From positions 3,040,001 to 3,104,000 of the forward strand of contig CAXXMD010000003.1 of assembly GCA_963675755.2 (NCBI GenBank): a DNA stretch of 64,000 nt. The letters are read 5' to 3'. This DNA is from a bacterium. Lineage in GTDB: Bacteria > Zhuqueibacterota > Zhuqueibacteria > Residuimicrobiales > Krinioviventaceae. A program made the position numbers and the translations under genes. Shown here in pieces: positions 1 through 64,000 of this stretch (its first letter is position 1; each line of letters starts with the position of its first letter). The notes beneath the pieces were generated by a model. It was not told where the DNA came from. It saw nothing but the letters and a program-made list of their open reading frames with translations, and ran no database searches.

Positions 1-1
1 A

Positions 2-3000
2 CTCGCTATATACAACGGCGGTGGAACAGTCACTAACCCTGATGAGGTCACAATTGATTGGGCTACTACCGGTGATGGAGTACAATGGGGTGGCGCAGCA
101 TTTGTGAACACCAACGCATCAGTTGGGGCTGCAAACGGTTACCTGGTCCAATATCGGCTCAGCTCACCTAATAAGATCCGTTTGTGGAAAATTACTGCCG
201 GCGCGTTGGATGTAGGCGCAGGAATTATTGATGAAGTAACCGCATCCGGTTCAGCTCCTACCGCAGACGCACCCATGAAAGTGAATCTTGACCCTGCAAC
301 CTATACATTACAGGTTTATGTTGACGATGTGATTGCCGGATCTGTTCAAGATGCAGGCGCGTCTTATGACCTGACCAATCGTTATGGTGCGGTTGTCCTT
401 GCAAGTGGTTCCAGTCTGAATAATGATGTGGAAAACTTTACGGTTGGCATTGAAACTCCGGACAGTATCGCACCCAATGCAGTGTCTGATTTGAGTGCAA
501 CAGCTACCGGATCTTCTACAGTATTGCTGGAATGGACGGCGACTGGAGATGACGGAGCAACCGGTCAGGCTTCACAATATGATATTCGTTATTCAACAAG
601 TCCTATTGCCACAAATACTGACTTTGAAAATGCTCAACAAGTAACGGGAGAACCTACACCTCAGATAACCGGTTCTGACGAGTCTTTTGTTGTGAATGGA
701 TTGAATGCCAGCACCACTTATTATTTCTGTTTAAAAGTTGGTGATGATAATGGCAATTATTCTGCCATTTCGAATTCAACCTATGCGGCAACAGAAGAGA
801 GTGGCGGAACAGGCAGCGAAGGTGGTTTGATTACCGTCACTGATGATTTTGAACGTGCTGAGTTAGGTACCAGTTGGGCTGCTACAGCAAAACACCAAAT
901 CAAGAATGGTACGCTGGATGTTATTGATGGTACATCAACTGATTGGAACAACCTTGCCGTTTATAAAGGCAATCGTTCTGTAAGTCCTGCTGGTGTTTCA
1001 ATTTGGTTGGATGCTACAGAATGTAGTGCCAGTGGTGCTCTTGCTGTAGGTACTGCTATTTTGCTGGATTCTCCTTCAAGTACTGCCAGTGGTTATTTTA
1101 TTTTACGCCGCACAAGCAGTCTTGAATTGTGGGACTTGAGCAATGGCGTTGTTGGAGCAGGCGGACGTTTGGCGCGTGATTCCAGTCCCGATCAACCGGA
1201 TCCTACTCCCGGAGACAGAATTAAAGTCATGGTAACCGGTGATGATGATACTGGTACAATTACTATAGATGTATATGTTAATGATTATATGGACGGACAG
1301 TTTATATTAAACGGTACCGAACCCTCTACCTGGTACGCAGGTGTTTTTCAACATGGTTCTTATGCAAATAATATAGATGCTTTTACTGTATATTCTGATG
1401 GCAGCAGCGCTGAAATGATTAGTGAATATTATGGAAATGGTCAGTCTGGTCCTATTCAGGCAACATTGAGTGATTCCATTGCCGTTCAGGTTACCGATGG
1501 TTTGGGTAATCCTGCAGCGGGTACTGTTGTTAATTTTGATATTGTAAATGGTGATGCAACACTGAGTATTGATAGTTATGATTACGGCGGTTTGATCTGG
1601 AAAGAAGTAGAAGATGGTGCTATTCTTTCTCCTGCTGTTACACAGGCAGACGCAAACGCGTCAAATGGTACTTTTGTATTAACTCCTAATGATATACAAT
1701 ACTCCCGTCAGGGTGGTTCGGTTATGAGCCTGTATATTCCTGAAGCGGGTAATTTTAATGTATGGTTACGTGTAATTGCTCCTTCGTCCACCTCAAATAG
1801 TTTGTTTTTGCGGGTTAATGATGGTGATACAACAGAAGTAAAATGGGGTAATACCTGGACATCCTGGCGTTGGGAGATGCTTAAAAATATCACCCTGGCA
1901 AAAGGATTTAACCAGATCAGTATTTTGACCCGTGAAGAAGGTACACAGTTTGACAAGATTGTGCTTGCTGAAACCACCAAACAGCCCGGTTACACACCTA
2001 CGGGAACGGGCGGTTCAGGACCAACTTTGCCAAATGTTACAGATGCGAATGGTATTGCTTATACATTTGTAACCTTTTTAACCAATGCTGATGATGATGT
2101 AGTTATTGAAGCTTCAGCTTTTAAAGATGATGGTTCAACTTCTTTAACCGGCTCACCGGTAACATTTACACTTGATCCTATATCAGGTTCTGCGGTTTCT
2201 ATTATCAAAGATCCTGCACAGCCGGATACACTTTTGGGTGAACCCATTCAGCAAATGACAACACCATTGCGTGCCTATGTACGTGATTCATTTGGTAATG
2301 GCGTTAGCGGTGTTTCAGTAAGTTGGGCAATAACAGAAGGTACTGGTACTTTATCTGCATCTCAGAATACAACAGGTAGTACAGGTGCGTCTGAAACCTA
2401 TTTAACCCTGTCAGCACAAAATACTCCATATACTATTCAGGCAACGGCTTCCGGTCTTTCCGGATCTCCGGTAAGTTTTTATGTAAAACCGGGTGATCCT
2501 CCAACGGAAATTCAACAGACCAATCCTACTGCACAAGTGTCTGGTGATGCTGGTGTAGAATTGACAGAGATTTTAACAGTTCGTGTTATTACAGAAGATG
2601 GTACACCATTCCCGGGTTTTCCGGTAAATTATGTTGTGACCGAAGGTGATGGAACACTGAGCTCTGAACTTGGCTCTGAAAACGCAACTGAATTACAGAT
2701 CCTTTCTGATGAGAATGGATATGCCCGTGCACGTTGGGTGTTGGGAGATGAACCCGGCCTCAACCGTGTTGAAGCCCAGGCCGAAGGATTGACCAACAGT
2801 CCGATTCTGTTTGAAGCCCTGGGTGAAATTGGTGATCCTGCGTTATTGACAATTATAGATGGTAATAATCAATCCGGCCCTTTGGGACTCCCATTGCAAG
2901 ATCCGTTTATTGTTAAATTAACAGATCAGGTTGGTAATGGTATCCCAAATCAGAATATAGAGTATCGTATACTTCAAGGTTCTGGTGCAACGTTGGGATC

Positions 3001-6000
3001 TTCAGGATTAACAGTTCGAAACGTAAAAACTGATGCAGAAGGTGTTGCCCGGGATACGTTGGTTATTGGTAACCAGGTAGGTCAAACGCACCAGGTACAG
3101 GTATCTGTTGCAGGTAACTCTTCAGTATCCGCTCAAATATTCTATGCAACTGCTACAGCTGCAATTGCAAGTGAAATTGTCTATGTTTCCGGTAATGGTG
3201 TCAAAGTCGGAACCGCATATAATTATCAAAGTTCTACCGTAAATACAACTTTGGCTCAGGACTTTATCGTACAGGTGAATGGTCCTTTTGGTAATGATCC
3301 TATTGCCGGCCATGCGGTTACATTTAGAGTTGTAAGCGGTGGTGGTAATTTTTATGGTAACAACAGTACAACAGTCAGTACGGGTACTGATGGAAGAGCA
3401 TCTGCCAGACTGACATTGGGTTCTGTAGCAGGAGACAGTGTACATATTGTTGAAGCTACGGCAAACCGTGTAGATAACACTACCTTGTTGTTAAACAATG
3501 CTCCCATAGTCTTTAAAGCTGATGGTACAGCATCTGATCCTAACAAGATTACCAAAATGGATTCTACCGACAATCAAACCGGTATTGTTGGTGATCCGCT
3601 TACCAAACAGGTACAGGCACTTGTGAGTGATATTTATGGCAACCCCATAAGTGGACATCAGGTAACATTTCAGATTATAAATAGTGGCGGAGCATTACAG
3701 GGTTCTACTGGTGAACCGGCGCAAGCAAAACAAGTAACAACCAATGCAAACGGTATTGCTTCTATTATTTGGGTTATGCCCACTACACCCGGTCAGGTCC
3801 AGATGCAGGCTCTTGCAACAACTGCAACAAGTAATCCTTTGACCGGCAGCCCGATAACGTACACAGCTTATGCCGGTGTTGATGCCGCTTATGAAATGGT
3901 CAGAGTAACCGGACAAGATCTGTCAGGTATTGTGGGACAATCACTTGCAGAAAATGCAAGCGTGAAAATAGTTGATCAATACTCGAATGCAGTTGCCAGT
4001 TACCCCGTAACCTTTACCGTTACTGACGGTAATGGTCTTGTCAATGGCAGCAATCAGGTTACTGTTCAAACCGGTACTGATGGAATCGCTTCAGTAGAGT
4101 GGACTTTGGGTACCGAGAGTGGTTTTGAAAATAATGCAATGGAAGCCACTTCAAGTGTATCTATGAACAATAAAGAAACCTTTACCGCATCCGGATTGGC
4201 TGATGTTGCTTTCCGTATGATTGCGGATTCAACCTATGATACCTTTGGTATAGTAGGCGAGTTGCTGGATACACCCATCAAGGTATTGATTGTAGACCAG
4301 TACGATAACCCTGTTGCGGACTATCCCGTAACATTTGAAATTGATGATATTGATGATAATGTTGGTTTTATTGAAACTGAAGGTAACTTGTCAAAAGTAG
4401 ATTCTACTGATGATGATGGTTATGCTCAAATTCGTTGGGGATTAGGACCAAATCCTGGTTCTCAAAATAACAAACTGACCGTTACTGCTAAACGGAACAA
4501 TATCCATTTGATCAATTCTCCTTATAATGGATTTGTAGTTTCCGCACAGGCGGGTAACGCTTATCAAGTAATAAAAGTAACTGATGATGTAACCAAAGAG
4601 CTTAGCTCTGTTCATGGCAGCACTTTGCCCGAATATTTAAAGGTCAAAGTTGTTGATAAATTTGGAACTCCTATCGCAAGGCATCCGGTAACATTTCAGG
4701 TATTGAGCCGACAGGTTGCTGATGGCGGTACACTTGACGGCAGTGTAGATACTGTTAAAGTTAAAGAGACTGATTCTAATGGTATTGCATCTGTACAGTT
4801 TACTTTGGGACTGAATGCCGGAAGCAAGATAAACCAGGTTCAGTATGTTGCAGAATTGAATGGTGAGAATCTTGAAGGTTCACCCGGTACATTCGAGATT
4901 ACCGGTCTGTCTTCTACCGCTACCCAAATTGTCAAGGTAGCCGGTGATGAACAGCCAGACGGTGTTGTAGGACAGTTCTGGGATATACCGCTTCAGGTTG
5001 CTGCAAAAGATAAAAACGGAAACTATGTTGCCGGACAGCCGGTAAGTTTCAAGATTTTACCAAAAGAAGATTTGATTGAAGAATCACTGGGTGCTTTGGG
5101 CGCTGGAACTGCAACAGATACTACGATTTTAACCAACGCTGAAGGTATTGCCAATATTAACTGGCGTGCTGGACATCTGGTTGGTGAATATCAGGTTCAG
5201 GTTACTTCTTTTGCTCTTGCAGAACTTGCCGGTTCACCCATGACTTTTACAGCGACAGCTTTTGCAGAAACCACAGACGCAGAAAAGTCTATGATTTCCG
5301 TCAATCCGGACAGTCTGAATGTTTCTGATGGTTCAATCAGATCTACAATCGTTGTAACATTAAATGATAAATATGGTAATCCGGTTCAGAACAAGGGAGT
5401 TACTTTACAGGCTTCCGGAACTGGTAATATCATTACACAACCGGCTACAGCATCCAATTCAAATGGTCAGGTAACCGGTTATATTGCATCTGAAAATTCT
5501 GGCTTGAAAAATATTTCAGCCCGCGATATTAATAATGAAGTTGATATGGTGGACAAGGCCCAGGTTTATTTCCGTGCCTCCGAAGCGGACCGGATTGTTA
5601 AACATCCTACTGCAAATGGAGACGGTCAGAAACGTAACGTGGGTACTGTGCTTGAAAATCCACTTCAGGTTATAGTAGAAGATTCGTATGGCAACCCCAT
5701 TCCTGATTTCCCGGTTGTGTTTACAGTAACAGAAGCACAAACTGGCGGTCAGATTGTTGAAAATGTGAATGTGACAACTGACGAAAATGGTGTTGCATCC
5801 CGTTATTACAGACTGGGTACGGTTAAAGGTATTAATACAATCCAGGTATCTGCGCAAGGTATATCCGGCTCTTCAGTGATTTTCAGTGTTGAAAGTGATA
5901 ATCCTGTTGATTTGCAGAAACCCGTTATTGTAAGTGGTGACAGTGCACAAGTATCACCTGCCCAACCATTACCCGAAGATCTGGTTGTAAAAGTTGTAGA

Positions 6001-8026
6001 TGAACGTGGTTGGCCTGTTTGGAATGAAAGTGTATTGTTTGAAGCATTAAGTACAAACGATGGACAAATAACCAGCAGCAATCCACATAATACCGATTGG
6101 TACGGATATGCTCGCGCCCAGGCACAGGTTGGTACCAAAGTAGGTATTAATCTCTTTAGTGCGAAACTTGAAGACTATCCTGGTAAAGGTTCCGTGACAT
6201 TCTATGCATGGACCGTTTCTGCATCTACTGCCAAGTATCTTACTTTTGTAAGTGGACCTACCAGTGGTATTGTAGGCCAATCTCTAAGTAGCCCTGTTAT
6301 TATGAAAACTACGGATGAATATGATAACCCGGTACAGGATGTAACTGTAACATTCCTGGTTGTGGATGATGCCAGTGTTGATGGTGCCGGTACCTTGCAG
6401 GGTGGATTAAAATCCGTTACAAAGAAAACAGACAGTAATGGTGAAGTAAGTGTATTTTATACATTGGATACAGTAAGCGGTTTGAACAAGATCCGTGTAT
6501 CTTCATTAAATCTTGAACCCAGCAGTTATGTGGTATCCATAACAGGTAATGCGGATTCACCATACCGTATGGAGAAATTCTCTGGCGATAATCAACGTGG
6601 TGAAATGGGTAAACACTTGTTTAATCCAATCTATGTTATGGTACGTGACAGATACGGTAACCCGGCATCTGGTGGTGTTGTAACCTTTACCGTAACACAG
6701 GGTGATGGCAGCATCGATGGCGATCAAGCCGTACAATCCAATTCAAATGGTCTTGCGAGAGCGTACTGGATATTGGGTCCACGTCCATATGCTGCAAATA
6801 ATAGTGTTCAGGTTACCAGCTCTTATTTGCAGGGAGGTCCTTTGACCTTTAATGCAACAGGAGATGATCAAAATTATCCTGAATTCTCATCCTTACCAAG
6901 TAATGTTGAAGTCTTTGAACTTGCAGATATCAGACTCGAAGTTACAGCTACTGATGAAGATGGTGAAAATGTATTCTATAATTCTCAGAATCTGCCCTCA
7001 GGTGCGAGTTTTGAGATGGAAAGTGACAACAAGTACTATTTCAAATGGACGCCGGGACTTGATGTTGTAAACAGTCCGGATGTCAGCCAGACATTCTACC
7101 CGATCTTTATCGCTCAGGATGATCACGATCCCTCCGGTCGTGTAAAGGATTCGGTCAAAGTTGTAATCAAAAATTACAACCGTCCGCCCGAGATTACCAA
7201 GCATACACCTGAAGCTTCTGTGTTAAATATTGATCCTGAACTTGTTCAAAGCATCGATTTTAGTATAGAAACCAATGACCTGGATAACGATCCATTGACT
7301 GTTACCTGGTATGTTGGAGATACTCAGGTTGAAGAAGGACATTCATTTACGTTTGAAGCTGAAAATTATTCTGGAAATACATTTACTGTCAAGGTTAGTG
7401 TAAGTGATCAGTTTGCAACTACCGAGAAACTATGGCAGGTTAATGTAACTCTTGTTGAATTGAGTAGCTTCAGCGCTGTTTCAGAACCTTACAAAGGAAT
7501 AACCGTAGAATGGGAGACTGCTACAGAAATTTCAACCGCTGGATTCAATGTATTACGGAGTCTTTCAGAAACCGGTACATTTGAAAAAATCAACGAGGAA
7601 ATGATTCTGCCCAACAAGGAAAAGATATATAGTATTCAGGATAAAGAAGTCCAATCCGGGCAGACCTATTATTACAAGCTTGAAGATGTAAGCCTCAGTG
7701 GACTTGCTACCCATCATGGTCCTATCTCTGTAGAGGCCCCGGTTCCGAAAAAGTTCTCGTTGTCACAGAACTATCCGAATCCGTTTAACCCGGTTACGAC
7801 GATCCAGTTCGAGCTGCCAAAACATTCGGATGTTACCATAGAAGTCTTTAATATTATGGGACAAATGGTGAACCAACTGATCAATACACGTTATGAAGCC
7901 GGATACCACACCGTTCAATGGGATGGTACAAACTCGAGTGGTATGCGGGTAGGTTCAGGTGTTTACTATTACCGAATTGTTGCCGGTGATTTTAAGAATG
8001 TTAAAAAGATGGTATTGTTGAAATAG
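2..8026 (+). CDS. Giant secreted/surface protein (5'-truncated): two related beta-rich modules, FN3, CBM-like insert, many Big_1-like Ig repeats, C-terminal FlgD-Ig/T9SS-like sorting domain
   Basis: Frame is open from base 2 (LAIYNGGG...), so the true start lies upstream of the window. Contains an FN3-like LEWTATGDDG...YDIRYS segment, recurring GQxGxVGxxLxxPLxVxVxDxxGNP...TDxxG units, and the C-terminus LSQNYPNPFNPVTTIQF...KKMVLLK. Confidence 0.85.
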   Translation, partial: LAIYNGGGTVTNPDEVTIDWATTGDGVQWGGAAFVNTNASVGAANGYLVQYRLSSPNKIRLWKITAGALDVGAGIIDEVTASGSAPTADAPMKVNLDPATYTLQVYVDDVIAGSVQDAGASYDLTNRYGAVVLASGSSLNNDVENFTVGIETPDSIAPNAVSDLSATATGSSTVLLEWTATGDDGATGQASQYDIRYSTSPIATNTDFENAQQVTGEPTPQITGSDESFVVNGLNASTTYYFCLKVGDDNGNYSAISNSTYAATEESGGTGSEGGLITVTDDFERAELGTSWAATAKHQIKNGTLDVIDGTSTDWNNLAVYKGNRSVSPAGVSIWLDATECSASGALAVGTAILLDSPSSTASGYFILRRTSSLELWDLSNGVVGAGGRLARDSSPDQPDPTPGDRIKVMVTGDDDTGTITIDVYVNDYMDGQFILNGTEPSTWYAGVFQHGSYANNIDAFTVYSDGSSAEMISEYYGNGQSGPIQATLSDSIAVQVTDGLGNPAAGTVVNFDIVNGDATLSIDSYDYGGLIWKEVEDGAILSPAVTQADANASNGTFVLTPNDIQYSRQGGSVMSLYIPEAGNFNVWLRVIAPSSTSNSLFLRVNDGDTTEVKWGNTWTSWRWEMLKNITLAKGFNQISILTREEGTQFDKIVLAETTKQPGYTPTGTGGSGPTLPNVTDANGIAYTFVTFLTNADDDVVIEASAFKDDGSTSLTGSPVTFTLDPISGSAVSIIKDPAQPDTLLGEPIQQMTTPLRAYVRDSFGNGVSGVSVSWAITEGTGTLSASQNTTGSTGASETYLTLSAQNTPYTIQATASGLSGSPVSFYVKPGDPPTEIQQTNPTAQVSGDAGVELTEILTVRVITEDGTPFPGFPVNYVVTEGDGTLSSELGSENATELQILSDENGYARARWVLGDEPGLNRVEAQAEGLTNSPILFEALGEIGDPALLTIIDGNNQSGPLGLPLQDPFIVKLTDQVGNGIPNQNIEYRILQGSGATLGSSGLTVRNVKTDAEGVARDTLVIGNQVGQTHQVQVSVAGNSSVSAQIFYATATAAIASEIVYVSGNGVKVGTAYNYQSSTVNTTLAQDFIVQVNGPFGNDPIAGHAVTFRVVSGGGNFYGNNSTTVSTGTDGRASARLTLGSVAGDSVHIVEATANRVDNTTLLLNNAPIVFKADGTASDPNKITKMDSTDNQTGIVGDPLTKQVQALVSDIYGNPISGHQVTFQIINSGGALQGSTGEPAQAKQVTTNANGIASIIWVMPTTPGQVQMQALATTATSNPLTGSPITYTAYAGVDAAYEMVRVTGQDLSGIVGQSLAENASVKIVDQYSNAVASYPVTFTVTDGNGLVNGSNQVTVQTGTDGIASVEWTLGTESGFENNAMEATSSVSMNNKETFTASGLADVAFRMIADSTYDTFGIVGELLDTPIKVLIVDQYDNPVADYPVTFEIDDIDDNVGFIETEGNLSKVDSTDDDGYAQIRWGLGPNPGSQNNKLTVTAKRNNIHLINSPYNGFVVSAQAGNAYQVIKVTDDVTKELSSVHGSTLPEYLKVKVVDKFGTPIARHPVTFQVLSRQVADGGTLDGSVDTVKVKETDSNGIASVQFTLGLNAGSKINQVQYVAELNGENLEGSPGTFEITGLSSTATQIVKVAGDEQPDGVVGQFWDIPLQVAAKDKNGNYVAGQPVSFKILPKEDLIEESLGALGAGTATDTTILTNAEGIANINWRAGHLVGEYQVQVTSFALAELAGSPMTFTATAFAETTDAEKSMISVNPDSLNVSDGSIRSTIVVTLNDKYGNPVQNKGVTLQASGTGNIITQPATASNSNGQVTGYIASENSGLKNISARDINNEVDMVDKAQVYFRASEADRIVKHPTANGDGQKRNVGTVLENPLQVIVEDSYGNPIPDFPVVFTVTEAQTGGQIVENVNVTTDENGVASRYYRLGTVKGINTIQVSAQGISGSSVIFSVESDNPVDLQKPVIVSGDSAQVSPAQPLPEDLVVKVVDERGWPVWNESVLFEALSTNDGQITSSNPHNTDWYGYARAQAQVGTKVGINLFSAKLEDYPGKGSVTFYAWTVSASTAKYLTFVSGPTSGIVGQSLSSPVIMKTTDEYDNPVQDVTVTFLVVDDASVDGAGTLQGGLKSVTKKTDSNGEVSVFYTLDTVSGLNKIRVSSLNLEPSSYVVSITGNADSPYRMEKFSGDNQRGEMGKHLFNPIYVMVRDRYGNPASGGVVTFTVTQGDGSIDGDQAVQSNSNGLARAYWILGPRPYAANNSVQVTSSYLQGGPLTFNATGDDQNYPEFSSLPSNVEVFELADIRLEVTATDEDGENVFYNSQNLPSGASFEMESDNKYYFKWTPGLDVVNSPDVSQTFYPIFIAQDDHDPSGRVKDSVKVVIKNYNRPPEITKHTPEASVLNIDPELVQSIDFSIETNDLDNDPLTVTWYVGDTQVEEGHSFTFEAENYSGNTFTVKVSVSDQFATTEKLWQVNVTLVELSSFSAVSEPYKGITVEWETATEISTAGFNVLRSLSETGTFEKINEEMILPNKEKIYSIQDKEVQSGQTYYYKLEDVSLSGLATHHGPISVEAPVPKKFSLSQNYPNPFNPVTTIQFELPKHSDVTIEVFNIMGQMVNQLINTRYEAGYHTVQWDGTNSSGMRVGSGVYYYRIVAGDFKNVKKMVLLK

Positions 8027-8046
8027 AAATATACTCCAGATCAAAC

Positions 8047-8085
8047 AAAAAAAGCCGGCACCTTAAAGATGCCGGCTTTTTTTTT
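8047..8085. terminator. Bidirectional intrinsic terminator
   Basis: AAAAAAAGCCGGCA-loop-TGCCGGCTTTTTTTTT between convergent genes. Confidence 0.9.
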
Positions 8086-8098
8086 ACAGCTTTATATT

Positions 8099-8944
8099 TT
8101 ATGCTTTATTTTCTTCCTGATCAGTACTTGAATCGTTTTCTTTATCTTCTTTTGGTTTTGTGGATTTTGCAGCAGTAGATTTTTTACGAGTTGTCTTGGC
8201 CGGGGTTTTCTTTTCCATTGACTCGTTCTCATCTTTGGTTTCAGTTGTTTTTGCTGCCGCTTTTTTACGGGGAGCCCGTTTGGGTTTTGTTTCTTTTTCC
8301 GCTTCTGTTTTGGTTTCAGTCTCAGGCTTAATCTCAGGCTCTTGAGCTTTTTCATCAGCGGCTGGCTCTTTTACTGTTTTTTTGCGTGGACCGGGTTTAG
8401 CCTCAACTGCGGTTGCCGTATCTGTTTCTTTGGCCGCAACAGTAGTTTCTTTATCTTTTTTCTCCGTACTGTCAGCTGTTTTGGTTTCAGGCTTTTTTAT
8501 TGCTTCTTTTTTCGGCTTATCCGGTACAGGTGCTTCTTTTTTGGCAGACTTTTTAGGTCTTAGAATTGTAAATAGACCGAATATGAGTATTACAATCCCT
8601 ACAAACAGAACAAGATAAGCAGACGCTCTGAACTTGCGTAATTCGGTTTTTTGAGCAATCAGATCATTTTCCATTAATTTGAGCTCGGATTGTACAGAGT
8701 CCAGTTTGGCTTCACGAACAACCAAGTCCAGTTCTTTTTGTTGTAGAGAGTCCAGTAAAGCCTGGGCTTTTAACTGTAACGCTTCAAGTTCGTTTTGTTT
8801 CAGTCTGATTTGGTCTTGTATGGCACTTTTTTCAAGTTCCGATTTGAGAATATCTACATTGGCCTTTTCTTCTTCATCAATTTTTGAGCATGCAAAAGGC
8901 AGCATGAAAATTAAAATGATCGGAATCAGGTATTTGTACTTCAT
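8099..8944 (-). CDS. Putative lipoprotein with coiled coil, internal TM helix and K/E/A/T-rich disordered tail
   Basis: Signal peptide with lipobox-like PFA-C, heptad-like Q/E/K/L region, hydrophobic AYLVLFVGIVILIFGLFTIL segment, low-complexity C-terminus. AGGAGG RBS. Confidence 0.75.
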   Translation of the reverse strand: MKYKYLIPIILIFMLPFACSKIDEEEKANVDILKSELEKSAIQDQIRLKQNELEALQLKAQALLDSLQQKELDLVVREAKLDSVQSELKLMENDLIAQKTELRKFRASAYLVLFVGIVILIFGLFTILRPKKSAKKEAPVPDKPKKEAIKKPETKTADSTEKKDKETTVAAKETDTATAVEAKPGPRKKTVKEPAADEKAQEPEIKPETETKTEAEKETKPKRAPRKKAAAKTTETKDENESMEKKTPAKTTRKKSTAAKSTKPKEDKENDSSTDQEENKA

Positions 8945-9024
8945 TGGCCCCTCCTTTCAAGTTTATAAATTTAACTATTACAAGATACAAATAATTCCGT
9001 TAATACGTAACCGTTATTTTACGA

Positions 9025-12000
9025 TTATTTTTCATATTTCCAGATGAAATCAATACCCGTGGTTTTATCATCACCTTTTGTTGCCTGTATGAAAAAATGA
9101 CGATTCATTTCATATTCAAGCGATACCTGTTCAGATACCAACTCATGGGTTTGCCCGAGATTAAATCCTTGAATATAGCTCAAATACAGATCATTGGTTA
9201 TATATTTACCCAATACTATAGAGTTTTGACGCCAATTGTCGCTGCCTTGAAATTCAATCACATCCAGATTCAGTTTCTCCTGCAGCGAACGCGAGATAGG
9301 TGCTGTGAGACGTCTGGCAACCCAGTTTTCGAGAGATGCTGTTGACAAGAGACCGTCATTTTCCTGCAGCTGTTTTTTCTCTCCATATGATAGTTCGTTC
9401 GTGCTCCGTCCGAATAAAAGATAGGAAATTGCGTCCGCCTCTTCAATGGATTCGTCATCCATAAGAAATGCAATTTGCGGAGATTCCGCGTTACCGGTTA
9501 TATTGACATAGAGCTTTCTTTTCTCGCTATAAATATCCCGAAAAGTATGCAGAGCCGAAATATCAATTTCAGGATTAATTTTCTTTTTCCCTGTAAAATT
9601 AATCTCTCCGTTTTCTATCTGAAATCGTTTGCTATAGAGATTTATTGTTCCACGCAGGGTTTTTATAGTTCCAAAAAGAGTCATCTGTTTTCCGTTTGAA
9701 ACCAGATCTAAATTGCCGCCCAACTCAATATTCAAGTCATTATTGCTGATCCAAAAGTTTTTATCAAACCGGATAGAGACGGTTGATTTTAAATTGGATT
9801 CCAGTGTAGTGTTAGATTTAACGGTCAATGTATCTTTCTGACTGACGGTTTCCAAGAGTGCAGGGGAGGTGTTACCATTTTTGTTATTCTTTTGTAACAG
9901 TGGCAGGTAAATTCGCGATTGCAGAATATTTATATTTCCATTTAGCTCCGGTTCTGCATAGCTCCCTTGCAATAAAAGCTGCCCCGAAAATGTTAATCCC
10001 AATTTACTGCTTTTTGCCAGGGGATAATTCAAAGGTGTTATATGAATATTCAGGTCTTGCGGCTTAAAGTCAGGTGCCAGATTGAAATCACCATTTAGTC
10101 TGAAAATCCCATTGTCTTTTTTAGATTGAAAAGAATGGATTTGAACATAGTTACTGTCTATTTGTATGTCGCTGTTTAAATTGGGGATCTTGATTGCATA
10201 TTCCGGGATGTCTATTTGCGTTTGTAACAATTTTAAATATCCATCAAGAAAGGTATTGCCGGCTACTTGCTGATACTTGAGGTTAAATGACATATCACCC
10301 TGAATATTAGCAGCAGGAGAAACAAGTGCGTTGATCATGTTCATATTCATTTTATCGGTAGCAATTTCAACTTTTAAATCTTTATTTGCCAGTTGGGTTG
10401 CTTTATTATCATTAACAGGATCCGTATGTATTGCACCGGATACTGACAAGAGTTGTTCTGAATTGTTGATCAGACTTGAATTGATAGATAACAATCCTTC
10501 TTTGTATTGTATGGTTCCATTGAGTCTTTCCAGAGGTGTATTGTTGAAAACCGGAGATTCTATGGAAATACTGCCATCCAATACAGGTTTGGTTGAATTG
10601 CCTGTCAAATCCAGCTTTGAATACAAAAATCCCTTGTATTGCTTTTGGGGAAGATAGGGATTCAAAATCTTGTCAAGGTCGAGCCCCGAGATGTTTAATG
10701 ATAATAAATGATTACCGCTTTTGCCCATACTCCCGTCTATTGCAATAGATTGATTATTACTGGAAAGTTCAAAATCTGAAATATTGAATGCCGAGCTGCT
10801 ATAGCTTGTAGATGCTTGTCCTGTTAACTGCCATATTTGGTTCGCTTGCAATATGGCCAAACTATCAATGCTGGCGGTTAGCGAATCATTAAATTCCATG
10901 GTACCCAATAGATTTAAAGTTGTTGAATCATTCAATTGGATATAAAGATCATGGGCCAGTGATTTATCTTTAAATAAGAACTGAACATTTGTTGAATCAA
11001 TAGCTATTCCTGATAGTTGAGATTTTCCGGCATTTAAATATCCATTTACGAATAGATTGGCATTTTTTATATTGACGTCTGCATTTCCTGATAATGCAGC
11101 AACCGAGTTGCTATCCAGTTTTATGTTTTGCAGATTAATTTGATTTTCAATATTTAACGAATCCGGCTGGCCTGTAATAATACCTGTGATCTGGCCTTGT
11201 GAACTGGAGTGAAGGCCTGTTAATGCATAGAGATCCTGGGGGTATAATGAATAATTGAAAATCATATTTTGGGAGCGATCCAGTGCACCTGCCATATTAA
11301 ATTGTCCCAATGGGGATATTGCTGTCAAAGAGTCAATTTGAACGGATTGATCAATCTGTTCTCCATTTAACGAGATAGAATGAAACGGAATATCTCTGAT
11401 GGTAATAGAATCAGACTGGATGGCAAATTGGTTTGTAAAACCGTTTTGGCTCCATGTACCTGCATTGGTAAGTGAAAGCGAAATATCTGAAGATATCTCA
11501 GGTAAGAAACGGTCCAGCTGTAGGTTCTCTACTAGCCCTTTGAGCGTATAACGGATTGTATCTCCCAGCGTTGTTTCATTGCTTACATTCAAATCCGCAA
11601 TGTTGGATGTTCCCTGAACATTTACATCAATATTTTTTTGTTTTTTACTGCCCTTGATCAAAAGGTTTTTGATCTGATATGTGTTAAAACCCGAGTTGTT
11701 AAATTGTGCTAAAAGTAAAAGTTCGGAATTATTGATAGAAATATCTTTTCCTTGTACCTGAATGTTTCCATTAATGTTCGTTTTGGGTAAATTTAATGAA
11801 TCTGTCCAGCTTGTCAGGTTGATTTGTTTCAATTGTGTTTCTAATGTATATGAAAGGGGGGATGTATATGGAGATAATTTGCCAGAGAGTGTGATCGATT
11901 GTGAATTTCGAGTGATATCAGAACGGATTTGCATCTCGTTATCCTGGGAATCGACATATATATTTGCAAGCAGATTTCCATTTGGTGAAAGTACGGGGAA

Positions 12001-12801
12001 CCATTGTGAAGCTTTGTTGAGAGATAATGTCAGGTTCGGCATTGACAGTTTTAAAAGCTGGTTGTTTTCCAAATCATATAAAAGATCAGCATTCACTATT
12101 GAAGAGTCGGTTTTTGCATGCAGATCGTTAACGTGAATGAGAGAATCCATCATTGCAACATTGCAGGAAAATTGATCCAGTGATGTCTTGAATGCCGGGA
12201 TGTTAAATGTAAGAGAGCTGATAGTGGCATTAATATTTTTTTTTGATACAGCAATACCTGCTAGTAGCTCAAAATTTTTAATGGTTAGACAGTCTTGAGG
12301 CAGCAAATTAATGAATTGAAAATAACCACGGGCGATTTCAATATTAGGCGCTGAAACTTGAAATGGTAACGAGTTATTTCCGGATTCAGGTGTCAGGGTT
12401 GTATTCGTTTTGGCGATATTTTGCCAGTTGAGCTTGTTGTTTTCTTTTTCCAGATTTATATACAACGAATCAAAATGGATATTCTCTATCTGCAGCCTGT
12501 TTTTGGTTAGATCGAATAATTTATAGCTGATCTGTAATTGAGCCGTATATAGCAATGTGTCTGTGTTTGTTGAGATTCGGATTCCATCAAGAGCTATCTC
12601 TTTGAACAGATTCCCTCTAATTGCATCCACTTGAACAACCGCATTCAAACTCTTGTTTATTTTATTTAGAGCCAGGGTCTTTAGTTTATCTTTGAACCAC
12701 ACCGTCTGGCTCGATGCAATAATGATCATCAAGAGTAAAAAGATTATTCCGAGCGTAATAAGCAAGTAAGCCAGAATTTTTTTGATGATCTTAGAACGCA
12801 T
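9025..12801 (-). CDS. tamB: Translocation/assembly module TamB (AsmA-like) protein
   Basis: N-terminal membrane anchor, long beta-rich body, C-terminal TamB-like motifs (ISYLLFGR, LGKYITNDLYLSY, GIDFIWKYE). Start overlaps the stop of an Omp85 gene; ATG at 12801 preferred. Confidence 0.85.
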   Translation of the reverse strand: MRSKIIKKILAYLLITLGIIFLLLMIIIASSQTVWFKDKLKTLALNKINKSLNAVVQVDAIRGNLFKEIALDGIRISTNTDTLLYTAQLQISYKLFDLTKNRLQIENIHFDSLYINLEKENNKLNWQNIAKTNTTLTPESGNNSLPFQVSAPNIEIARGYFQFINLLPQDCLTIKNFELLAGIAVSKKNINATISSLTFNIPAFKTSLDQFSCNVAMMDSLIHVNDLHAKTDSSIVNADLLYDLENNQLLKLSMPNLTLSLNKASQWFPVLSPNGNLLANIYVDSQDNEMQIRSDITRNSQSITLSGKLSPYTSPLSYTLETQLKQINLTSWTDSLNLPKTNINGNIQVQGKDISINNSELLLLAQFNNSGFNTYQIKNLLIKGSKKQKNIDVNVQGTSNIADLNVSNETTLGDTIRYTLKGLVENLQLDRFLPEISSDISLSLTNAGTWSQNGFTNQFAIQSDSITIRDIPFHSISLNGEQIDQSVQIDSLTAISPLGQFNMAGALDRSQNMIFNYSLYPQDLYALTGLHSSSQGQITGIITGQPDSLNIENQINLQNIKLDSNSVAALSGNADVNIKNANLFVNGYLNAGKSQLSGIAIDSTNVQFLFKDKSLAHDLYIQLNDSTTLNLLGTMEFNDSLTASIDSLAILQANQIWQLTGQASTSYSSSAFNISDFELSSNNQSIAIDGSMGKSGNHLLSLNISGLDLDKILNPYLPQKQYKGFLYSKLDLTGNSTKPVLDGSISIESPVFNNTPLERLNGTIQYKEGLLSINSSLINNSEQLLSVSGAIHTDPVNDNKATQLANKDLKVEIATDKMNMNMINALVSPAANIQGDMSFNLKYQQVAGNTFLDGYLKLLQTQIDIPEYAIKIPNLNSDIQIDSNYVQIHSFQSKKDNGIFRLNGDFNLAPDFKPQDLNIHITPLNYPLAKSSKLGLTFSGQLLLQGSYAEPELNGNINILQSRIYLPLLQKNNKNGNTSPALLETVSQKDTLTVKSNTTLESNLKSTVSIRFDKNFWISNNDLNIELGGNLDLVSNGKQMTLFGTIKTLRGTINLYSKRFQIENGEINFTGKKKINPEIDISALHTFRDIYSEKRKLYVNITGNAESPQIAFLMDDESIEEADAISYLLFGRSTNELSYGEKKQLQENDGLLSTASLENWVARRLTAPISRSLQEKLNLDVIEFQGSDNWRQNSIVLGKYITNDLYLSYIQGFNLGQTHELVSEQVSLEYEMNRHFFIQATKGDDKTTGIDFIWKYEK

Positions 12802-14593
12802 GGCCAACACTCAGATGATATTCAAATGTCGTTTTGTCATCAAATATTGGAGATGCAACATCAAACCGGATGGGGCCAATAGGCGTATGCAGACGTATTC
12901 CCAGACCAGGAGAATAATGCAGATCGTTTATATCAAAGTAGAGGCTGGAAGTCCAAACGTTTCCAAAATCCATGAAAATGACCCCCGAAAGTCTGCTCCA
13001 AACCGGGAAACGCAGTTCTATGCTGTTTTCGACATAACTGTTACCACCTAAAGGTTTTCCCTGGGTGCTTTTGGGGCCCAACTCTGATCTGGCCCACCCA
13101 CGGACTGAACTGCTTCCTCCAATAAAGAAACGTTCTTCAATAGGGGCAATGCTGTTTTGCCAGGTTTCAATGACGCCCCATTTTGTTTTAATGGCCAGTA
13201 CTGTAGATTCTGTTATTTCTCTGAAAAAATGGGCTTCAGCCAGAAAACGGTGATAGTGAAAAGAGCTGTTAAAACCTAATCCTGATATTGTATAGGTTGC
13301 AGATAAATAAGAACCAGAATTTGGAGTGAACAACGGAAAAGAAGTGTCACGTGTAATACCCAGGGTTACTCCACTTTTATTATACAAGGAGATATCCCGG
13401 TTTGCCAGTAACTCTTCTTTGGTTAAAGAATTTGTAAAAAGCTTTGCCTGTTCCAGTGAATAATTCATAAATATATCAATATCTGATGAAACATTCTTGT
13501 GAATACTGCTGCTAATACCTGTACGTCTGATGCGGTATGCGGGTTCCCTTTCTTTTCTGATAAACGGTTCAATAGTCAGTGATGTTCTTTTCCAAACGAA
13601 TGCCGGGTGTACCCATTTGAGATTAAGGTTATATGGCTCAAGATAAGAGTGTTTTGCGTTCAATGTTATGCGCCTCACGCTGCCCAGAAAACCAATTTTT
13701 CTTACTTCGGCAAAAAGACGAACCTGATCTTCTTTACCATAACCAATACCTGTTTTGGTACGAAAGCGTGCGGATTCTTTAACGTTAATGGAAACAGGAA
13801 TTTGATTGTTTGTAGTTGAATCGAGCAGGGCATTTACTGATACATATTGAAATACTCCAAGCTCATATACTTGCTGTTGAGATTGTCCCAGCTCGTTTTG
13901 TGAGAATTTATCACCACTGCTGAAAGAGATCTGCTTTTTTATATATTGTGAAGGGATTTTTTCACTTTTAACTGTAATGTTGCCAAAAAAACTTTTAGCA
14001 CCTGTATTAATGTTAAAAACAACTTTAACAAGATTATCTTGCACCAATAATTTGGGATCAACGGAAACAAATGGGAACCCATTGTTTACATAATATGAAT
14101 TGATTAGTAGCAGGTCTTTTTTATAGTGATTGTCGGTAAAGCGTTTCCCTTTGATCAGGCTGATTTGTTTTTGTATATCCTGAGGAAGAGAAATGCTTGA
14201 ATCTTGAGTTGAACTAAAGTTGAATAAGACATTTGAAATGATAATGGGCTGGTTTTCATTGATCTTTATATTTATAGAAACACTATTATCTATTTTGGTT
14301 TCTGCATTGACATCAACGTTAAGGAAACCTTCTTTTTTGTAAAAGTCTTTAATGCTTGCTATATCGTTCTGTAATAATGTTTCATCAAAAGGGAGAAGGT
14401 CTCTCCAAAAGAACAGTCTTTTAAACGTTCCCCGTTCTTTTAATTGCATCTGATTTTTGATCTGCCCCGATGAAAATGTTTCGTTCCCTGAAATATTGAT
14501 TTCTTTGACAGGATATTGAGCAAAGGCTATAACTGGATAAAGTAATACCAGCAGAATAGCGATCCTGAATAGTTTGGAAAACATGGATTCCAT
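12791..14593 (-). CDS. tamA: Omp85 family outer-membrane protein (TamA/BamA-like, POTRA domains plus barrel)
   Basis: POTRA-like ISGNETFS...I..FY...GF segment, FFIGGSSSVRGW (VRGF-type loop), TPIGPIRFD, C-terminal F. Start moved to MESMFSK, just ahead of the signal peptide. Confidence 0.85.
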   Translation of the reverse strand: MESMFSKLFRIAILLVLLYPVIAFAQYPVKEINISGNETFSSGQIKNQMQLKERGTFKRLFFWRDLLPFDETLLQNDIASIKDFYKKEGFLNVDVNAETKIDNSVSINIKINENQPIIISNVLFNFSSTQDSSISLPQDIQKQISLIKGKRFTDNHYKKDLLLINSYYVNNGFPFVSVDPKLLVQDNLVKVVFNINTGAKSFFGNITVKSEKIPSQYIKKQISFSSGDKFSQNELGQSQQQVYELGVFQYVSVNALLDSTTNNQIPVSINVKESARFRTKTGIGYGKEDQVRLFAEVRKIGFLGSVRRITLNAKHSYLEPYNLNLKWVHPAFVWKRTSLTIEPFIRKEREPAYRIRRTGISSSIHKNVSSDIDIFMNYSLEQAKLFTNSLTKEELLANRDISLYNKSGVTLGITRDTSFPLFTPNSGSYLSATYTISGLGFNSSFHYHRFLAEAHFFREITESTVLAIKTKWGVIETWQNSIAPIEERFFIGGSSSVRGWARSELGPKSTQGKPLGGNSYVENSIELRFPVWSRLSGVIFMDFGNVWTSSLYFDINDLHYSPGLGIRLHTPIGPIRFDVASPIFDDKTTFEYHLSVGHAF

Positions 14594-14604
14594 CAAATTT
14601 CTGG

Positions 14605-15489
14605 TTATTGCCCCGTTGTTCCGGTAAAAGGAACCGGCAGGGGAGAGCGAACGTGCAAATCTCTTTGCGGAAAAGGAATTTCTATCTGATGCTCTCTGAA
14701 TTTTCGTACAATGTCGCAATTGATATCCGATCTTACATAATAATGTCGTTTGGGATCCTTGATCCATACACGCAGCATAAGGTTCCATGAAGAATCTCCA
14801 AACTCCATAAACAACACTTCGGGGGCAGGAAATTTCAATACTTCATCATTTTCTTCTGCTACTTGTTTAAGAACCGATAAAACCAGGTCAAGATCGGAAT
14901 TGTACGATACGCCAATATTCAAATCAAGCCTGACTTTTGGGTCACCATGTGACCAGTTGACAACATTTGACGAAATGAATTCAGTATTGGGGACGATATA
15001 AGAGATGTTGTTGAGTGAGCGAATGGTTGTAGATCGAATATTTATTTCCGTTACATCACCTTCTGTGTCTCCAACAGTTATCCGGTCACCCACTTTGATT
15101 GGTTGTTCAAATAATAATATAAGTCCTGATATAAAATTAGAGGTTATGTTTTGTAAACCAAAACCAATACCAACAGATAACAAACCAAATATGACAGCCA
15201 ATCCGCTAAGATTGATGCCAATACTGTTAAATGCAAAGACAGCGCCTATAATGACAAGTATGTATTCGAATATACGCATCATCACATAGCGTTTTCCTTC
15301 CTGAATGTGAAACCGGGAAAGAACTTTATCCGAAAACCAGCGTGTGGTTGTTTTGGAAAGGTATAAGAATATCCCAAATATCAGAATAAATTTAACAAGA
15401 GAACTGAGGGAGATTTTTGTATCACCCAATGAGAATAGTACAAAGTTTAAAACATCATTGAATTTTTGTAAAATATCGCCCAAACTCAT
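14605..15489 (-). CDS. mscS: Small-conductance mechanosensitive channel (MscS family)
   Basis: GIGFGLQNITSNFISGLILLFEQPIKVGD, IVPN, IEIPFPQRDLH. Confidence 0.92.
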   Translation of the reverse strand: MSLGDILQKFNDVLNFVLFSLGDTKISLSSLVKFILIFGIFLYLSKTTTRWFSDKVLSRFHIQEGKRYVMMRIFEYILVIIGAVFAFNSIGINLSGLAVIFGLLSVGIGFGLQNITSNFISGLILLFEQPIKVGDRITVGDTEGDVTEINIRSTTIRSLNNISYIVPNTEFISSNVVNWSHGDPKVRLDLNIGVSYNSDLDLVLSVLKQVAEENDEVLKFPAPEVLFMEFGDSSWNLMLRVWIKDPKRHYYVRSDINCDIVRKFREHQIEIPFPQRDLHVRSPLPVPFTGTTGQ

Positions 15490-15548
15490 GAATGAACTCC
15501 TCTTTTAGTAATCATTAGATGTTGACCATCTATCTTTTGAAAAATAAC

Positions 15549-15577
15549 TTGACTTTTCCAAATGAATTTGATATTAT
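15549..15577 (+). promoter_or_regulatory. Sigma70-type promoter of tRNA-Gly
   Basis: TTGACT-17 bp-TATTAT, ending 10 bp before the tRNA. Confidence 0.7.
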
Positions 15578-15587
15578 TGGTCTCGCT

Positions 15588-15659
15588 GCGGGAGTAATTC
15601 AGCGGTAGAATGCAAGCTTCCCAAGCTTGACGTTGCGGGTTCGACTCCCGTCTCCCGCT
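15588..15659 (+). tRNA. tRNA-Gly (anticodon CCC), CCA not encoded
   Basis: Acceptor stem GCGGGAG/CTCCCGC, D arm ATTC-AGCGGTA-GAAT, anticodon arm CAAGC-TTCCCAA-GCTTG, T arm GCGGG-TTCGACT-CCCGT, discriminator T. Confidence 0.97.
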
Positions 15660-15667
15660 CAAAAGAG

Positions 15668-15705
15668 AAAACGCCTTTTGCTATAATTGCAAAAGGCGTT
15701 TTTTT
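15668..15705. terminator. Bidirectional terminator between the tRNA and ackA
   Basis: AAAACGCCTTTTGC-loop-GCAAAAGGCGTTTTTTT. Confidence 0.9.
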
Positions 15706-15712
15706 GTATAAA

Positions 15713-16906
15713 TTATGCAGCTTGCAAGATTTTCATTGTATCTCTAGCGATCGCCAATTCTTCATTGGTTGGTATAACCAGTACCCGTGTTGAACCTGTT
15801 CCTAAATCAAAATCATTGTTTTCGTTTTTATCAGGATCAAAGCTGATACCAAAATGTTCCATGTTTGACAGAATAATGTTACGGCAATAGGGTGATCGCT
15901 CTCCAATTCCTGCAGTAAAGACCAACGCATCCAAACCACCTAGAATTGCATAATATGCACCAATATATTTTTTAATTCTGTGACAAAAAATCTCTAATGC
16001 GAGTATATATTTTTCTATTCCGGCCATTGCTTCATCTTCAATATCACGAAAATCGCTCATACCTTCTGTAAGTCCCAGCATACCGCTCTTTTTGTTCAAC
16101 AGGTTATCTACCTGTTCAACAGACATATTCTTCAATGTAGCAATATACAAAACAAGTGCAGGATCAATATCACCACAGCGGGTACCCATAACCAATCCTT
16201 CAAGTGGGGTAAAACCCATGCTGGTTTCTACAGATTTACCGCCATCAATAGCTGTTACACTTGCTCCATTACCCAGGTGGCATGAAATGATCTTCATATC
16301 TTCAAGCGGTTTACCTACATATTCGGCAGCCTGGTTCGCTACAAAATTATGAGAGGTTCCGTGAAATCCATATCGTCTGATTTTGTCATATTTATAATAA
16401 TCCAGGGGTAGAGCATACATGTGAGCTTTGGGTGGTATAGAGTTGTGAAATGCAGTATCAAATACGCCTACCTGAGGTACACCAGACAGCTGTTCTTCAC
16501 AAACTTCAATCCCTTTAAGATTGTGTGGATTGTGCAAAGGTGCAAATTGGATACATCTTCTAACACCTTCTTTAACATTGTTATCAATGCGAACGGATTT
16601 GACAAATTCTTCACCACCATGTACGATACGGTGACCTATTCCTGAAATTTCGGATTGATCTTTGATTACTCCGTTTTCAGGATCCATTAATGTTTTAATA
16701 ACCAATCCAATAGCCACACTGTGGTCAGCAATTTCACGTGTATCTGTAATATTTTTTTTGCCTTCTACAGCGGGTTTATATTTCAGAATGGCGTCTTTGG
16801 CACCTATACGCTCAACCTGACCCTTTGCGACAACGCTTTCATCACTCATATCAATCAATTGATATTTTATAGAAGAGCTGCCGCAGTTTAGAACTAAAAT
16901 GTTCAT
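15713..16906 (-). CDS. ackA: Acetate kinase
   Basis: ILVLNCGSSSIKYQL, GHRIVHGG, APLHNP, FDTAFH, RRYGFHGTSH, HLGNGAS, TNEE. ATG at 16906 follows GGAG. Confidence 0.96.
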   Translation of the reverse strand: MNILVLNCGSSSIKYQLIDMSDESVVAKGQVERIGAKDAILKYKPAVEGKKNITDTREIADHSVAIGLVIKTLMDPENGVIKDQSEISGIGHRIVHGGEEFVKSVRIDNNVKEGVRRCIQFAPLHNPHNLKGIEVCEEQLSGVPQVGVFDTAFHNSIPPKAHMYALPLDYYKYDKIRRYGFHGTSHNFVANQAAEYVGKPLEDMKIISCHLGNGASVTAIDGGKSVETSMGFTPLEGLVMGTRCGDIDPALVLYIATLKNMSVEQVDNLLNKKSGMLGLTEGMSDFRDIEDEAMAGIEKYILALEIFCHRIKKYIGAYYAILGGLDALVFTAGIGERSPYCRNIILSNMEHFGISFDPDKNENNDFDLGTGSTRVLVIPTNEELAIARDTMKILQAA

Positions 16907-17117
16907 CAATAACTCCAAATCTTTTATCGCTATAAGAATATTATAATTAATAAATAATTTAAATGAAATTTAGCAAAAATTTGTAAAATATCAAGTAAAG
17001 TTTTTTTACTGTTTTTATTAAACATGAGCGGAATTTAAAAAACAATTTGTAATCTATTTTCATTATTATTAAATTCATTGGAAATCTATAAACATTCACT
17101 AACTGGTTGTTTTTCTT

Positions 17118-17756
17118 ATGAAAGTACTGATTGCTGAAGATGACGATGTTTCAAGACGTATTTTGGAATACTGGCTCAAAAAATGGGGTTATGAAGTATT
17201 AATTGCCCACAATGGAAAACAGGCATGGGATGTTTTGAATCAGGATGATGCTCCTAGGTTGGCAATATTAGACTGGGTTATGCCTGAAATGGATGGGTTG
17301 GAAGTATGTAAAAAGGTCCGAGAAAAGTGGGATGAAGGTTATATTTATATTATTATTCTGACTTCCAAAGAGAGCAAACAGGACATCATTCAAGCTTTGA
17401 ATTCAGGTGCTGATGATTTTATCCAAAAACCCTATTATCAGGGTGAACTTCAAAGTAGAATAAACGCTGGGCGTAGAATTATCGAATTGCAGCTGGCATT
17501 GTCTGCAAAAATACAGAGTCTTGAAGAAGCGTTAAATCATGTCCGGCAATTACAGGGATTGTTGCCTATTTGTTCGTATTGTAAAAAAGTAAGAGATGAT
17601 AATAACTATTGGCACCAGGTGGAAGAATATATAACCCATCATTCCGATGCTAAATTTAGTCATGGTATTTGTCCTGATTGTTATGAACAATATGTAAAGC
17701 AGGATCTAAAAGAGTTACGAGAAGAAAAATCCAGGCAAAAACTAGCTAAAGAATAA
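17118..17756 (+). CDS. Response regulator with C-terminal Cys/His metal-binding domain
   Basis: REC motifs (IAEDD, LDWVMPEMDG, KP). C-terminal LPICSYCKKVRDD...SHGICPDC. Confidence 0.9.
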   Translation: MKVLIAEDDDVSRRILEYWLKKWGYEVLIAHNGKQAWDVLNQDDAPRLAILDWVMPEMDGLEVCKKVREKWDEGYIYIIILTSKESKQDIIQALNSGADDFIQKPYYQGELQSRINAGRRIIELQLALSAKIQSLEEALNHVRQLQGLLPICSYCKKVRDDNNYWHQVEEYITHHSDAKFSHGICPDCYEQYVKQDLKELREEKSRQKLAKE

Positions 17757-17802
17757 CACCCCTCTTTTCGTTTTCCAATTGATTTGATAAAGAAGGAGTA
17801 TT

Positions 17803-19401
17803 TTGGTGAAATTATTATATAATTTTATATTGACTATATTTATTACCTTGCCGGCTTTTGCGCAGGTTGCAGAAAAACCGGACTGGGTAGCAGGCAGACC
17901 AGATGGCTGCACATCTATAACAGTTGGACGTAAAGCATCTGATGGGGGATGGGTTTCAACTTCACACACGTGTGACAGTCACCGTACCCGTTCTTGGTTG
18001 GATATTACACCAGCCAAAGCTCATGTGTCTGGAACCAAAGTAGATATGTTAAAACGTGAAAATGATGATTCCAGGGCAATGCCCACTTATAAAAAAGTTA
18101 AAGTAGGTTCCATACCTCAGGTAGATTCCACCTATTCATTTATCAATACTGCATATCCCTGCATGAATGAATATCAATTGGCAATTGGAGAGTCAACTTT
18201 TGGTGGTCGAGAGACATTACAATCAGATAATGGATTGATTGATTGTCAGCAATTGGTGCAATTGATGCTTGAACGCTGCAAAACTGCTAGACAGGCAATC
18301 AATATGACTGGTAACCTGCTTGCATTGTATGGATGGAATGATGCAGGTGAGTGTCTTACTATTGCAGATACCAAAGAAGTTTGGCATCTTGAAATTGTAG
18401 GGCCTGGTAAAGGTAACAGAGGAGCCGTTTGGGTAGCACAGCGCGTACCGGATGACCATATATCTGTTAACGCAAACGCAAGCCGTATCCGAAAGGTTAA
18501 TGTAAAGGATACCAATTATTTTTTAGCGTCATCCAATCTTACCAAAGTTGCTCAAGATAGTGGATGGTGGAACCCCAGTCAGGGCGAGTTTGAATTTTGT
18601 TACGCCTATGATCCTGATGGTCGACGTTCAATTGCTGCCAGACGTCGTGAATGGCGGGTGTTGACTATGGCTGCTCCTTCTTTGGATGTTGATCCGAATG
18701 ATAAAGATTTCCCCTTTTCTGTCAAGCCCGATTCGCTCATTACTTTACAAAAATTGGTAGAGATATTTCGGGATTATTATGAAGGCACAGAATATAATTT
18801 TGTTAAAAATATAACCCAGGCAGATTCTACCGGTAAACAGGTGATATCACCTTTTGCCAATCCATTTATGCCTTATGAAATGAATAAACTTTTCAACGTC
18901 AATGGCGGGTGGAATGAATTGGGAGAACGTACTATTGCTCGCTGGTACACGATGTATGCAACTATAACCCAATCCCGGGACTGGATGCCGGATGAAATAG
19001 GCGGCGTTGTGTGGTTGGCCTTTGATAATGTTGCCTCGTCAATATATACACCTATTTATTGCGGCAATAGTGATGTACCAAAATCTTTTAAAACCCCAGG
19101 ACGGCAGAATGGATATACACGGGATTCTGCGTGGTGGGCGTTTAATCGCCTTGGAACGCTTGCCGCTCAGCGCTGGGGTGATATGCGTCATGATGTTGCG
19201 AATGTCTGGTACCCCATGCAGGAAGAGTTGTTTGATAAACAGCAACAGCTTGAAATAGAGGCCCTGTTATTATTTGATCAGGATCCTCAAAAAGCCATTA
19301 ATATGTTAAACAAGTATAGTATGGATTGGGGAAACAAGGTAGTTGATCGTTGCTGGAAACTGGGTGACGAACTGTGGACAAAATATGATGAAAAATTTTA
19401 A
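17803..19401 (+). CDS. Secreted C69-family dipeptidase (Ntn hydrolase)
   Basis: Signal peptide, then the nucleophile motif CTSITVGRKAS; MNEYQLAIGEST; WVAQRVPDDH; SAWWAF. Confidence 0.88.
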   Translation: MVKLLYNFILTIFITLPAFAQVAEKPDWVAGRPDGCTSITVGRKASDGGWVSTSHTCDSHRTRSWLDITPAKAHVSGTKVDMLKRENDDSRAMPTYKKVKVGSIPQVDSTYSFINTAYPCMNEYQLAIGESTFGGRETLQSDNGLIDCQQLVQLMLERCKTARQAINMTGNLLALYGWNDAGECLTIADTKEVWHLEIVGPGKGNRGAVWVAQRVPDDHISVNANASRIRKVNVKDTNYFLASSNLTKVAQDSGWWNPSQGEFEFCYAYDPDGRRSIAARRREWRVLTMAAPSLDVDPNDKDFPFSVKPDSLITLQKLVEIFRDYYEGTEYNFVKNITQADSTGKQVISPFANPFMPYEMNKLFNVNGGWNELGERTIARWYTMYATITQSRDWMPDEIGGVVWLAFDNVASSIYTPIYCGNSDVPKSFKTPGRQNGYTRDSAWWAFNRLGTLAAQRWGDMRHDVANVWYPMQEELFDKQQQLEIEALLLFDQDPQKAINMLNKYSMDWGNKVVDRCWKLGDELWTKYDEKF

Positions 19402-19428
19402 GCCGGAATTAAATTCCGGCTTTTTTTT
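19400..19428 (+). terminator. Intrinsic terminator
   Basis: AAGCCGGAAT-TAA-ATTCCGGCTT followed by a T tract. Confidence 0.85.
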
Positions 19429-20821
19429 ACATATCCAGATCAAAACTTTGTCCAAATTGCGGTACGGTAACATTCCAGCCAAATTTATCTCTAATTTTTT
19501 GAGCCATAGATTCAGATGATTCAGGTTCGCCATGTACAATAAATGTCTGTAACGGCGGACGGTTAAAGCCTGACAGCCATGCAAGTATTTCATTGTAATC
19601 CGCATGACCAGAGTATCCACTCATGCTTTCCACTTTGGCTTTTACGGGTATTTGTTCGCCATGAATTTTGACAGTCTCGTGGCCTTCCATCAAGGTTCTG
19701 CCGCGCGTTCCTTCGGCCTGGTATCCTACCAGTAACACAGTATTCTTGGGATTAGGTAAACGTTCTTCCATATGGTGCAGAATTCGTCCACCTGTTAACA
19801 TACCGCTTGCCGATATAATAATAGCATTCTTTTTAACAGAATTGATTGCAATAGATTCTTCTCTGGATCTGCAGATGTTTAGATGTTGTGGATGCAATAC
19901 ATTTTTGCCTTCCATGATTTCCGTACGGGTAACAAGATCAAACTCTGCAGGATGATGTTCAAAAACATCTGTGGTACGTATTGCCATAGGAGAGTCTACA
20001 TAAATCTGCAATGCCGGAATTTTACCCTCTTCTTCAAGCTGACGGATTACATAGAGTAGTGTTTGTGTGCGTCCTACGGCAAATGCGGGTATAACCAGTA
20101 CACCACCACGATCTATACTTTCATTGATAATTCTGCTTAATTCTTCAGTAGGATTACCCGGTTCATGTAAACGTTGACCATATGTTGATTCTAATACAAG
20201 ATAATCTATATTGAATACCTGAGTGGGGTCTTGTAAAATCGGGCGTTCAGGGCGACCAATGTCTCCACTGAATAATATCTTTTTGGCTTCACTGTTGTGA
20301 CGGGTTTTAAACTCTATAAAGGATGAACCTAAAATATGTCCGGCATCTTTAAATTTGACGCGTGTATCCTCATCAATATAAAAATCTTCACCATAATATT
20401 TTGGCTGTAACAAAGTTAATGTTTGTTCAGCATCTTCAGTGGTATAAAGGGGGAGGGCAGGTGAGTGTTTGGAATAACCTTTTTTATTTGCCCATTTTGC
20501 ATCTTCTTCGTGTAGATGCGCGCTGTCTAATAACATGATTTTGACCAGCTCTGAGGTCGAGTGGGTACTGTGAACCTGTCCTCTAAAACCTTCTTTTACC
20601 AGGCGGGGTAAAAATCCTGAATGGTCAATATGCGCGTGTGTTAGAAAAACCCTGTCAATTTGGTTTGCGGGGACTGGAAAGGGATCCCAGTTTTTCTCTC
20701 GAATTTCTTTGCGGCCCTGGAACATTCCGCAATCAATTAGAAATTTATAGTCATCAAGTTCCAGGAAATGTCGTGAGCCTGTTACTGTGCCTGTAGCTCC
20801 GTAAAAAGTGATTTTTGACAA
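19427..20821 (-). CDS. MBL-fold/beta-CASP ribonuclease (Ysh1-like)
   Basis: GATGTVTGS, DCGMFQG, THAHIDHSG, AGHILGS, ESTYG, SGHAD, VHGE. Confidence 0.93.
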   Translation of the reverse strand: MSKITFYGATGTVTGSRHFLELDDYKFLIDCGMFQGRKEIREKNWDPFPVPANQIDRVFLTHAHIDHSGFLPRLVKEGFRGQVHSTHSTSELVKIMLLDSAHLHEEDAKWANKKGYSKHSPALPLYTTEDAEQTLTLLQPKYYGEDFYIDEDTRVKFKDAGHILGSSFIEFKTRHNSEAKKILFSGDIGRPERPILQDPTQVFNIDYLVLESTYGQRLHEPGNPTEELSRIINESIDRGGVLVIPAFAVGRTQTLLYVIRQLEEEGKIPALQIYVDSPMAIRTTDVFEHHPAEFDLVTRTEIMEGKNVLHPQHLNICRSREESIAINSVKKNAIIISASGMLTGGRILHHMEERLPNPKNTVLLVGYQAEGTRGRTLMEGHETVKIHGEQIPVKAKVESMSGYSGHADYNEILAWLSGFNRPPLQTFIVHGEPESSESMAQKIRDKFGWNVTVPQFGQSFDLDM

Positions 20822-20954
20822 AACATTCCTCCTGTTTTCGTTATTGCATATAGTAAGGGTTTATATACTTAAATGCCATAAAAAATTTATTGTATATGTT
20901 GTTAAAATTGGTTATAAATAAAGCGGTGTTTGTTTACAGTTATTAGAGGATGAT

Positions 20955-21689
20955 TTGAGAGATACAATTTATTCTACACCTCAGGAACAGGTTTCCGGGT
21001 TTGTATTTGATGATAAAGTTGCAAATGTTTTTCCGGATATGATTAAACGTTCTGTTCCGGGATATGGTGATATTATTAATATGCTGCCGGTTTTAACGCG
21101 TTATTATGTTAAAGCCAACACGCGCCTATATGATTTGGGCAGTTCTTTGGGGGCATCAACATTTGCAATGCAATATGGAGTTGATAAACCCGGATGCCGT
21201 ATAATCTCTGTTGATAATTCATTGGCAATGCTTGAAAAATCTCTGGAATTAACCCAGACAGGTTCAGCAACACAACTTGCTGAAATTGACAGGATCTGTG
21301 CAGATATTCGGGATGTAAAATTCAGTAATGCCTCAGTAGTGGTTATGAATTTTACTTTACAGTTTATAGATCCTGAAAACAATAATCGTGAAAAGTTGAT
21401 TAAAACGATATTTGATGGAATGATTTCTGGCGGAGTATTAATTATTTCTGAAAAAATACATTTCCCTAATAGTATTGAACAGGAGAATATGACAAATTTA
21501 CATTTGGCTTTTAAGCGGTTTCAGGGCTACAGTGAACTTGAAATCCATCAAAAGCGGACTTCGTTGGAAAATGTGCTCTTGACGGATAGTGCTGAACAGC
21601 ATATTGAACGGTTAAAAAATACAGGATTTGGATACGTTCAGCAATGGTACCAGTCATTAAATTTTTGTTCATTTATGGCAGTTAAATGA
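20955..21689 (+). CDS. cmoA: Carboxy-S-adenosylmethionine synthase
   Basis: FVFDDKVANVFPDMIKRSVPGY, YDLGSSLG, NFTLQF, KRTSLENVL. Overlaps cmoB. Confidence 0.93.
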   Translation: MRDTIYSTPQEQVSGFVFDDKVANVFPDMIKRSVPGYGDIINMLPVLTRYYVKANTRLYDLGSSLGASTFAMQYGVDKPGCRIISVDNSLAMLEKSLELTQTGSATQLAEIDRICADIRDVKFSNASVVVMNFTLQFIDPENNNREKLIKTIFDGMISGGVLIISEKIHFPNSIEQENMTNLHLAFKRFQGYSELEIHQKRTSLENVLLTDSAEQHIERLKNTGFGYVQQWYQSLNFCSFMAVK

Positions 21690-22660
21690 TGGATTATACG
21701 TCTTTATACAATTTTATGGATAATACCCGTCTGGCAGATTGGCGGGATTTATTAAAAAAACAGATCAATGAAGCACTTGATGAAACAAAAAATGGTGACC
21801 TTGAAAAGTGGAATACCATATTAAAATCGCTTCCATGTTCCAAGCCTACGCACATTGATCTGGATAAGGGAGCCATTCTTATTGGTGAACCCGATGATAC
21901 AACTAAAGAAAAACGCAAGTTCATTGAGCAGACCATGAGGCAGTTTCATCCATGGCGCAAGGGACCTTATTCTTTGTTTGGGATTCATATAGATACCGAA
22001 TGGCGCTCGGACTGGAAATGGGACCGTGTTAAAGATCATATTACTCCTTTAGAAGATCGAGTTGTGCTGGATGTTGGTAGTGGTAATGGATACCATGGCT
22101 GGCGTATGCTGGGAGCAGGTGCCAAACTTGTAATTGGAATTGATCCGTTTTTATTAAGTGTTGTACAGTATCATGCAATAAAGCATTTTATTGGTGATGA
22201 ACCCATGTATGTTGTACCGGTTGGTGTTGAAAAAATGCCTGAAAATCTTCAAGTGTTTGATACGGTTTTCTCCATGGGCGTTATGTATCATCGTCGCTCT
22301 CCTATTGATCATTTATATGAGTTGAAAAGCTTTCTACGGCCGGGAGGAGAACTGGTTCTGGAAACACTTGTAATAGATGGAGGCCCTGAAAAGGTACTGG
22401 TTCCTGAAGATCGCTATGCACAAATGCGCAATGTCTGGTTTATTCCTAGTTGTTTAACACTTGAAAGCTGGTTAAAGAGATGTGGGTTCAAAGATGTAAG
22501 ATGTGTAAATATCACAAAAACAACATTGGCTGAACAACGATCAACAGATTGGATGCAATGGGATTCGTTAGCGAATTTTCTGGATCCTGATAATCCCAAT
22601 TTGACTATTGAAGGGTACCCCGCGCCAGTCCGTGCAGTTTTTGTTGCAAATGTAGGCTAG
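21686..22660 (+). CDS. cmoB: tRNA U34 carboxymethyltransferase
   Basis: PWRKGP, IDTEWRSDWKW, DVGSGNGYH, FSMGVMYHRRSP, RYAQMRNVWFIPS, TIEGYPAP. Confidence 0.95.
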   Translation: MMDYTSLYNFMDNTRLADWRDLLKKQINEALDETKNGDLEKWNTILKSLPCSKPTHIDLDKGAILIGEPDDTTKEKRKFIEQTMRQFHPWRKGPYSLFGIHIDTEWRSDWKWDRVKDHITPLEDRVVLDVGSGNGYHGWRMLGAGAKLVIGIDPFLLSVVQYHAIKHFIGDEPMYVVPVGVEKMPENLQVFDTVFSMGVMYHRRSPIDHLYELKSFLRPGGELVLETLVIDGGPEKVLVPEDRYAQMRNVWFIPSCLTLESWLKRCGFKDVRCVNITKTTLAEQRSTDWMQWDSLANFLDPDNPNLTIEGYPAPVRAVFVANVG

Positions 22661-22667
22661 ATATCAA

Positions 22668-23939
22668 TTATTGCCCGTTACTGAGAGAATCTGAATGTAT
22701 TGTGGTATGCGAAGGTGGAAATTGTTTCGTATCCAGAGATTCTATCAATACAAATTTTGAAGATTCTACAATTGCCTGTTTTATACCCATTACTTCTATA
22801 ATGATTTTAAAGCTGTTGGGCATATAGCCACAGCTTTCTACCAAATTGTTTTCAACGACCTTGAGCATATCCTTATCGGAAAGAAAATGTACAGCTTCTT
22901 TAACGCCTACTGTAAAAAAGCTGGATATGAGTATGATTGTATTCCCTCTGGGAGCTCTAATCTTGATAATCGTTACATAATCTTTATGGAGCATGTCCTC
23001 ATTGAATTCAGTAATAAAGGTTGTTGTGTCATTGTCTGAAAAATTGTAAATAATTCTGTCTCTATTATTAATTTTTAGATCCGCTTCTGAAATATAATTA
23101 GACAAGATACCCAAAGATCTGTTATTACCAATATAAACAATGTTTTGCTCGTCAATCAGGTTTGGTGTCAGTTTGGATGCCCGTCTGAGGACGAATTGTC
23201 TGGGCACAGAGTTCAGGACTTTGATAATTCCGGCCAGGGACCAAATTGTAGAATAGGGAAAGTAGGTTTGATCTGCTGCTCTGATTAAGCTTTTATCCTT
23301 GGGGAAGATGATGTCACCCATTTCTTCTTTGCTGTTGATCCAGGTATCTCTGATATGCACTGAACGTTTGTCGATCATTATGGGGTAATTGTAATAAAAG
23401 TGATCTCCACATACTATTACAGATTCTTTGTCTTTTGACATAAAACTGCCCCATATGGGATCTTTTTCATCAACAATTTGATAGTAATTTAATTGTTTCT
23501 CAGAACGATAAAATAAAACTGATAATGCAGCTATTATCAGTATACAAATTAGCAAAGCAATGTTTACAGGCTTAATTCTTGAGCCAAAGGGTTTTTTTTC
23601 TTTTTTAAAATCTCTTTCGGTGACCTTTATTACATAGTTCCCTTTAGGAATTTCAATAATATACTTGTCTGTTTTGCCTTCATTGTTGTAATAATCTTCA
23701 AGTTTTTTTCGAAGGTTGTGGATGTGTACTCGAACAAGTGGGTCTTCGCCGGGGATAAAGTTTTCATCTTTGTGAAAGACTTCTTGAGCAATGGTTACTT
23801 CTTTTGGAGAAATATCATTAATAGAACATTGCATTAGATATTCTAATAAAGATTTGCTATTCTTGCTGTTCTTGAATTGCTCACTTGATAGAATTGTTCC
23901 CTGTATATCATTCAATAATTTTTTATCTGCTTCTATCAT
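22668..23939 (-). CDS. Putative transmembrane one-component regulator (N-terminal wHTH-like domain, TM helix, extracytoplasmic domain)
   Basis: LLEYL...KEVTIAQEVF...DPLVRVHIHNLRKKLEDYY...IPKGNY resembles an OmpR-type winged helix. One TM helix. Divergent from the TonB receptor gene. Confidence 0.7.
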   Translation of the reverse strand: MIEADKKLLNDIQGTILSSEQFKNSKNSKSLLEYLMQCSINDISPKEVTIAQEVFHKDENFIPGEDPLVRVHIHNLRKKLEDYYNNEGKTDKYIIEIPKGNYVIKVTERDFKKEKKPFGSRIKPVNIALLICILIIAALSVLFYRSEKQLNYYQIVDEKDPIWGSFMSKDKESVIVCGDHFYYNYPIMIDKRSVHIRDTWINSKEEMGDIIFPKDKSLIRAADQTYFPYSTIWSLAGIIKVLNSVPRQFVLRRASKLTPNLIDEQNIVYIGNNRSLGILSNYISEADLKINNRDRIIYNFSDNDTTTFITEFNEDMLHKDYVTIIKIRAPRGNTIILISSFFTVGVKEAVHFLSDKDMLKVVENNLVESCGYMPNSFKIIIEVMGIKQAIVESSKFVLIESLDTKQFPPSHTTIHSDSLSNGQ

Positions 23940-24210
23940 GAAAGACTTTCATTTTTATATAAAAAATAAAATGGAATGAAAAATATTTAAAAAAATAAAT
24001 AGATATTGTTAATTAACAACTTTAACAAAGTAAGTAATTACTTTAAAAACAACAAGTATTTTTTTTAACATTGTTAGAGATGTTTTTTAACCGTTAATTT
24101 ACTTGTTTTGCATCGAATATGTTTATATTATTAACACATAATAATTTATGCCGTAGGAATTATTATGTTTGTTCTCCCACAATTAAAAGCCTCATCAACA
24201 AGGAGTGAAA

Positions 24211-27171
24211 ATGTATAATAAAAGATTATTGTGGTCAGTTTTAATTTGCATGGCCTTGCTTGTATCTTTTACTCCCTCTTTCGCCGCAACCTCCGGCCAG
24301 GTGCAGGGAACTATTACTGATGCTTCAACACAGGAAAGTTTGCCCGGTGCAAACGTATTTTTAAAAGGAACTGCTATTGGTAGTGCATCCGATCTTGAAG
24401 GTCAATATAGGATTGCAAATATTCCTCCCGGGAATTATACCCTTGTTGTTTCTTATATGGGATATATTCAACAAGAAGTTCCAATTCAAATCGCGGCTAA
24501 TCGTACTTTGACTCAAAATATTAAAATGGACTATAGCGTTGTGGACGTTGAAGGTGAAGTTATTATTACCGCCCAACGCGAAGGTCAGGTTGCCGCCATT
24601 AACCAGCAGATTACTTCTGATCAGATTGTGAATGTTGTGTCTGCGGAACGTATTCAGGAACTGCCCGATGCTAACGCTGCCGAGTCTATTGGACGTTTAC
24701 CGGGTATTGCCGTACAGCGTAGTGGTGGTGAAGCGCAGACTTTGATGATTCGCGGACTTGATGCCAAATATACAACCATTTCTTTAAATGGTGTTCAAAT
24801 CCCCGCAACAGCTTCAGAAAGCAGATCTGTTGACTTGAGTGTTCTCTCTCAGGAAACTTTGGCGGGAATTGAAGTTTACAAAGCGATCACCCCTGATCAG
24901 GATGCAGATGCAATTGCTGGTGCAGTTAACCTTATTACCGGTAAAGCTCCTGAAGGACAAAAAATACGATTTGATGTAATTGGTTCCTATAATGATCTGG
25001 AACAATCCGCTAGCCAATATGATGTTAGTGGAAGATACAGTAATCGTTTTTGGGATGGCAAGCTGGGTATTCAAGCGGGTGCGCAGGCTGAAAAACGAGA
25101 CCGCAGCACAGAATCTTTTGTTGATTCTTGGAATATTCCTGCAGATTTAAATTATTCGATAAGCAGCCTGACTGTAGCCTATACTGATGAAACTCGTGAA
25201 AGATATGGCGCAGATATTACATTCGACTATAATACCTCCGATGGTGGGAATATCAAATTTATCAATCTTTTCAGTAATACCAATCGTGAACAATATTATT
25301 CATCTCGTAATTACAGCACGGGTGGTGATAATATCACTTATAATGGACGTGCTACAGATAGTGAAATTCAGACCTGGAATAATTCTCTTGTAGGTGAAAA
25401 CCATCTCTTTAATCTTGATTTAAACTGGGCATTAGCTCATGCTTATACAAACAATTCTACACCATTTAATCATGCTATGCAGTTCCGTGAAAATCAAACT
25501 ACAAATTCCGGAATGAAAGATGATATTTATGAGGAAGATTATAAAAGAGTACCAGGCAAAGATTTAATTCCTCTTGCATGGAATAATTTTGAATCCGGTT
25601 ATCTGCGTGATGCTGAATTTACTCATAGTGAAAACGATGAACGGAATTTGGTTGCGCGTATTGATATCAAGAAGGATTATAATCTGGGTTCTAAAGTCGC
25701 TGGTTTTTTCAAGTTTGGTTATAAATTCAGAAACAAAGAAAGAAACCGTGATTATGATAGAAGATTTGCACCCTATTGGTTAAGAACATCACCAGATAGT
25801 GTTTTTACCGATAGTGGACAATACGTTGCCAAAGATTATGCAAATTCTTATTGGCCAAACGGTTCAAGCAATTTATTGGTTGACTGTTTAACCGGCCCTC
25901 CATATACATCCAGAACCATGTATGATGATTATTTGTTAAATCCATTAATCAATGGTTCTATGGTTCGAGAATGGTATAATTTGAATGGTCGTGGTATTAA
26001 AAATAATTATTCCGCAACCGGTGTTTCTCATCTTTACGAATATGTTTACATGCTTGAAAGTAATCGCAATAAATATCATGTAGAAGAGATGTTTAATGCT
26101 GCTTATTTAATGACAAAGTTGAATATTGGTCAGGCAATATCTATTATTGCAGGTGTTCGTTATGAAAGTGAAAATAATGATTATTCTGCTAAATTTGTAC
26201 CTGAAATCAATGGTTTTCTTGAAAGTCAAAAAGCTACAATTTATGATACAACCAAAACCTTTAGTAATGAACACTGGTTACCTAATGTTCATGTACGTGT
26301 AAAACCGTTCAAATGGATCGATTTCCGTTTTGCATATACCCAGTCGCTTACTCGTCCTGATTTTCAGATGAGATTGCCAAACTTGTATGTGAATCATGAA
26401 GCGGGAATTATTGAACGTGGAAATCCTGGTTTAGAACCGGCACTTGCGGATAATTTTGATTTAAGTATGTCCCTTTACAAATCAGAATATGGTTTATTGA
26501 CGGTTTCAGGGTTTTACAAAAAAATTGATAATGTGTTTTATTGGCTCAACAATGTAATGATCTTGAATAAAGCACATGCAGATAGTATTGGTTTGCCAGA
26601 AGAATTTGGTCCATACAATCAGATGGAAATGTCTGAACCCGTTAGTGTTGATGATACTGATGTTTATGGATATGAAATTGATCTGCAAACCCATATGTGG
26701 TTCTTGCCAGGTATTTTGCAGAATATTGTGATCAATGCAAACTTTTCAAAAATTTGGTCTCATACAAAATATCCACGCTTTACTATGATACAGCCTGATG
26801 GTTTTCCACCACCAGCACCTATCCCAACTTATTATTATACAGAACGTGCGTTGACTGGTCAAACAGATTATACAGGTAATATTGCAGTAGGTTATGATCA
26901 GGGTGGCTTCTCTACACGTCTGTCAGTTTACTTTCAGGGACCCTATCTTGCTTCTATAAGTTCTGCTGAAAGAGCTGATCAATACAGAAAAAGTTTTTCA
27001 AGATGGGACCTTTCAATTAAACAACAGGTTACTCAAAATATAGCAGTATTTGCTAATATTAACAATCTGACCAATACTGTAGAAGGAAATTACTATACTT
27101 TTAGAGAAATTGACAGAGGAGGTGAAGTAACAGGCGTATCCGGTGATTTGGGTTTACGTTTTACATTTTAA
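24211..27171 (+). CDS. TonB-dependent receptor with N-terminal CarboxypepD_reg-like domain
   Basis: Signal peptide, LPGANV..KGT..G...DLEG.Y, plug motif LPDANAAESIGRLPGI, IEVYK, GNPGLEP, NNLTN, C-terminal F. Confidence 0.93.
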   Translation: MYNKRLLWSVLICMALLVSFTPSFAATSGQVQGTITDASTQESLPGANVFLKGTAIGSASDLEGQYRIANIPPGNYTLVVSYMGYIQQEVPIQIAANRTLTQNIKMDYSVVDVEGEVIITAQREGQVAAINQQITSDQIVNVVSAERIQELPDANAAESIGRLPGIAVQRSGGEAQTLMIRGLDAKYTTISLNGVQIPATASESRSVDLSVLSQETLAGIEVYKAITPDQDADAIAGAVNLITGKAPEGQKIRFDVIGSYNDLEQSASQYDVSGRYSNRFWDGKLGIQAGAQAEKRDRSTESFVDSWNIPADLNYSISSLTVAYTDETRERYGADITFDYNTSDGGNIKFINLFSNTNREQYYSSRNYSTGGDNITYNGRATDSEIQTWNNSLVGENHLFNLDLNWALAHAYTNNSTPFNHAMQFRENQTTNSGMKDDIYEEDYKRVPGKDLIPLAWNNFESGYLRDAEFTHSENDERNLVARIDIKKDYNLGSKVAGFFKFGYKFRNKERNRDYDRRFAPYWLRTSPDSVFTDSGQYVAKDYANSYWPNGSSNLLVDCLTGPPYTSRTMYDDYLLNPLINGSMVREWYNLNGRGIKNNYSATGVSHLYEYVYMLESNRNKYHVEEMFNAAYLMTKLNIGQAISIIAGVRYESENNDYSAKFVPEINGFLESQKATIYDTTKTFSNEHWLPNVHVRVKPFKWIDFRFAYTQSLTRPDFQMRLPNLYVNHEAGIIERGNPGLEPALADNFDLSMSLYKSEYGLLTVSGFYKKIDNVFYWLNNVMILNKAHADSIGLPEEFGPYNQMEMSEPVSVDDTDVYGYEIDLQTHMWFLPGILQNIVINANFSKIWSHTKYPRFTMIQPDGFPPPAPIPTYYYTERALTGQTDYTGNIAVGYDQGGFSTRLSVYFQGPYLASISSAERADQYRKSFSRWDLSIKQQVTQNIAVFANINNLTNTVEGNYYTFREIDRGGEVTGVSGDLGLRFTF

Positions 27172-27221
27172 AAAAAGAAAGCACTAATTCACAATAACAC
27201 AAATTAATTTCGGAGGAAATT

Positions 27222-28841
27222 ATGCGTTATCTTGGTACTTTGTTATTCGTTGTTCTGGTTCTGGCTATTATGGCCCCAATAGTATCTGCAGATACTATTA
27301 TTGAACCAAATGTTGGTTTCGTAAACGAAATCATTAGTGGCGACACCACTGCAACTGGTGCTCGTAACGATTCCGTTTATGTATTTCGTCGTGGCGCAAC
27401 CTATTGGGCACGCAATGAAATTTCCAATAGTGGTTGGACAATGGTTTTAAAAGCTGAAGACGGTGATGGCCCTATTCCGGTTATCGCAACCTGGCCAGAT
27501 GCTGATGGTTCTATTGAACATCGCTTGGTTACTGGTCGTGCAGATTGTTATCTCTATAATCTTTATCTGGATGGTATGGGTCCTGATCTGGTTGACACCA
27601 GCAAACTTGATCCTCTGTTCCGTATGAATGGTCAACTGGTACGTGCAAATGCATCAGGTGCAGTATTTGTTGCTGATGGATGTATTTTGAATAACTGTGG
27701 TCAGGTTACAGTTCGCTCCAGTAGTGGCGCGCAAAAAGTAGAGCTCACCAACTGTATTATAACAAATGCCGGTCAGCTTTCACGCGACAACCTGGGTAAT
27801 GGTCGTGTTTTGGATTTCCGCGATGCAGCTACCGACAGCTTGATCATCAAAAATACTACTATTATGAATGGTGAAGACCGTGTTATCCGTCACCAGGATG
27901 CTAGCGGTAAAAACAATTTCCTGGGTTACTGTGAAATGGACCACGTAACTATTGCTAACTGGGTTGGTACTTTTGGTGTTGTTCAATTAGGTGACCTTGG
28001 CGAAGAAGGTTTTGTATTAACCAATAACCTTTGGGTTAACCCCCAGTGCTTTGGTGAAGATCCTGATGATGAATGGAGAATTTTGGAATTTGGTTATTCA
28101 GGTGAATTCTATCAAAGTGGCAAACCTAAAATGGCCCTCATTCGCGATGAGCCGAATGTATCTGATACTTTGACAGTTGTTCCAAATTTCTATATTGAAA
28201 ACAATGTTATTCATTATCAACAACCCGTTCTTGATTACTTTGAATTTGACGGTGTAGCTCCAGCTCCTATTATGACAGATCGTATCGCTTCAATGAACAG
28301 TGCTCCTGGCGAAGCTTTTGTTGAAGGTGCTGTAGAATTTACTAATCCTAACGATATTCCTTTGGATCTGATGTACTGGTACCATGATAACCCAGGTGCT
28401 ATCACTACAGATTCAGTAGAGATGGACAGACGTTCACGTGAATTCTGGTCAGACTCTTTGGATATGAGCTATGAAGTTGCAAATGATGCTTTTGTTGGTA
28501 CCGATGGCCTGCCAGTTGGTGATACCAATTGGGCAAGTGTTGTTACTACAGGTATTAATGACAATACCAAAGCTCCTGCTACTATGGCATTGAACCAAAA
28601 CTACCCCAATCCTTTCAACCCAACCACTTCTATCAATTATACTTTGAAAAAGAGTGGCAAGGTGACCTTGAAAGTTTTTGATACATTGGGTCGTGAAGTT
28701 TCTACCCTGGTTAACAGCAATGTTGCTGCGGGTAGTTATGATGTAACTTTTGACGGTGCAAGTCTTGCTTCAGGTGTATATTTCTACACATTGAAAACAG
28801 ATAATCAGACTCTTACCCGCAAGATGTTACTTGTGAAATAA
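27222..28841 (+). CDS. Secreted protein with beta-helix-like core and C-terminal sorting domain
   Basis: Signal peptide, repeated I.N..I.N beta strands, C-terminal LNQNYPNPFNPTT...RKMLLVK. Confidence 0.75.
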   Translation: MRYLGTLLFVVLVLAIMAPIVSADTIIEPNVGFVNEIISGDTTATGARNDSVYVFRRGATYWARNEISNSGWTMVLKAEDGDGPIPVIATWPDADGSIEHRLVTGRADCYLYNLYLDGMGPDLVDTSKLDPLFRMNGQLVRANASGAVFVADGCILNNCGQVTVRSSSGAQKVELTNCIITNAGQLSRDNLGNGRVLDFRDAATDSLIIKNTTIMNGEDRVIRHQDASGKNNFLGYCEMDHVTIANWVGTFGVVQLGDLGEEGFVLTNNLWVNPQCFGEDPDDEWRILEFGYSGEFYQSGKPKMALIRDEPNVSDTLTVVPNFYIENNVIHYQQPVLDYFEFDGVAPAPIMTDRIASMNSAPGEAFVEGAVEFTNPNDIPLDLMYWYHDNPGAITTDSVEMDRRSREFWSDSLDMSYEVANDAFVGTDGLPVGDTNWASVVTTGINDNTKAPATMALNQNYPNPFNPTTSINYTLKKSGKVTLKVFDTLGREVSTLVNSNVAAGSYDVTFDGASLASGVYFYTLKTDNQTLTRKMLLVK

Positions 28842-28853
28842 TCTCCTTCCTTC

Positions 28854-28885
28854 AACCCGGAGGTTAATAACCTCCGGGTTTTTTT
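28854..28885 (+). terminator. Intrinsic terminator
   Basis: AACCCGGAGGTTA-A-TAACCTCCGGGTT followed by a T tract. Confidence 0.88.
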
Positions 28886-28921
28886 ATCTCTAATTTATAT
28901 TTGAATCAATAGCAGGCTGGT

Positions 28922-30169
28922 TTACACCCATCCCCTGAGTTCACATGCCTCTGCAACTCGTGCAACTCCTACAATCGTTGCGGCAAGACGTGGATGAACA
29001 TGTTTTTCTTTAACAGCGGACATGACGGTATGGTAGGCTGTGGTTAGTTTTTCATCAAGGCGAGTATGTACTGTATTTTCATCCCAGAAATCAGATGTTG
29101 CATTCTGGACCATCTCAAAATGCGATACGGTAACCCCTCCAGCACTGGCTAAAATATCGGGTATTACATGTATTCCCTTGTTATTGAGAATAATATCCGC
29201 TTCAGGAGTAGTGGGACCGTTTGCAAGTTCACATACAATTTTTGCTTTGATTTTCTCCGCATTCTGAGCTGTTATTGCATTTTCCAATGCAGCGGGGTAA
29301 AGTATGTCAACATCTGCTTCCAGAATAGAGTCCCTGTCTACGGCTTTGCCTCCGGGAAAGCCTGCAATGGTACCATGTGTGAGTTTCCATGTTACCAGTT
29401 CTTTTACATCCAACCCATCTGCATTGTAAAGACCACCGCGGGAATCGCAAACTGCGGTTAATCTACCTCCACCCAACAATTCGTGATGAAGCAGCGCCGC
29501 ACGCTGTCCGGCATTGCCAAATCCTTGAATGGCAAATGTACCGGTAGGATCAATGTTTAACACTTTGCATGCTTCACGTACAGTGATAACTCCACCCCGA
29601 GCTGTGGCATCGCGCCTGCCTTCTGTACCACCGATCTTTTGCGGCTTGTCTGTTAATACGCCCGGATGATGCCGCTGAGTAATTACTTCAAATTCATCCA
29701 TCATCCAGGCCATAATCTGAGGATTGGTGTACACATCCGGAGCGGGTACGTCTTTATCAATTCCCAGATATGAAGCTGATGCTCGAATATACGCTCTTGA
29801 AACGTTTTCCATTTCACGTTCAGACATGTTTCGAGGATCGCAGCAGACACCGCCTTTACCGCCGCCCAGTGGCAATCCGGCAACTGCGGTTTTCCAGGTC
29901 ATCCAGCACGCTAGTGCGCGGATGGTATCGACCGTTTCGTCAGGATGAAAACGAATACCGCCTTTTGAGGGACCGCGGGCTGTGTTGTATTGAATTCGCC
30001 AGGCGTGAAAAATTTTGACAGAGCCATCATCCATTTTGACCGGCAGGGTGAATTTAAATTCTCGTTGGGGCCAAATTAACAAGTCGGTTGTTGCCTGGTC
30101 AAGATTCAATAACCTGGCGGCTTCAAGGACCTGTTTTTGTGCCACATTAAAAGAGTTGTATGATTGCAT
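28922..30169 (-). CDS. Glu/Leu/Phe/Val dehydrogenase (small GDH, GudB/Thermotoga-like type)
   Basis: GPSKGGIRFHP, MTWKTA, PLGGGKGG, DVPAPD, QGFGNAG, ELANGPTT, AGGVTVS. Confidence 0.92.
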   Translation of the reverse strand: MQSYNSFNVAQKQVLEAARLLNLDQATTDLLIWPQREFKFTLPVKMDDGSVKIFHAWRIQYNTARGPSKGGIRFHPDETVDTIRALACWMTWKTAVAGLPLGGGKGGVCCDPRNMSEREMENVSRAYIRASASYLGIDKDVPAPDVYTNPQIMAWMMDEFEVITQRHHPGVLTDKPQKIGGTEGRRDATARGGVITVREACKVLNIDPTGTFAIQGFGNAGQRAALLHHELLGGGRLTAVCDSRGGLYNADGLDVKELVTWKLTHGTIAGFPGGKAVDRDSILEADVDILYPAALENAITAQNAEKIKAKIVCELANGPTTPEADIILNNKGIHVIPDILASAGGVTVSHFEMVQNATSDFWDENTVHTRLDEKLTTAYHTVMSAVKEKHVHPRLAATIVGVARVAEACELRGWV

Positions 30170-30184
30170 TGTATACTTTCCTGT

Positions 30185-30358
30185 TTAGGATTTTATATTC
30201 TTGTCATTTTCCGGATGATCGTGAGAATCCAGAAATATACGATACCAGCAGCCTTTACACATCAAGGCCCGATCAACCCGTAACAAGACTTGTTCCCAGG
30301 GTGAAAGTTTTCGCCCACAATGGGGACATGTTTCAGGCACTTTTTCTTGTGTATTCAC
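30185..30358 (-). CDS. Small zinc-ribbon protein (about 57 aa)
   Basis: CPHC...CKGC pair. GTG start right after the upstream stop; the ORF fills the gap between two operon genes. Confidence 0.6.
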   Translation of the reverse strand: MNTQEKVPETCPHCGRKLSPWEQVLLRVDRALMCKGCWYRIFLDSHDHPENDKNIKS

Positions 30359-30359
30359 G

Positions 30360-33353
30360 TTAAATTCCCGGTTTAATAATAACACCACGGCTTTCATGCC
30401 CGTTCATTCTGACGGAGAACGGCTTGTCAAAGCTCAGGTGCTTTGTATATTGTTTTTGCTCTACAATGTTTTGTTGGTTTAACCAATCCCAATCTAAAAA
30501 GCAGTTATTGTTTTGATGATCAATGGTAAAATATCCTACCATAAAAGAGTTCAGGTTCTGAAAAAAGTGAGAACCTTGCGATGGAGTTACATCAATATCT
30601 TTAAATTTAGCTTCAATAATTACTCTGGCGCCTGATATCTGGTCCCACCTGACAGGTATACCCAACCAGGGATCCATACTGCCCCAACGACCAACACCAA
30701 TCAGCAGATAATGCCGATTTTGATCTACCAGTTTTGAATTAAAATAACTGACTTCCTGAGCAACCTGAACACTTGCAGCCCTTTCAAAGATATCTCTGTC
30801 TACCATTATGATATCCTGCAAATGCTCAATAACGCCATTGCCCATGACCTTGGCACTTTTACAGATCATTTCAGTATCCTGGTATTGATCTATATTTAAT
30901 ACTTCCAGTTCCCGGTTCAATACCATGGGGCGCATTTGCAATATGCCAAATTCTTTTTTATCTTTTTGAGATAGATTCACTGCATACTCTATTTCCACCG
31001 GAGTACCCATACCCCAGCGTCCCATATCCAGAATCAGATCAAGAATCTCGGGCAGAGGGAATGTCTTGAATTTCAACAGGGGAGCGAGCGTGATTAACCG
31101 GACTCCTGGTTTTGAAGTGCCGTCATAAATAATGTCATTTTCTTGAGAATAGGTTGAAGCCAGTTGGTTCAAGGTCCCGTCTTGTTCTGCCACAGACAAT
31201 GGGTAGCTTTTAATATGGCTGTCTTCAATGTCTTCAGGATTTTCAGGCTCTTTTGAGAGATCGAGTGCGAAAAATTCGGTTTGTGAATTTTTTACAATGT
31301 ATTTAGGCGCATTGAGTGGGTCCTGACGAGACGGATATTTGGGGCAAAATCTAGCCGCTGTACCACCTTCTACAACTGTTTTGCCCAAACCCAGTGCCGC
31401 GGATGCAATTCCGTCATTGGGCTTTTGTGGTGGCAGTGGATAAAAGTTATAAGACCTGGCAACACCAGCAAAATCAGGATAAAAACGATCATTGTGCCTT
31501 GAGCCTATCATACTTTGAATAATTACAGCCATTTTTTCTTCTTCAAGCCTATATGCAGTTGCTTTGATATAGTTCTTGGCAGCCTGTAAAAAGGTTGAAG
31601 CATAAACCTTTTTGACGGCCCTAAGCAGGTTTGCCAACCGTATTAATGGATCAGGGTGGCTGTTTGGCAGCATATATGTATTATAAACTCCTGCAAAGGG
31701 TTGGTTGTGCGAATCTTCCAATAAACTGGATGATCGTATTGCCAGCGGAGTGTTCACCAGATCCAGAAATGCGATAAGTTCGCCTAAAATTTCTTCAGGA
31801 AAACGTCTGGTTTGTAGAAAACGGTGCATGATTTCCTGATCGTCATGAGTGGATAAAGCAAATGCATGTAGATCGTTTTCATGAAGAAATTCATCAAAAA
31901 CATCCGTACCAATAACAATTGCCGGGGGAATGCTTATTTTTACACCCGGAAACTGGTTGTGGATATTGTAATTGTTGATGAGTATATTTACAAAACTCAG
32001 ACCACGCGCCTTGCCTCCCAGAGAGCCTCCACCAATTCTTGATATGCTGGAATATGGATCATAAGTCTCTTTTTTGAAATCTGTTATAATGCCTTGTTGG
32101 CGTATTTTTCGATATTCTTTCAACGACGCAATTAAATCTTGACGGGCGTTTTCAACATCCGGGAAATCTGTGATTTTGCGTGGACGCAGCTGGTGCGCAA
32201 GCCAGAATTCAGTTCTGGCTTTTAACCAGTTTGAAAAATGATTACGTGCAGCATGGTACAGAATACTTTCGGCAGGTACCGACCTTAATTGTTCTTCAAG
32301 AGAAATTAGATCATTCGCGCGGCCTACTTCAGCACCTTCTTTGGTGTAAAAAACAAAATCTCCAAAACAGAGGTTGTTAATCATAAAGTGCTGCAATTCG
32401 TGCAGCAGAGTAGGCGAGTTTTTCAAAACAAATGAAGCTCCAATGGAATGGGCTTCTTTTTCGTTATCAATATTGTTTGAATTCAATAATACCGGTATAT
32501 CAGGATGGCTGTTTAATACGTATTTTGCGAATTCAAGCCCGGCTCTGGCGTCCATAGCATTGTTGCGTGGGAATTCAATATCTGAAATAACACCCAGAAT
32601 GGTTTCATTGTAATTATCGTAATACGATTTTGCTTCTTCATAGGTTTTACATAAAAGTATTTTGGGCCGTGCCCGCTGTCGCAGTTGCTTGTGAGATAAA
32701 TTAATACCTTCAGAGATCAGGCGCTGTGATTGGCGCATGGTCTCTAGATAGATCATGGGCAGGAAGGAGGAATAATACCTTACATTATCCTCTATTACTA
32801 TAATTGATTGTACACCAACCAGATTTGTATCATGATCTACGTTTAATTTATCTTCCAGATGTTTAATAATAGCAAGTAAAAGTCTAAAATCTCCCTGCCA
32901 GATAAAGATTTGGTCAAAAACTGATGAATCCTGGTGCAAGAGCAAGTCAGACAATTCCCGATTATCGAACGCAAGCAGTACAATTGGTATACCAATATCC
33001 AGAGATTTTACCTTTTCTGCAAAATTGGAAACCCGCATATCTTCAATATGCAAAGTAGTCAAAATAAGGTCGAACCTGCGTTCTTCCTGTATGATTGCCA
33101 GGGCTTCTTTACCGCTCGATACCCGGGTCAACTCGGGCGAGTGACTTAAATTTAATCCCTGGTATTTCTCACGGATCAATTCATATAATCTGCCGTCTTC
33201 TTCGAAAACATAGAGATCATACAAGCTGGATACCAGTAGAATATCTCTGATACGCAATCGCATAAGATTTTGGAACCCTTGAAATCGGGTTCCATACCCA
33301 TGCTCGACCCATAACGGGTCGGCATGGGGCAGAACTTTGATATTAGATGACAT
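30360..33353 (-). CDS. Receiver-like domains fused to a PEP-synthase/PPDK N-terminal (ATP-grasp) domain
   Basis: ILLVSSLYD and IIVIEDN...ISDIEFP receiver-like segments; GGKARGL, AIRSSSLLED...FAG, VEIEYA, LQMRPM. No phospho-His or C-terminal PEP-binding domain is evident. Confidence 0.88.
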   Translation of the reverse strand: MSSNIKVLPHADPLWVEHGYGTRFQGFQNLMRLRIRDILLVSSLYDLYVFEEDGRLYELIREKYQGLNLSHSPELTRVSSGKEALAIIQEERRFDLILTTLHIEDMRVSNFAEKVKSLDIGIPIVLLAFDNRELSDLLLHQDSSVFDQIFIWQGDFRLLLAIIKHLEDKLNVDHDTNLVGVQSIIVIEDNVRYYSSFLPMIYLETMRQSQRLISEGINLSHKQLRQRARPKILLCKTYEEAKSYYDNYNETILGVISDIEFPRNNAMDARAGLEFAKYVLNSHPDIPVLLNSNNIDNEKEAHSIGASFVLKNSPTLLHELQHFMINNLCFGDFVFYTKEGAEVGRANDLISLEEQLRSVPAESILYHAARNHFSNWLKARTEFWLAHQLRPRKITDFPDVENARQDLIASLKEYRKIRQQGIITDFKKETYDPYSSISRIGGGSLGGKARGLSFVNILINNYNIHNQFPGVKISIPPAIVIGTDVFDEFLHENDLHAFALSTHDDQEIMHRFLQTRRFPEEILGELIAFLDLVNTPLAIRSSSLLEDSHNQPFAGVYNTYMLPNSHPDPLIRLANLLRAVKKVYASTFLQAAKNYIKATAYRLEEEKMAVIIQSMIGSRHNDRFYPDFAGVARSYNFYPLPPQKPNDGIASAALGLGKTVVEGGTAARFCPKYPSRQDPLNAPKYIVKNSQTEFFALDLSKEPENPEDIEDSHIKSYPLSVAEQDGTLNQLASTYSQENDIIYDGTSKPGVRLITLAPLLKFKTFPLPEILDLILDMGRWGMGTPVEIEYAVNLSQKDKKEFGILQMRPMVLNRELEVLNIDQYQDTEMICKSAKVMGNGVIEHLQDIIMVDRDIFERAASVQVAQEVSYFNSKLVDQNRHYLLIGVGRWGSMDPWLGIPVRWDQISGARVIIEAKFKDIDVTPSQGSHFFQNLNSFMVGYFTIDHQNNNCFLDWDWLNQQNIVEQKQYTKHLSFDKPFSVRMNGHESRGVIIKPGI

Positions 33354-33371
33354 AGTATCTTTCAATTCTTA

Positions 33372-34733
33372 TTATACAATACCCTGGTCAATCATTGCAT
33401 CCGCAACCTTGAGAAAACCACCAATATTTGCACCATTTACATAATTGCCAGGAGTGCCAAATCTTTCGGCAACATCAACACAGGTTTTATGGATATTTTT
33501 CATGATCATATGCAAACGTTCGTCCACTTCTTTGCGTGTCCAGGGGAGGCGCATCGAGTTTTGTGTCATTTCAAGTCCGGAAACAGCAACACCACCGGCA
33601 TTGGCAGCTTTACCCGGTGCATAGAGCGCGCCCGCATCCAAAAATACTTTGACGCCATCAATGGTTGTGGGCATGTTTGCACCTTCACTGATTACATCAA
33701 CACCGTTCTTGAGCAGGTTTTCAGCATCTTTTTTATTGATTTCATTTTGTGTTGCACTTGGGAAGGCACAATCTGCTTTATGGTCCCAAAGTGGGTTATA
33801 ATCCAGGTTGTGGTCCAGATCGGTATAAACCGCGGTTTTATATTTATCAGCATATTCTTTAATTCTGCCGCGTCGTTGGTTTTTGAGATCCATAACAAAT
33901 TCAAGTTTTTCGCTGTCAATTCCTGCTTCATCATAAATATAACCATTTGAATCAGAAAGTGTAACAACTTTGCCGCCCAGCGCGATTACTTTTTCAGTGG
34001 TATATTGAGCTACATTACCTGAACCTGAAACCAGACAGATCTTTCCTTCAAGTGTTTGTCCTTTGGTTTCAAGCATTTCTGCTGCCATGTATACTGCACC
34101 ATAACCGGTTGCTTCGGGTCTTATCAGAGAGCCACCCCAATTCAGGCCTTTACCTGTAAGTACACCGGTGAATTCATTTTTGAGTTTTTTATATTGGCCA
34201 AAAAGAAAACCGATCTCGCGTCCGCCAACTCCAATATCACCTGCTGGTACATCCGTGTTTGGGCCAATATGACGGTAAAGTTCACTCATAAAGCTCTGGC
34301 AAAAACGCATTACTTCATTATCACTCTTGCCTTTGGGATCAAAGTCAGAGCCACCTTTGCCACCACCCAGTGGAAGCGAGGTAAGACTGTTTTTAAATAC
34401 CTGTTCAAAAGCCAGAAATTTTAAAATACTTAGATTTACAGATGGATGGAACCGGAGTCCGCCTTTATATGGACCAATTGCACTGTTCATTTCAATTCTG
34501 AATCCCCGGTTTATTTGCACTTCTCCCTGATCATCTACCCAGGGAACGCGGAACATGAGAACACGTTCCGGTTCTATGATTCTTTCAAATATTTTTACAG
34601 ATCGGTATTCCGGATAACGGTCATATACCAGCGCTACAGATTCAGCTACTTCTTCCACAGCTTGTAAAAATTCACTTTCATGCGCGTTCTTTGCTTTTAC
34701 ATCGCTCATCAGGGAATTGATAAAATCCGACAT
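33372..34733 (-). CDS. gdhA: Glutamate dehydrogenase, GdhA (NADP-type clade)
   Basis: EFLQAVEEV, EPER, GPYKGGLRFHPSVN, GGGKGGSDFDP, RPEATGYG, SGSGNVA, EGANMP, ANAGGVAVSGLEM. Confidence 0.96.
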   Translation of the reverse strand: MSDFINSLMSDVKAKNAHESEFLQAVEEVAESVALVYDRYPEYRSVKIFERIIEPERVLMFRVPWVDDQGEVQINRGFRIEMNSAIGPYKGGLRFHPSVNLSILKFLAFEQVFKNSLTSLPLGGGKGGSDFDPKGKSDNEVMRFCQSFMSELYRHIGPNTDVPAGDIGVGGREIGFLFGQYKKLKNEFTGVLTGKGLNWGGSLIRPEATGYGAVYMAAEMLETKGQTLEGKICLVSGSGNVAQYTTEKVIALGGKVVTLSDSNGYIYDEAGIDSEKLEFVMDLKNQRRGRIKEYADKYKTAVYTDLDHNLDYNPLWDHKADCAFPSATQNEINKKDAENLLKNGVDVISEGANMPTTIDGVKVFLDAGALYAPGKAANAGGVAVSGLEMTQNSMRLPWTRKEVDERLHMIMKNIHKTCVDVAERFGTPGNYVNGANIGGFLKVADAMIDQGIV

Positions 34734-35009
34734 GATAACCTCTTTATTATAATTTTCAAGATTTTTAGGAAAAGATGCAGAATATCATGTGGATTTACGG
34801 GAAAGATAAATTCAGCAGGGTACACTCTAATTGTGGATATATTAGAACCATAGCACCTGTTTTTAGTAACTACCTCGGTAGAGTATACAAAATTTATCAT
34901 TTCCTTGCAACCTTTTTTTGATTTTGTATGCAGTGAATTCAAATTTATTGTTTGCAACATTGTTTTAAATCTGTTACTTTAAAAGAAAATTATAATAAAA
35001 GGAGGGCCC

Positions 35010-36584
35010 ATGAAGAACCTGTTTGCGGGAATAGATAGCTCTACCCAGAGTACCAAATTACTTGTACTGGATCTTGATGAGAATAAAGTTGTACATGTGG
35101 ATGCAGTGAATTATGATAATGATTTACCTCAATATAATACCCGAAATGGTGTTGTTGTCAGTCAAACTGAAGGTGCATCCGAATCGGATCCCATGATGTG
35201 GGTAGAAGCTTTGAATATATTATTCGCGCGTTTACAGAAATCTAATGTTCCTCAACAAAATATTAAAGCGATCGCTGTTTCAGGGCAGCAACATGGTTTG
35301 GTTACCCTGGATGCAGAGGGTAACCTTACACGAAAAACCAGTAAATTGTGGAATGATTTCAGCACTCAGCAGGAATGTGATCTAATGACAAAAGCCGTCG
35401 GCGGGTTGGATGCCATGATTGAAGAGGTTGGTAACAGTCAACGCACGGGTTATACGGCAGCAAAGATTTTTCATATGGTTCGTAACGAACCGGAAGCTTT
35501 TGCAAAAACCACTACCTGTTTTCTGGTTCACAATTTTATCAACTGGTATCTCACAGGAGGCAAAGATGGTGGCGTTCGGGTGATGGAACCGGGAGATACT
35601 TCCGGAATGGCATTGTGGGACCCTAAAACCGGCAAATGGTCTGATAAAGTAATGAATGCCATTTCACCGGATTTAAAAAATAAAATTCCAGCTCTTGAAC
35701 CTGCTGATAAATCTATTGGATTTATTGGAAAAACACTTGCTGAGCAATATGGCTTTGATCCGGAATGCCGGATTGATGCCGGTTGTGGAGACAATATGTA
35801 TGGCGCGGTGGGCACCGGTAATGTAGAGCCGGGTATTGTAACGATCAGCCTGGGAACAAGTGGAACCGCTTATACCTTCCTGGATGAACCTTATATTGAT
35901 CCTACCGGTGAAATAGCAGCCTTTTGTGACAGCACCGGGCACTATTTACCTTTGTTATGTGTATCTAATCTGGCGAATGGATACAACGCAATTATTGACC
36001 AATTTAAATTAAGTCATAAAGAATTTGTAGATATTGTAAAAACGGTTCCGGTTGGAAATGAAGGGCGTATGCTGATTCCCTGGTATATGGGCGAACGTAC
36101 TCCGGATGTACCTCAGGCAAGTCCGGTTTATTTTGGTTTTGATTTAGATGATTTTACCAGAGAAAAATTGTGCAGAGCCGTATTAGAGGGGCATATATTA
36201 AATCTTTACGACGGTTTTAGAAAAATGCCGGTCAAGGCAAAAGAAATTCGGGTAACCGGAGGACTTGCTCAATCCGAAGCCTGGGTACAAACGATTGCAG
36301 ATGTATTTGAAGCAGAAGCTGTACCAGTTGAAGGTGAAGGTGCGGCATTGGGTGCAGCATTGCATGCAGCATGGGTATATGATAAGGAAAATGGTGGAAA
36401 TGCTTCTTTGAAAGATATAACAGAACCTTTTGTAATATTACGTGAAGAAAGACGCTGCAAACCTGTTCCTGAAAATGTGGATGTTTTTAGAGTACAAAAA
36501 TCCATGTTTTCTGCTCTAAGTCAACGTGTCAGGGGACACAATTCTAATGATGATCCTTTTGCTTTGCGAGCAAAATTGTTATAA
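35010..36584 (+). CDS. FGGY carbohydrate kinase, xylulokinase-like
   Basis: GIDSSTQSTK, SGQQHG, KLWND, GCGDN, SLGTSGT, GERTP, RAVLEG, AALGAA. Confidence 0.88.
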   Translation: MKNLFAGIDSSTQSTKLLVLDLDENKVVHVDAVNYDNDLPQYNTRNGVVVSQTEGASESDPMMWVEALNILFARLQKSNVPQQNIKAIAVSGQQHGLVTLDAEGNLTRKTSKLWNDFSTQQECDLMTKAVGGLDAMIEEVGNSQRTGYTAAKIFHMVRNEPEAFAKTTTCFLVHNFINWYLTGGKDGGVRVMEPGDTSGMALWDPKTGKWSDKVMNAISPDLKNKIPALEPADKSIGFIGKTLAEQYGFDPECRIDAGCGDNMYGAVGTGNVEPGIVTISLGTSGTAYTFLDEPYIDPTGEIAAFCDSTGHYLPLLCVSNLANGYNAIIDQFKLSHKEFVDIVKTVPVGNEGRMLIPWYMGERTPDVPQASPVYFGFDLDDFTREKLCRAVLEGHILNLYDGFRKMPVKAKEIRVTGGLAQSEAWVQTIADVFEAEAVPVEGEGAALGAALHAAWVYDKENGGNASLKDITEPFVILREERRCKPVPENVDVFRVQKSMFSALSQRVRGHNSNDDPFALRAKLL

Positions 36585-36591
36585 AAATCCA

Positions 36592-36617
36592 TTCCCCCGG
36601 TAAGCCGGGGGAGTTTT
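36592..36617 (+). terminator. Intrinsic terminator
   Basis: TTCCCCCGG-TAAG-CCGGGGGAG-TTTT. Confidence 0.75.
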
Positions 36618-36749
36618 CCTTTCAAGAAATAATAATTATTTGTATATTGTTGAAAATAAAAAGTGGTTAAATGTTCATTAGTTTATACCTTTGGGCTGAT
36701 ACTGCATTAAAATTTGGTTATAATCCATTCATATAAAAAGGAGATTTAC

Positions 36750-37214
36750 ATGCAAGTTGCAAAAGACATGGTTGTTGCCATGCATTATACATTGGTATTA
36801 GAGAATGGTGAAATTGCAGATACTTCAGCAGACCGTGAACCGCTGAGTTTCATTTGTGGTCACAGTCAGATTATTCCTGGATTGGAAAACGAATTGATGG
36901 GAATGACTGTTGGTGATAAAAAAACTGTCAAAGTTGCGCCAAAAGATGCTTATGGTGAATATGATGAAAGTCTGTTACAACGCGCTCCCAGAGAACAAAT
37001 CCCTGAAAATATAGAGTTGAAAGAAGGTTTGGTATTACGTGCAAATAGTGAAGATGGTCAAATAATGGAATTTGTTGTAAAATCCTTTGATGAAAAAGAA
37101 GTTGTTTTTGATTTGAACCATCCTCTGGCAGGCGAAACACTGACTTTTGAGACTGAAATTATGGAAGTACGAGCAGCAAGTCCTGAAGAAATTGATCATG
37201 GACATGTTCATTAA
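36750..37214 (+). CDS. slyD: FKBP-type peptidyl-prolyl isomerase SlyD
   Basis: IIPGLE, AYGE, DLNHPLAGETLTF, EEIDHGHVH. ATG follows AGGAG. Confidence 0.92.
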   Translation: MQVAKDMVVAMHYTLVLENGEIADTSADREPLSFICGHSQIIPGLENELMGMTVGDKKTVKVAPKDAYGEYDESLLQRAPREQIPENIELKEGLVLRANSEDGQIMEFVVKSFDEKEVVFDLNHPLAGETLTFETEIMEVRAASPEEIDHGHVH

Positions 37215-37224
37215 GATTATTTAT

Positions 37225-37259
37225 AAAGGCCGTCAGCAAATTGGAGACGGCCTTTTTTT
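37225..37259. terminator. Terminator between convergent genes
   Basis: AAAGGCCGTC-loop-GACGGCCTTTTTTT. Confidence 0.85.
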
Positions 37260-37262
37260 ATT

Positions 37263-39836
37263 TTAATCATTACTTGCTTGATAATTGGGGTGTTCTATAG
37301 TAATTCCTACTTTTTTTGTATATTCTTGTCCGCTGTTCAAATCTTTTATATTGATGATTAAATCATAAATACCAGTTTCCTGTTTTCCCACAGCCAGATT
37401 GAGATATATGCTTTCATCTCGACTTATACCTTGATAGTCAAATGCCGTTCCGGTTTGCCCGTCTTTTCCCAGCAGACTTTTAAAAAATCCATACAGTTTC
37501 TGTTCTTTAAGGTTTTCTATGGGACCAGCTGGTTTCAAGCTGCATTCTACATTGAAATGAGTTTTAAATTCATTGTTGAGAATTAAATTGTATATTTCAA
37601 AATAGATACCAATTGTAGCATTTGATGGATAAGCTGAAAACATGTGAGGTGTATAAGTGATATCATTTTTGGTGAATTTGGAATATTCGGTTTTTACTGT
37701 AATCGGATTGGATAAAATTACATCACTGGACAATAGTTGATTTGTATTATAGTTAACAATTTGAAGCGTGTCTCTATAAACACCGGTACGATGAGATAAA
37801 AGATCGGTGAATTGTAATTCATAAACATGAGAACCGGGTTTAATTGAAGTGCGGTCTAGTCTTACAGCTGAATTATATTTCCAGGCATCCGGTCTAACAT
37901 CTACCGGTACTTTTTCAGTTTTTTTGATTCTCACTGAAGGGTCCCAATTCCTGTCATACATACCTAAAAATGTTTTCAGATGCAATTCAGGGGGAGACTG
38001 GGAACGGTCCAGAACGGTTTGATTGCCTTCCAGTAGATAATAAAGCTCGAGATCGGTTTGATTGTTTTCACCTTTAAAACTTTTAAAGGTATAGGGAATG
38101 GTTAGTGGTTTTGAAATGTATCTATAATCAGAGCTTTCAGTTTGCAGTGCTGATTTTAGATCCTCAAGTGTTTCATTTTTGAATTCAACACACATACGTT
38201 TGACTTGTTCAATATCTGGCCTGTCCATAAAAGAGACTACACTTAATTGTCCGTATTTAGGATCAAGGTCTTCCCGGCCTGCCGGTGCATACGGTATGGC
38301 TTCTATAACCCATCCCAGAAATCCACCGTATTTTTTGAAATGGAAAATCATTTCGGGGCGGGTATCGGTTTTGAAATATTTCCAACTCAGGTTCATTGGA
38401 AGGTTATCAAAATATTCTTTACGATATAAACTTTCACCCAGGTCAGCTCTGGGAACACGTGGAGCACCAACTGCCATTTGGGCTTCGTCATCGGGTGATT
38501 CGTTCAGTCTTCTGGCAATTTCTCCTGAATTCGCGCTGATACCTCCAACGATGTGACGCATTGCTGCATCATATTCATCCTGTTTTTTTAGACGCCATGA
38601 AATATATTCTTCAGAAATAATATTTGGCATTCCATCCATTGATCTAGCCTGATCATCCGGGAATCCATGGCGTATAAAAATGAGCCCTAGATCGTCCAAA
38701 TCCCGTTCACTGTTGATGACAGCTTGAGGAAAACCTGCTGCTTCGAGCATTTTTGAACCCTGAATATTGTAATTGGCAAAAGGATGTAAATCCTGATAGG
38801 CTACTTCATTGAACCTGTTACTCAACATGTATCTGCGATAGTTTTTTTGAGCAAATGAAAGCCTGCGATAATGTTCTCCAATTCTTTCGTTTTCCAGAGT
38901 AGCATAATTGGGGTCCCGAACATTCCAAAAGCGTTTGTAAAAAATTGGCAGGTCCTGGAGACGGGTGTTTTGTAACTTGTCATGCTCTTTATCTGTTAAA
39001 AGGTAACTGAGATCTTTATAGACTTCAATTACTGTTGTGCTGTCTTGAAGGTTTTCAATAGCTTTCCAATAGTGTTTTAATCCCTTTGCATCATCCTGCA
39101 TATTGAAATAGTTTCTGGCTAAAAGCAGATCAAGCATACTTGTAGAATAATCCGGGAATTTTTTTTGAGTTTCTAATAACTGATCCAGACTGAGCTGGTA
39201 ATGTCCTGCAGCAAAATGGACATGAGCAAGGTTTAAATAATACTGGGGATTATCCGGATTTTTCTCTATCAAATAATTGATGGTTTCGATAATGTTTTCA
39301 TTATCTTGCATCCATAACGCTATTTCAAGGAATTGCTGGAAAATTTCCTGATTGTCAGGATTGTGTCGAATGGCTTTGTTGTATAATTTTAGGGTTTGTT
39401 CCGGCATATCTAATAGTTTATTGGCATTGCCTATTTCAAGCCATGCATCCGAAATAGTGGGATCATATATGACTGCTTTTTCAAAATAATCGCGGGCTTT
39501 GATAATGCGCTTGGGTCGATGTTTGTAGACCATACCCATTTGATAATATGCGCGTGCATATTCCCTGTCAAGTTGAGTCGTCTTTCGGAACTCGTTCAAA
39601 GCATCCCTGCCTGCGGGATTTTTTGAATAATAAACCATACCCATGCCATAATGCGCCTGTGCAATATCGTTATCCTTGTCCAGGATAGACTTGAACAGTT
39701 TTTCTGCTTCTTTTAATTCTTTTTTGTAGACATGTGTCATCCCCTGTTCGAATAATGGCTGCCACCAAAGATCAGCTTCTGATGCAGACAAAACTGTAGA
39801 CAAAATGATTACTGCCAAACCAGTAATATATTTCAA
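37263..39836 (-). CDS. Exported TPR protein with divergent GWxTD domain
   Basis: Signal peptide, multiple TPR-like helices, FWNVRDPNYATLENE...EHYRRL..A and DDLGLIFIRHGFPD (GWxTD-domain pattern), C-terminal IYFEIYNL beta domain. Confidence 0.8.
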   Translation of the reverse strand: MKYITGLAVIILSTVLSASEADLWWQPLFEQGMTHVYKKELKEAEKLFKSILDKDNDIAQAHYGMGMVYYSKNPAGRDALNEFRKTTQLDREYARAYYQMGMVYKHRPKRIIKARDYFEKAVIYDPTISDAWLEIGNANKLLDMPEQTLKLYNKAIRHNPDNQEIFQQFLEIALWMQDNENIIETINYLIEKNPDNPQYYLNLAHVHFAAGHYQLSLDQLLETQKKFPDYSTSMLDLLLARNYFNMQDDAKGLKHYWKAIENLQDSTTVIEVYKDLSYLLTDKEHDKLQNTRLQDLPIFYKRFWNVRDPNYATLENERIGEHYRRLSFAQKNYRRYMLSNRFNEVAYQDLHPFANYNIQGSKMLEAAGFPQAVINSERDLDDLGLIFIRHGFPDDQARSMDGMPNIISEEYISWRLKKQDEYDAAMRHIVGGISANSGEIARRLNESPDDEAQMAVGAPRVPRADLGESLYRKEYFDNLPMNLSWKYFKTDTRPEMIFHFKKYGGFLGWVIEAIPYAPAGREDLDPKYGQLSVVSFMDRPDIEQVKRMCVEFKNETLEDLKSALQTESSDYRYISKPLTIPYTFKSFKGENNQTDLELYYLLEGNQTVLDRSQSPPELHLKTFLGMYDRNWDPSVRIKKTEKVPVDVRPDAWKYNSAVRLDRTSIKPGSHVYELQFTDLLSHRTGVYRDTLQIVNYNTNQLLSSDVILSNPITVKTEYSKFTKNDITYTPHMFSAYPSNATIGIYFEIYNLILNNEFKTHFNVECSLKPAGPIENLKEQKLYGFFKSLLGKDGQTGTAFDYQGISRDESIYLNLAVGKQETGIYDLIINIKDLNSGQEYTKKVGITIEHPNYQASND

Positions 39837-39969
39837 TGTACTCTCCCCATTTGATTAGGTATTTTGAAATGTTGTTAATTGTACCCCAACTGATATTACA
39901 AAACAAGCCTTTTTAATTAATAAAAAAAAATTACCATTAATGCAAGAAATTAAAAAACTTTTTTTAATT

Positions 39970-40545
39970 TCAAGGAGTTGTGTATGATGGCTCTGTGGGT
40001 TCTGTGACGGCCATGTCACGTTCCCAACCACTGTATTGTAATACAAGGGATTCTATTGCAATTTCGTTTGAATTGGCATCAAACTCGGTTACTGGACTGT
40101 ATTGTGCCGGCCAGCAGTTATAAACCTTGAAGGCCATAACAGTTTGTCCTGCTTCATTCAGCAATTCAATTATTATATCTTTTTTATATTCAGCCTGGGG
40201 TGTACTTGAATTGTTATTCCAGACCTGGGTTGCCCATTGTTCAAAGGATGTATCATGAGTGCGGCCCCGCTCAAGTAAAAGAGGCTGAACAGTTGTTTTT
40301 CCCGGCACCTGTTTAACTGTACCGTTTTTGTCATTTCCTGATTTATAAACCATGATTTGAGTTTCCCGGTGCAAGCCACTGATATGGAAAATTCCGGGTA
40401 TATATTTTCCGTCCCATTTTACTCTGAATTTACTGCGATTATAAGGATTTGTTCGGTGTGTATTTACAGCAAACTCGATTGCAATTGATGAACCTGCTAT
40501 TATAAATATTAAAAAGATTATTGATACAATTCTATTTTTTTTCAT
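39970..40545 (-). CDS. Phage tail tube protein homologue (T4 gp19/eCIS Afp1-like) with N-terminal signal peptide
   Basis: NPYNRSKFRVKWDG, PGKT, LLERGRTHDTSFEQWA, KDIIIELLNEAG, VYNCWP, DANSNEIAIESL, GWERD, EPTEPS. Preceded by MKKNRIVSIIFLIFIIAGSSIA. Confidence 0.88.
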   Translation of the reverse strand: MKKNRIVSIIFLIFIIAGSSIAIEFAVNTHRTNPYNRSKFRVKWDGKYIPGIFHISGLHRETQIMVYKSGNDKNGTVKQVPGKTTVQPLLLERGRTHDTSFEQWATQVWNNNSSTPQAEYKKDIIIELLNEAGQTVMAFKVYNCWPAQYSPVTEFDANSNEIAIESLVLQYSGWERDMAVTEPTEPSYTTP

Positions 40546-40569
40546 AATGAACTCCTGATTTTCAATATA

Positions 40570-41106
40570 TTATCGAATACTGAGGTCACGTTCCCAGCCT
40601 TCATGTTCCAGAACCAGAATTTCCATTGCTTCATCACTACTGTTTTTTTCCAGTTTGGTCAAGGGAACATATTTTGAAGGCCAGCATTTGTAAACCATAA
40701 AAGCCATCAAGGTTCTGCCCGTATTGTCTATCAGTTCAATAATAATATCTTTACGAAAATCTCTCAAAGAGACTTCTGATCCCAATCCGCTGCCCACATA
40801 GCTGACTTTATTTGCCCATTTTTCAAATTCATTGTCCATTGAGCGAGGTCTTTTAAGAACAATGGGTTGATACTCGGTCTGTCCGGGTGCCCTTTGTGCA
40901 GTATTGGGACTTGCTCCATTACGATATTCAATGACCTCGGTTGTTCTTACCAGATCACTAACAAATGAAACATCAGGAATAACCTTTCCATCCCATTTGA
41001 CATGGAAATCGACCTGTACATTCCCGGTTGATGGTGGTTGAGCGGATGAATTAAAAAATAAAGTGAATATAAAGAAGGTTAATAGAATGAATTTTACTTG
41101 TTTCAT
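40570..41106 (-). CDS. Second phage tail tube protein homologue with N-terminal signal peptide
   Basis: FHVKWDG, RTTEVIEYRNG, PGQTEYQPIVLKR, FEKWANKV, GSGLGSEVSLRDFRKDIIIEL, VYKCWP, LEHEGWERD. Preceded by MKQVKFILLTFFIFTLFFNSSA. Confidence 0.88.
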   Translation of the reverse strand: MKQVKFILLTFFIFTLFFNSSAQPPSTGNVQVDFHVKWDGKVIPDVSFVSDLVRTTEVIEYRNGASPNTAQRAPGQTEYQPIVLKRPRSMDNEFEKWANKVSYVGSGLGSEVSLRDFRKDIIIELIDNTGRTLMAFMVYKCWPSKYVPLTKLEKNSSDEAMEILVLEHEGWERDLSIR

Positions 41107-41183
41107 AATTTCCTCCTGATTTGTTATAACTATAAACCCTTGTTATTGCGAATTTATTCTAAATCAGGATATGGTTTTTATTA

Positions 41184-41528
41184 TCAATAAAAGATGAGCA
41201 GGGTCACAAAGAGAAAGAGTTTTAGCAAATTTATTAAATGTAATGGATAATTAAAGCAGAATGTAACCTCGGGTTTTGTTTTCCATTCAATAAAACGCCA
41301 TAGATGGGTAATAATCAGTATGAGGAATAGTATTTTGGTAGCCGAGGGCGTTTCATTCAACATCAAATAAATGAGCAATATAGAAAAGATGATATCTGAA
41401 ATTCCCAGAATAATATTTTTGACCGTGGCCCATAACGTACGCTTCAAGATTACGAGTTTGAGTAACAAGAGAGATGATTCTCCCCCGAGAAGAATTGTAG
41501 TGATTACTATTAGTAAAGAATATCGCAA
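41184..41528 (-). CDS. Small integral membrane hypothetical protein
   Basis: About four hydrophobic segments. TTG start at 41528 chosen because it directly follows the upstream stop. Confidence 0.55.
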   Translation of the reverse strand: MRYSLLIVITTILLGGESSLLLLKLVILKRTLWATVKNIILGISDIIFSILLIYLMLNETPSATKILFLILIITHLWRFIEWKTKPEVTFCFNYPLHLINLLKLFLFVTLLIFY

Positions 41529-41529
41529 A

Positions 41530-42306
41530 TTATTTTTTCCGTGTAAAAAGCAACCCGGACCAGATATTATCAATAGAGCATATTTTATAATCAACCAGGC
41601 CGGCAGCTAGTCCTGTATTGCGTATCAGGGTTTGTGTTAAATCGGTTTTTACCCCCGATGATTTTTTAGGCCAGGCGATCCACAGTTTTTTTTCTCCGTA
41701 TTTCTGGCTGATTGCTGCAATTTGCTCTTCCAGGTCAGCCATGCTGTTGAGAAACCAAAGGGTGACATCACCCTGAGCGTTCCCTGAGGATTGCATTCTG
41801 GCACCAACGGGGAGCTGAGGGGCAAGCATGTCTTTAAAACCTTCAGGTTCATTTAACAGCGTAACAACAGAGTCTGGTTTGATACCGAGTTTTTTAGGAA
41901 GGGGGGTACCCGAATAGGCGGCCATTACAGATTCCGGCACAACAGGGGCCGCGGGAGGAGATTCTATTGCCTGTTTAAGAGCATTTTGAATATGCTCCCA
42001 TTCCGTATAAACGGCATCGGGTAAAATGGATTGGGTTTTTAAAACTTTGTCTGGTTCTCCTTCAACAAATACGAGAGGCATATTACGTGTGTTTTTATAA
42101 CTTCTGAAACCAATTGCTACATCCCGGCCTACTGATGGTTTGCGTGAAAGATCAATAACCATTATATCCGGAGGATCATCACGCAATTGTCTCATGCTCT
42201 TGTTGTCCAGCGGACCTGATGCTACCTGGTAACCCAAAGATTGTAGTATTTCTGATAAAGATACTGCTTTTTCAGCATCCCAATGTAAAAGATAAATTGA
42301 ATACAT
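41530..42306 (-). CDS. Receiver-like domain fused to a DUF3052-like domain
   Basis: PDIMVIDLS...PLVF (REC-like), followed by YSGTPLPKKLGIK...LWIAWPKKSSGV...GLVDYK...WSGL. Confidence 0.72.
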   Translation of the reverse strand: MYSIYLLHWDAEKAVSLSEILQSLGYQVASGPLDNKSMRQLRDDPPDIMVIDLSRKPSVGRDVAIGFRSYKNTRNMPLVFVEGEPDKVLKTQSILPDAVYTEWEHIQNALKQAIESPPAAPVVPESVMAAYSGTPLPKKLGIKPDSVVTLLNEPEGFKDMLAPQLPVGARMQSSGNAQGDVTLWFLNSMADLEEQIAAISQKYGEKKLWIAWPKKSSGVKTDLTQTLIRNTGLAAGLVDYKICSIDNIWSGLLFTRKK

Positions 42307-42322
42307 GTAGAATTATCAATCA

Positions 42323-43753
42323 CTAGTTAATTTTTATGTTAAAAACCAGTACTACAAGTGTAAATGTAAACAGTGTGATCAACATAACAAACAAGATATT
42401 GAGGAAAATCCCCGCTCTTGCCATTTTGGGAATTGTAATGGTTCCGCTGCCATAAATAATTGCATTGGGTGGTGTTGCAACGGGCAGCATAAATGCGCAG
42501 CTCGCTGCTATGGCGGTAGGAACGACAAATAATAACGGATCTTGCCCAATACTAACCGCAACAGAAGCCATAATGGGTAAAAACGCGGCTGTTGTTGCAG
42601 TATTGCTCGTCAGCTCGGTTAAAAGGATAATACATGATGTTATAATAAATACAATGATGATAATGTGTAGATACTGAATTTGAGAGAGCTGGGTGCCTAT
42701 CCAAACAGAGAGACCTGTACTGCTAATTGCAGATGCCAGTGACAAGCCTCCCCCAAACAATAATAAAACACCCCAGGGTAATAACTGCATGTCTTTCCAG
42801 TCCAACAAAAACTCTCCCTTTTTCCAGTCTGAAGGTACAAGAAACATGAGCAGTGCTCCCAGAATTGCTATGCCTGTATCAGAAATGCCGGGAACGATGT
42901 CGTGCAACAAGGGACGTATGATCCAAAGTATGGCAACTAGTGCAAAAACAACAGCGACTTTGATCTCGTTTGCAGACATTTTTCCCATTTTGGCAAGTTC
43001 GGATTTGATAAAGTCTTTACCACCACTAAATGAATTAATTTTTATCGGATATATTACATAAACCAATAACAGATATGAAAGAAAAATACCAATGATTACC
43101 AGGGGCACTCCAACAATCATCCATTTTACAAAATCCATTTGGAAACCATAGGTTTCATTTAAAAATGCCGCCATTAAGGCGTTGGGCGGGGTACCAATCA
43201 GTGTACCTAGGCCGCCAATGCTTGCAGAATAGGCAATACTTAATAATAAGACAACTGAGAAATTGCCTAGGTCACTATCATTATTACTGCTTTTTGCTAC
43301 TTCTACGATTGACAAGGCGATCGGCAGCATCATCATTGCGGTTGCAGTATTGCTGACCCACATGCTCAGAAACGCCGTAGCTATCATAAATCCTGCAATA
43401 ATGGAGCGGGGTTTCATACCTATGCTGCGGATGATTTCTAAAGCCATGCGTTTATGTAGATGCCAGCGTTGAATACCCAGGGCGACTACAAAGCCTCCCA
43501 TAAACAGAAAAATCAAAGGATTTGCATAGGGTGCGGCAGCTGGTTTTATTGCTGCTACACCAGTAATGGGAAACAAAACCAGGGGGATTAGTGCTGTTGC
43601 AGCAATGGGGATTGCTTCTGTGATCCACCAGACTGCCATCAGGCAACCGATAGCAGCGGTGTACCATGCTTCTGGTGATAGATTTTGAGGTGCGGGAAAG
43701 ATTAAAAATAGCAGAAACAGAGTTGGGCCTAGAAACAATCCGGTTTTTTTCAT
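42323..43753 (-). CDS. SLC13/DASS sodium:dicarboxylate or sulfate symporter
   Basis: WWITEAIP, LSMWVSNTAT, IGTPPN, TELTSNTAT, AFMLPVATPPNAI. Confidence 0.93.
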   Translation of the reverse strand: MKKTGLFLGPTLFLLFLIFPAPQNLSPEAWYTAAIGCLMAVWWITEAIPIAATALIPLVLFPITGVAAIKPAAAPYANPLIFLFMGGFVVALGIQRWHLHKRMALEIIRSIGMKPRSIIAGFMIATAFLSMWVSNTATAMMMLPIALSIVEVAKSSNNDSDLGNFSVVLLLSIAYSASIGGLGTLIGTPPNALMAAFLNETYGFQMDFVKWMIVGVPLVIIGIFLSYLLLVYVIYPIKINSFSGGKDFIKSELAKMGKMSANEIKVAVVFALVAILWIIRPLLHDIVPGISDTGIAILGALLMFLVPSDWKKGEFLLDWKDMQLLPWGVLLLFGGGLSLASAISSTGLSVWIGTQLSQIQYLHIIIIVFIITSCIILLTELTSNTATTAAFLPIMASVAVSIGQDPLLFVVPTAIAASCAFMLPVATPPNAIIYGSGTITIPKMARAGIFLNILFVMLITLFTFTLVVLVFNIKIN

Positions 43754-43953
43754 GAGCATCCCTATATATGAACTGAAAAGTATGGCCCTGATCTTGATAA
43801 GCATCAGGACCTTTCGGAAATTATGCGCCAGCTTGGTACTGGTATTATTAATATCGGATATTTTTTGAAATTGTCAAGTGTTGATCCGAAAAAATGAAAA
43901 ATAATCTTGAATTATATTGTATCCAGTATAAAATTAATAATAAATATTATAAT

Positions 43954-45282
43954 TCAAGCTCTGGGTTTTATCTTCCAGGTGAATGCCAGCAGAATGATAG
44001 AGACAAGAGTGCAGCCAAGAATGCAGAAAATGATCACATCCCATCCGGTGGTTGTACCGTATACCCGGCTAAAATAATCGGCAATCCAGCCAAAACCTTT
44101 TGCCTGGGCGGTCCTGCCCATATAGCCAAAGAGACCTATGAATCCCGCAGCGGTGCCCACTGCTTTTTTAGATGTAAGATCCAAACCGGATACTCCCAAT
44201 AGCATTACGGGCGGGTAGACAAAAAATCCGATAATGGCAAGGAATGTCATGTCGAGCCAGAGATGGCCGGGAGGATTGAGATAAATACCGGTAAACGCAG
44301 CGAAAATAGGGATCATGCAGAGCAGACTCAGCATTCCTCGTCGTCCGCCCATTTTATCGGACAGCCACCCGGAGATCAGGGTAGAGGGGATTCCGCCAAA
44401 CTCGATAATAAGGATCGCCAAACCACCGCTGGTGAGTGTTGCGTGTTTCACTTCACGCAAATAAAGCGGACCCCAATCCAGCATGCTGTATCTTACAATG
44501 TATACAAAAAAGTTTGCTATTGCAAAAATCCAGAGGTATTTATTTTTTAGGATATTTTCAACAAACAGTTCCCGGGTGGTGAGCTCTTTTTCAAATGTTA
44601 AACCTGATTCAGGAAAATCGTTTTTATATTCTTCAATTGGAGGCAGGCCAACAGATTGGGGCGTGTCTTTTAATCTAATAAAAAGATATATAGAGCCTAC
44701 CAAGGCGATAGTTCCAGGAAAGTAAAAAGCTGCCTGCCAGCCAAAGTGAGATGCCGCAAATGCAGCTAGAATACCTGCAATACCACCCCCAATATTATGC
44801 GCAACATTCCAGATGGCAAATATAGAGCCTCTTTCTTTTAGACTGAACCAATGCCCAATGGAACGACCGCAAGGGGGCCAGCCCATACCTTGCACAAACC
44901 CGTTAAGTGACCACAATAATAAATGAACCGGATAACTGGCAATACCACCAAACATGAAATTGATAAGAGCTGTTAATAATAACCCAAATGCCATAAACGC
45001 CCTGGGATTGCTACGGTCTGATAATGAACCCATTAAAAATTTTCCAAGGCCATAGCAGATTGCAGTCAAAGCAAGGATATTGCCAATCATGTCATGGTTA
45101 TAGGCAAGAGCTCCTTCGATATCTTTGGCAACAACCGAAAGGTTATTGCGAACCAGATAAAATGTAGCATAACCCAAAAAGGTTGCTTCAAGAGTACTCC
45201 ATCTATACTTTTTGTAAAGATGGTCAGTTTTTGTTGCATCAACTCGGTCAATATGTGGTGCAGGTTTGAACAGAGATCTCAA
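43954..45282 (-). CDS. MFS organophosphate:Pi antiporter (GlpT/PgtP family)
   Basis: [65 protein letters not shown]. Confidence 0.92.
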
Positions 45283-45298
45283 AGGTTACCTCCTGTAT

Positions 45299-48200
45299 TT
45301 ATGGTTTTAAAAATATTAAAGCATCTATATTGTTTTTTAAACCAAAATGGGTCTCAAAATTCAATTCTCCATCAAGTTCGAGTGTTTGTTGAGGTAAAGT
45401 GTCTGATAGTGATATTTCAATCTGCTTTTTTTCATTTGGCTTGATATCGTCAATTGTAAAATTACCCGATATTCCTTTGAATGCTATTACAGGATTTCTT
45501 AAGGTGAATGCTCTTTTATTTTGTATTTCTAAAACGACTTTTTGATCTTTATATGAAATCAGTTTTACCGCAGCATCAGCGTGAAATTGTTTGAATGCGT
45601 CAGCCATGGGCTGCCTGATCTCAAATCTTGAGTTGATGTCAATCAAACCCGGATGATGTTCTGGTACGTCGGTCAGTTTGTAAAATGTGCCACCTGCCAT
45701 ACCCTTGTCTAATCCCCATTGGCCCATGCCCCAAATGGCATCAAGCCCGGTTAACTCGTCCGGTCCCCAAAAACTGTTATATTCGGTATAAATAACCGGC
45801 AAGTTGTGTTCAAATCCCAGGTTTATACTTGTTTCAATAATGGGTTGTCTATCTGTGGATTTCTGAAACAATCCAAAATAGTAATTAATACCCATAATAT
45901 CCTGTCCCCGCCAGTTATCCTGACCGTATAGATTGGCATAATTTACCGGACGATTGTACGGATCATAGATTTTGTATGCAGGATAAACCGTAAGAAGGAA
46001 TTCATCCAAATTACTATGAATTTCATTGCAGGAATTCCAAAACAAAACGCCGGCATTGTCCTTGTACGCATTTACGAATTGGCGACTCACTTCCTGAATA
46101 CCTGCAAGGGGGGAACCATTGTAACGGGTAAATATTTCTTCTGATGATGCACACGAAAAATCGGCCAAAGCCATCCAGCACATGTTTTCTTCAAATGCCA
46201 GGTCAACAAGCCAGGTATTGGGATGGTCACCACGTAATGTGTTAAATCCGCATTCTTTGAGGATCTCCATTGCTTTTTTAGAGAGTGCCCGACTCGATCC
46301 CCATAAACCATGAACGTTAACACCTTTCATGATAAAAGGTTCACCATTGACCAGGATATCGGTTCCCTGTGTTTCTGCTACAGTAGATATTATTCGCTTG
46401 TCATAATGAACAGGGCCGTTATTCGTCTTTAATTCAAAATGCAGATCATAATATCCCCAGTTTGGGGTGGGTTGGAGCGTTGTTTGGGCTTTATCGGAAA
46501 GAGTGGTTTGGACTAGTTCTTTTTCATTAGTTGAAACGGTAATTTCAGTAGAATTAATTTTTGTTTTACCTGCTAAAAGATTGATGTCTATTGGGGTAGT
46601 AAATGTTGAACCCGATTTTTCAACATGATTGTGTCGTTTAACAAGTATTGCCATCTTGTTAGGCAATGCGATCGTTTCTTCTTTTTCTGTCATTGTCAGG
46701 ACGCTACCATCTTTGATGATACGTACCCTGGAAATCAGTTTGCCATACTGATGGATGTTATAATCCAGGCTGATTTGATTTTTCCCATGTTTTAATGATA
46801 TTTCCGGAAAGCTTGAAAATACAATATTGCCAGTCTCTGTTTGAACATCGAAAGCACAAATTGCATCAAGAGTGTTCTCACCATAATGGGTAACGTCTAT
46901 GGTACAGTGTGTTTGGTTTGTATTTTTATCCCACTCGGTTACCAGGGCGTTGATCTCGATTAGCCGCGCAGTTATATAAACCGGGCACAGGGTGTATAGC
47001 CTGCCTGTATTGAAATAGTTAATGGATTCAGGATTGTTTAAAAGTACCCATTGAAATGGACCTTTTTTCGTAGTATCCCTAACAGTAACAGTAAGGTAAT
47101 GCTTGCCTGTAAATATTTTGGGCATATGGATCGCGGCAGTAGCATCCAATGGTGTTTGCAGAGGAAGTGAAAATGTTATGTTTTGTAAATGGGAACCGGG
47201 TTTCCATGTTGAGGTGGCAGGGGCAGGATTGATAATCTCTGTTTGCAGTATCTGTCCATATTCATTGCAAATGTGATACATGAACTGTAAATCTTGATTG
47301 ATGGTAGAGCCTGTTACATTCCATGGTACAGATAGCGTGTAATCTTTACCCATTACAAATGATGTGCTCGAGTGGGAAATATCCCCAAATTGCAGGCTGT
47401 AGGTGCCATCGTGCTGTTGACCATGATATAAATTATCAGCCGAGTTTACAAGCTGTTCTGCATAATCAACTGCTTGATAAGTAGCTTTTTGCTCCCCCTG
47501 ATCCAGTCGTTCTTTTGCCAACCCAAGTAATGAGAGGGCACTTGAGTAAGCAGTTTTTTTCTTGAGCGTTTGAGGATCATTTAAATTCGCATTTTTTGAG
47601 TTTAGAAAGGATTCCATTTGTGTAGACAATTTGTTGATTTTGGCTTCCAGTTCTTTATTTGACCGGTATTCGATGGTTCGCTCATCAGATCCAAGCTGGC
47701 TGCCGTCAGAATGGGTTAATTCAATTTGCAGGGTATAGTGACCTTCATTCCGGATTTGTAATGGAGATTGGGCCAGAATTTCTTTCAATGGGAGTGTGAA
47801 TGACCCGGAAGGAATATTTTGGGATGTTTTAAATTTTAGAGTTTTGTTGTTATGTTTGAGTGAAATTAATATTTCACAATTTTGCACTGCTTTTTGAAAG
47901 TTTGTATACAGATTAAATTCGGGGAGCGATTTGTTCAAAATAATGTGCTTGGGAGTGGATAAAAAGACTGTTGGCGGGGTAATGGTTACATCTTTATCTG
48001 ATGATATAAAATGTGCTATCCTTGCATAACCTGACCAGCATCTAACTCCATAACGGCCTTGCAGACTGTTGTCGCTCTTTGCCTGAATGACCCATTCTTT
48101 GGGTTCCTGTTCAGTGACAGACCAGAACTTGCAGTAAATATTTTCTCCATCCAGCTTTACTTTTTGCCAGAACCAACCGGTTGGATTCCATTTGGTATCA

Positions 48201-48670
48201 AAGGTCAATCCTTTTCCCGCAGCCAGATCAAAAGTATAATCATCTATTGAGGCATCACGGTAACGTAAACTAGTACCCGAGTCTTCATCCTGTTCTATCC
48301 AGTATTGTGGACGTCTTTCTTTGGTATTGTGGTAATATTCAACGTCTTGAGGAAAATCAGCTCTGAACATCAATATTCCGTCAGCATCTCTTTCAGTTGG
48401 AAGCGGATCTTTCCATAATACCTGAATATAACCATTTGCCATCTGTTGGGATTTTGCAAACAGTATAATATTTTTACCTTTAAATTCAATAACCTGTTTC
48501 CCATAACCCGGCGGGACTGATGGGTCATCAACAATTTCTGCCTGACCGTCACCGGCCATATCCAGGACTTGCCAGTCATCTAATGATTCACAGTTTGATT
48601 CAAATTCTGCATGTACAAAGGATGAATAGAACAAGATTAAAATGATAAAAACGTATCGGTTCTTGAGCAT
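45299..48670 (-). CDS. Large secreted protein with C-terminal GH2-like TIM barrel
   Basis: Signal peptide, LVNGEPFIMKGVNVHG, GFNTLRGDH, WNSCNE (acid/base-like), YTEY (nucleophile-like). Confidence 0.75.
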   Translation of the reverse strand: MLKNRYVFIILILFYSSFVHAEFESNCESLDDWQVLDMAGDGQAEIVDDPSVPPGYGKQVIEFKGKNIILFAKSQQMANGYIQVLWKDPLPTERDADGILMFRADFPQDVEYYHNTKERRPQYWIEQDEDSGTSLRYRDASIDDYTFDLAAGKGLTFDTKWNPTGWFWQKVKLDGENIYCKFWSVTEQEPKEWVIQAKSDNSLQGRYGVRCWSGYARIAHFISSDKDVTITPPTVFLSTPKHIILNKSLPEFNLYTNFQKAVQNCEILISLKHNNKTLKFKTSQNIPSGSFTLPLKEILAQSPLQIRNEGHYTLQIELTHSDGSQLGSDERTIEYRSNKELEAKINKLSTQMESFLNSKNANLNDPQTLKKKTAYSSALSLLGLAKERLDQGEQKATYQAVDYAEQLVNSADNLYHGQQHDGTYSLQFGDISHSSTSFVMGKDYTLSVPWNVTGSTINQDLQFMYHICNEYGQILQTEIINPAPATSTWKPGSHLQNITFSLPLQTPLDATAAIHMPKIFTGKHYLTVTVRDTTKKGPFQWVLLNNPESINYFNTGRLYTLCPVYITARLIEINALVTEWDKNTNQTHCTIDVTHYGENTLDAICAFDVQTETGNIVFSSFPEISLKHGKNQISLDYNIHQYGKLISRVRIIKDGSVLTMTEKEETIALPNKMAILVKRHNHVEKSGSTFTTPIDINLLAGKTKINSTEITVSTNEKELVQTTLSDKAQTTLQPTPNWGYYDLHFELKTNNGPVHYDKRIISTVAETQGTDILVNGEPFIMKGVNVHGLWGSSRALSKKAMEILKECGFNTLRGDHPNTWLVDLAFEENMCWMALADFSCASSEEIFTRYNGSPLAGIQEVSRQFVNAYKDNAGVLFWNSCNEIHSNLDEFLLTVYPAYKIYDPYNRPVNYANLYGQDNWRGQDIMGINYYFGLFQKSTDRQPIIETSINLGFEHNLPVIYTEYNSFWGPDELTGLDAIWGMGQWGLDKGMAGGTFYKLTDVPEHHPGLIDINSRFEIRQPMADAFKQFHADAAVKLISYKDQKVVLEIQNKRAFTLRNPVIAFKGISGNFTIDDIKPNEKKQIEISLSDTLPQQTLELDGELNFETHFGLKNNIDALIFLKP

Positions 48671-48905
48671 TAGTTTACCTCGAGCTGATTGTGTGCGTGT
48701 TGTAGATTGTTAAGAGTATTTGTTATATGGGTATGTACAAATATTTAATGATATAAAAGGATTCTCGAAAATCCTTGCCAAAAAATATAAACAGTTGCGT
48801 TACTTATATTATGAAAATATATGAATTATACAAGTAAAACAACGTAATTCTTGAATAGAAGGGGAGTGAGAAAAAGTTTGGGAATTTGAGATTAATATTT
48901 AATTC

Positions 48906-48928
48906 AAGGCCGGTAAGCACCGGCCCTT
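48906..48928 (-). terminator. Probable terminator hairpin
   Basis: GGCCGGT-GCTT-ACCGGCC just after the stop codon; weak U tract. Confidence 0.5.
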
Positions 48929-48936
48929 TGGATGTT

Positions 48937-51075
48937 TTATTTAATCATAACCATTTTTTTTGAATATGTGTGTAATGCGGTTTGAGTTTTAATGTTTACC
49001 TGATAAAAGTAAACTCCCGAACTCGATACTTTACCGTTATAGTTTGTTCCATTCCAGGTATTTTGGTGATACCCGGCATTCAACTGTGAATTATTCAAAC
49101 AGTTTACTTTTCTTCCGTTAATGTCATAAATGTTTATTTCAACATTCGCTTTTTCATCCAATTGAAAGGATATACGGGTTTGTGCGTTAAAAGGATTGGG
49201 ATAATTTTGATTTAGAATAAATCCATCAGGAACAGGATTGGATTTGCTATTGATTGCCAATGTAGGGTCTTTTTCAAAAATGGTGAAAATACCGGTATCG
49301 TCCCGGATGATGAGTTCATCTGAACCATCATTATAAATGTCATAAAATGTGGGGACATATTCTCCATAATAATCAATATTAACAAAGGCATCATTCCAAC
49401 GGGCCCAGGCGGGGGATTGGGCATTGCCAATGTTTTCAAAGGCATACAATGAATCCGTAGCACTGTATTTAACAATCATATCAAAATCACCATCCTGATC
49501 CAGATCGCTGAATGTAGAGTAATGGAAAACGGTGTTTGGCAGTCCTTGTTTCCAGTCCTGTCTTAATTTCCAGGTAGAATCCGGATCTTGTGTATTTTCA
49601 TAAAAATGATACGCGCTGGGATAATTGTAATTTTCTTCACCAATGTCCATGACTGTTTTTTCGCGGAAAATAAAATCAAGGTCACCATCGTTATCCAGAT
49701 CATAAAAGTTAATGTCCAGAAACAGGGTGCTGTCAAACTGGCTAAAGATCATATCATTTAAACTGGTTTTGCTGGTCCATTCGCCGCTCAGGTCCGGTTT
49801 CGAGTTTTCATAAACATTTGTATAACTGTAATACATGTAATGATGTGTGTAAATAAATTCGGGCAGGCCATTATTGTCAAAATCTGTCAACTGGTCTTTG
49901 TAAGAGTCTCCTTCCGTATAAGTGGTAAACTCTGTTTCTGAGGGCGTGTGTTTGTAGAATAAGCAGTTCATCAGCGTATCTGGTGTGAGGCGAACGGGTT
50001 TTAGCCCAAATTCTATCCAACCTCTATAACCATTGACAAAAAGTAAAGATGGAAAGCGATTATTCAATTGAAATGGATAAATTCTTGAGAATGGTAAAGC
50101 AGGTAAAGAATTCAATACATAATAATTGGGATCAAAGGGCTGCTCTGCATTACCAGTGGCTAAATAAATACGACAAACGCGTTTCCCATCAATGACAAAT
50201 AAATCCTTTTTCCCATCTTTATTATAATCATAAGGGAAAATGGAATTGATGGTATCATTGATCTCAATATTTGGCAAATTTTGTTCATTTGAAAAGTTGA
50301 ATCCGTTTGAATCCTGTCTGCCATAAAATAATTTAATTTTGTAAATACCTTCTGTAATACTGATAATCAGCATATCAACCAGACTGTCGTTGTTTACATG
50401 CATCATGGTTGGAGAGATGTATTCATAGCTCAATGTGTTTTTTGTAGCATTTTGTAAAACGGTCGAGTCTTTTTCCCAAGCAGGTTCGCTTGCATTACCA
50501 ATATTTCTAAAAAAGGATAAATTTAGTACTCCAAGTCCTATATAGCTATTATTCACTAGCAAGTCTAGATCTCCATCGGAATCTATATCAAAGAAAGATG
50601 GATTGTCTGGTGTATACGAAGCTATTTCAAAACTAACATCTTTGAATGTATCCGGATTAAGGGTCAAGGTTAGTGTGCTGTCAATTTCCCAGTCATACAG
50701 TTCTGTGGCATCTCTGATGATTATATTCGGATTACCATCTGCATCAATATCCTGGATTGTAAAGCCCATATTACCTATGCAGCCTTCAATTCTTGTTTCA
50801 TATATTTTATCGGGTAGATAATATGGGGGTGTTTCTGTGTCTTGTCCTAAAAAGATTTGGAGTTTTCGCCAAGTCCAATCTTTATGTTTCCCTAAAATTG
50901 CCAAATCCGTAATACCATCCTTATTAAAATCACAAGGTGCCATAGCATTAACGAAAATATCTAACCCCGATGGATTCAACGGGCGGGTGTCAGCCATCCA
51001 GTGGATGGGTACAGCAAAAAGATTGAAATTCAGGATTAAAATAATAATTTGAAAAAGGTGTTTTGAATTAATCAT
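48937..51075 (-). CDS. Secreted FG-GAP/VCBS repeat protein with FlgD-Ig C-terminal domain
   Basis: Repeated DxDxDGDxD motifs (DFNKDGITD, DIDSDGDLD, DLDNDGDLD, DLDQDGDFD); C-terminal LNQNYPNPFNA...KKMVMIK. Confidence 0.85.
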   Translation of the reverse strand: MINSKHLFQIIILILNFNLFAVPIHWMADTRPLNPSGLDIFVNAMAPCDFNKDGITDLAILGKHKDWTWRKLQIFLGQDTETPPYYLPDKIYETRIEGCIGNMGFTIQDIDADGNPNIIIRDATELYDWEIDSTLTLTLNPDTFKDVSFEIASYTPDNPSFFDIDSDGDLDLLVNNSYIGLGVLNLSFFRNIGNASEPAWEKDSTVLQNATKNTLSYEYISPTMMHVNNDSLVDMLIISITEGIYKIKLFYGRQDSNGFNFSNEQNLPNIEINDTINSIFPYDYNKDGKKDLFVIDGKRVCRIYLATGNAEQPFDPNYYVLNSLPALPFSRIYPFQLNNRFPSLLFVNGYRGWIEFGLKPVRLTPDTLMNCLFYKHTPSETEFTTYTEGDSYKDQLTDFDNNGLPEFIYTHHYMYYSYTNVYENSKPDLSGEWTSKTSLNDMIFSQFDSTLFLDINFYDLDNDGDLDFIFREKTVMDIGEENYNYPSAYHFYENTQDPDSTWKLRQDWKQGLPNTVFHYSTFSDLDQDGDFDMIVKYSATDSLYAFENIGNAQSPAWARWNDAFVNIDYYGEYVPTFYDIYNDGSDELIIRDDTGIFTIFEKDPTLAINSKSNPVPDGFILNQNYPNPFNAQTRISFQLDEKANVEINIYDINGRKVNCLNNSQLNAGYHQNTWNGTNYNGKVSSSGVYFYQVNIKTQTALHTYSKKMVMIK

Positions 51076-51160
51076 GATACTTCCCCCTATCAAAATTAAA
51101 AATGGTGTTGTTATTAATAGTTAATAATAATTGTAAATAAAGTCAACATTTTTTTGAAAT

Positions 51161-51535
51161 TTACATCATGCTGGCCCGCATTACATCCAAACGGACTTTT
51201 GCATCTACATCTTCTTTGATTATAGGATCCAGGTTAGCGCAGGGGTAATCGTCACAGAACGCACAGGACTGCATTCCCCGATTTTTTGCGCAATTGCGGA
51301 TTTTGCAATCGGTACAGGGGGTGAACAGCACTCCTGAATCACTCATACAGCCCAGACAGTCTGTAATGTCCTCCAGTTTATATTTTGTGTTATAGAGATT
51401 GTTAGTAATGTAGACAATCTCTTGCCGCATTTTTTGCTTCTTTTGTGGATCGGGTTCAAGTGTTGCCATATAAATAGGACAGCCTTTGCACATTAATCCG
51501 CAATAAGAAAACTCGGATTGGTAAGATGTTGACAT
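51161..51535 (-). CDS. DUF3795-like Cys-rich protein
   Basis: CGLMCKGCP, CLGC, CKIRNCA, CAFCDDYPC. Confidence 0.82.
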   Translation of the reverse strand: MSTSYQSEFSYCGLMCKGCPIYMATLEPDPQKKQKMRQEIVYITNNLYNTKYKLEDITDCLGCMSDSGVLFTPCTDCKIRNCAKNRGMQSCAFCDDYPCANLDPIIKEDVDAKVRLDVMRASMM

Positions 51536-51683
51536 GATTCATACCTGTTGTTAATGATTAAAGCCGGGTTGAATCTATATTGTATTAAACATTTGAGGTG
51601 GAAGAACTATTCAGGAATTTCTTGACAATGTAAAACCGGGTTGTTAGGTACTCGTTCTGTGGACTTGGCCCTGGAAGGATGAT

Positions 51684-51717
51684 AAAAAAACGGTCCCGAG
51701 AAAAAATCCCGGGACCG
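51684..51717 (-). terminator. Intrinsic terminator of the cytochrome operon
   Basis: Minus strand reads CGGTCCCGGGA-TTT-TTCTCGGGACCG-TTTTTTT. Confidence 0.85.
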
Positions 51718-51724
51718 ATACTCA

Positions 51725-53029
51725 TTAAAGCTCCAGCCCCAGAATGTAATCTGCAATTTCTGTCAACTGGGCGTCTCCCAAATGTGCCATGGACGGCATA
51801 ATGGGGCCACCGCGTTTGACCTGGGGATTTTTAGCCCATAATACAACCTGCTGGGGATTGTCTGGGTACAATTCAATAATCTCTTTGAGGGAAGGTCCTA
51901 CCATTACAGTAGTAGGTGCATGGCAAACGCCACAATTTCTTGCAAATGCAGCTTCAGCACCGGTAGCTTTGGGCGCTTTACTGATGCCCATGCGCTCGCG
52001 TCCTCTGGCAGCTTCAGCTTGCCAGTAGAGCAGTTCAGTTTTTTCTGCTACCATTTTACGGTGTGGATCAACGGCACGTTCACGATAATAGTGACGTCCA
52101 AACGCCATCATGGTTACGGTACAGGTGAGCAAAATGATTATGATCCAGAAACGTCCATTTGAAAATTCACGTTGGCTGTGGAGTTCGTTCCACACATACA
52201 ACATGAACAAAATGGCGCCTGTAATTCCCAAACCGATAAAGAGGTATACGGTAAGGTGAAGACCATGCACAGGCAGAGTCAGTAATAATAACGGTCCTAC
52301 AATAAACTGCATAGAGGTAACCATGAATGCAATTTTGTAAAAAAGTCTTTTTACTTCTGAACGGGTAAAGCCCGGCAGCTTTTCTTCGTGGGGATATTTT
52401 TTACGTCCAAACCAGCCGGCTCCAAACAAAGCGGTAACTGCAATAGCCGCGAGAATAAAATGCATATAACGGGGGATTACATTTTGCAATAAAACAGCAG
52501 AAATAAATCCTTTAACCTCCAGCCAGCGACTGGGAAAGAGCATGAGGTTGACATTGGCCAGAAAAATAAGCGGAATGACCATGAATAATGCCAGAGCCAC
52601 ACCAGCAATGGTTAAGTGGATTAGCTTGTTATCTGCAAGTTTGTCCCAGGTATATTTATGCAGATACGTTAGTAAAAACGCAACCGAAACAGAAGGAATG
52701 ATCATTACCCAGGCAATACCGGTAAGAGAAGTTGAAGCGTAAAAATAAGTTGTATATGCCAGATTGATTGCTAATAGTGGTGCAACGCCCAATACCACTG
52801 CCAGACTTTTATTAACCGTTACCGTTTTGGAAATCTCTCTTGCCAGATGGTCATATCTTTTATTTGATATTCCCATAATTTCAAAGATAAACGAGAGTGC
52901 CACACCGCCAAACATAAAGTTCACAAACAGAATGTGCAGCATGAACAGAAAAACCAGTAAAATTTTTAATGTACCTTCCGGTAAGGGAAGTTGTAATTGT
53001 ATATCATGAGGTACAGGTATAGAATCCAT
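51725..53029 (-). CDS. Polytopic membrane protein with C-terminal cytochrome c (cytochrome bd-like partner subunit)
   Basis: About 8 TM helices, LHILFVN, LGVAPLL, C-terminal CGVCH heme motif with GP and a distal Met (IMPSM). Confidence 0.8.
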   Translation of the reverse strand: MDSIPVPHDIQLQLPLPEGTLKILLVFLFMLHILFVNFMFGGVALSFIFEIMGISNKRYDHLAREISKTVTVNKSLAVVLGVAPLLAINLAYTTYFYASTSLTGIAWVMIIPSVSVAFLLTYLHKYTWDKLADNKLIHLTIAGVALALFMVIPLIFLANVNLMLFPSRWLEVKGFISAVLLQNVIPRYMHFILAAIAVTALFGAGWFGRKKYPHEEKLPGFTRSEVKRLFYKIAFMVTSMQFIVGPLLLLTLPVHGLHLTVYLFIGLGITGAILFMLYVWNELHSQREFSNGRFWIIIILLTCTVTMMAFGRHYYRERAVDPHRKMVAEKTELLYWQAEAARGRERMGISKAPKATGAEAAFARNCGVCHAPTTVMVGPSLKEIIELYPDNPQQVVLWAKNPQVKRGGPIMPSMAHLGDAQLTEIADYILGLEL

Positions 53030-53056
53030 ATCTTCCTCTATTTTTAAGGTCCTTAA

Positions 53057-54451
53057 TTATCTATCAATTCCTGCTGTTTGTGCACCTTCCATGCGAAAGG
53101 CCCGGTTTTGATGCGCAATGATAAACTCGCTCAATGCCTCGCGCTCTGCGTCGGTACCGGGATATGGCGGCATAAAGGGTCTCACATTGTGCATGCCCGC
53201 TATAAAGTTCGAGATCTGTTCCGGTGTCCAGGGTGTGTCTCCGGGGAACAGGTAACGGAATTTACCGGTAACGCTGTTTATACCACTGACCGTATGACAA
53301 CGACTGCAGGTAAGCATAAAAACATCCCGTCCCGCTTCATAATGGTTGTCAGGTGTGATCTCTTTGGTTTTCACAAATGAAGCATGAGGGAGTACACCAT
53401 CTTCACTGTAAAGTGCGTAATTGTCTTTTAATAATCCGTTTGCGTACATATAATCTGCAATGACATAGGGTTTGCGCAGGAACTCTCTTGCGCGTTCAAA
53501 ATAACCCAATAAAGCAATACCCATAATAAAAGGAATTAACATTACAAATCTGGGAACCCAGCGAGAGCGGATAATTCCTGCTGTGGCAACAATGGCTACC
53601 GTTACAACCATGGCTAATAGTATAATGAGAATTGTGTGGTACCAAGTTGCATAATTTTGAGTTGCAACGGCAATAGGAGCATTTTCAGTCATATATGCCG
53701 GTATACGCTGCCAGTACCACCAGGCAGCTGCGGCGGTCGGAACCAGCCAGGTTAGACTCCATATAGATAGATATTTAATTACGGTATATCGTACCGGTTG
53801 TTTTTTTACGAAAAAGGGAACCAGAAACATGAAAAAGAGTCCGCTGCTCATTAATGCAAAAGAGGTTCGGAAAGCAAGCTGCGGAATATATACAGGATTC
53901 AAAACAGCCGTGAGCAAACTTGAGAATTCAGTCCATTCACGTATGAATGGCATCCATTTCCCGGGAGTCATCATAAATCCCAGCACAGCCGTAATAATAA
54001 CCATAGTAAGCCATGAGAAAAGTGCCAGGAACGCACCAATGCGGATATGTTTCTTTTTATTGGTTTTTGACATGGATTTCCAGCTTAGGAAATACCACAT
54101 GATAAAGCAAACTTCTGCAACAAAAATAATCCATTCGGTAAACCATGCCCAAAAGAAAATCCGTAACAAGCTGCCTATAGCATCAGGGTTTACCAGAGAT
54201 GTGGTGAGCCAGATACCCACACCGGTTAAAGCTCCAAAAGTAGTTGTAATGATGAAAAATACAAAAGTGAATTTGTAAGCCAATTCGTCAAGTTCGGCGT
54301 CCTTGCGTTTATGGGCTATCCATTCCAGCAGGGTTACCAGAGGTACAGCTCCTACAGCCATGGGATGATTGATCATAACATGCACAATGGCTACAATCGC
54401 TACAAGCATGCGATTACCGATAAAGTCCAGATGAAAGAGTGGAAAATCCAT
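53057..54451 (-). CDS. Cytochrome bd subunit I-like protein fused to cytochrome c
   Basis: HVMINH in TM1, GALTGVGIW, WFTEWIIFVAE, REFLRKPYVI (counterpart of CydA GRQPW), CSRCH and a distal MPP. Confidence 0.82.
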   Translation of the reverse strand: MDFPLFHLDFIGNRMLVAIVAIVHVMINHPMAVGAVPLVTLLEWIAHKRKDAELDELAYKFTFVFFIITTTFGALTGVGIWLTTSLVNPDAIGSLLRIFFWAWFTEWIIFVAEVCFIMWYFLSWKSMSKTNKKKHIRIGAFLALFSWLTMVIITAVLGFMMTPGKWMPFIREWTEFSSLLTAVLNPVYIPQLAFRTSFALMSSGLFFMFLVPFFVKKQPVRYTVIKYLSIWSLTWLVPTAAAAWWYWQRIPAYMTENAPIAVATQNYATWYHTILIILLAMVVTVAIVATAGIIRSRWVPRFVMLIPFIMGIALLGYFERAREFLRKPYVIADYMYANGLLKDNYALYSEDGVLPHASFVKTKEITPDNHYEAGRDVFMLTCSRCHTVSGINSVTGKFRYLFPGDTPWTPEQISNFIAGMHNVRPFMPPYPGTDAEREALSEFIIAHQNRAFRMEGAQTAGIDR

Positions 54452-54459
54452 TCAAACTC

Positions 54460-55083
54460 CTATGCTTTCAGGGTTTTTAAGAATTTATTTATAGATTTTT
54501 GAATAACCTTTTTTTTATGTTGAAGCAATGGTTCACATAAACCATAGAGTTCTTGATGTAATTCAGGATGATATCCGGCAACAGCTTCAAGCCCCGCTAT
54601 TGCATGCCCGGCATGTCTACCATCCCAGGCAGTCAGAATATTTTGTAATACCGGCCAGACTTTAATTGCAGTGTCCGGACTGGTTGATGCATAAGCGGAA
54701 AGTATATCAGCTGTATAGTCCCGTACAATGATACTATTATCATTATTAAATATATTGTAAAATAGGTTTAGATTTTGTGCAATTGTATTTGGGATTTTGC
54801 CTGCAGTTAACGCAAGTGCATGTGCAGCTTCCCAACGTACACGGGTAGTTTTGTTATCAAGACAATTAATTAATGTTTTGCAATAAGAAATGATCAAATC
54901 CGGATTTATTTCAGCTACCATTGTAAAAACCTCAGCACAATCTCCTGCTGTTTGGGGTTGGGTTAATCCTTTTTCGACCTCTGACAATAAAGACGGATCT
55001 GCCAAGCATTGCTCAGCGACGGACCGGTTCGATTGCTGGGTTTTATCGCCGGTTAGCGATGATAACTGGTCTAAAAGGCCCAT
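54460..55083 (-). CDS. HEAT-repeat/alpha-solenoid hypothetical protein
   Basis: RVRWEAAHALA, IIVRDY; helical pattern. Confidence 0.65.
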   Translation of the reverse strand: MGLLDQLSSLTGDKTQQSNRSVAEQCLADPSLLSEVEKGLTQPQTAGDCAEVFTMVAEINPDLIISYCKTLINCLDNKTTRVRWEAAHALALTAGKIPNTIAQNLNLFYNIFNNDNSIIVRDYTADILSAYASTSPDTAIKVWPVLQNILTAWDGRHAGHAIAGLEAVAGYHPELHQELYGLCEPLLQHKKKVIQKSINKFLKTLKA

Positions 55084-55219
55084 ACTGCCCTGTTGTTTTG
55101 ATGATTTTAAATGGCTTTATGCAATAATAAGAATCTATATCATAAGGCGCAAGTGAATTTCACATTCAAGTATCAAGATGTAGTGGAGTTCTGTATGGAT
55201 TTTTAAGTTTAATATGGGA

Positions 55220-55255
55220 TACCTTCCAGGTTTTGATTGGAATACCTGGAAGGTA
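55220..55255 (-). terminator. Hairpin downstream of the YbaK-family gene
   Basis: TACCTTCCAGG...CCTGGAAGGTA 11-bp inverted repeat; no clear U tract. Confidence 0.5.
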
Positions 55256-55266
55256 ATGGATAGGTT

Positions 55267-55758
55267 CTAGTGATATTTTTCCCGATTATATTTTCTGTGC
55301 ATTGAAAAATTGCCAATGTGCGGATTTGTAAGTTTTTTGAAATCTTGAAATTTCATTTTAATCAGTTCTTTGTGGTTGCATGCATTAAAATAAATTTCAG
55401 GATCATTTGCCAGATCTTTGTCAACCCATACAGGTACATTGTAGAGGTTGCCAAAGGGAGGCATTGCACCTACTTCACAATCCGGGAATTGAAATTTAAA
55501 TTCCTCTTCTGATGCAAGCAGAACCTGATCTGCACCGGTAATTTTTTTAAGATGTGAAAAATCAACCTTACTCGATGCGGGTAGAACAGCCATAGCCATT
55601 TTACCATTAATGAGCACCATTACTGTTTTGGCCATTTCCTTACCGGGAATATGGGCATAATGGGCAATTTCCTGAGAGGTGTATGCGGGAGAATGGGATA
55701 ATGTAATATACTTTACATGGTGCTCATCCAAATAATGTGTTAATTGGGATGAAGGCAT
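55267..55758 (-). CDS. YbaK/aminoacyl-tRNA deacylase-family protein
   Basis: AKTVM, LASEEE...FPDCEVGAMPPFG, FNACNH. ATG follows AAGGAG. Confidence 0.88.
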   Translation of the reverse strand: MPSSQLTHYLDEHHVKYITLSHSPAYTSQEIAHYAHIPGKEMAKTVMVLINGKMAMAVLPASSKVDFSHLKKITGADQVLLASEEEFKFQFPDCEVGAMPPFGNLYNVPVWVDKDLANDPEIYFNACNHKELIKMKFQDFKKLTNPHIGNFSMHRKYNREKYH

Positions 55759-55934
55759 AATATTCTCCTTAATTATATTAAAAATTGAATTGCTGATACA
55801 CTTGGCAAATAATGGCGGAAATGCAATTAAAGGAAAGCATGTATCATGCAATTGTTTGTTTGTAATTTTAAATTCTGAGGGAATTCCGAATCCGGAAATG
55901 TTAGCATAGGAAAATGCAGCCCTGTTTCTATTTA

Positions 55935-55963
55935 ATAATAATTAATAATTGATATCATGTCAA
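55935..55963 (-). promoter_or_regulatory. Sigma70-type promoter upstream of the YbaK-family gene
   Basis: TTGACA-17 bp-TATTAT on the minus strand. Confidence 0.6.
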
Positions 55964-56132
55964 GACAATAGTTTTAAAAACAGCCGGTAGTTTGATGTTT
56001 TAAATAATGAATAATTTCTACAAGCAAAACATCAAATAATTATATGGAAATTACTAAATCGGTATTTGGAATATTGATAAAAAATCACGTTATTAAAAAT
56101 GAAAAAAATTACTTTATAAAGAGGAATTGCTA

Positions 56133-58220
56133 ATGAAAAAACTTTTGACAATCCTATTATTGGGAGTTATCATGACTTCATGTACACAACAAAAAAATCC
56201 ATTTTTACAAACATGGAACACTCCTTTTGGAACACCACCATTTGATAAAATTCAAGAAAAACATTATATGCCCGCCTACCTGGAGGGTATGAAACAGCAA
56301 ATGGAAGAAGTAGATGCTATTATTAACAATTCTGAAGAGCCAACTTTTGAAAATACACTTGAAGCCCTGGACAATAGTGGGAAATTGCTTGATAAAATAG
56401 ACAATGTCTTTAGTAATTTAAATTCATCAACTACAAATGATGAAATGCAAAAGATTGCCAAAGAGGTTTCACCATTATTATCAAAACATTATGATGATAT
56501 CTCGATGAACGACAAGCTTTTTGCACGTATCAAAGCTGTTTATAACAAGCGTGATCAGCTCCAGTTGGATACTGAACAGTTTAAACTTTTAGAGAAAACC
56601 TATAAAGATGCGGTACGTGGTGGTGCGCTTTTAAATGATGAGCAAAAAGACAAGTTGAGAGCAATAAATGCTGAACTTTCTAAATTGTCTTTGCAGTTTG
56701 GCGAAAATGTTTTAAAAGAAAATAATGAATTTAAACTGGTTCTTGATAAAAAAGAAGATCTGGCAGGACTGCCGGCCAGTGTTATTGCAGCAGCTGAAGA
56801 AGCGGCAAAAGAACACGGTGAAGAAGGCAAGTGGGTATTTACCCTGCATAAACCCAGTTTAATTCCCTTTTTGCAGTTTTCTGATAAAAGAGAATATCGT
56901 GAAATTATGCTAAAAGGATATATTGAACGTGGCAACCATAATAATGAATTGGATAATAAAGATATACTGAAAAAGATGGCTTCTTTGCGTGTAAAACGTG
57001 CCAATCTGCTTGGCTATGAAACACACGCCCACTATATTCTTGAAAAAAATATGGCAAAAGAACCAGAGCATGTATACGAGTTGTTGTGGAAATTATGGAA
57101 ACCCGCTTTAAACAAAGCAAAGGCGGAAGCTTATGATCTGCAAGCCATGATCAATAAAGAGGGCGGTAATTTTAAACTCGAGCCCTGGGACTGGTGGTAT
57201 TATGCGGAAAAAATTAAAAAAGAAAAGTATGAATTAGATGATGAAGAACTGCGTCCTTATTTCCAGTTAGAGAATGTTAGAGACGGTGCGTTTGCCGTAG
57301 CAAACAAACTCTATGGAATTACATTTACAGAGCTGCCGGATGTTAAAGTTTATCACCCGGATGTTAAAGTATTTGAAGTTAAAGATGCTGATGGTTCACA
57401 TGTTGGTGTTTTGTATACCGACTATTTCCCCAGAGCCAGCAAACGCGGCGGTGCATGGATGAGCAGTTTCCGAAAACAATCTAATAATGGTGAATATATC
57501 ACTCCCTTAATCACCAATACCTGTAATTTTACCAAACCTACCGGTGATACACCTTCATTGCTCAGTCTTGAAGAAGTATCTACATTGTTTCACGAGTTTG
57601 GTCACGCGTTACATGGATTGTTATCTGATTGTAAATATAATGAACTATCAGGAACTTCAGTTCCCAGAGATTTTGTTGAACTTCCATCACAGATTATGGA
57701 AAACTGGGCCAGTGAACCGGAAGTGATGAAAAGTTTTGCCAAACATTACAAAACAGGAGAGACAATACCCGATGAATTGTTGGCAAAAATAGAAAAAGCG
57801 GGTAAATTTAACCAGGGCTTTGCCACGGTTGAATATTTGGCCGCATCTTTTTTAGATATGGATTGGCATACACTTGCTGAAACCAAAGAGCAGGATGTTG
57901 AATCATTTGAAAATGCAAGTATGCAAACCATTGGTCTGATCCCTGAGATTGTTGTACGTTACAAAAGTCCTTATTTTAGACATATTTTTGCCGGAGGTTA
58001 TTCATCAGGTTATTACAGCTATATCTGGGCAGAAGTATTGGATGCAGATGCGTTTCAGGCATTCAAGGAAAACGGTATATTTGACCGAGAAACAGCAATG
58101 GCGTTTCGTAACAATGTGCTTGCAAAGGGTGGCAGTGAAGATCCTATGAAGTTATATGTAAAGTTTAGAGGTCAGGAACCAGATATAAAAGCCCTTTTAG
58201 AAAGAAGAGGACTCAATTAA
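56133..58220 (+). CDS. dcp: M3 family metallopeptidase (peptidyl-dipeptidase Dcp-like), lipoprotein
   Basis: Lipobox-like MTS-C, KRGGAWM, FHEFGHALH, DFVELPSQ, GYYSYIWAEVLD. Confidence 0.92.
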   Translation: MKKLLTILLLGVIMTSCTQQKNPFLQTWNTPFGTPPFDKIQEKHYMPAYLEGMKQQMEEVDAIINNSEEPTFENTLEALDNSGKLLDKIDNVFSNLNSSTTNDEMQKIAKEVSPLLSKHYDDISMNDKLFARIKAVYNKRDQLQLDTEQFKLLEKTYKDAVRGGALLNDEQKDKLRAINAELSKLSLQFGENVLKENNEFKLVLDKKEDLAGLPASVIAAAEEAAKEHGEEGKWVFTLHKPSLIPFLQFSDKREYREIMLKGYIERGNHNNELDNKDILKKMASLRVKRANLLGYETHAHYILEKNMAKEPEHVYELLWKLWKPALNKAKAEAYDLQAMINKEGGNFKLEPWDWWYYAEKIKKEKYELDDEELRPYFQLENVRDGAFAVANKLYGITFTELPDVKVYHPDVKVFEVKDADGSHVGVLYTDYFPRASKRGGAWMSSFRKQSNNGEYITPLITNTCNFTKPTGDTPSLLSLEEVSTLFHEFGHALHGLLSDCKYNELSGTSVPRDFVELPSQIMENWASEPEVMKSFAKHYKTGETIPDELLAKIEKAGKFNQGFATVEYLAASFLDMDWHTLAETKEQDVESFENASMQTIGLIPEIVVRYKSPYFRHIFAGGYSSGYYSYIWAEVLDADAFQAFKENGIFDRETAMAFRNNVLAKGGSEDPMKLYVKFRGQEPDIKALLERRGLN

Positions 58221-58231
58221 AAAGTTTTATG

Positions 58232-58264
58232 AAAAAGGCCGTCTCAAAAGGGACGGCCTTTTTT
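58232..58264 (+). terminator. Intrinsic terminator
   Basis: AAAAAGGCCGTCTC-AAAA-GGGACGGCCTTTTTT. Confidence 0.88.
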
Positions 58265-58393
58265 CGTTTAACAATATACACTCTCCGGGGAAAAATTTAT
58301 CACTAAATAGTGGTCTTGCTTAAAATCTATTTTTATTTAATTTGTAAATTCAATAAAAACAATTTATTGTAGACTCTCTTTTCTCTGATTAGA

Positions 58394-58408
58394 TGGCATA
58401 ATTGTTGT
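58394..58408 (+). promoter_or_regulatory. Sigma54-like -24/-12 element, copy 1
   Basis: TGGCATAATTGTTGT, identical upstream of all three MCP genes. Confidence 0.7.
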
Positions 58409-58590
58409 GATAACTATCAAGTTGTATATTGATACAGTCTTACAAAACCAGATTGCAAGAACAATGAAATGAAAATTTATTGTTTGTCAAATTTTTGTTG
58501 AATATAAAATGTATAAAAAATTCAAATTTCTTTTTTTCATTAACTTGCTGACAAGGGGTAAGCAGCAAACTATAGAAAGGATGTAATAAA

Positions 58591-60348
58591 ATGAAATTTC
58601 AAAAATTTGGAGTGCTTTTAAAACTTTTGATAGGAATTGTATCAATTATTGTAATAAACATAATAATGACACAGCATTTAAAACTCACTGATACGGGGAA
58701 AGTGAGTTATTCAATGGGGTATTATCTATTACTGACTTTACAGATTCTAATTGCAGGTATTACAATTTCTTTTATTGTATTTCAATTAAATAAAACTATT
58801 GGAATGCTTGACAAGTTGTTAAATGGTGATCTGGATAATGATTTTAAATCAAGTACGAAAGATGAGTTTAGTATTATAGCACAATATTTGAATGATCTGC
58901 AGTTAAAATTAAAAGAAAAAATAACCTGGTATGAAAATATTCTTGATTCAATTCCATTTCCAATCTCTGTTACTGATATGAATATGAAATGGACTTTTAT
59001 TAATAAACCTGTTGAAGATATGCTCAAAGTAAAACGACCCGATGTAATGGGGCAACAGTGTGAAAACTGGAATGCAAATATTTGTAAAACTGAAAATTGT
59101 GGAGTATTTCGTTTACGAAATGGTTTTACTGAAACATTTTTTAAACAGTTTGGGATGGATTTTAAAGTTGATTCTCAATATATACATGACTCAAAAGGAA
59201 AACAAGTTGGACATATTGAAGTTGTACAGGATATTACTTCCTTGTCGAGAATCTCTGAATACTTGAATTCTGAGATAAGTTCATTGTCTGCCGATATACA
59301 ACTCATGGCGCATGGTGATTTAACTGTTGAACCTGTTACAGGTGAGAGTGATGAATATACCCATGATGCACGAAAGACGATATTGCAATTAAATGATGCA
59401 CTATTACATACAATACAAAATATGGGTGAAAAGTTAAGCCAGGTAAAAGCAGCTTCAGACCAGGTAAGTAGTGGTGCTCAGCAGATGGCCCAAGCCAGTC
59501 AATCTTTAGCTCAAGGTGCTTCAGAGCAGGCAAGTAATATTGAAGAGATAACAAGCAGTATGCAGGAAATGGGTGCTATGACAAATCAAAATACAGCAAC
59601 TGCAAAAGAAGCTTTGAATTTATCTCGTGAATCTATTAATACTGCTGAAAAATCTTCAAAAAGTATGCAAAAATTATCAGAAGCAATTCAAAAGATTAAG
59701 GAATCTTCTGATGAAACTTCAAAAATAATAAAAACAATTGACGAAATTGCATTTCAAACCAATTTATTGGCGTTAAATGCCGCAGTAGAAGCAGCTCGTG
59801 CGGGTGAAGCCGGTAAAGGTTTTGCGGTTGTTGCTGAAGAGGTTAGAAATCTTGCTATGCGTAGTGCCGAAGCTGCCCGTGAAACCTCTTTGATGATAGA
59901 AACAGCTATTAACAATTCTGACAATGGTGTTTCTTTGAATGTAGAGGTGACTGAATCACTTCAGGAAATGATCAGCCAGGTAAATAAAATTGAAGAACTT
60001 GTTGAAGAAATATCTTCTGCAAGTAACCAGCAAAAAGAAGGAATTGATCAGGTAAGCGATGCAATGGAACAAATGAGTAATGTTACACAACAAAACTCGG
60101 CCAATTCTGAAGAAACTGCCAGCGTTGCGGAAGAACTTACAAGTCAGGCTGAGGTAATGAAAGAAATGGTGAATGAATTTAAAATAAAGTCAACTCATTC
60201 TGCTTCTACAATAGTAAAATCACAATCTTTTGACCATAATACCAGGATAGCCAAAAGAGATCAGGGTAATCAACAAAATGAAAAATCAATATCGACACCT
60301 GAACAGTTGATTCCATTTGAAGATGATAATGTTTTTAATGAATTTTAA
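58591..60348 (+). CDS. Methyl-accepting chemotaxis protein (2 TM, HAMP-like, PAS)
   Basis: [40 protein letters not shown]; PAS segment [13 protein letters not shown]; C-terminal pentapeptide VFNEF. Confidence 0.95.
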
Positions 60349-60442
60349 AAATTTATAAATCGAGGATCCATAATAGAAGATACCAGAGAACCTGATTTAC
60401 TGTTTATCTCCATCTAGAAATATGGTGTTTTGATTGTTACAT

Positions 60443-60472
60443 AAAGGCTGTTTCATTAGAGACAGCCTTTTT
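60443..60472 (+). terminator. Intrinsic terminator
   Basis: AAAGGCTGTTTC-ATTA-GAGACAGCCTTTTT. Confidence 0.85.
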
Positions 60473-60616
60473 AGTTTCTAATGAATATTCTTTCTTTCCT
60501 GTTCCAGGGGAATTTTTTCAAATTTTTAAAACAAAAAAAATGAATCATTGTACAAGAAGCTTTTCAAATTCCTTAAAAACAATTTGTTAATTGATTGATT
60601 GCTATTGTATTTGTAT

Positions 60617-60631
60617 TGGCATAATTGTTGT
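60617..60631 (+). promoter_or_regulatory. Sigma54-like -24/-12 element, copy 2
   Basis: TGGCATAATTGTTGT. Confidence 0.7.
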
Positions 60632-60811
60632 TATAATTACCATTGAGTATTGTAAAACAATCATTCCAAATACTAGATTTTGAATTTTTTTTATACCTTT
60701 CAATTCAAAATCTTGACTGCAGTAAGAAAATGTGATAATACAACTAGAAATTTATTTTGATTTTGAGAAATCAAAGATTAACACGCTATTGTGCAGAAGG
60801 GACATGTCAAA

Positions 60812-62575
60812 ATGAAACTAGAAAAGAGCGGGGTCCTGTTACGACTTGGTGCGGGATTTTTATCAATAATTTTGATCAATTTTTTTATGATCCAACAACT
60901 GGAACCAACAGAAACCGGAGAGTGGGAGCTTTCATTGGTTTTTTATTTATTGCTGGCTTTGCAGGTTTTAATTGCAGGTATTGTTTTGTTTTCAATTGTT
61001 TCACCTTTAAAGAAAACGATTGCCATGCTGGATACACTTTTAACGGGTGATCTTGATGATGAGTTTAAATCAAATAATAAAGACGAGTTTGGTTTAATTG
61101 CTCGATATATAAATGATCTTCAGGATAAAATTAAAGAACGTATTGTTTGGTATCAAAATATTCTCGATGCTTTGCCCTTTCCTGTATCTGTAACAGATAT
61201 GAATATGAAATGGACGTTTATCAATAAAGCTGTTGAAGATATGATCAGTCAGAAACGCGATCAGGTATTGGGTAAAAGTTGTAATAACTGGAATACAGCT
61301 GCTTGTAAAACAGAGAATTGTCCCTTGCATCGTTTACAGAATGGTGAAAAACAGACACTATTAGAATTGTATGGTTTTAATTTCAGCGCAGAATCAGCAT
61401 ATGTACATGATCCCAAGGGCAAAACAATTGGTATGATGGAAGTTTTGGTAGATGTTACAAAATCAACGCGAATTAATAATTATCTTGATCATGAGATTAA
61501 TACATTATCTGAAGATTTGATACGAATGTCGCAAGGTGATTTGACTGTTATCCCTGTAACAGAAGATGGTGACGAGTATACTAAAAAAACCCGGGAATCA
61601 ATATTAAAATTGAACAATTCATTGACACAGACTATTCGCAATATGGCAGAAAAGCTTGAACAAGTCAAAGCCGCTTCAGATCAGGTTAGCAGTGGTGCTC
61701 ATCAGATGGCGCAGGCAAGCCAATCATTGGCACAGGGTGCTTCTGAACAGGCAAGTAATATTGAAGAGGTTTCAAGCAGTATGCAGGAGATGAGTGCTAT
61801 GACAAGTCAAAATACTGCCACTGCAAAGGCAGCTTTAAACTTGTCGCGTGAATCCCGTGATACTGCTGAAAAATCATCGTCCAGAATGGAAAAACTATCA
61901 GAAGCAATACAAAGAATAAAATCATCGTCTGATGAAACCTTTAAGATTATTAAAACAATTGATGAAATAGCATTTCAAACCAATCTTTTGGCATTAAACG
62001 CTGCGGTAGAAGCGGCTCGTGCAGGTGAAGCCGGTAAAGGATTTGCCGTTGTTGCGGAAGAAGTACGTAACCTGGCAATGAGAAGTGCGGATGCAGCACG
62101 TGAAACATCTGACATGATAGAAGCTGCTATTAACAACTCGGATGATGGAGTTAAATTGAATTTAGAGGTTACCGAGTCCTTGCAGGAGATGATAAATCAG
62201 GTTAATAAAATAGAAGAACTGGTTGATGAAATTGCATCAGCAAATGAACAACAAAAAGACGGCATTGATCAGGTGAGCAATGCAATGGAACAGATGAGTA
62301 ATGTTACGCAACAAAACTCGGCAAATTCTGAAGAAACAGCCAGTGTTGCTGAAGAGCTTACAAGTCAGGCTGAGGTTATGAAAGAGATGGTTTCCGAGTT
62401 TAAAATAAATTCAAACCAACCAGTATCTGCACCTGTTAAACCACAATCATCAAACGGTAATGGTAAGCATAATTTTAATGTACCAAAGGTTGAGATACAA
62501 ACAAAAAAAGTAGAAACAGTAAAGTCTCCTGAACAGTTGATCCCATTTGACGAAGATGCTTTTGATGGATTTTAG
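60812..62575 (+). CDS. Methyl-accepting chemotaxis protein, paralogue 2
   Basis: Same architecture as paralogue 1. ATG at 60812 aligns with the paralogue starts; C-terminal AFDGF. Confidence 0.95.
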
Positions 62576-62597
62576 GGATAACAAGAGGTAAATAATT

Positions 62598-62631
62598 GGG
62601 GCTATTTCAGAAATTGAAATGGCCCTTTTTT
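62598..62631 (+). terminator. Intrinsic terminator
   Basis: GGGGCTATTTCA-GAAAT-TGAAATGGCCCTTTTTT. Confidence 0.8.
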
Positions 62632-62903
62632 ATATGTCACATATGTATATTTGATTAATTAGAATTGGTTCCGCAAAATATCTGGCACATCCCCCAAAAT
62701 ATAAATTATTTTTAAGAGAAATGTTAGTAGAGATTAATTGAAAGCTTACTTGATTTGATCTTGTTATGTTAAAAATTACCTTTATTGTGGAAAAAGTTCC
62801 TTACATAAAAATGATAAAAAATGAGTACATAATGTGGTTCTTTGCAATTTTCTGTAAAATAAGAGTTTATGTTTGCTGCGTTTTAAAGTTTTTGTGATAA
62901 AAA

Positions 62904-62918
62904 TGGCATAATTGTTGT
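62904..62918 (+). promoter_or_regulatory. Sigma54-like -24/-12 element, copy 3
   Basis: TGGCATAATTGTTGT. Confidence 0.7.
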
Positions 62919-63113
62919 AGTTCAGATTTATTAGTCATCTAGTCTGATATTATAGGAGAAAATTTTTTTGATCCAAGTTTTTTAGTTATAGTTTTTGATT
63001 CTTACCTATTAATCTTGCTTGTATTTTCTGCAAACGAACCTGTGTACTTGCTGCTTTAATTTAACATCTTTTATAGAAAGTATAAAGGCCTTAACTTTAG
63101 AGGAATAAATTTA

Positions 63114-64000
63114 ATGAATTTCAAAGAGAACGGGGTATTAATACGTCTTGGGGCCAGTATTTTAGCTATTATATTTTTAAATATTATAATGGTACATCAA
63201 ATAAACGCATCTGAATCCGGTGAACTTTTATCATCTTTTACATTTTATCTAATTCTAATATTACAGATTATTATCGGAGCTATAGCAATTTTTTCTGTAA
63301 CAATACCATTAAAGAAAACTATGAGGATGCTGGATGTTTTATTAAACGGAGACTTGGATGATGATTTTAAAAGCAGCATCCAAGATGAATTTGGAATAAT
63401 TGCTCAATACATTAACGATCTTCAAAGAAAAATTAAGGATAGAATCGTTTGGTATCAGAATATTCTTGATGCATTACCATTTCCTGTTTCTGTAACAGAT
63501 ATGAATATGAAATGGTCTTTTATCAATAAAGCTGTTGAAGAAATGATCAATAAAAAGAGAGACCAGGTTATAGGGCAACCTTGTAATAACTGGAATACAG
63601 CTGCCTGTAATACAGAAAATTGTCCGCTAGATCGACTCAAAGCAGGGCAATCCCAATCTTTTTTAGAGCTTTATGGTTTAAATTTAAAAGCAGAGGCAGC
63701 ATATGTTCATGATGCTTCCGGGGTAAAAATTGGTATGATGGAAGTATTGATTGATGTGACAGAGATTGCTCGGGTATCAGATTATATGCAAAATGAGATT
63801 AATACATTATCAAAAGAACTGGTTCGTATGTCAAAAGGTGATCTGACAATTACTCCTGTGCCTGGTGAAGGTGATGAATATACACATGAAACCCGTGAAA
63901 CAATGTTGATATTGAACAACGCCTTGCTCCAAACTCTTGATAATCTTAACGAAAAACTGCAGCAAGTCAATGCGGCTTCTGATCAGGTTAGTAGTGGTGC
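63114..64000 (+). CDS. Methyl-accepting chemotaxis protein, paralogue 3 (3'-truncated; missing from the ORF track)
   Basis: Manual translation MNFKENGVLIRLGASILAIIFLN...[22 protein letters not shown]...AASDQVSSG is collinear with paralogues 1 and 2. GAGG RBS. Confidence 0.92.
   Translation, partial: MNFKENGVLIRLGASILAIIFLNIIMVHQINASESGELLSSFTFYLILILQIIIGAIAIFSVTIPLKKTMRMLDVLLNGDLDDDFKSSIQDEFGIIAQYINDLQRKIKDRIVWYQNILDALPFPVSVTDMNMKWSFINKAVEEMINKKRDQVIGQPCNNWNTAACNTENCPLDRLKAGQSQSFLELYGLNLKAEAAYVHDASGVKIGMMEVLIDVTEIARVSDYMQNEINTLSKELVRMSKGDLTITPVPGEGDEYTHETRETMLILNNALLQTLDNLNEKLQQVNAASDQVSSG

Follow-up and report, generated by a model that had tools for sequence, protein, structure and literature searches.

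To our knowledge, the tail-tube proteins of phages, tailocins, eCIS and type VI secretion systems (T6SS) all fold and assemble in the cytoplasm, from which they exit only by lysis or contraction. The question raised by the locus described here is how two proteins of this kind are used when each begins with a putative export signal and no contractile machine accompanies them. The pair, TubeB and TubeA (Table 1), lies in the window, the whole stretch of 64,000 nucleotides that was analysed, from a diderm host of the KSB1 phylum, and its sequence features suggest an answer in which one component of a nanomachine that is otherwise cytoplasmic appears to have found a new use in the cell envelope. 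A conserved, selected tube pair that carries Sec-type leaders and occurs without a CIS points to a tube module with an independent envelope life in several little-studied phyla.

Membership of both proteins in the Phage_T4_gp19/TIGR02241 tube family is clear from sequence comparison, the match being far beyond chance. PF06841 (Phage_T4_gp19, cut-off 28.2 bits) is matched by TubeA with an E value of 1.2e-37 (129.1 bits) over positions 4-134 of the 134 in the profile and by TubeB with 1.7e-29 (102.7 bits) over positions 2-134, while TIGR02241 (cut-off 62.4 bits) is matched with 127.8 and 91.6 bits, respectively; matches to the tail tube family PHROG 4542 were also found. The motifs by which the original prediction had recognized a gp19/eCIS-type tube pair are all present in both reading frames (FRVKWDG/FHVKWDG, PGKT/PGQT, FEQWA/FEKWA, KDIIIEL, VYNCWP/VYKCWP and GWERD), and that assignment is borne out. 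The CIS1 and CIS5 equivalog profiles (NF053769 and NF053770, cut-offs 220 and 260 bits) were reached neither by TubeA (55.9 and 60 bits) nor by TubeB (43 and 28.3 bits), and neither protein matched any PADLOC family. The best solved relatives of TubeA are CIS tubes, namely AlgoCIS 7adz (E 1.9e-15), 9r9h, Anabaena All3324 7b5h, Afp1 and Pvc1. The window's tubes fall within a subfamily of ~174 aa whose leaderless members are encoded in true eCIS loci, next to genes for the sheath, Pvc16 and AAA proteins; three longer relatives carry AAA or sheath C-terminal domains, and there is no exported fusion among these three.

Table 1. Features of the TubeB-TubeA operon and its flanks (positions within the window).
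Feature	Position	Strand	Description	Source
TubeB	40570-41106	(-)	178 aa; B-type gp19-family tube paralogue with leader, first in the operon	ORF list
TubeA	39970-40545	(-)	191 aa; A-type gp19-family tube paralogue with leader, second in the operon	ORF list
TubeB predicted signal peptide, 22 aa	41041..41106	(-)	MKQVK / FILLTFFIFTLFF / NSSA; predicted SPase I cut after Ala22	Sequence
TubeB mature part, 156 aa	40573..41040	(-)	11-aa Pro-rich linker QPPSTGNVQVD, then tube core FHVKWDG to GWERD	
TubeB RBS AGGAGG	41112..41117	(-)	5 nt upstream of TubeB ATG; conserved in L003	
Region upstream of TubeB	41107..41245	(-)	Partly conserved with L003; presumed operon promoter region	
TubeA predicted signal peptide, 22 aa	40480..40545	(-)	MKKNR / IVSIIFLIFIIAG / SSIA; predicted SPase I cut after Ala22	Sequence
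TubeA mature part, 169 aa	39973..40479	(-)	IEFAVNTHRTNPY..., tube core, C-terminal EP.EPS tail	Alignment of A-types
TubeA RBS AGGAG	40552..40556	(-)	6 nt upstream of TubeA ATG	
AT-only palindrome	39946..39971	(-)	Overlaps TubeA stop codon; possible weak terminator; partly conserved in L003	

TubeB-TubeA is a stand-alone two-gene operon in a neighbourhood of housekeeping genes, with a spacing of 24 nt between the TubeB stop and the TubeA start. Each protein opens with 22 residues that look like a cleavable Sec signal, MKKNRIVSIIFLIFIIAGSSIA in TubeA, with a predicted mature start of IEFAVN, and MKQVKFILLTFFIFTLFFNSSA in TubeB, with a predicted mature start of QPPSTG. Both fit what is expected of a substrate for Sec and signal peptidase I (SPase I), a positive n-region, an h-region of 7-15 residues and small uncharged residues at -3 and -1, as each has two to three K/R ahead of a hydrophobic core of 13 residues, carries small residues at -3 and -1, and lacks both a lipobox Cys and a twin-Arg. 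Leaders were called by our own hydrophobicity and -3/-1 rules, for the window's proteins and for the family counts alike, the rule for B-types being K/R, then a hydrophobic core of KD 2.0 or more, then a -3/-1 site; as a negative control within the family, 0/77 tube rows from loci with CIS genes were flagged as leader-bearing. The leaders must be translated because an in-frame Met at the mature start is absent in both genes; a strong RBS precedes both ATGs, and there is no alternative Met.

The same pattern extends across the family. Among 121 A-type leaders, which hold a mean of 2.06 K/R in their first eight residues, the position three residues ahead of the conserved Phe is taken by Ala in 99 cases, by Gly in 9 and by Ser in 6 (A/G/S at -1 in 114/121), and the position five residues ahead of it by A/S/V/G/T/I in 103. 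The predicted cut yields a mature N-terminus, x-[E/D/Q]-F-x-V-N, that equals the M-[A/P]-[Q/E]-F-x-V-N of leaderless relatives, which supports the earlier suggestion of a leader added onto an intact tube. Leader-bearing homologues number in the hundreds; they include all of the B-type homologues (51/51) and 95 of the best 120 TubeA homologues, of which 20 are without a hydrophobic leader and 5 are other.

The absence of any further tail gene, which the original prediction had noted for the 64 kb, extends to the whole genome (6.48 Mb, 98% complete), where the only two gp19 matches are this pair. Profile searches of the genome gave no match to PF04984, PF04965, PF04865, PF17482, PF05954 or PF05943, with controls that gave matches for the sheath, gp25, baseplate-J, spike and T6SS sheath profiles; the TssC/VipB sheath (PF05943), the mark of type VI secretion, is absent from the genome by a profile that matched its control in E. 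coli. PF19266 and PF14065 also found nothing in the genome, but here the control genomes were silent too, and for an eCIS the negatives for Pvc16 and CIS_tube are weaker than those for sheath, gp25, Baseplate_J and spike. A tblastn search of the genome with six eCIS proteins of the Desulfoluna locus L025 and 54 flanking ORFs of same-phylum sheath loci returned no eCIS part, its matches being two to generic AAA domains and one of a shadow ORF to the tube genes themselves. A sheath is found in 0/5 other pair-carrying genomes, each of which has exactly two gp19 matches (two of these five carrier loci lie on chromosome-level MAG records), and 0/20 leader-bearing loci hold a homologue of six eCIS proteins. 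In the window's phylum, the pair occurs in 8 of 167 genomes, with a sheath match over the cut-off in 0/8, and a sheath is present in 23/167; eight pair genomes are too few to show avoidance of CIS, and that idea was dropped.

The pair is a conserved, co-inherited cassette in several phyla and no one-off of the window's genome. A B-type gene followed by an A-type gene on the same strand, with gaps of -14 to +145 nt, is found at 13 loci plus L072, where the contig begins within the B-type gene; the window is one of these 14, and the other 13, from KSB1, Brevinematales and unclassified MAGs, have leaders on both genes. All B-types, TubeB among them, form one clade (13/13 rows, support 98/95, 97% of bootstrap trees); the paired A-types, 13 with TubeA, make up a group of their own (support 83/97); and sub-groupings are common to the two groups (L009 with L073, and L062 with L068 and in part L064; L004 with L005 and L057 with L060 also recur in both, weakly supported or unresolved in places). 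The A-types overall do not resolve into a single clade, and the deep branching of exported, orphan and CIS-embedded tubes is a polytomy, so that gain of a leader by a CIS tube is plausible, with no claim on direction. The leader label needs at least 13 changes in the larger quick tree, against a shuffled mean of 40.6, which implies repeated gain or loss of leaders in the family at large. The quick tree comprised 129 of 228 full-domain rows, after removal of rows at least 75% identical, and the careful tree 79 of 147 rows, after removal of CIS or unclassified rows at least 78% identical, with same-genome duplicate loci (L001, L002, L003, L030-L037, L061, L065 and L066) skipped.

Pairing is not obligatory, as single leader-bearing A-types (L006 and L080) have a flank long enough to show a partner, and L028 is a different exported form of 297 aa. 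Named sources of exported tubes include KSB1, Brevinematales, Eisenbacteria, Calditrichia, Latescibacterota and Syntrophaceae. An all-against-all BLAST of the ORFs around leader-bearing loci found no conserved neighbours, returning only shadow ORFs on the tube genes and generic families, and the gene context thus offers no clue to function.

The mature parts of both proteins are under purifying selection. Relative to L003 (94%/91% identical), dN/dS is 0.21 for TubeA and 0.13 for TubeB over the full length, and 0.126 and 0.084 over the mature parts. In a comparison of group consensus sequences, A- and B-types alike still show the core motifs of tubes from CIS loci, with a mean column identity of 65% in the A alignment and 56% in the B alignment, and this comparison, together with hhalign of the A alignment against the B alignment, shows the mature part of TubeB without the N- and C-terminal extensions seen in the A-type. 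The interpretation in the original prediction is supported in part, and none of the findings that it had named as refuting it was seen: both proteins match gp19, no eCIS locus lies elsewhere in the genome, homologues with signals exist, and decay is not seen, the frames being intact.

The exported forms can be set beside several known systems. The leaderless eCIS tubes of ~171-180 aa, such as that of L025 (a locus with sheath, tube, T4_baseplate-like, Pvc16_N, AAA ATPase and CIS_tube genes), belong to the same subfamily, with 41-52% identity to TubeA. Like the exported forms, they have the F.VN..R.DPYK.FKFRVKWDG block, a GSGLG.EVSL insertion of ~10 residues and an EGWERD...EP.EP tail, but unlike the window's proteins they have Met directly before the block and no leader, their gene directly follows the sheath gene, and their core states are CWVSEFQ and RGVTHD where the exported forms have CWPS.Y and RGRTHD. 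The solved inner tubes 7adz (AlgoCIS), 7b5h (All3324), 6rao (Afp1) and 6j0b (Pvc1) are of the same Pfam family as the window's proteins, and solved tubes are matched over almost the whole tube domain (E 1.9e-15 to 4.4e-06); at 142-156 aa they lack a signal peptide, the subfamily's N- and C-terminal extensions and its loop insertion. Solved CIS tubes assemble in the cytoplasm, inside the sheath and on the baseplate.

Two tube paralogues encoded together are likewise found in Afp1/Afp5 and Pvc1/Pvc5 (CIS1 'inner tube' and CIS5 'inner tube adaptor'), and by analogy one of the window's paralogues could make up most of the structure while the other serves as an adaptor ring, although the split differs in that A and B arose inside the ~174-aa subfamily according to the tree. 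Closest in sequence are leaderless orphan tubes, four of which (L007 and the metagenome loci L071, L074 and L079) show 54-60% identity to the window's tubes and four more (L010, L011, L012 and L015) 48-52% identity to TubeA. These share the CWPSEY and AiEs states with the exported forms, have no CIS neighbours and come from genomes with a sheath in 0/5; unlike the window's pair they are single genes without a leader and are presumably cytoplasmic. Hcp, the tube protein of T6SS, forms rings, leaves the cytoplasm and can take cargo along in its lumen, but it is of another Pfam family and is expelled by sheath contraction and not by Sec.

We propose that both proteins would be threaded unfolded through SecYEG by means of cleavable Sec-type signal peptides, that SPase I would cut after the A-x-A-type site, and that folding would take place in the periplasm or envelope of the diderm host. 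The tubes would act without contraction, since the genome has no sheath, baseplate or spike. Because the core is conserved almost completely and both genes are inherited together, A and B may form a hetero-oligomeric ring or short stack, in which A would be the full-length subunit and B a stripped core on a flexible linker, possibly nucleating or anchoring the ring. Taken as a whole, a Sec-exported, sheath-less and hetero-oligomeric tube pair is the probable explanation. That the pair is exported and CIS-independent is highly probable, with export and cleavage themselves read from the leaders, while a ring-like or tube-like A/B assembly, suggested by the retained conserved residues, is put forward tentatively, as somewhat short of probable.

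The alternative to be taken most seriously, although unlikely, is that the proteins are exported and form no tubes, the fold having been re-used as a soluble periplasmic module, either a single hexameric ring serving as carrier or chaperone or a binding protein, with the paralogues as a heterodimer or separate. Such a module would draw on the same leaders of A- and B-types as evidence for export. It would also agree with a genome that has no initiator, tape-measure or terminator gene, the genes that template CIS tube growth, with the existence of single A-types, and with NNSSTPQ in the window's TubeA in place of the family's GSGLGSE loop; rings of Hcp act as a carrier or chaperone for T6SS effectors. 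However, nearly all core residues of assembling tubes are kept across phyla in both paralogues, the column identities given above probably reflect more constraint than is usual for a simple binding module, and the strict co-inheritance of the paralogues suggests joint assembly.

A role as envelope decoy or cap is improbable. In this reading, periplasmic tube mimics would have preserved the ring-stacking faces of the CIS tube lineage that is common in the phylum, and would block delivery by an invading eCIS, tailocin or phage tube through binding to its tip. Leaderless tubes of the ~174-aa subfamily adjoin sheath genes in genomes G167, G073, G142 and G171 of the phylum, the exported proteins keep the conserved core, and only in the envelope would a resident protein be able to encounter a tube on its way in. 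The tip of such a tube is, however, covered by a spike, both a PADLOC match and linkage to defence genes are absent, and the sheath counts of 0/8 and 23/167 genomes do not differ significantly.

Still less probable, by a little, is that the leaders are membrane anchors or gene-calling artefacts and the tubes serve a CIS with other parts too divergent or dispersed. The 13-residue cores are too short to span a membrane, the A-x-A-type site recurs in 114/121 A-type leaders, and both starts have a strong RBS with no alternative Met. The sheath, gp25, baseplate-J, spike and T6SS sheath are absent with working controls, the same-phylum tblastn agrees, and five other carrier genomes are without a sheath. 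What speaks for this reading is that the leader calls rest on our own rules, that the controls for PF19266 and PF14065 were silent, and that Chen et al., 2019 (PMC6899500) report eCIS whose tube genes lie apart from their baseplate genes. Orphan genes among housekeeping genes might also be taken for what is left, in decay, of a former eCIS or prophage, their hydrophobic N-termini being a matter of chance. This reading is refuted by intact frames with dN/dS of 0.13-0.21, by a tree in which KSB1, Brevinematales and further lineages all keep the pair with its two leaders, and by the hundreds of leader-bearing homologues.

A search of the full-text literature outside subscription journals found no report of signal-bearing or exported tail-tube proteins, and signal peptides have no mention in the main texts of two eCIS censuses (PMC6899500; 10.1101/2020.09.22.308684). 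The former required a baseplate gene alongside the tube gene, and orphan tubes therefore fall outside its screen. If the exported pair does form rings or tubes, it would represent an envelope structure of a new kind and, with its two genes, a compact scaffold that assembles itself; if it does not, it would be a clean case of a phage structural protein put to new use. A more specific form of the preferred reading takes the B/A pair as a sheath-less, non-contractile nanotube or stacked-ring conduit outside the cytoplasm, with B nucleating, A polymerising on B, and the B linker possibly lipid-anchored in some lineages. This form is unlikely, and, if true, would be the first case in which a phage-tail tube has become an organelle of the periplasm or cell surface.

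Some minor observations concern the flanks of the operon. The terminator scan did not report the AT-only palindrome at the end of TubeA, and the promoter scan gave 13 sites, an uninformative excess over the 8.1 +/- 2.8 expected. A search for sequencing runs gave 7 from 3 studies, none of which is on record as RNA. A 136-aa ORF at 41184-41594 was rejected as a gene for want of conservation, the frame being closed in L003. In an alignment with L003 upstream of the TubeB ATG, the nearest ~140 nt are alignable and the distal ~300 nt unrelated. T9SS-type cargo is encoded near the pair, and L003, a near-identical relative, is the only one to share the 857-aa TPR protein downstream and the 258-aa protein upstream.

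Two tandem genes on the minus strand of the window, TubeB followed by TubeA, are separated by 24 nt. The original prediction that they encode tube proteins is borne out, as all of the motifs that it quoted are found in the sequence and both proteins match the Pfam profile Phage_T4_gp19 across the whole domain (TubeA, E 1.2e-37, 129 bits; TubeB, E 1.7e-29, 103 bits; cut-off 28). Both also match TIGR02241 (128 bits for TubeA and 92 bits for TubeB; cut-off 62) and PHROG 4542, "tail tube protein," and fall far short of the CIS1 and CIS5 equivalog cut-offs. Among solved structures, the best matches are to relatives that form the inner tubes of contractile injection systems (CIS), namely AlgoCIS 7adz (E 1.9e-15), 9r9h, Anabaena All3324 7b5h, Afp1, and Pvc1. 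TubeA and TubeB belong to a distinct, ~174-aa subfamily with an N-terminal F.VN..R.DPYK block, an EP.EP tail and, unlike the AlgoCIS and Anabaena tubes, an insertion of ~10 residues (GSGLG.EVSL). Homologs of the two proteins, termed A-type and B-type, align by profile with 100% probability and 33% identity; the B-type is without the N- and C-terminal extensions, in place of which it has a variable linker of 8-39 residues, and both paralogs keep almost all of the residues conserved in CIS-embedded tubes.

Coordinates of the tube genes and of other features in the window
Feature	Position	Strand	Description
TubeB	40570-41106	minus	ORF, 178 aa
TubeB RBS	AGGAGG, 5 nt before ATG	minus	sequence reading; strong
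TubeA	39970-40545	minus	ORF, 191 aa
TubeA RBS	AGGAG, 6 nt before ATG	minus	sequence reading; strong
TPR protein	37263-39836	minus	857 aa
Dehydrogenase region	28922-34733	minus	415 + 453 aa paralogs
FG-GAP repeat protein	48937-51093	minus	718 aa
Region next to TubeB	41107-41529		compared with L003
Rejected ORF	41184-41594		136 aa, hydrophobic

The cytoplasm is the usual place of assembly for tube proteins. TubeA and TubeB each have a leader of 22 residues ahead of the tube domain (MKKNR-IVSIIFLIFIIAG-SSIA in TubeA, MKQVK-FILLTFFIFTLFF-NSSA in TubeB). Each leader combines 2-3 basic residues with a hydrophobic core of 13 residues, has small residues at -3/-1, and contains neither Cys nor a twin-Arg motif. 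There is no Met where the mature part begins, so the leader is of necessity translated. Leaders were called by simple home-made rules (K/R, hydrophobic core, -3/-1 site); in an in-family negative control, the 77 tube rows whose loci hold a CIS gene, these rules flagged no leader. The homolog survey that had been proposed gave leaders in 95 of the 120 closest TubeA homologs, with none in 20 and another arrangement in five (one leader-like by eye, P0013; two short leader stubs, including the strongly hydrophobic P0120; and two non-hydrophobic extensions), and all three elements are present in 51/51 B-types. Judged from these sequences, the leaders are a trait of the family. Among 121 A-type leaders, the third position before an invariant Phe is Ala in 99, Gly in nine and Ser in six, the fifth is A/S/V/G/T/I in 103, and the distance from Met1 to this Phe is 28 residues in 78. 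The predicted cut at this conserved site leaves the N-terminus x-[E/D/Q]-F-x-V-N, the same as that of leaderless relatives (M-[A/P]-[Q/E]-F-x-V-N), and the idea of a leader added onto an intact tube therefore holds. Five of the 51 B-types, one of them named Syntrophaceae, carry a Gly-Cys immediately behind the hydrophobic core and then a PPGPP-like stretch (a script flagged P0303, P0304, P0306, and P0314, and P0330 was picked out by eye); they may be lipoprotein variants whose lipoboxes are non-canonical.

When compared with L003, the nearest relative locus, dN/dS is 0.21 for TubeA and 0.13 for TubeB over the full length, 0.13 and 0.08 for the mature parts, and 0.46 and 1.1 for the leaders, the last two on very few changes. 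Signal peptides usually keep their character and not their sequence, and the leader values fit that pattern.

The window's genome (6.48 Mb, 3 contigs, 98% complete) holds no gp19 genes besides TubeA and TubeB. The lack of sheath and baseplate genes first noticed in the window extends to this whole genome, in which no match was found to sheath (PF04984, PF17482), gp25, Baseplate_J, spike (Phage_GPD) or T6SS sheath profiles, all of which gave matches in control genomes; Pvc16_N and CIS_tube were also not found, but here the control genomes were silent too. A tblastn search of the genome with six proteins of L025, a verified extracellular CIS (eCIS) locus of Desulfoluna, and 54 ORFs beside tubes in those genomes of the same phylum that have a sheath found nothing but two generic AAA matches and one shadow match on the tube genes.

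The same cassette, a leader-bearing B-type and then a leader-bearing A-type on the same strand with a gap of -14 to +145 nt, occurs at L003 (94%/91% identical to the window pair), L004, L005, L009, L013, L057, L060, L062, L064, L067, L068, and L073, and also at L072, where the B-type is cut by the contig start. Carriers include a KSB1 MAG of the same family as the window's genome, a Brevinematales MAG and unclassified MAGs, and the source names of homologous proteins add Eisenbacteria, Calditrichia, Latescibacterota, and Syntrophaceae. Five further carrier genomes were tested, and every one of them has just two gp19 matches and lacks a sheath. In a survey of 167 genomes of the phylum (including G168 and G172, flagged unpublished, on neither of which any result rests), gp19 was found in 34 and sheath in 24, 23 of them over the cut-off. 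The leader-bearing pair is present in eight (G000, G095, G091, which is the L005 genome, G115, G125, G030, G033, and G042), none with a sheath match over the cut-off; that of G030 is sub-threshold (21 bits) and on a different contig. Homologs of six eCIS proteins are absent from 20/20 leader-bearing loci, among which no neighbor gene is conserved. Exceptions to the pairing are the single leader-bearing A-types of L006 and L080, which have room for a partner in the flank, and a distinct 297-aa form in L028, exported by leader prediction.

In a tree of 79 rows (LG+C20 PMSF; bootstrap short of fully settled), the ~174-aa subfamily is split from the short Afp1-like tubes at 100/100, the 13 B-types form one clade (98/95, in 97% of bootstrap trees) and the 13 paired A-types group together (83/97). 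The A and B halves share the sub-groupings L009+L073 and L062+L068 with L064, and also L004+L005 and L057+L060, with weak support or without resolution in places. The pair thus has a single origin and has been inherited as a unit. Because this tree gives no deep order of exported, orphan and CIS-embedded tubes, it is only plausible that the direction of change was a CIS tube gaining a leader. The leader state needs at least 13 changes in a quick tree of wider scope (129 rows), which indicates that exported tubes other than the pair were gained or lost in separate events.

TubeA and TubeB are members of the tube family and have conserved Sec-type leaders; their genes have an operon-like arrangement, are under selection and occur in genomes that lack all other CIS parts. 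A predicted exported, CIS-independent, conserved pair of tube paralogs is well supported by sequence comparison. Their export and assembly are predictions. Both would be exported through Sec, cleaved after Ala22 and folded in the diderm cell envelope, where the absence of sheath and baseplate would make action by contraction impossible. The most likely product, put tentatively at somewhat below an even chance, would be a hetero-oligomeric ring or short stack, as suggested by the conserved tube core and the co-inheritance of A and B; TubeB may serve as a nucleating or tethered ring and TubeA may be the main subunit. It is possible, if doubtful, that the two proteins form a ring or binding module in the periplasm that does not polymerise. 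A role as a decoy against incoming contractile tails is very improbable, and it is about as improbable that the leaders are uncleaved anchors or that the genes are part of an unrecognised CIS. Decay of the genes is refuted by the low dN/dS of the pair relative to L003 and by its inheritance as a unit across loci in the 79-row tree.

No report of signal-bearing or exported tail-tube proteins was found in full-text searches of literature outside subscription journals. Signal peptides go unmentioned in the main text of two eCIS census papers (PMC6899500; 10.1101/2020.09.22.308684), and the screen of the former demanded a baseplate gene along with the tube gene, which leaves orphan tubes outside it.

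Leaderless members of the ~174-aa subfamily are either eCIS-embedded, directly after the sheath (e.g., L025, the 36 of 80 metagenome loci that have a sheath homolog, and G167, G073, G142, and G171 in the same phylum), or orphan (14 rows with sufficient flank). Single leaderless genes without a nearby CIS gene occur at L007, L010, L011, L012, and L015, whose five genomes lack sheath, and at metagenome loci L071, L074, L079, L081, and L117. These orphans are a second class, presumably cytoplasmic. At L014 (9938-11327), L084, L091, L105, and L122, the only CIS companion of a leaderless tube that can be recognised in the DNA examined is a homolog of CIS_tube from L025 (PF19266 in both L014 and L025), which lies directly downstream of the tube in L014; sheath, baseplate-like, Pvc16 and AAA homologs are absent there. 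Such loci may represent a minimal remnant or module of two genes. Other predicted exported architectures are a signal peptide, a linker or extra region of 25-60 residues and then the tube domain (P0095, P0104, P0144, P0145, P0128, and P0138), and the 297-aa form of L028 (9563-10456), from a Terracidiphilus MAG; their position outside the A/B pair clades suggests independent leader acquisitions. Eight long proteins with a sheath C-terminal region or AAA domain joined to the tube domain (P0130, P0165, P0169, P0240, P0241, P0269, P0356, and P0357) probably come from gene calls run together in eCIS loci rather than from natural fusions.

The neighbors of the pair in the window are housekeeping genes, including those for an FGGY kinase, an FKBP, DASS and MFS transporters and a GH2-like protein. 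The hydrophobic ORF upstream of TubeB was rejected as a gene, as it is not conserved in L003: in this region ~140 nt adjoining TubeB align with L003 and the distal ~300 nt are unrelated, and the flanking genes have 91-98% protein identity. The secreted TPR protein, with a signal-like N-terminal leader and TPR repeats, is encoded on the same strand as the pair, 133 nt downstream of it, and, being conserved in L003 only, is probably outside the cassette. The FG-GAP protein has a C-terminal Por_Secre_tail / CHU_C sorting domain, absent from TubeA and TubeB, and the organism therefore probably has a type IX secretion system (T9SS). The two glutamate/leucine dehydrogenases are 29% identical, and between them lies a 1001-aa PPDK-like protein that has a PPDK_N domain and also matches, weakly, a response-regulator receiver.
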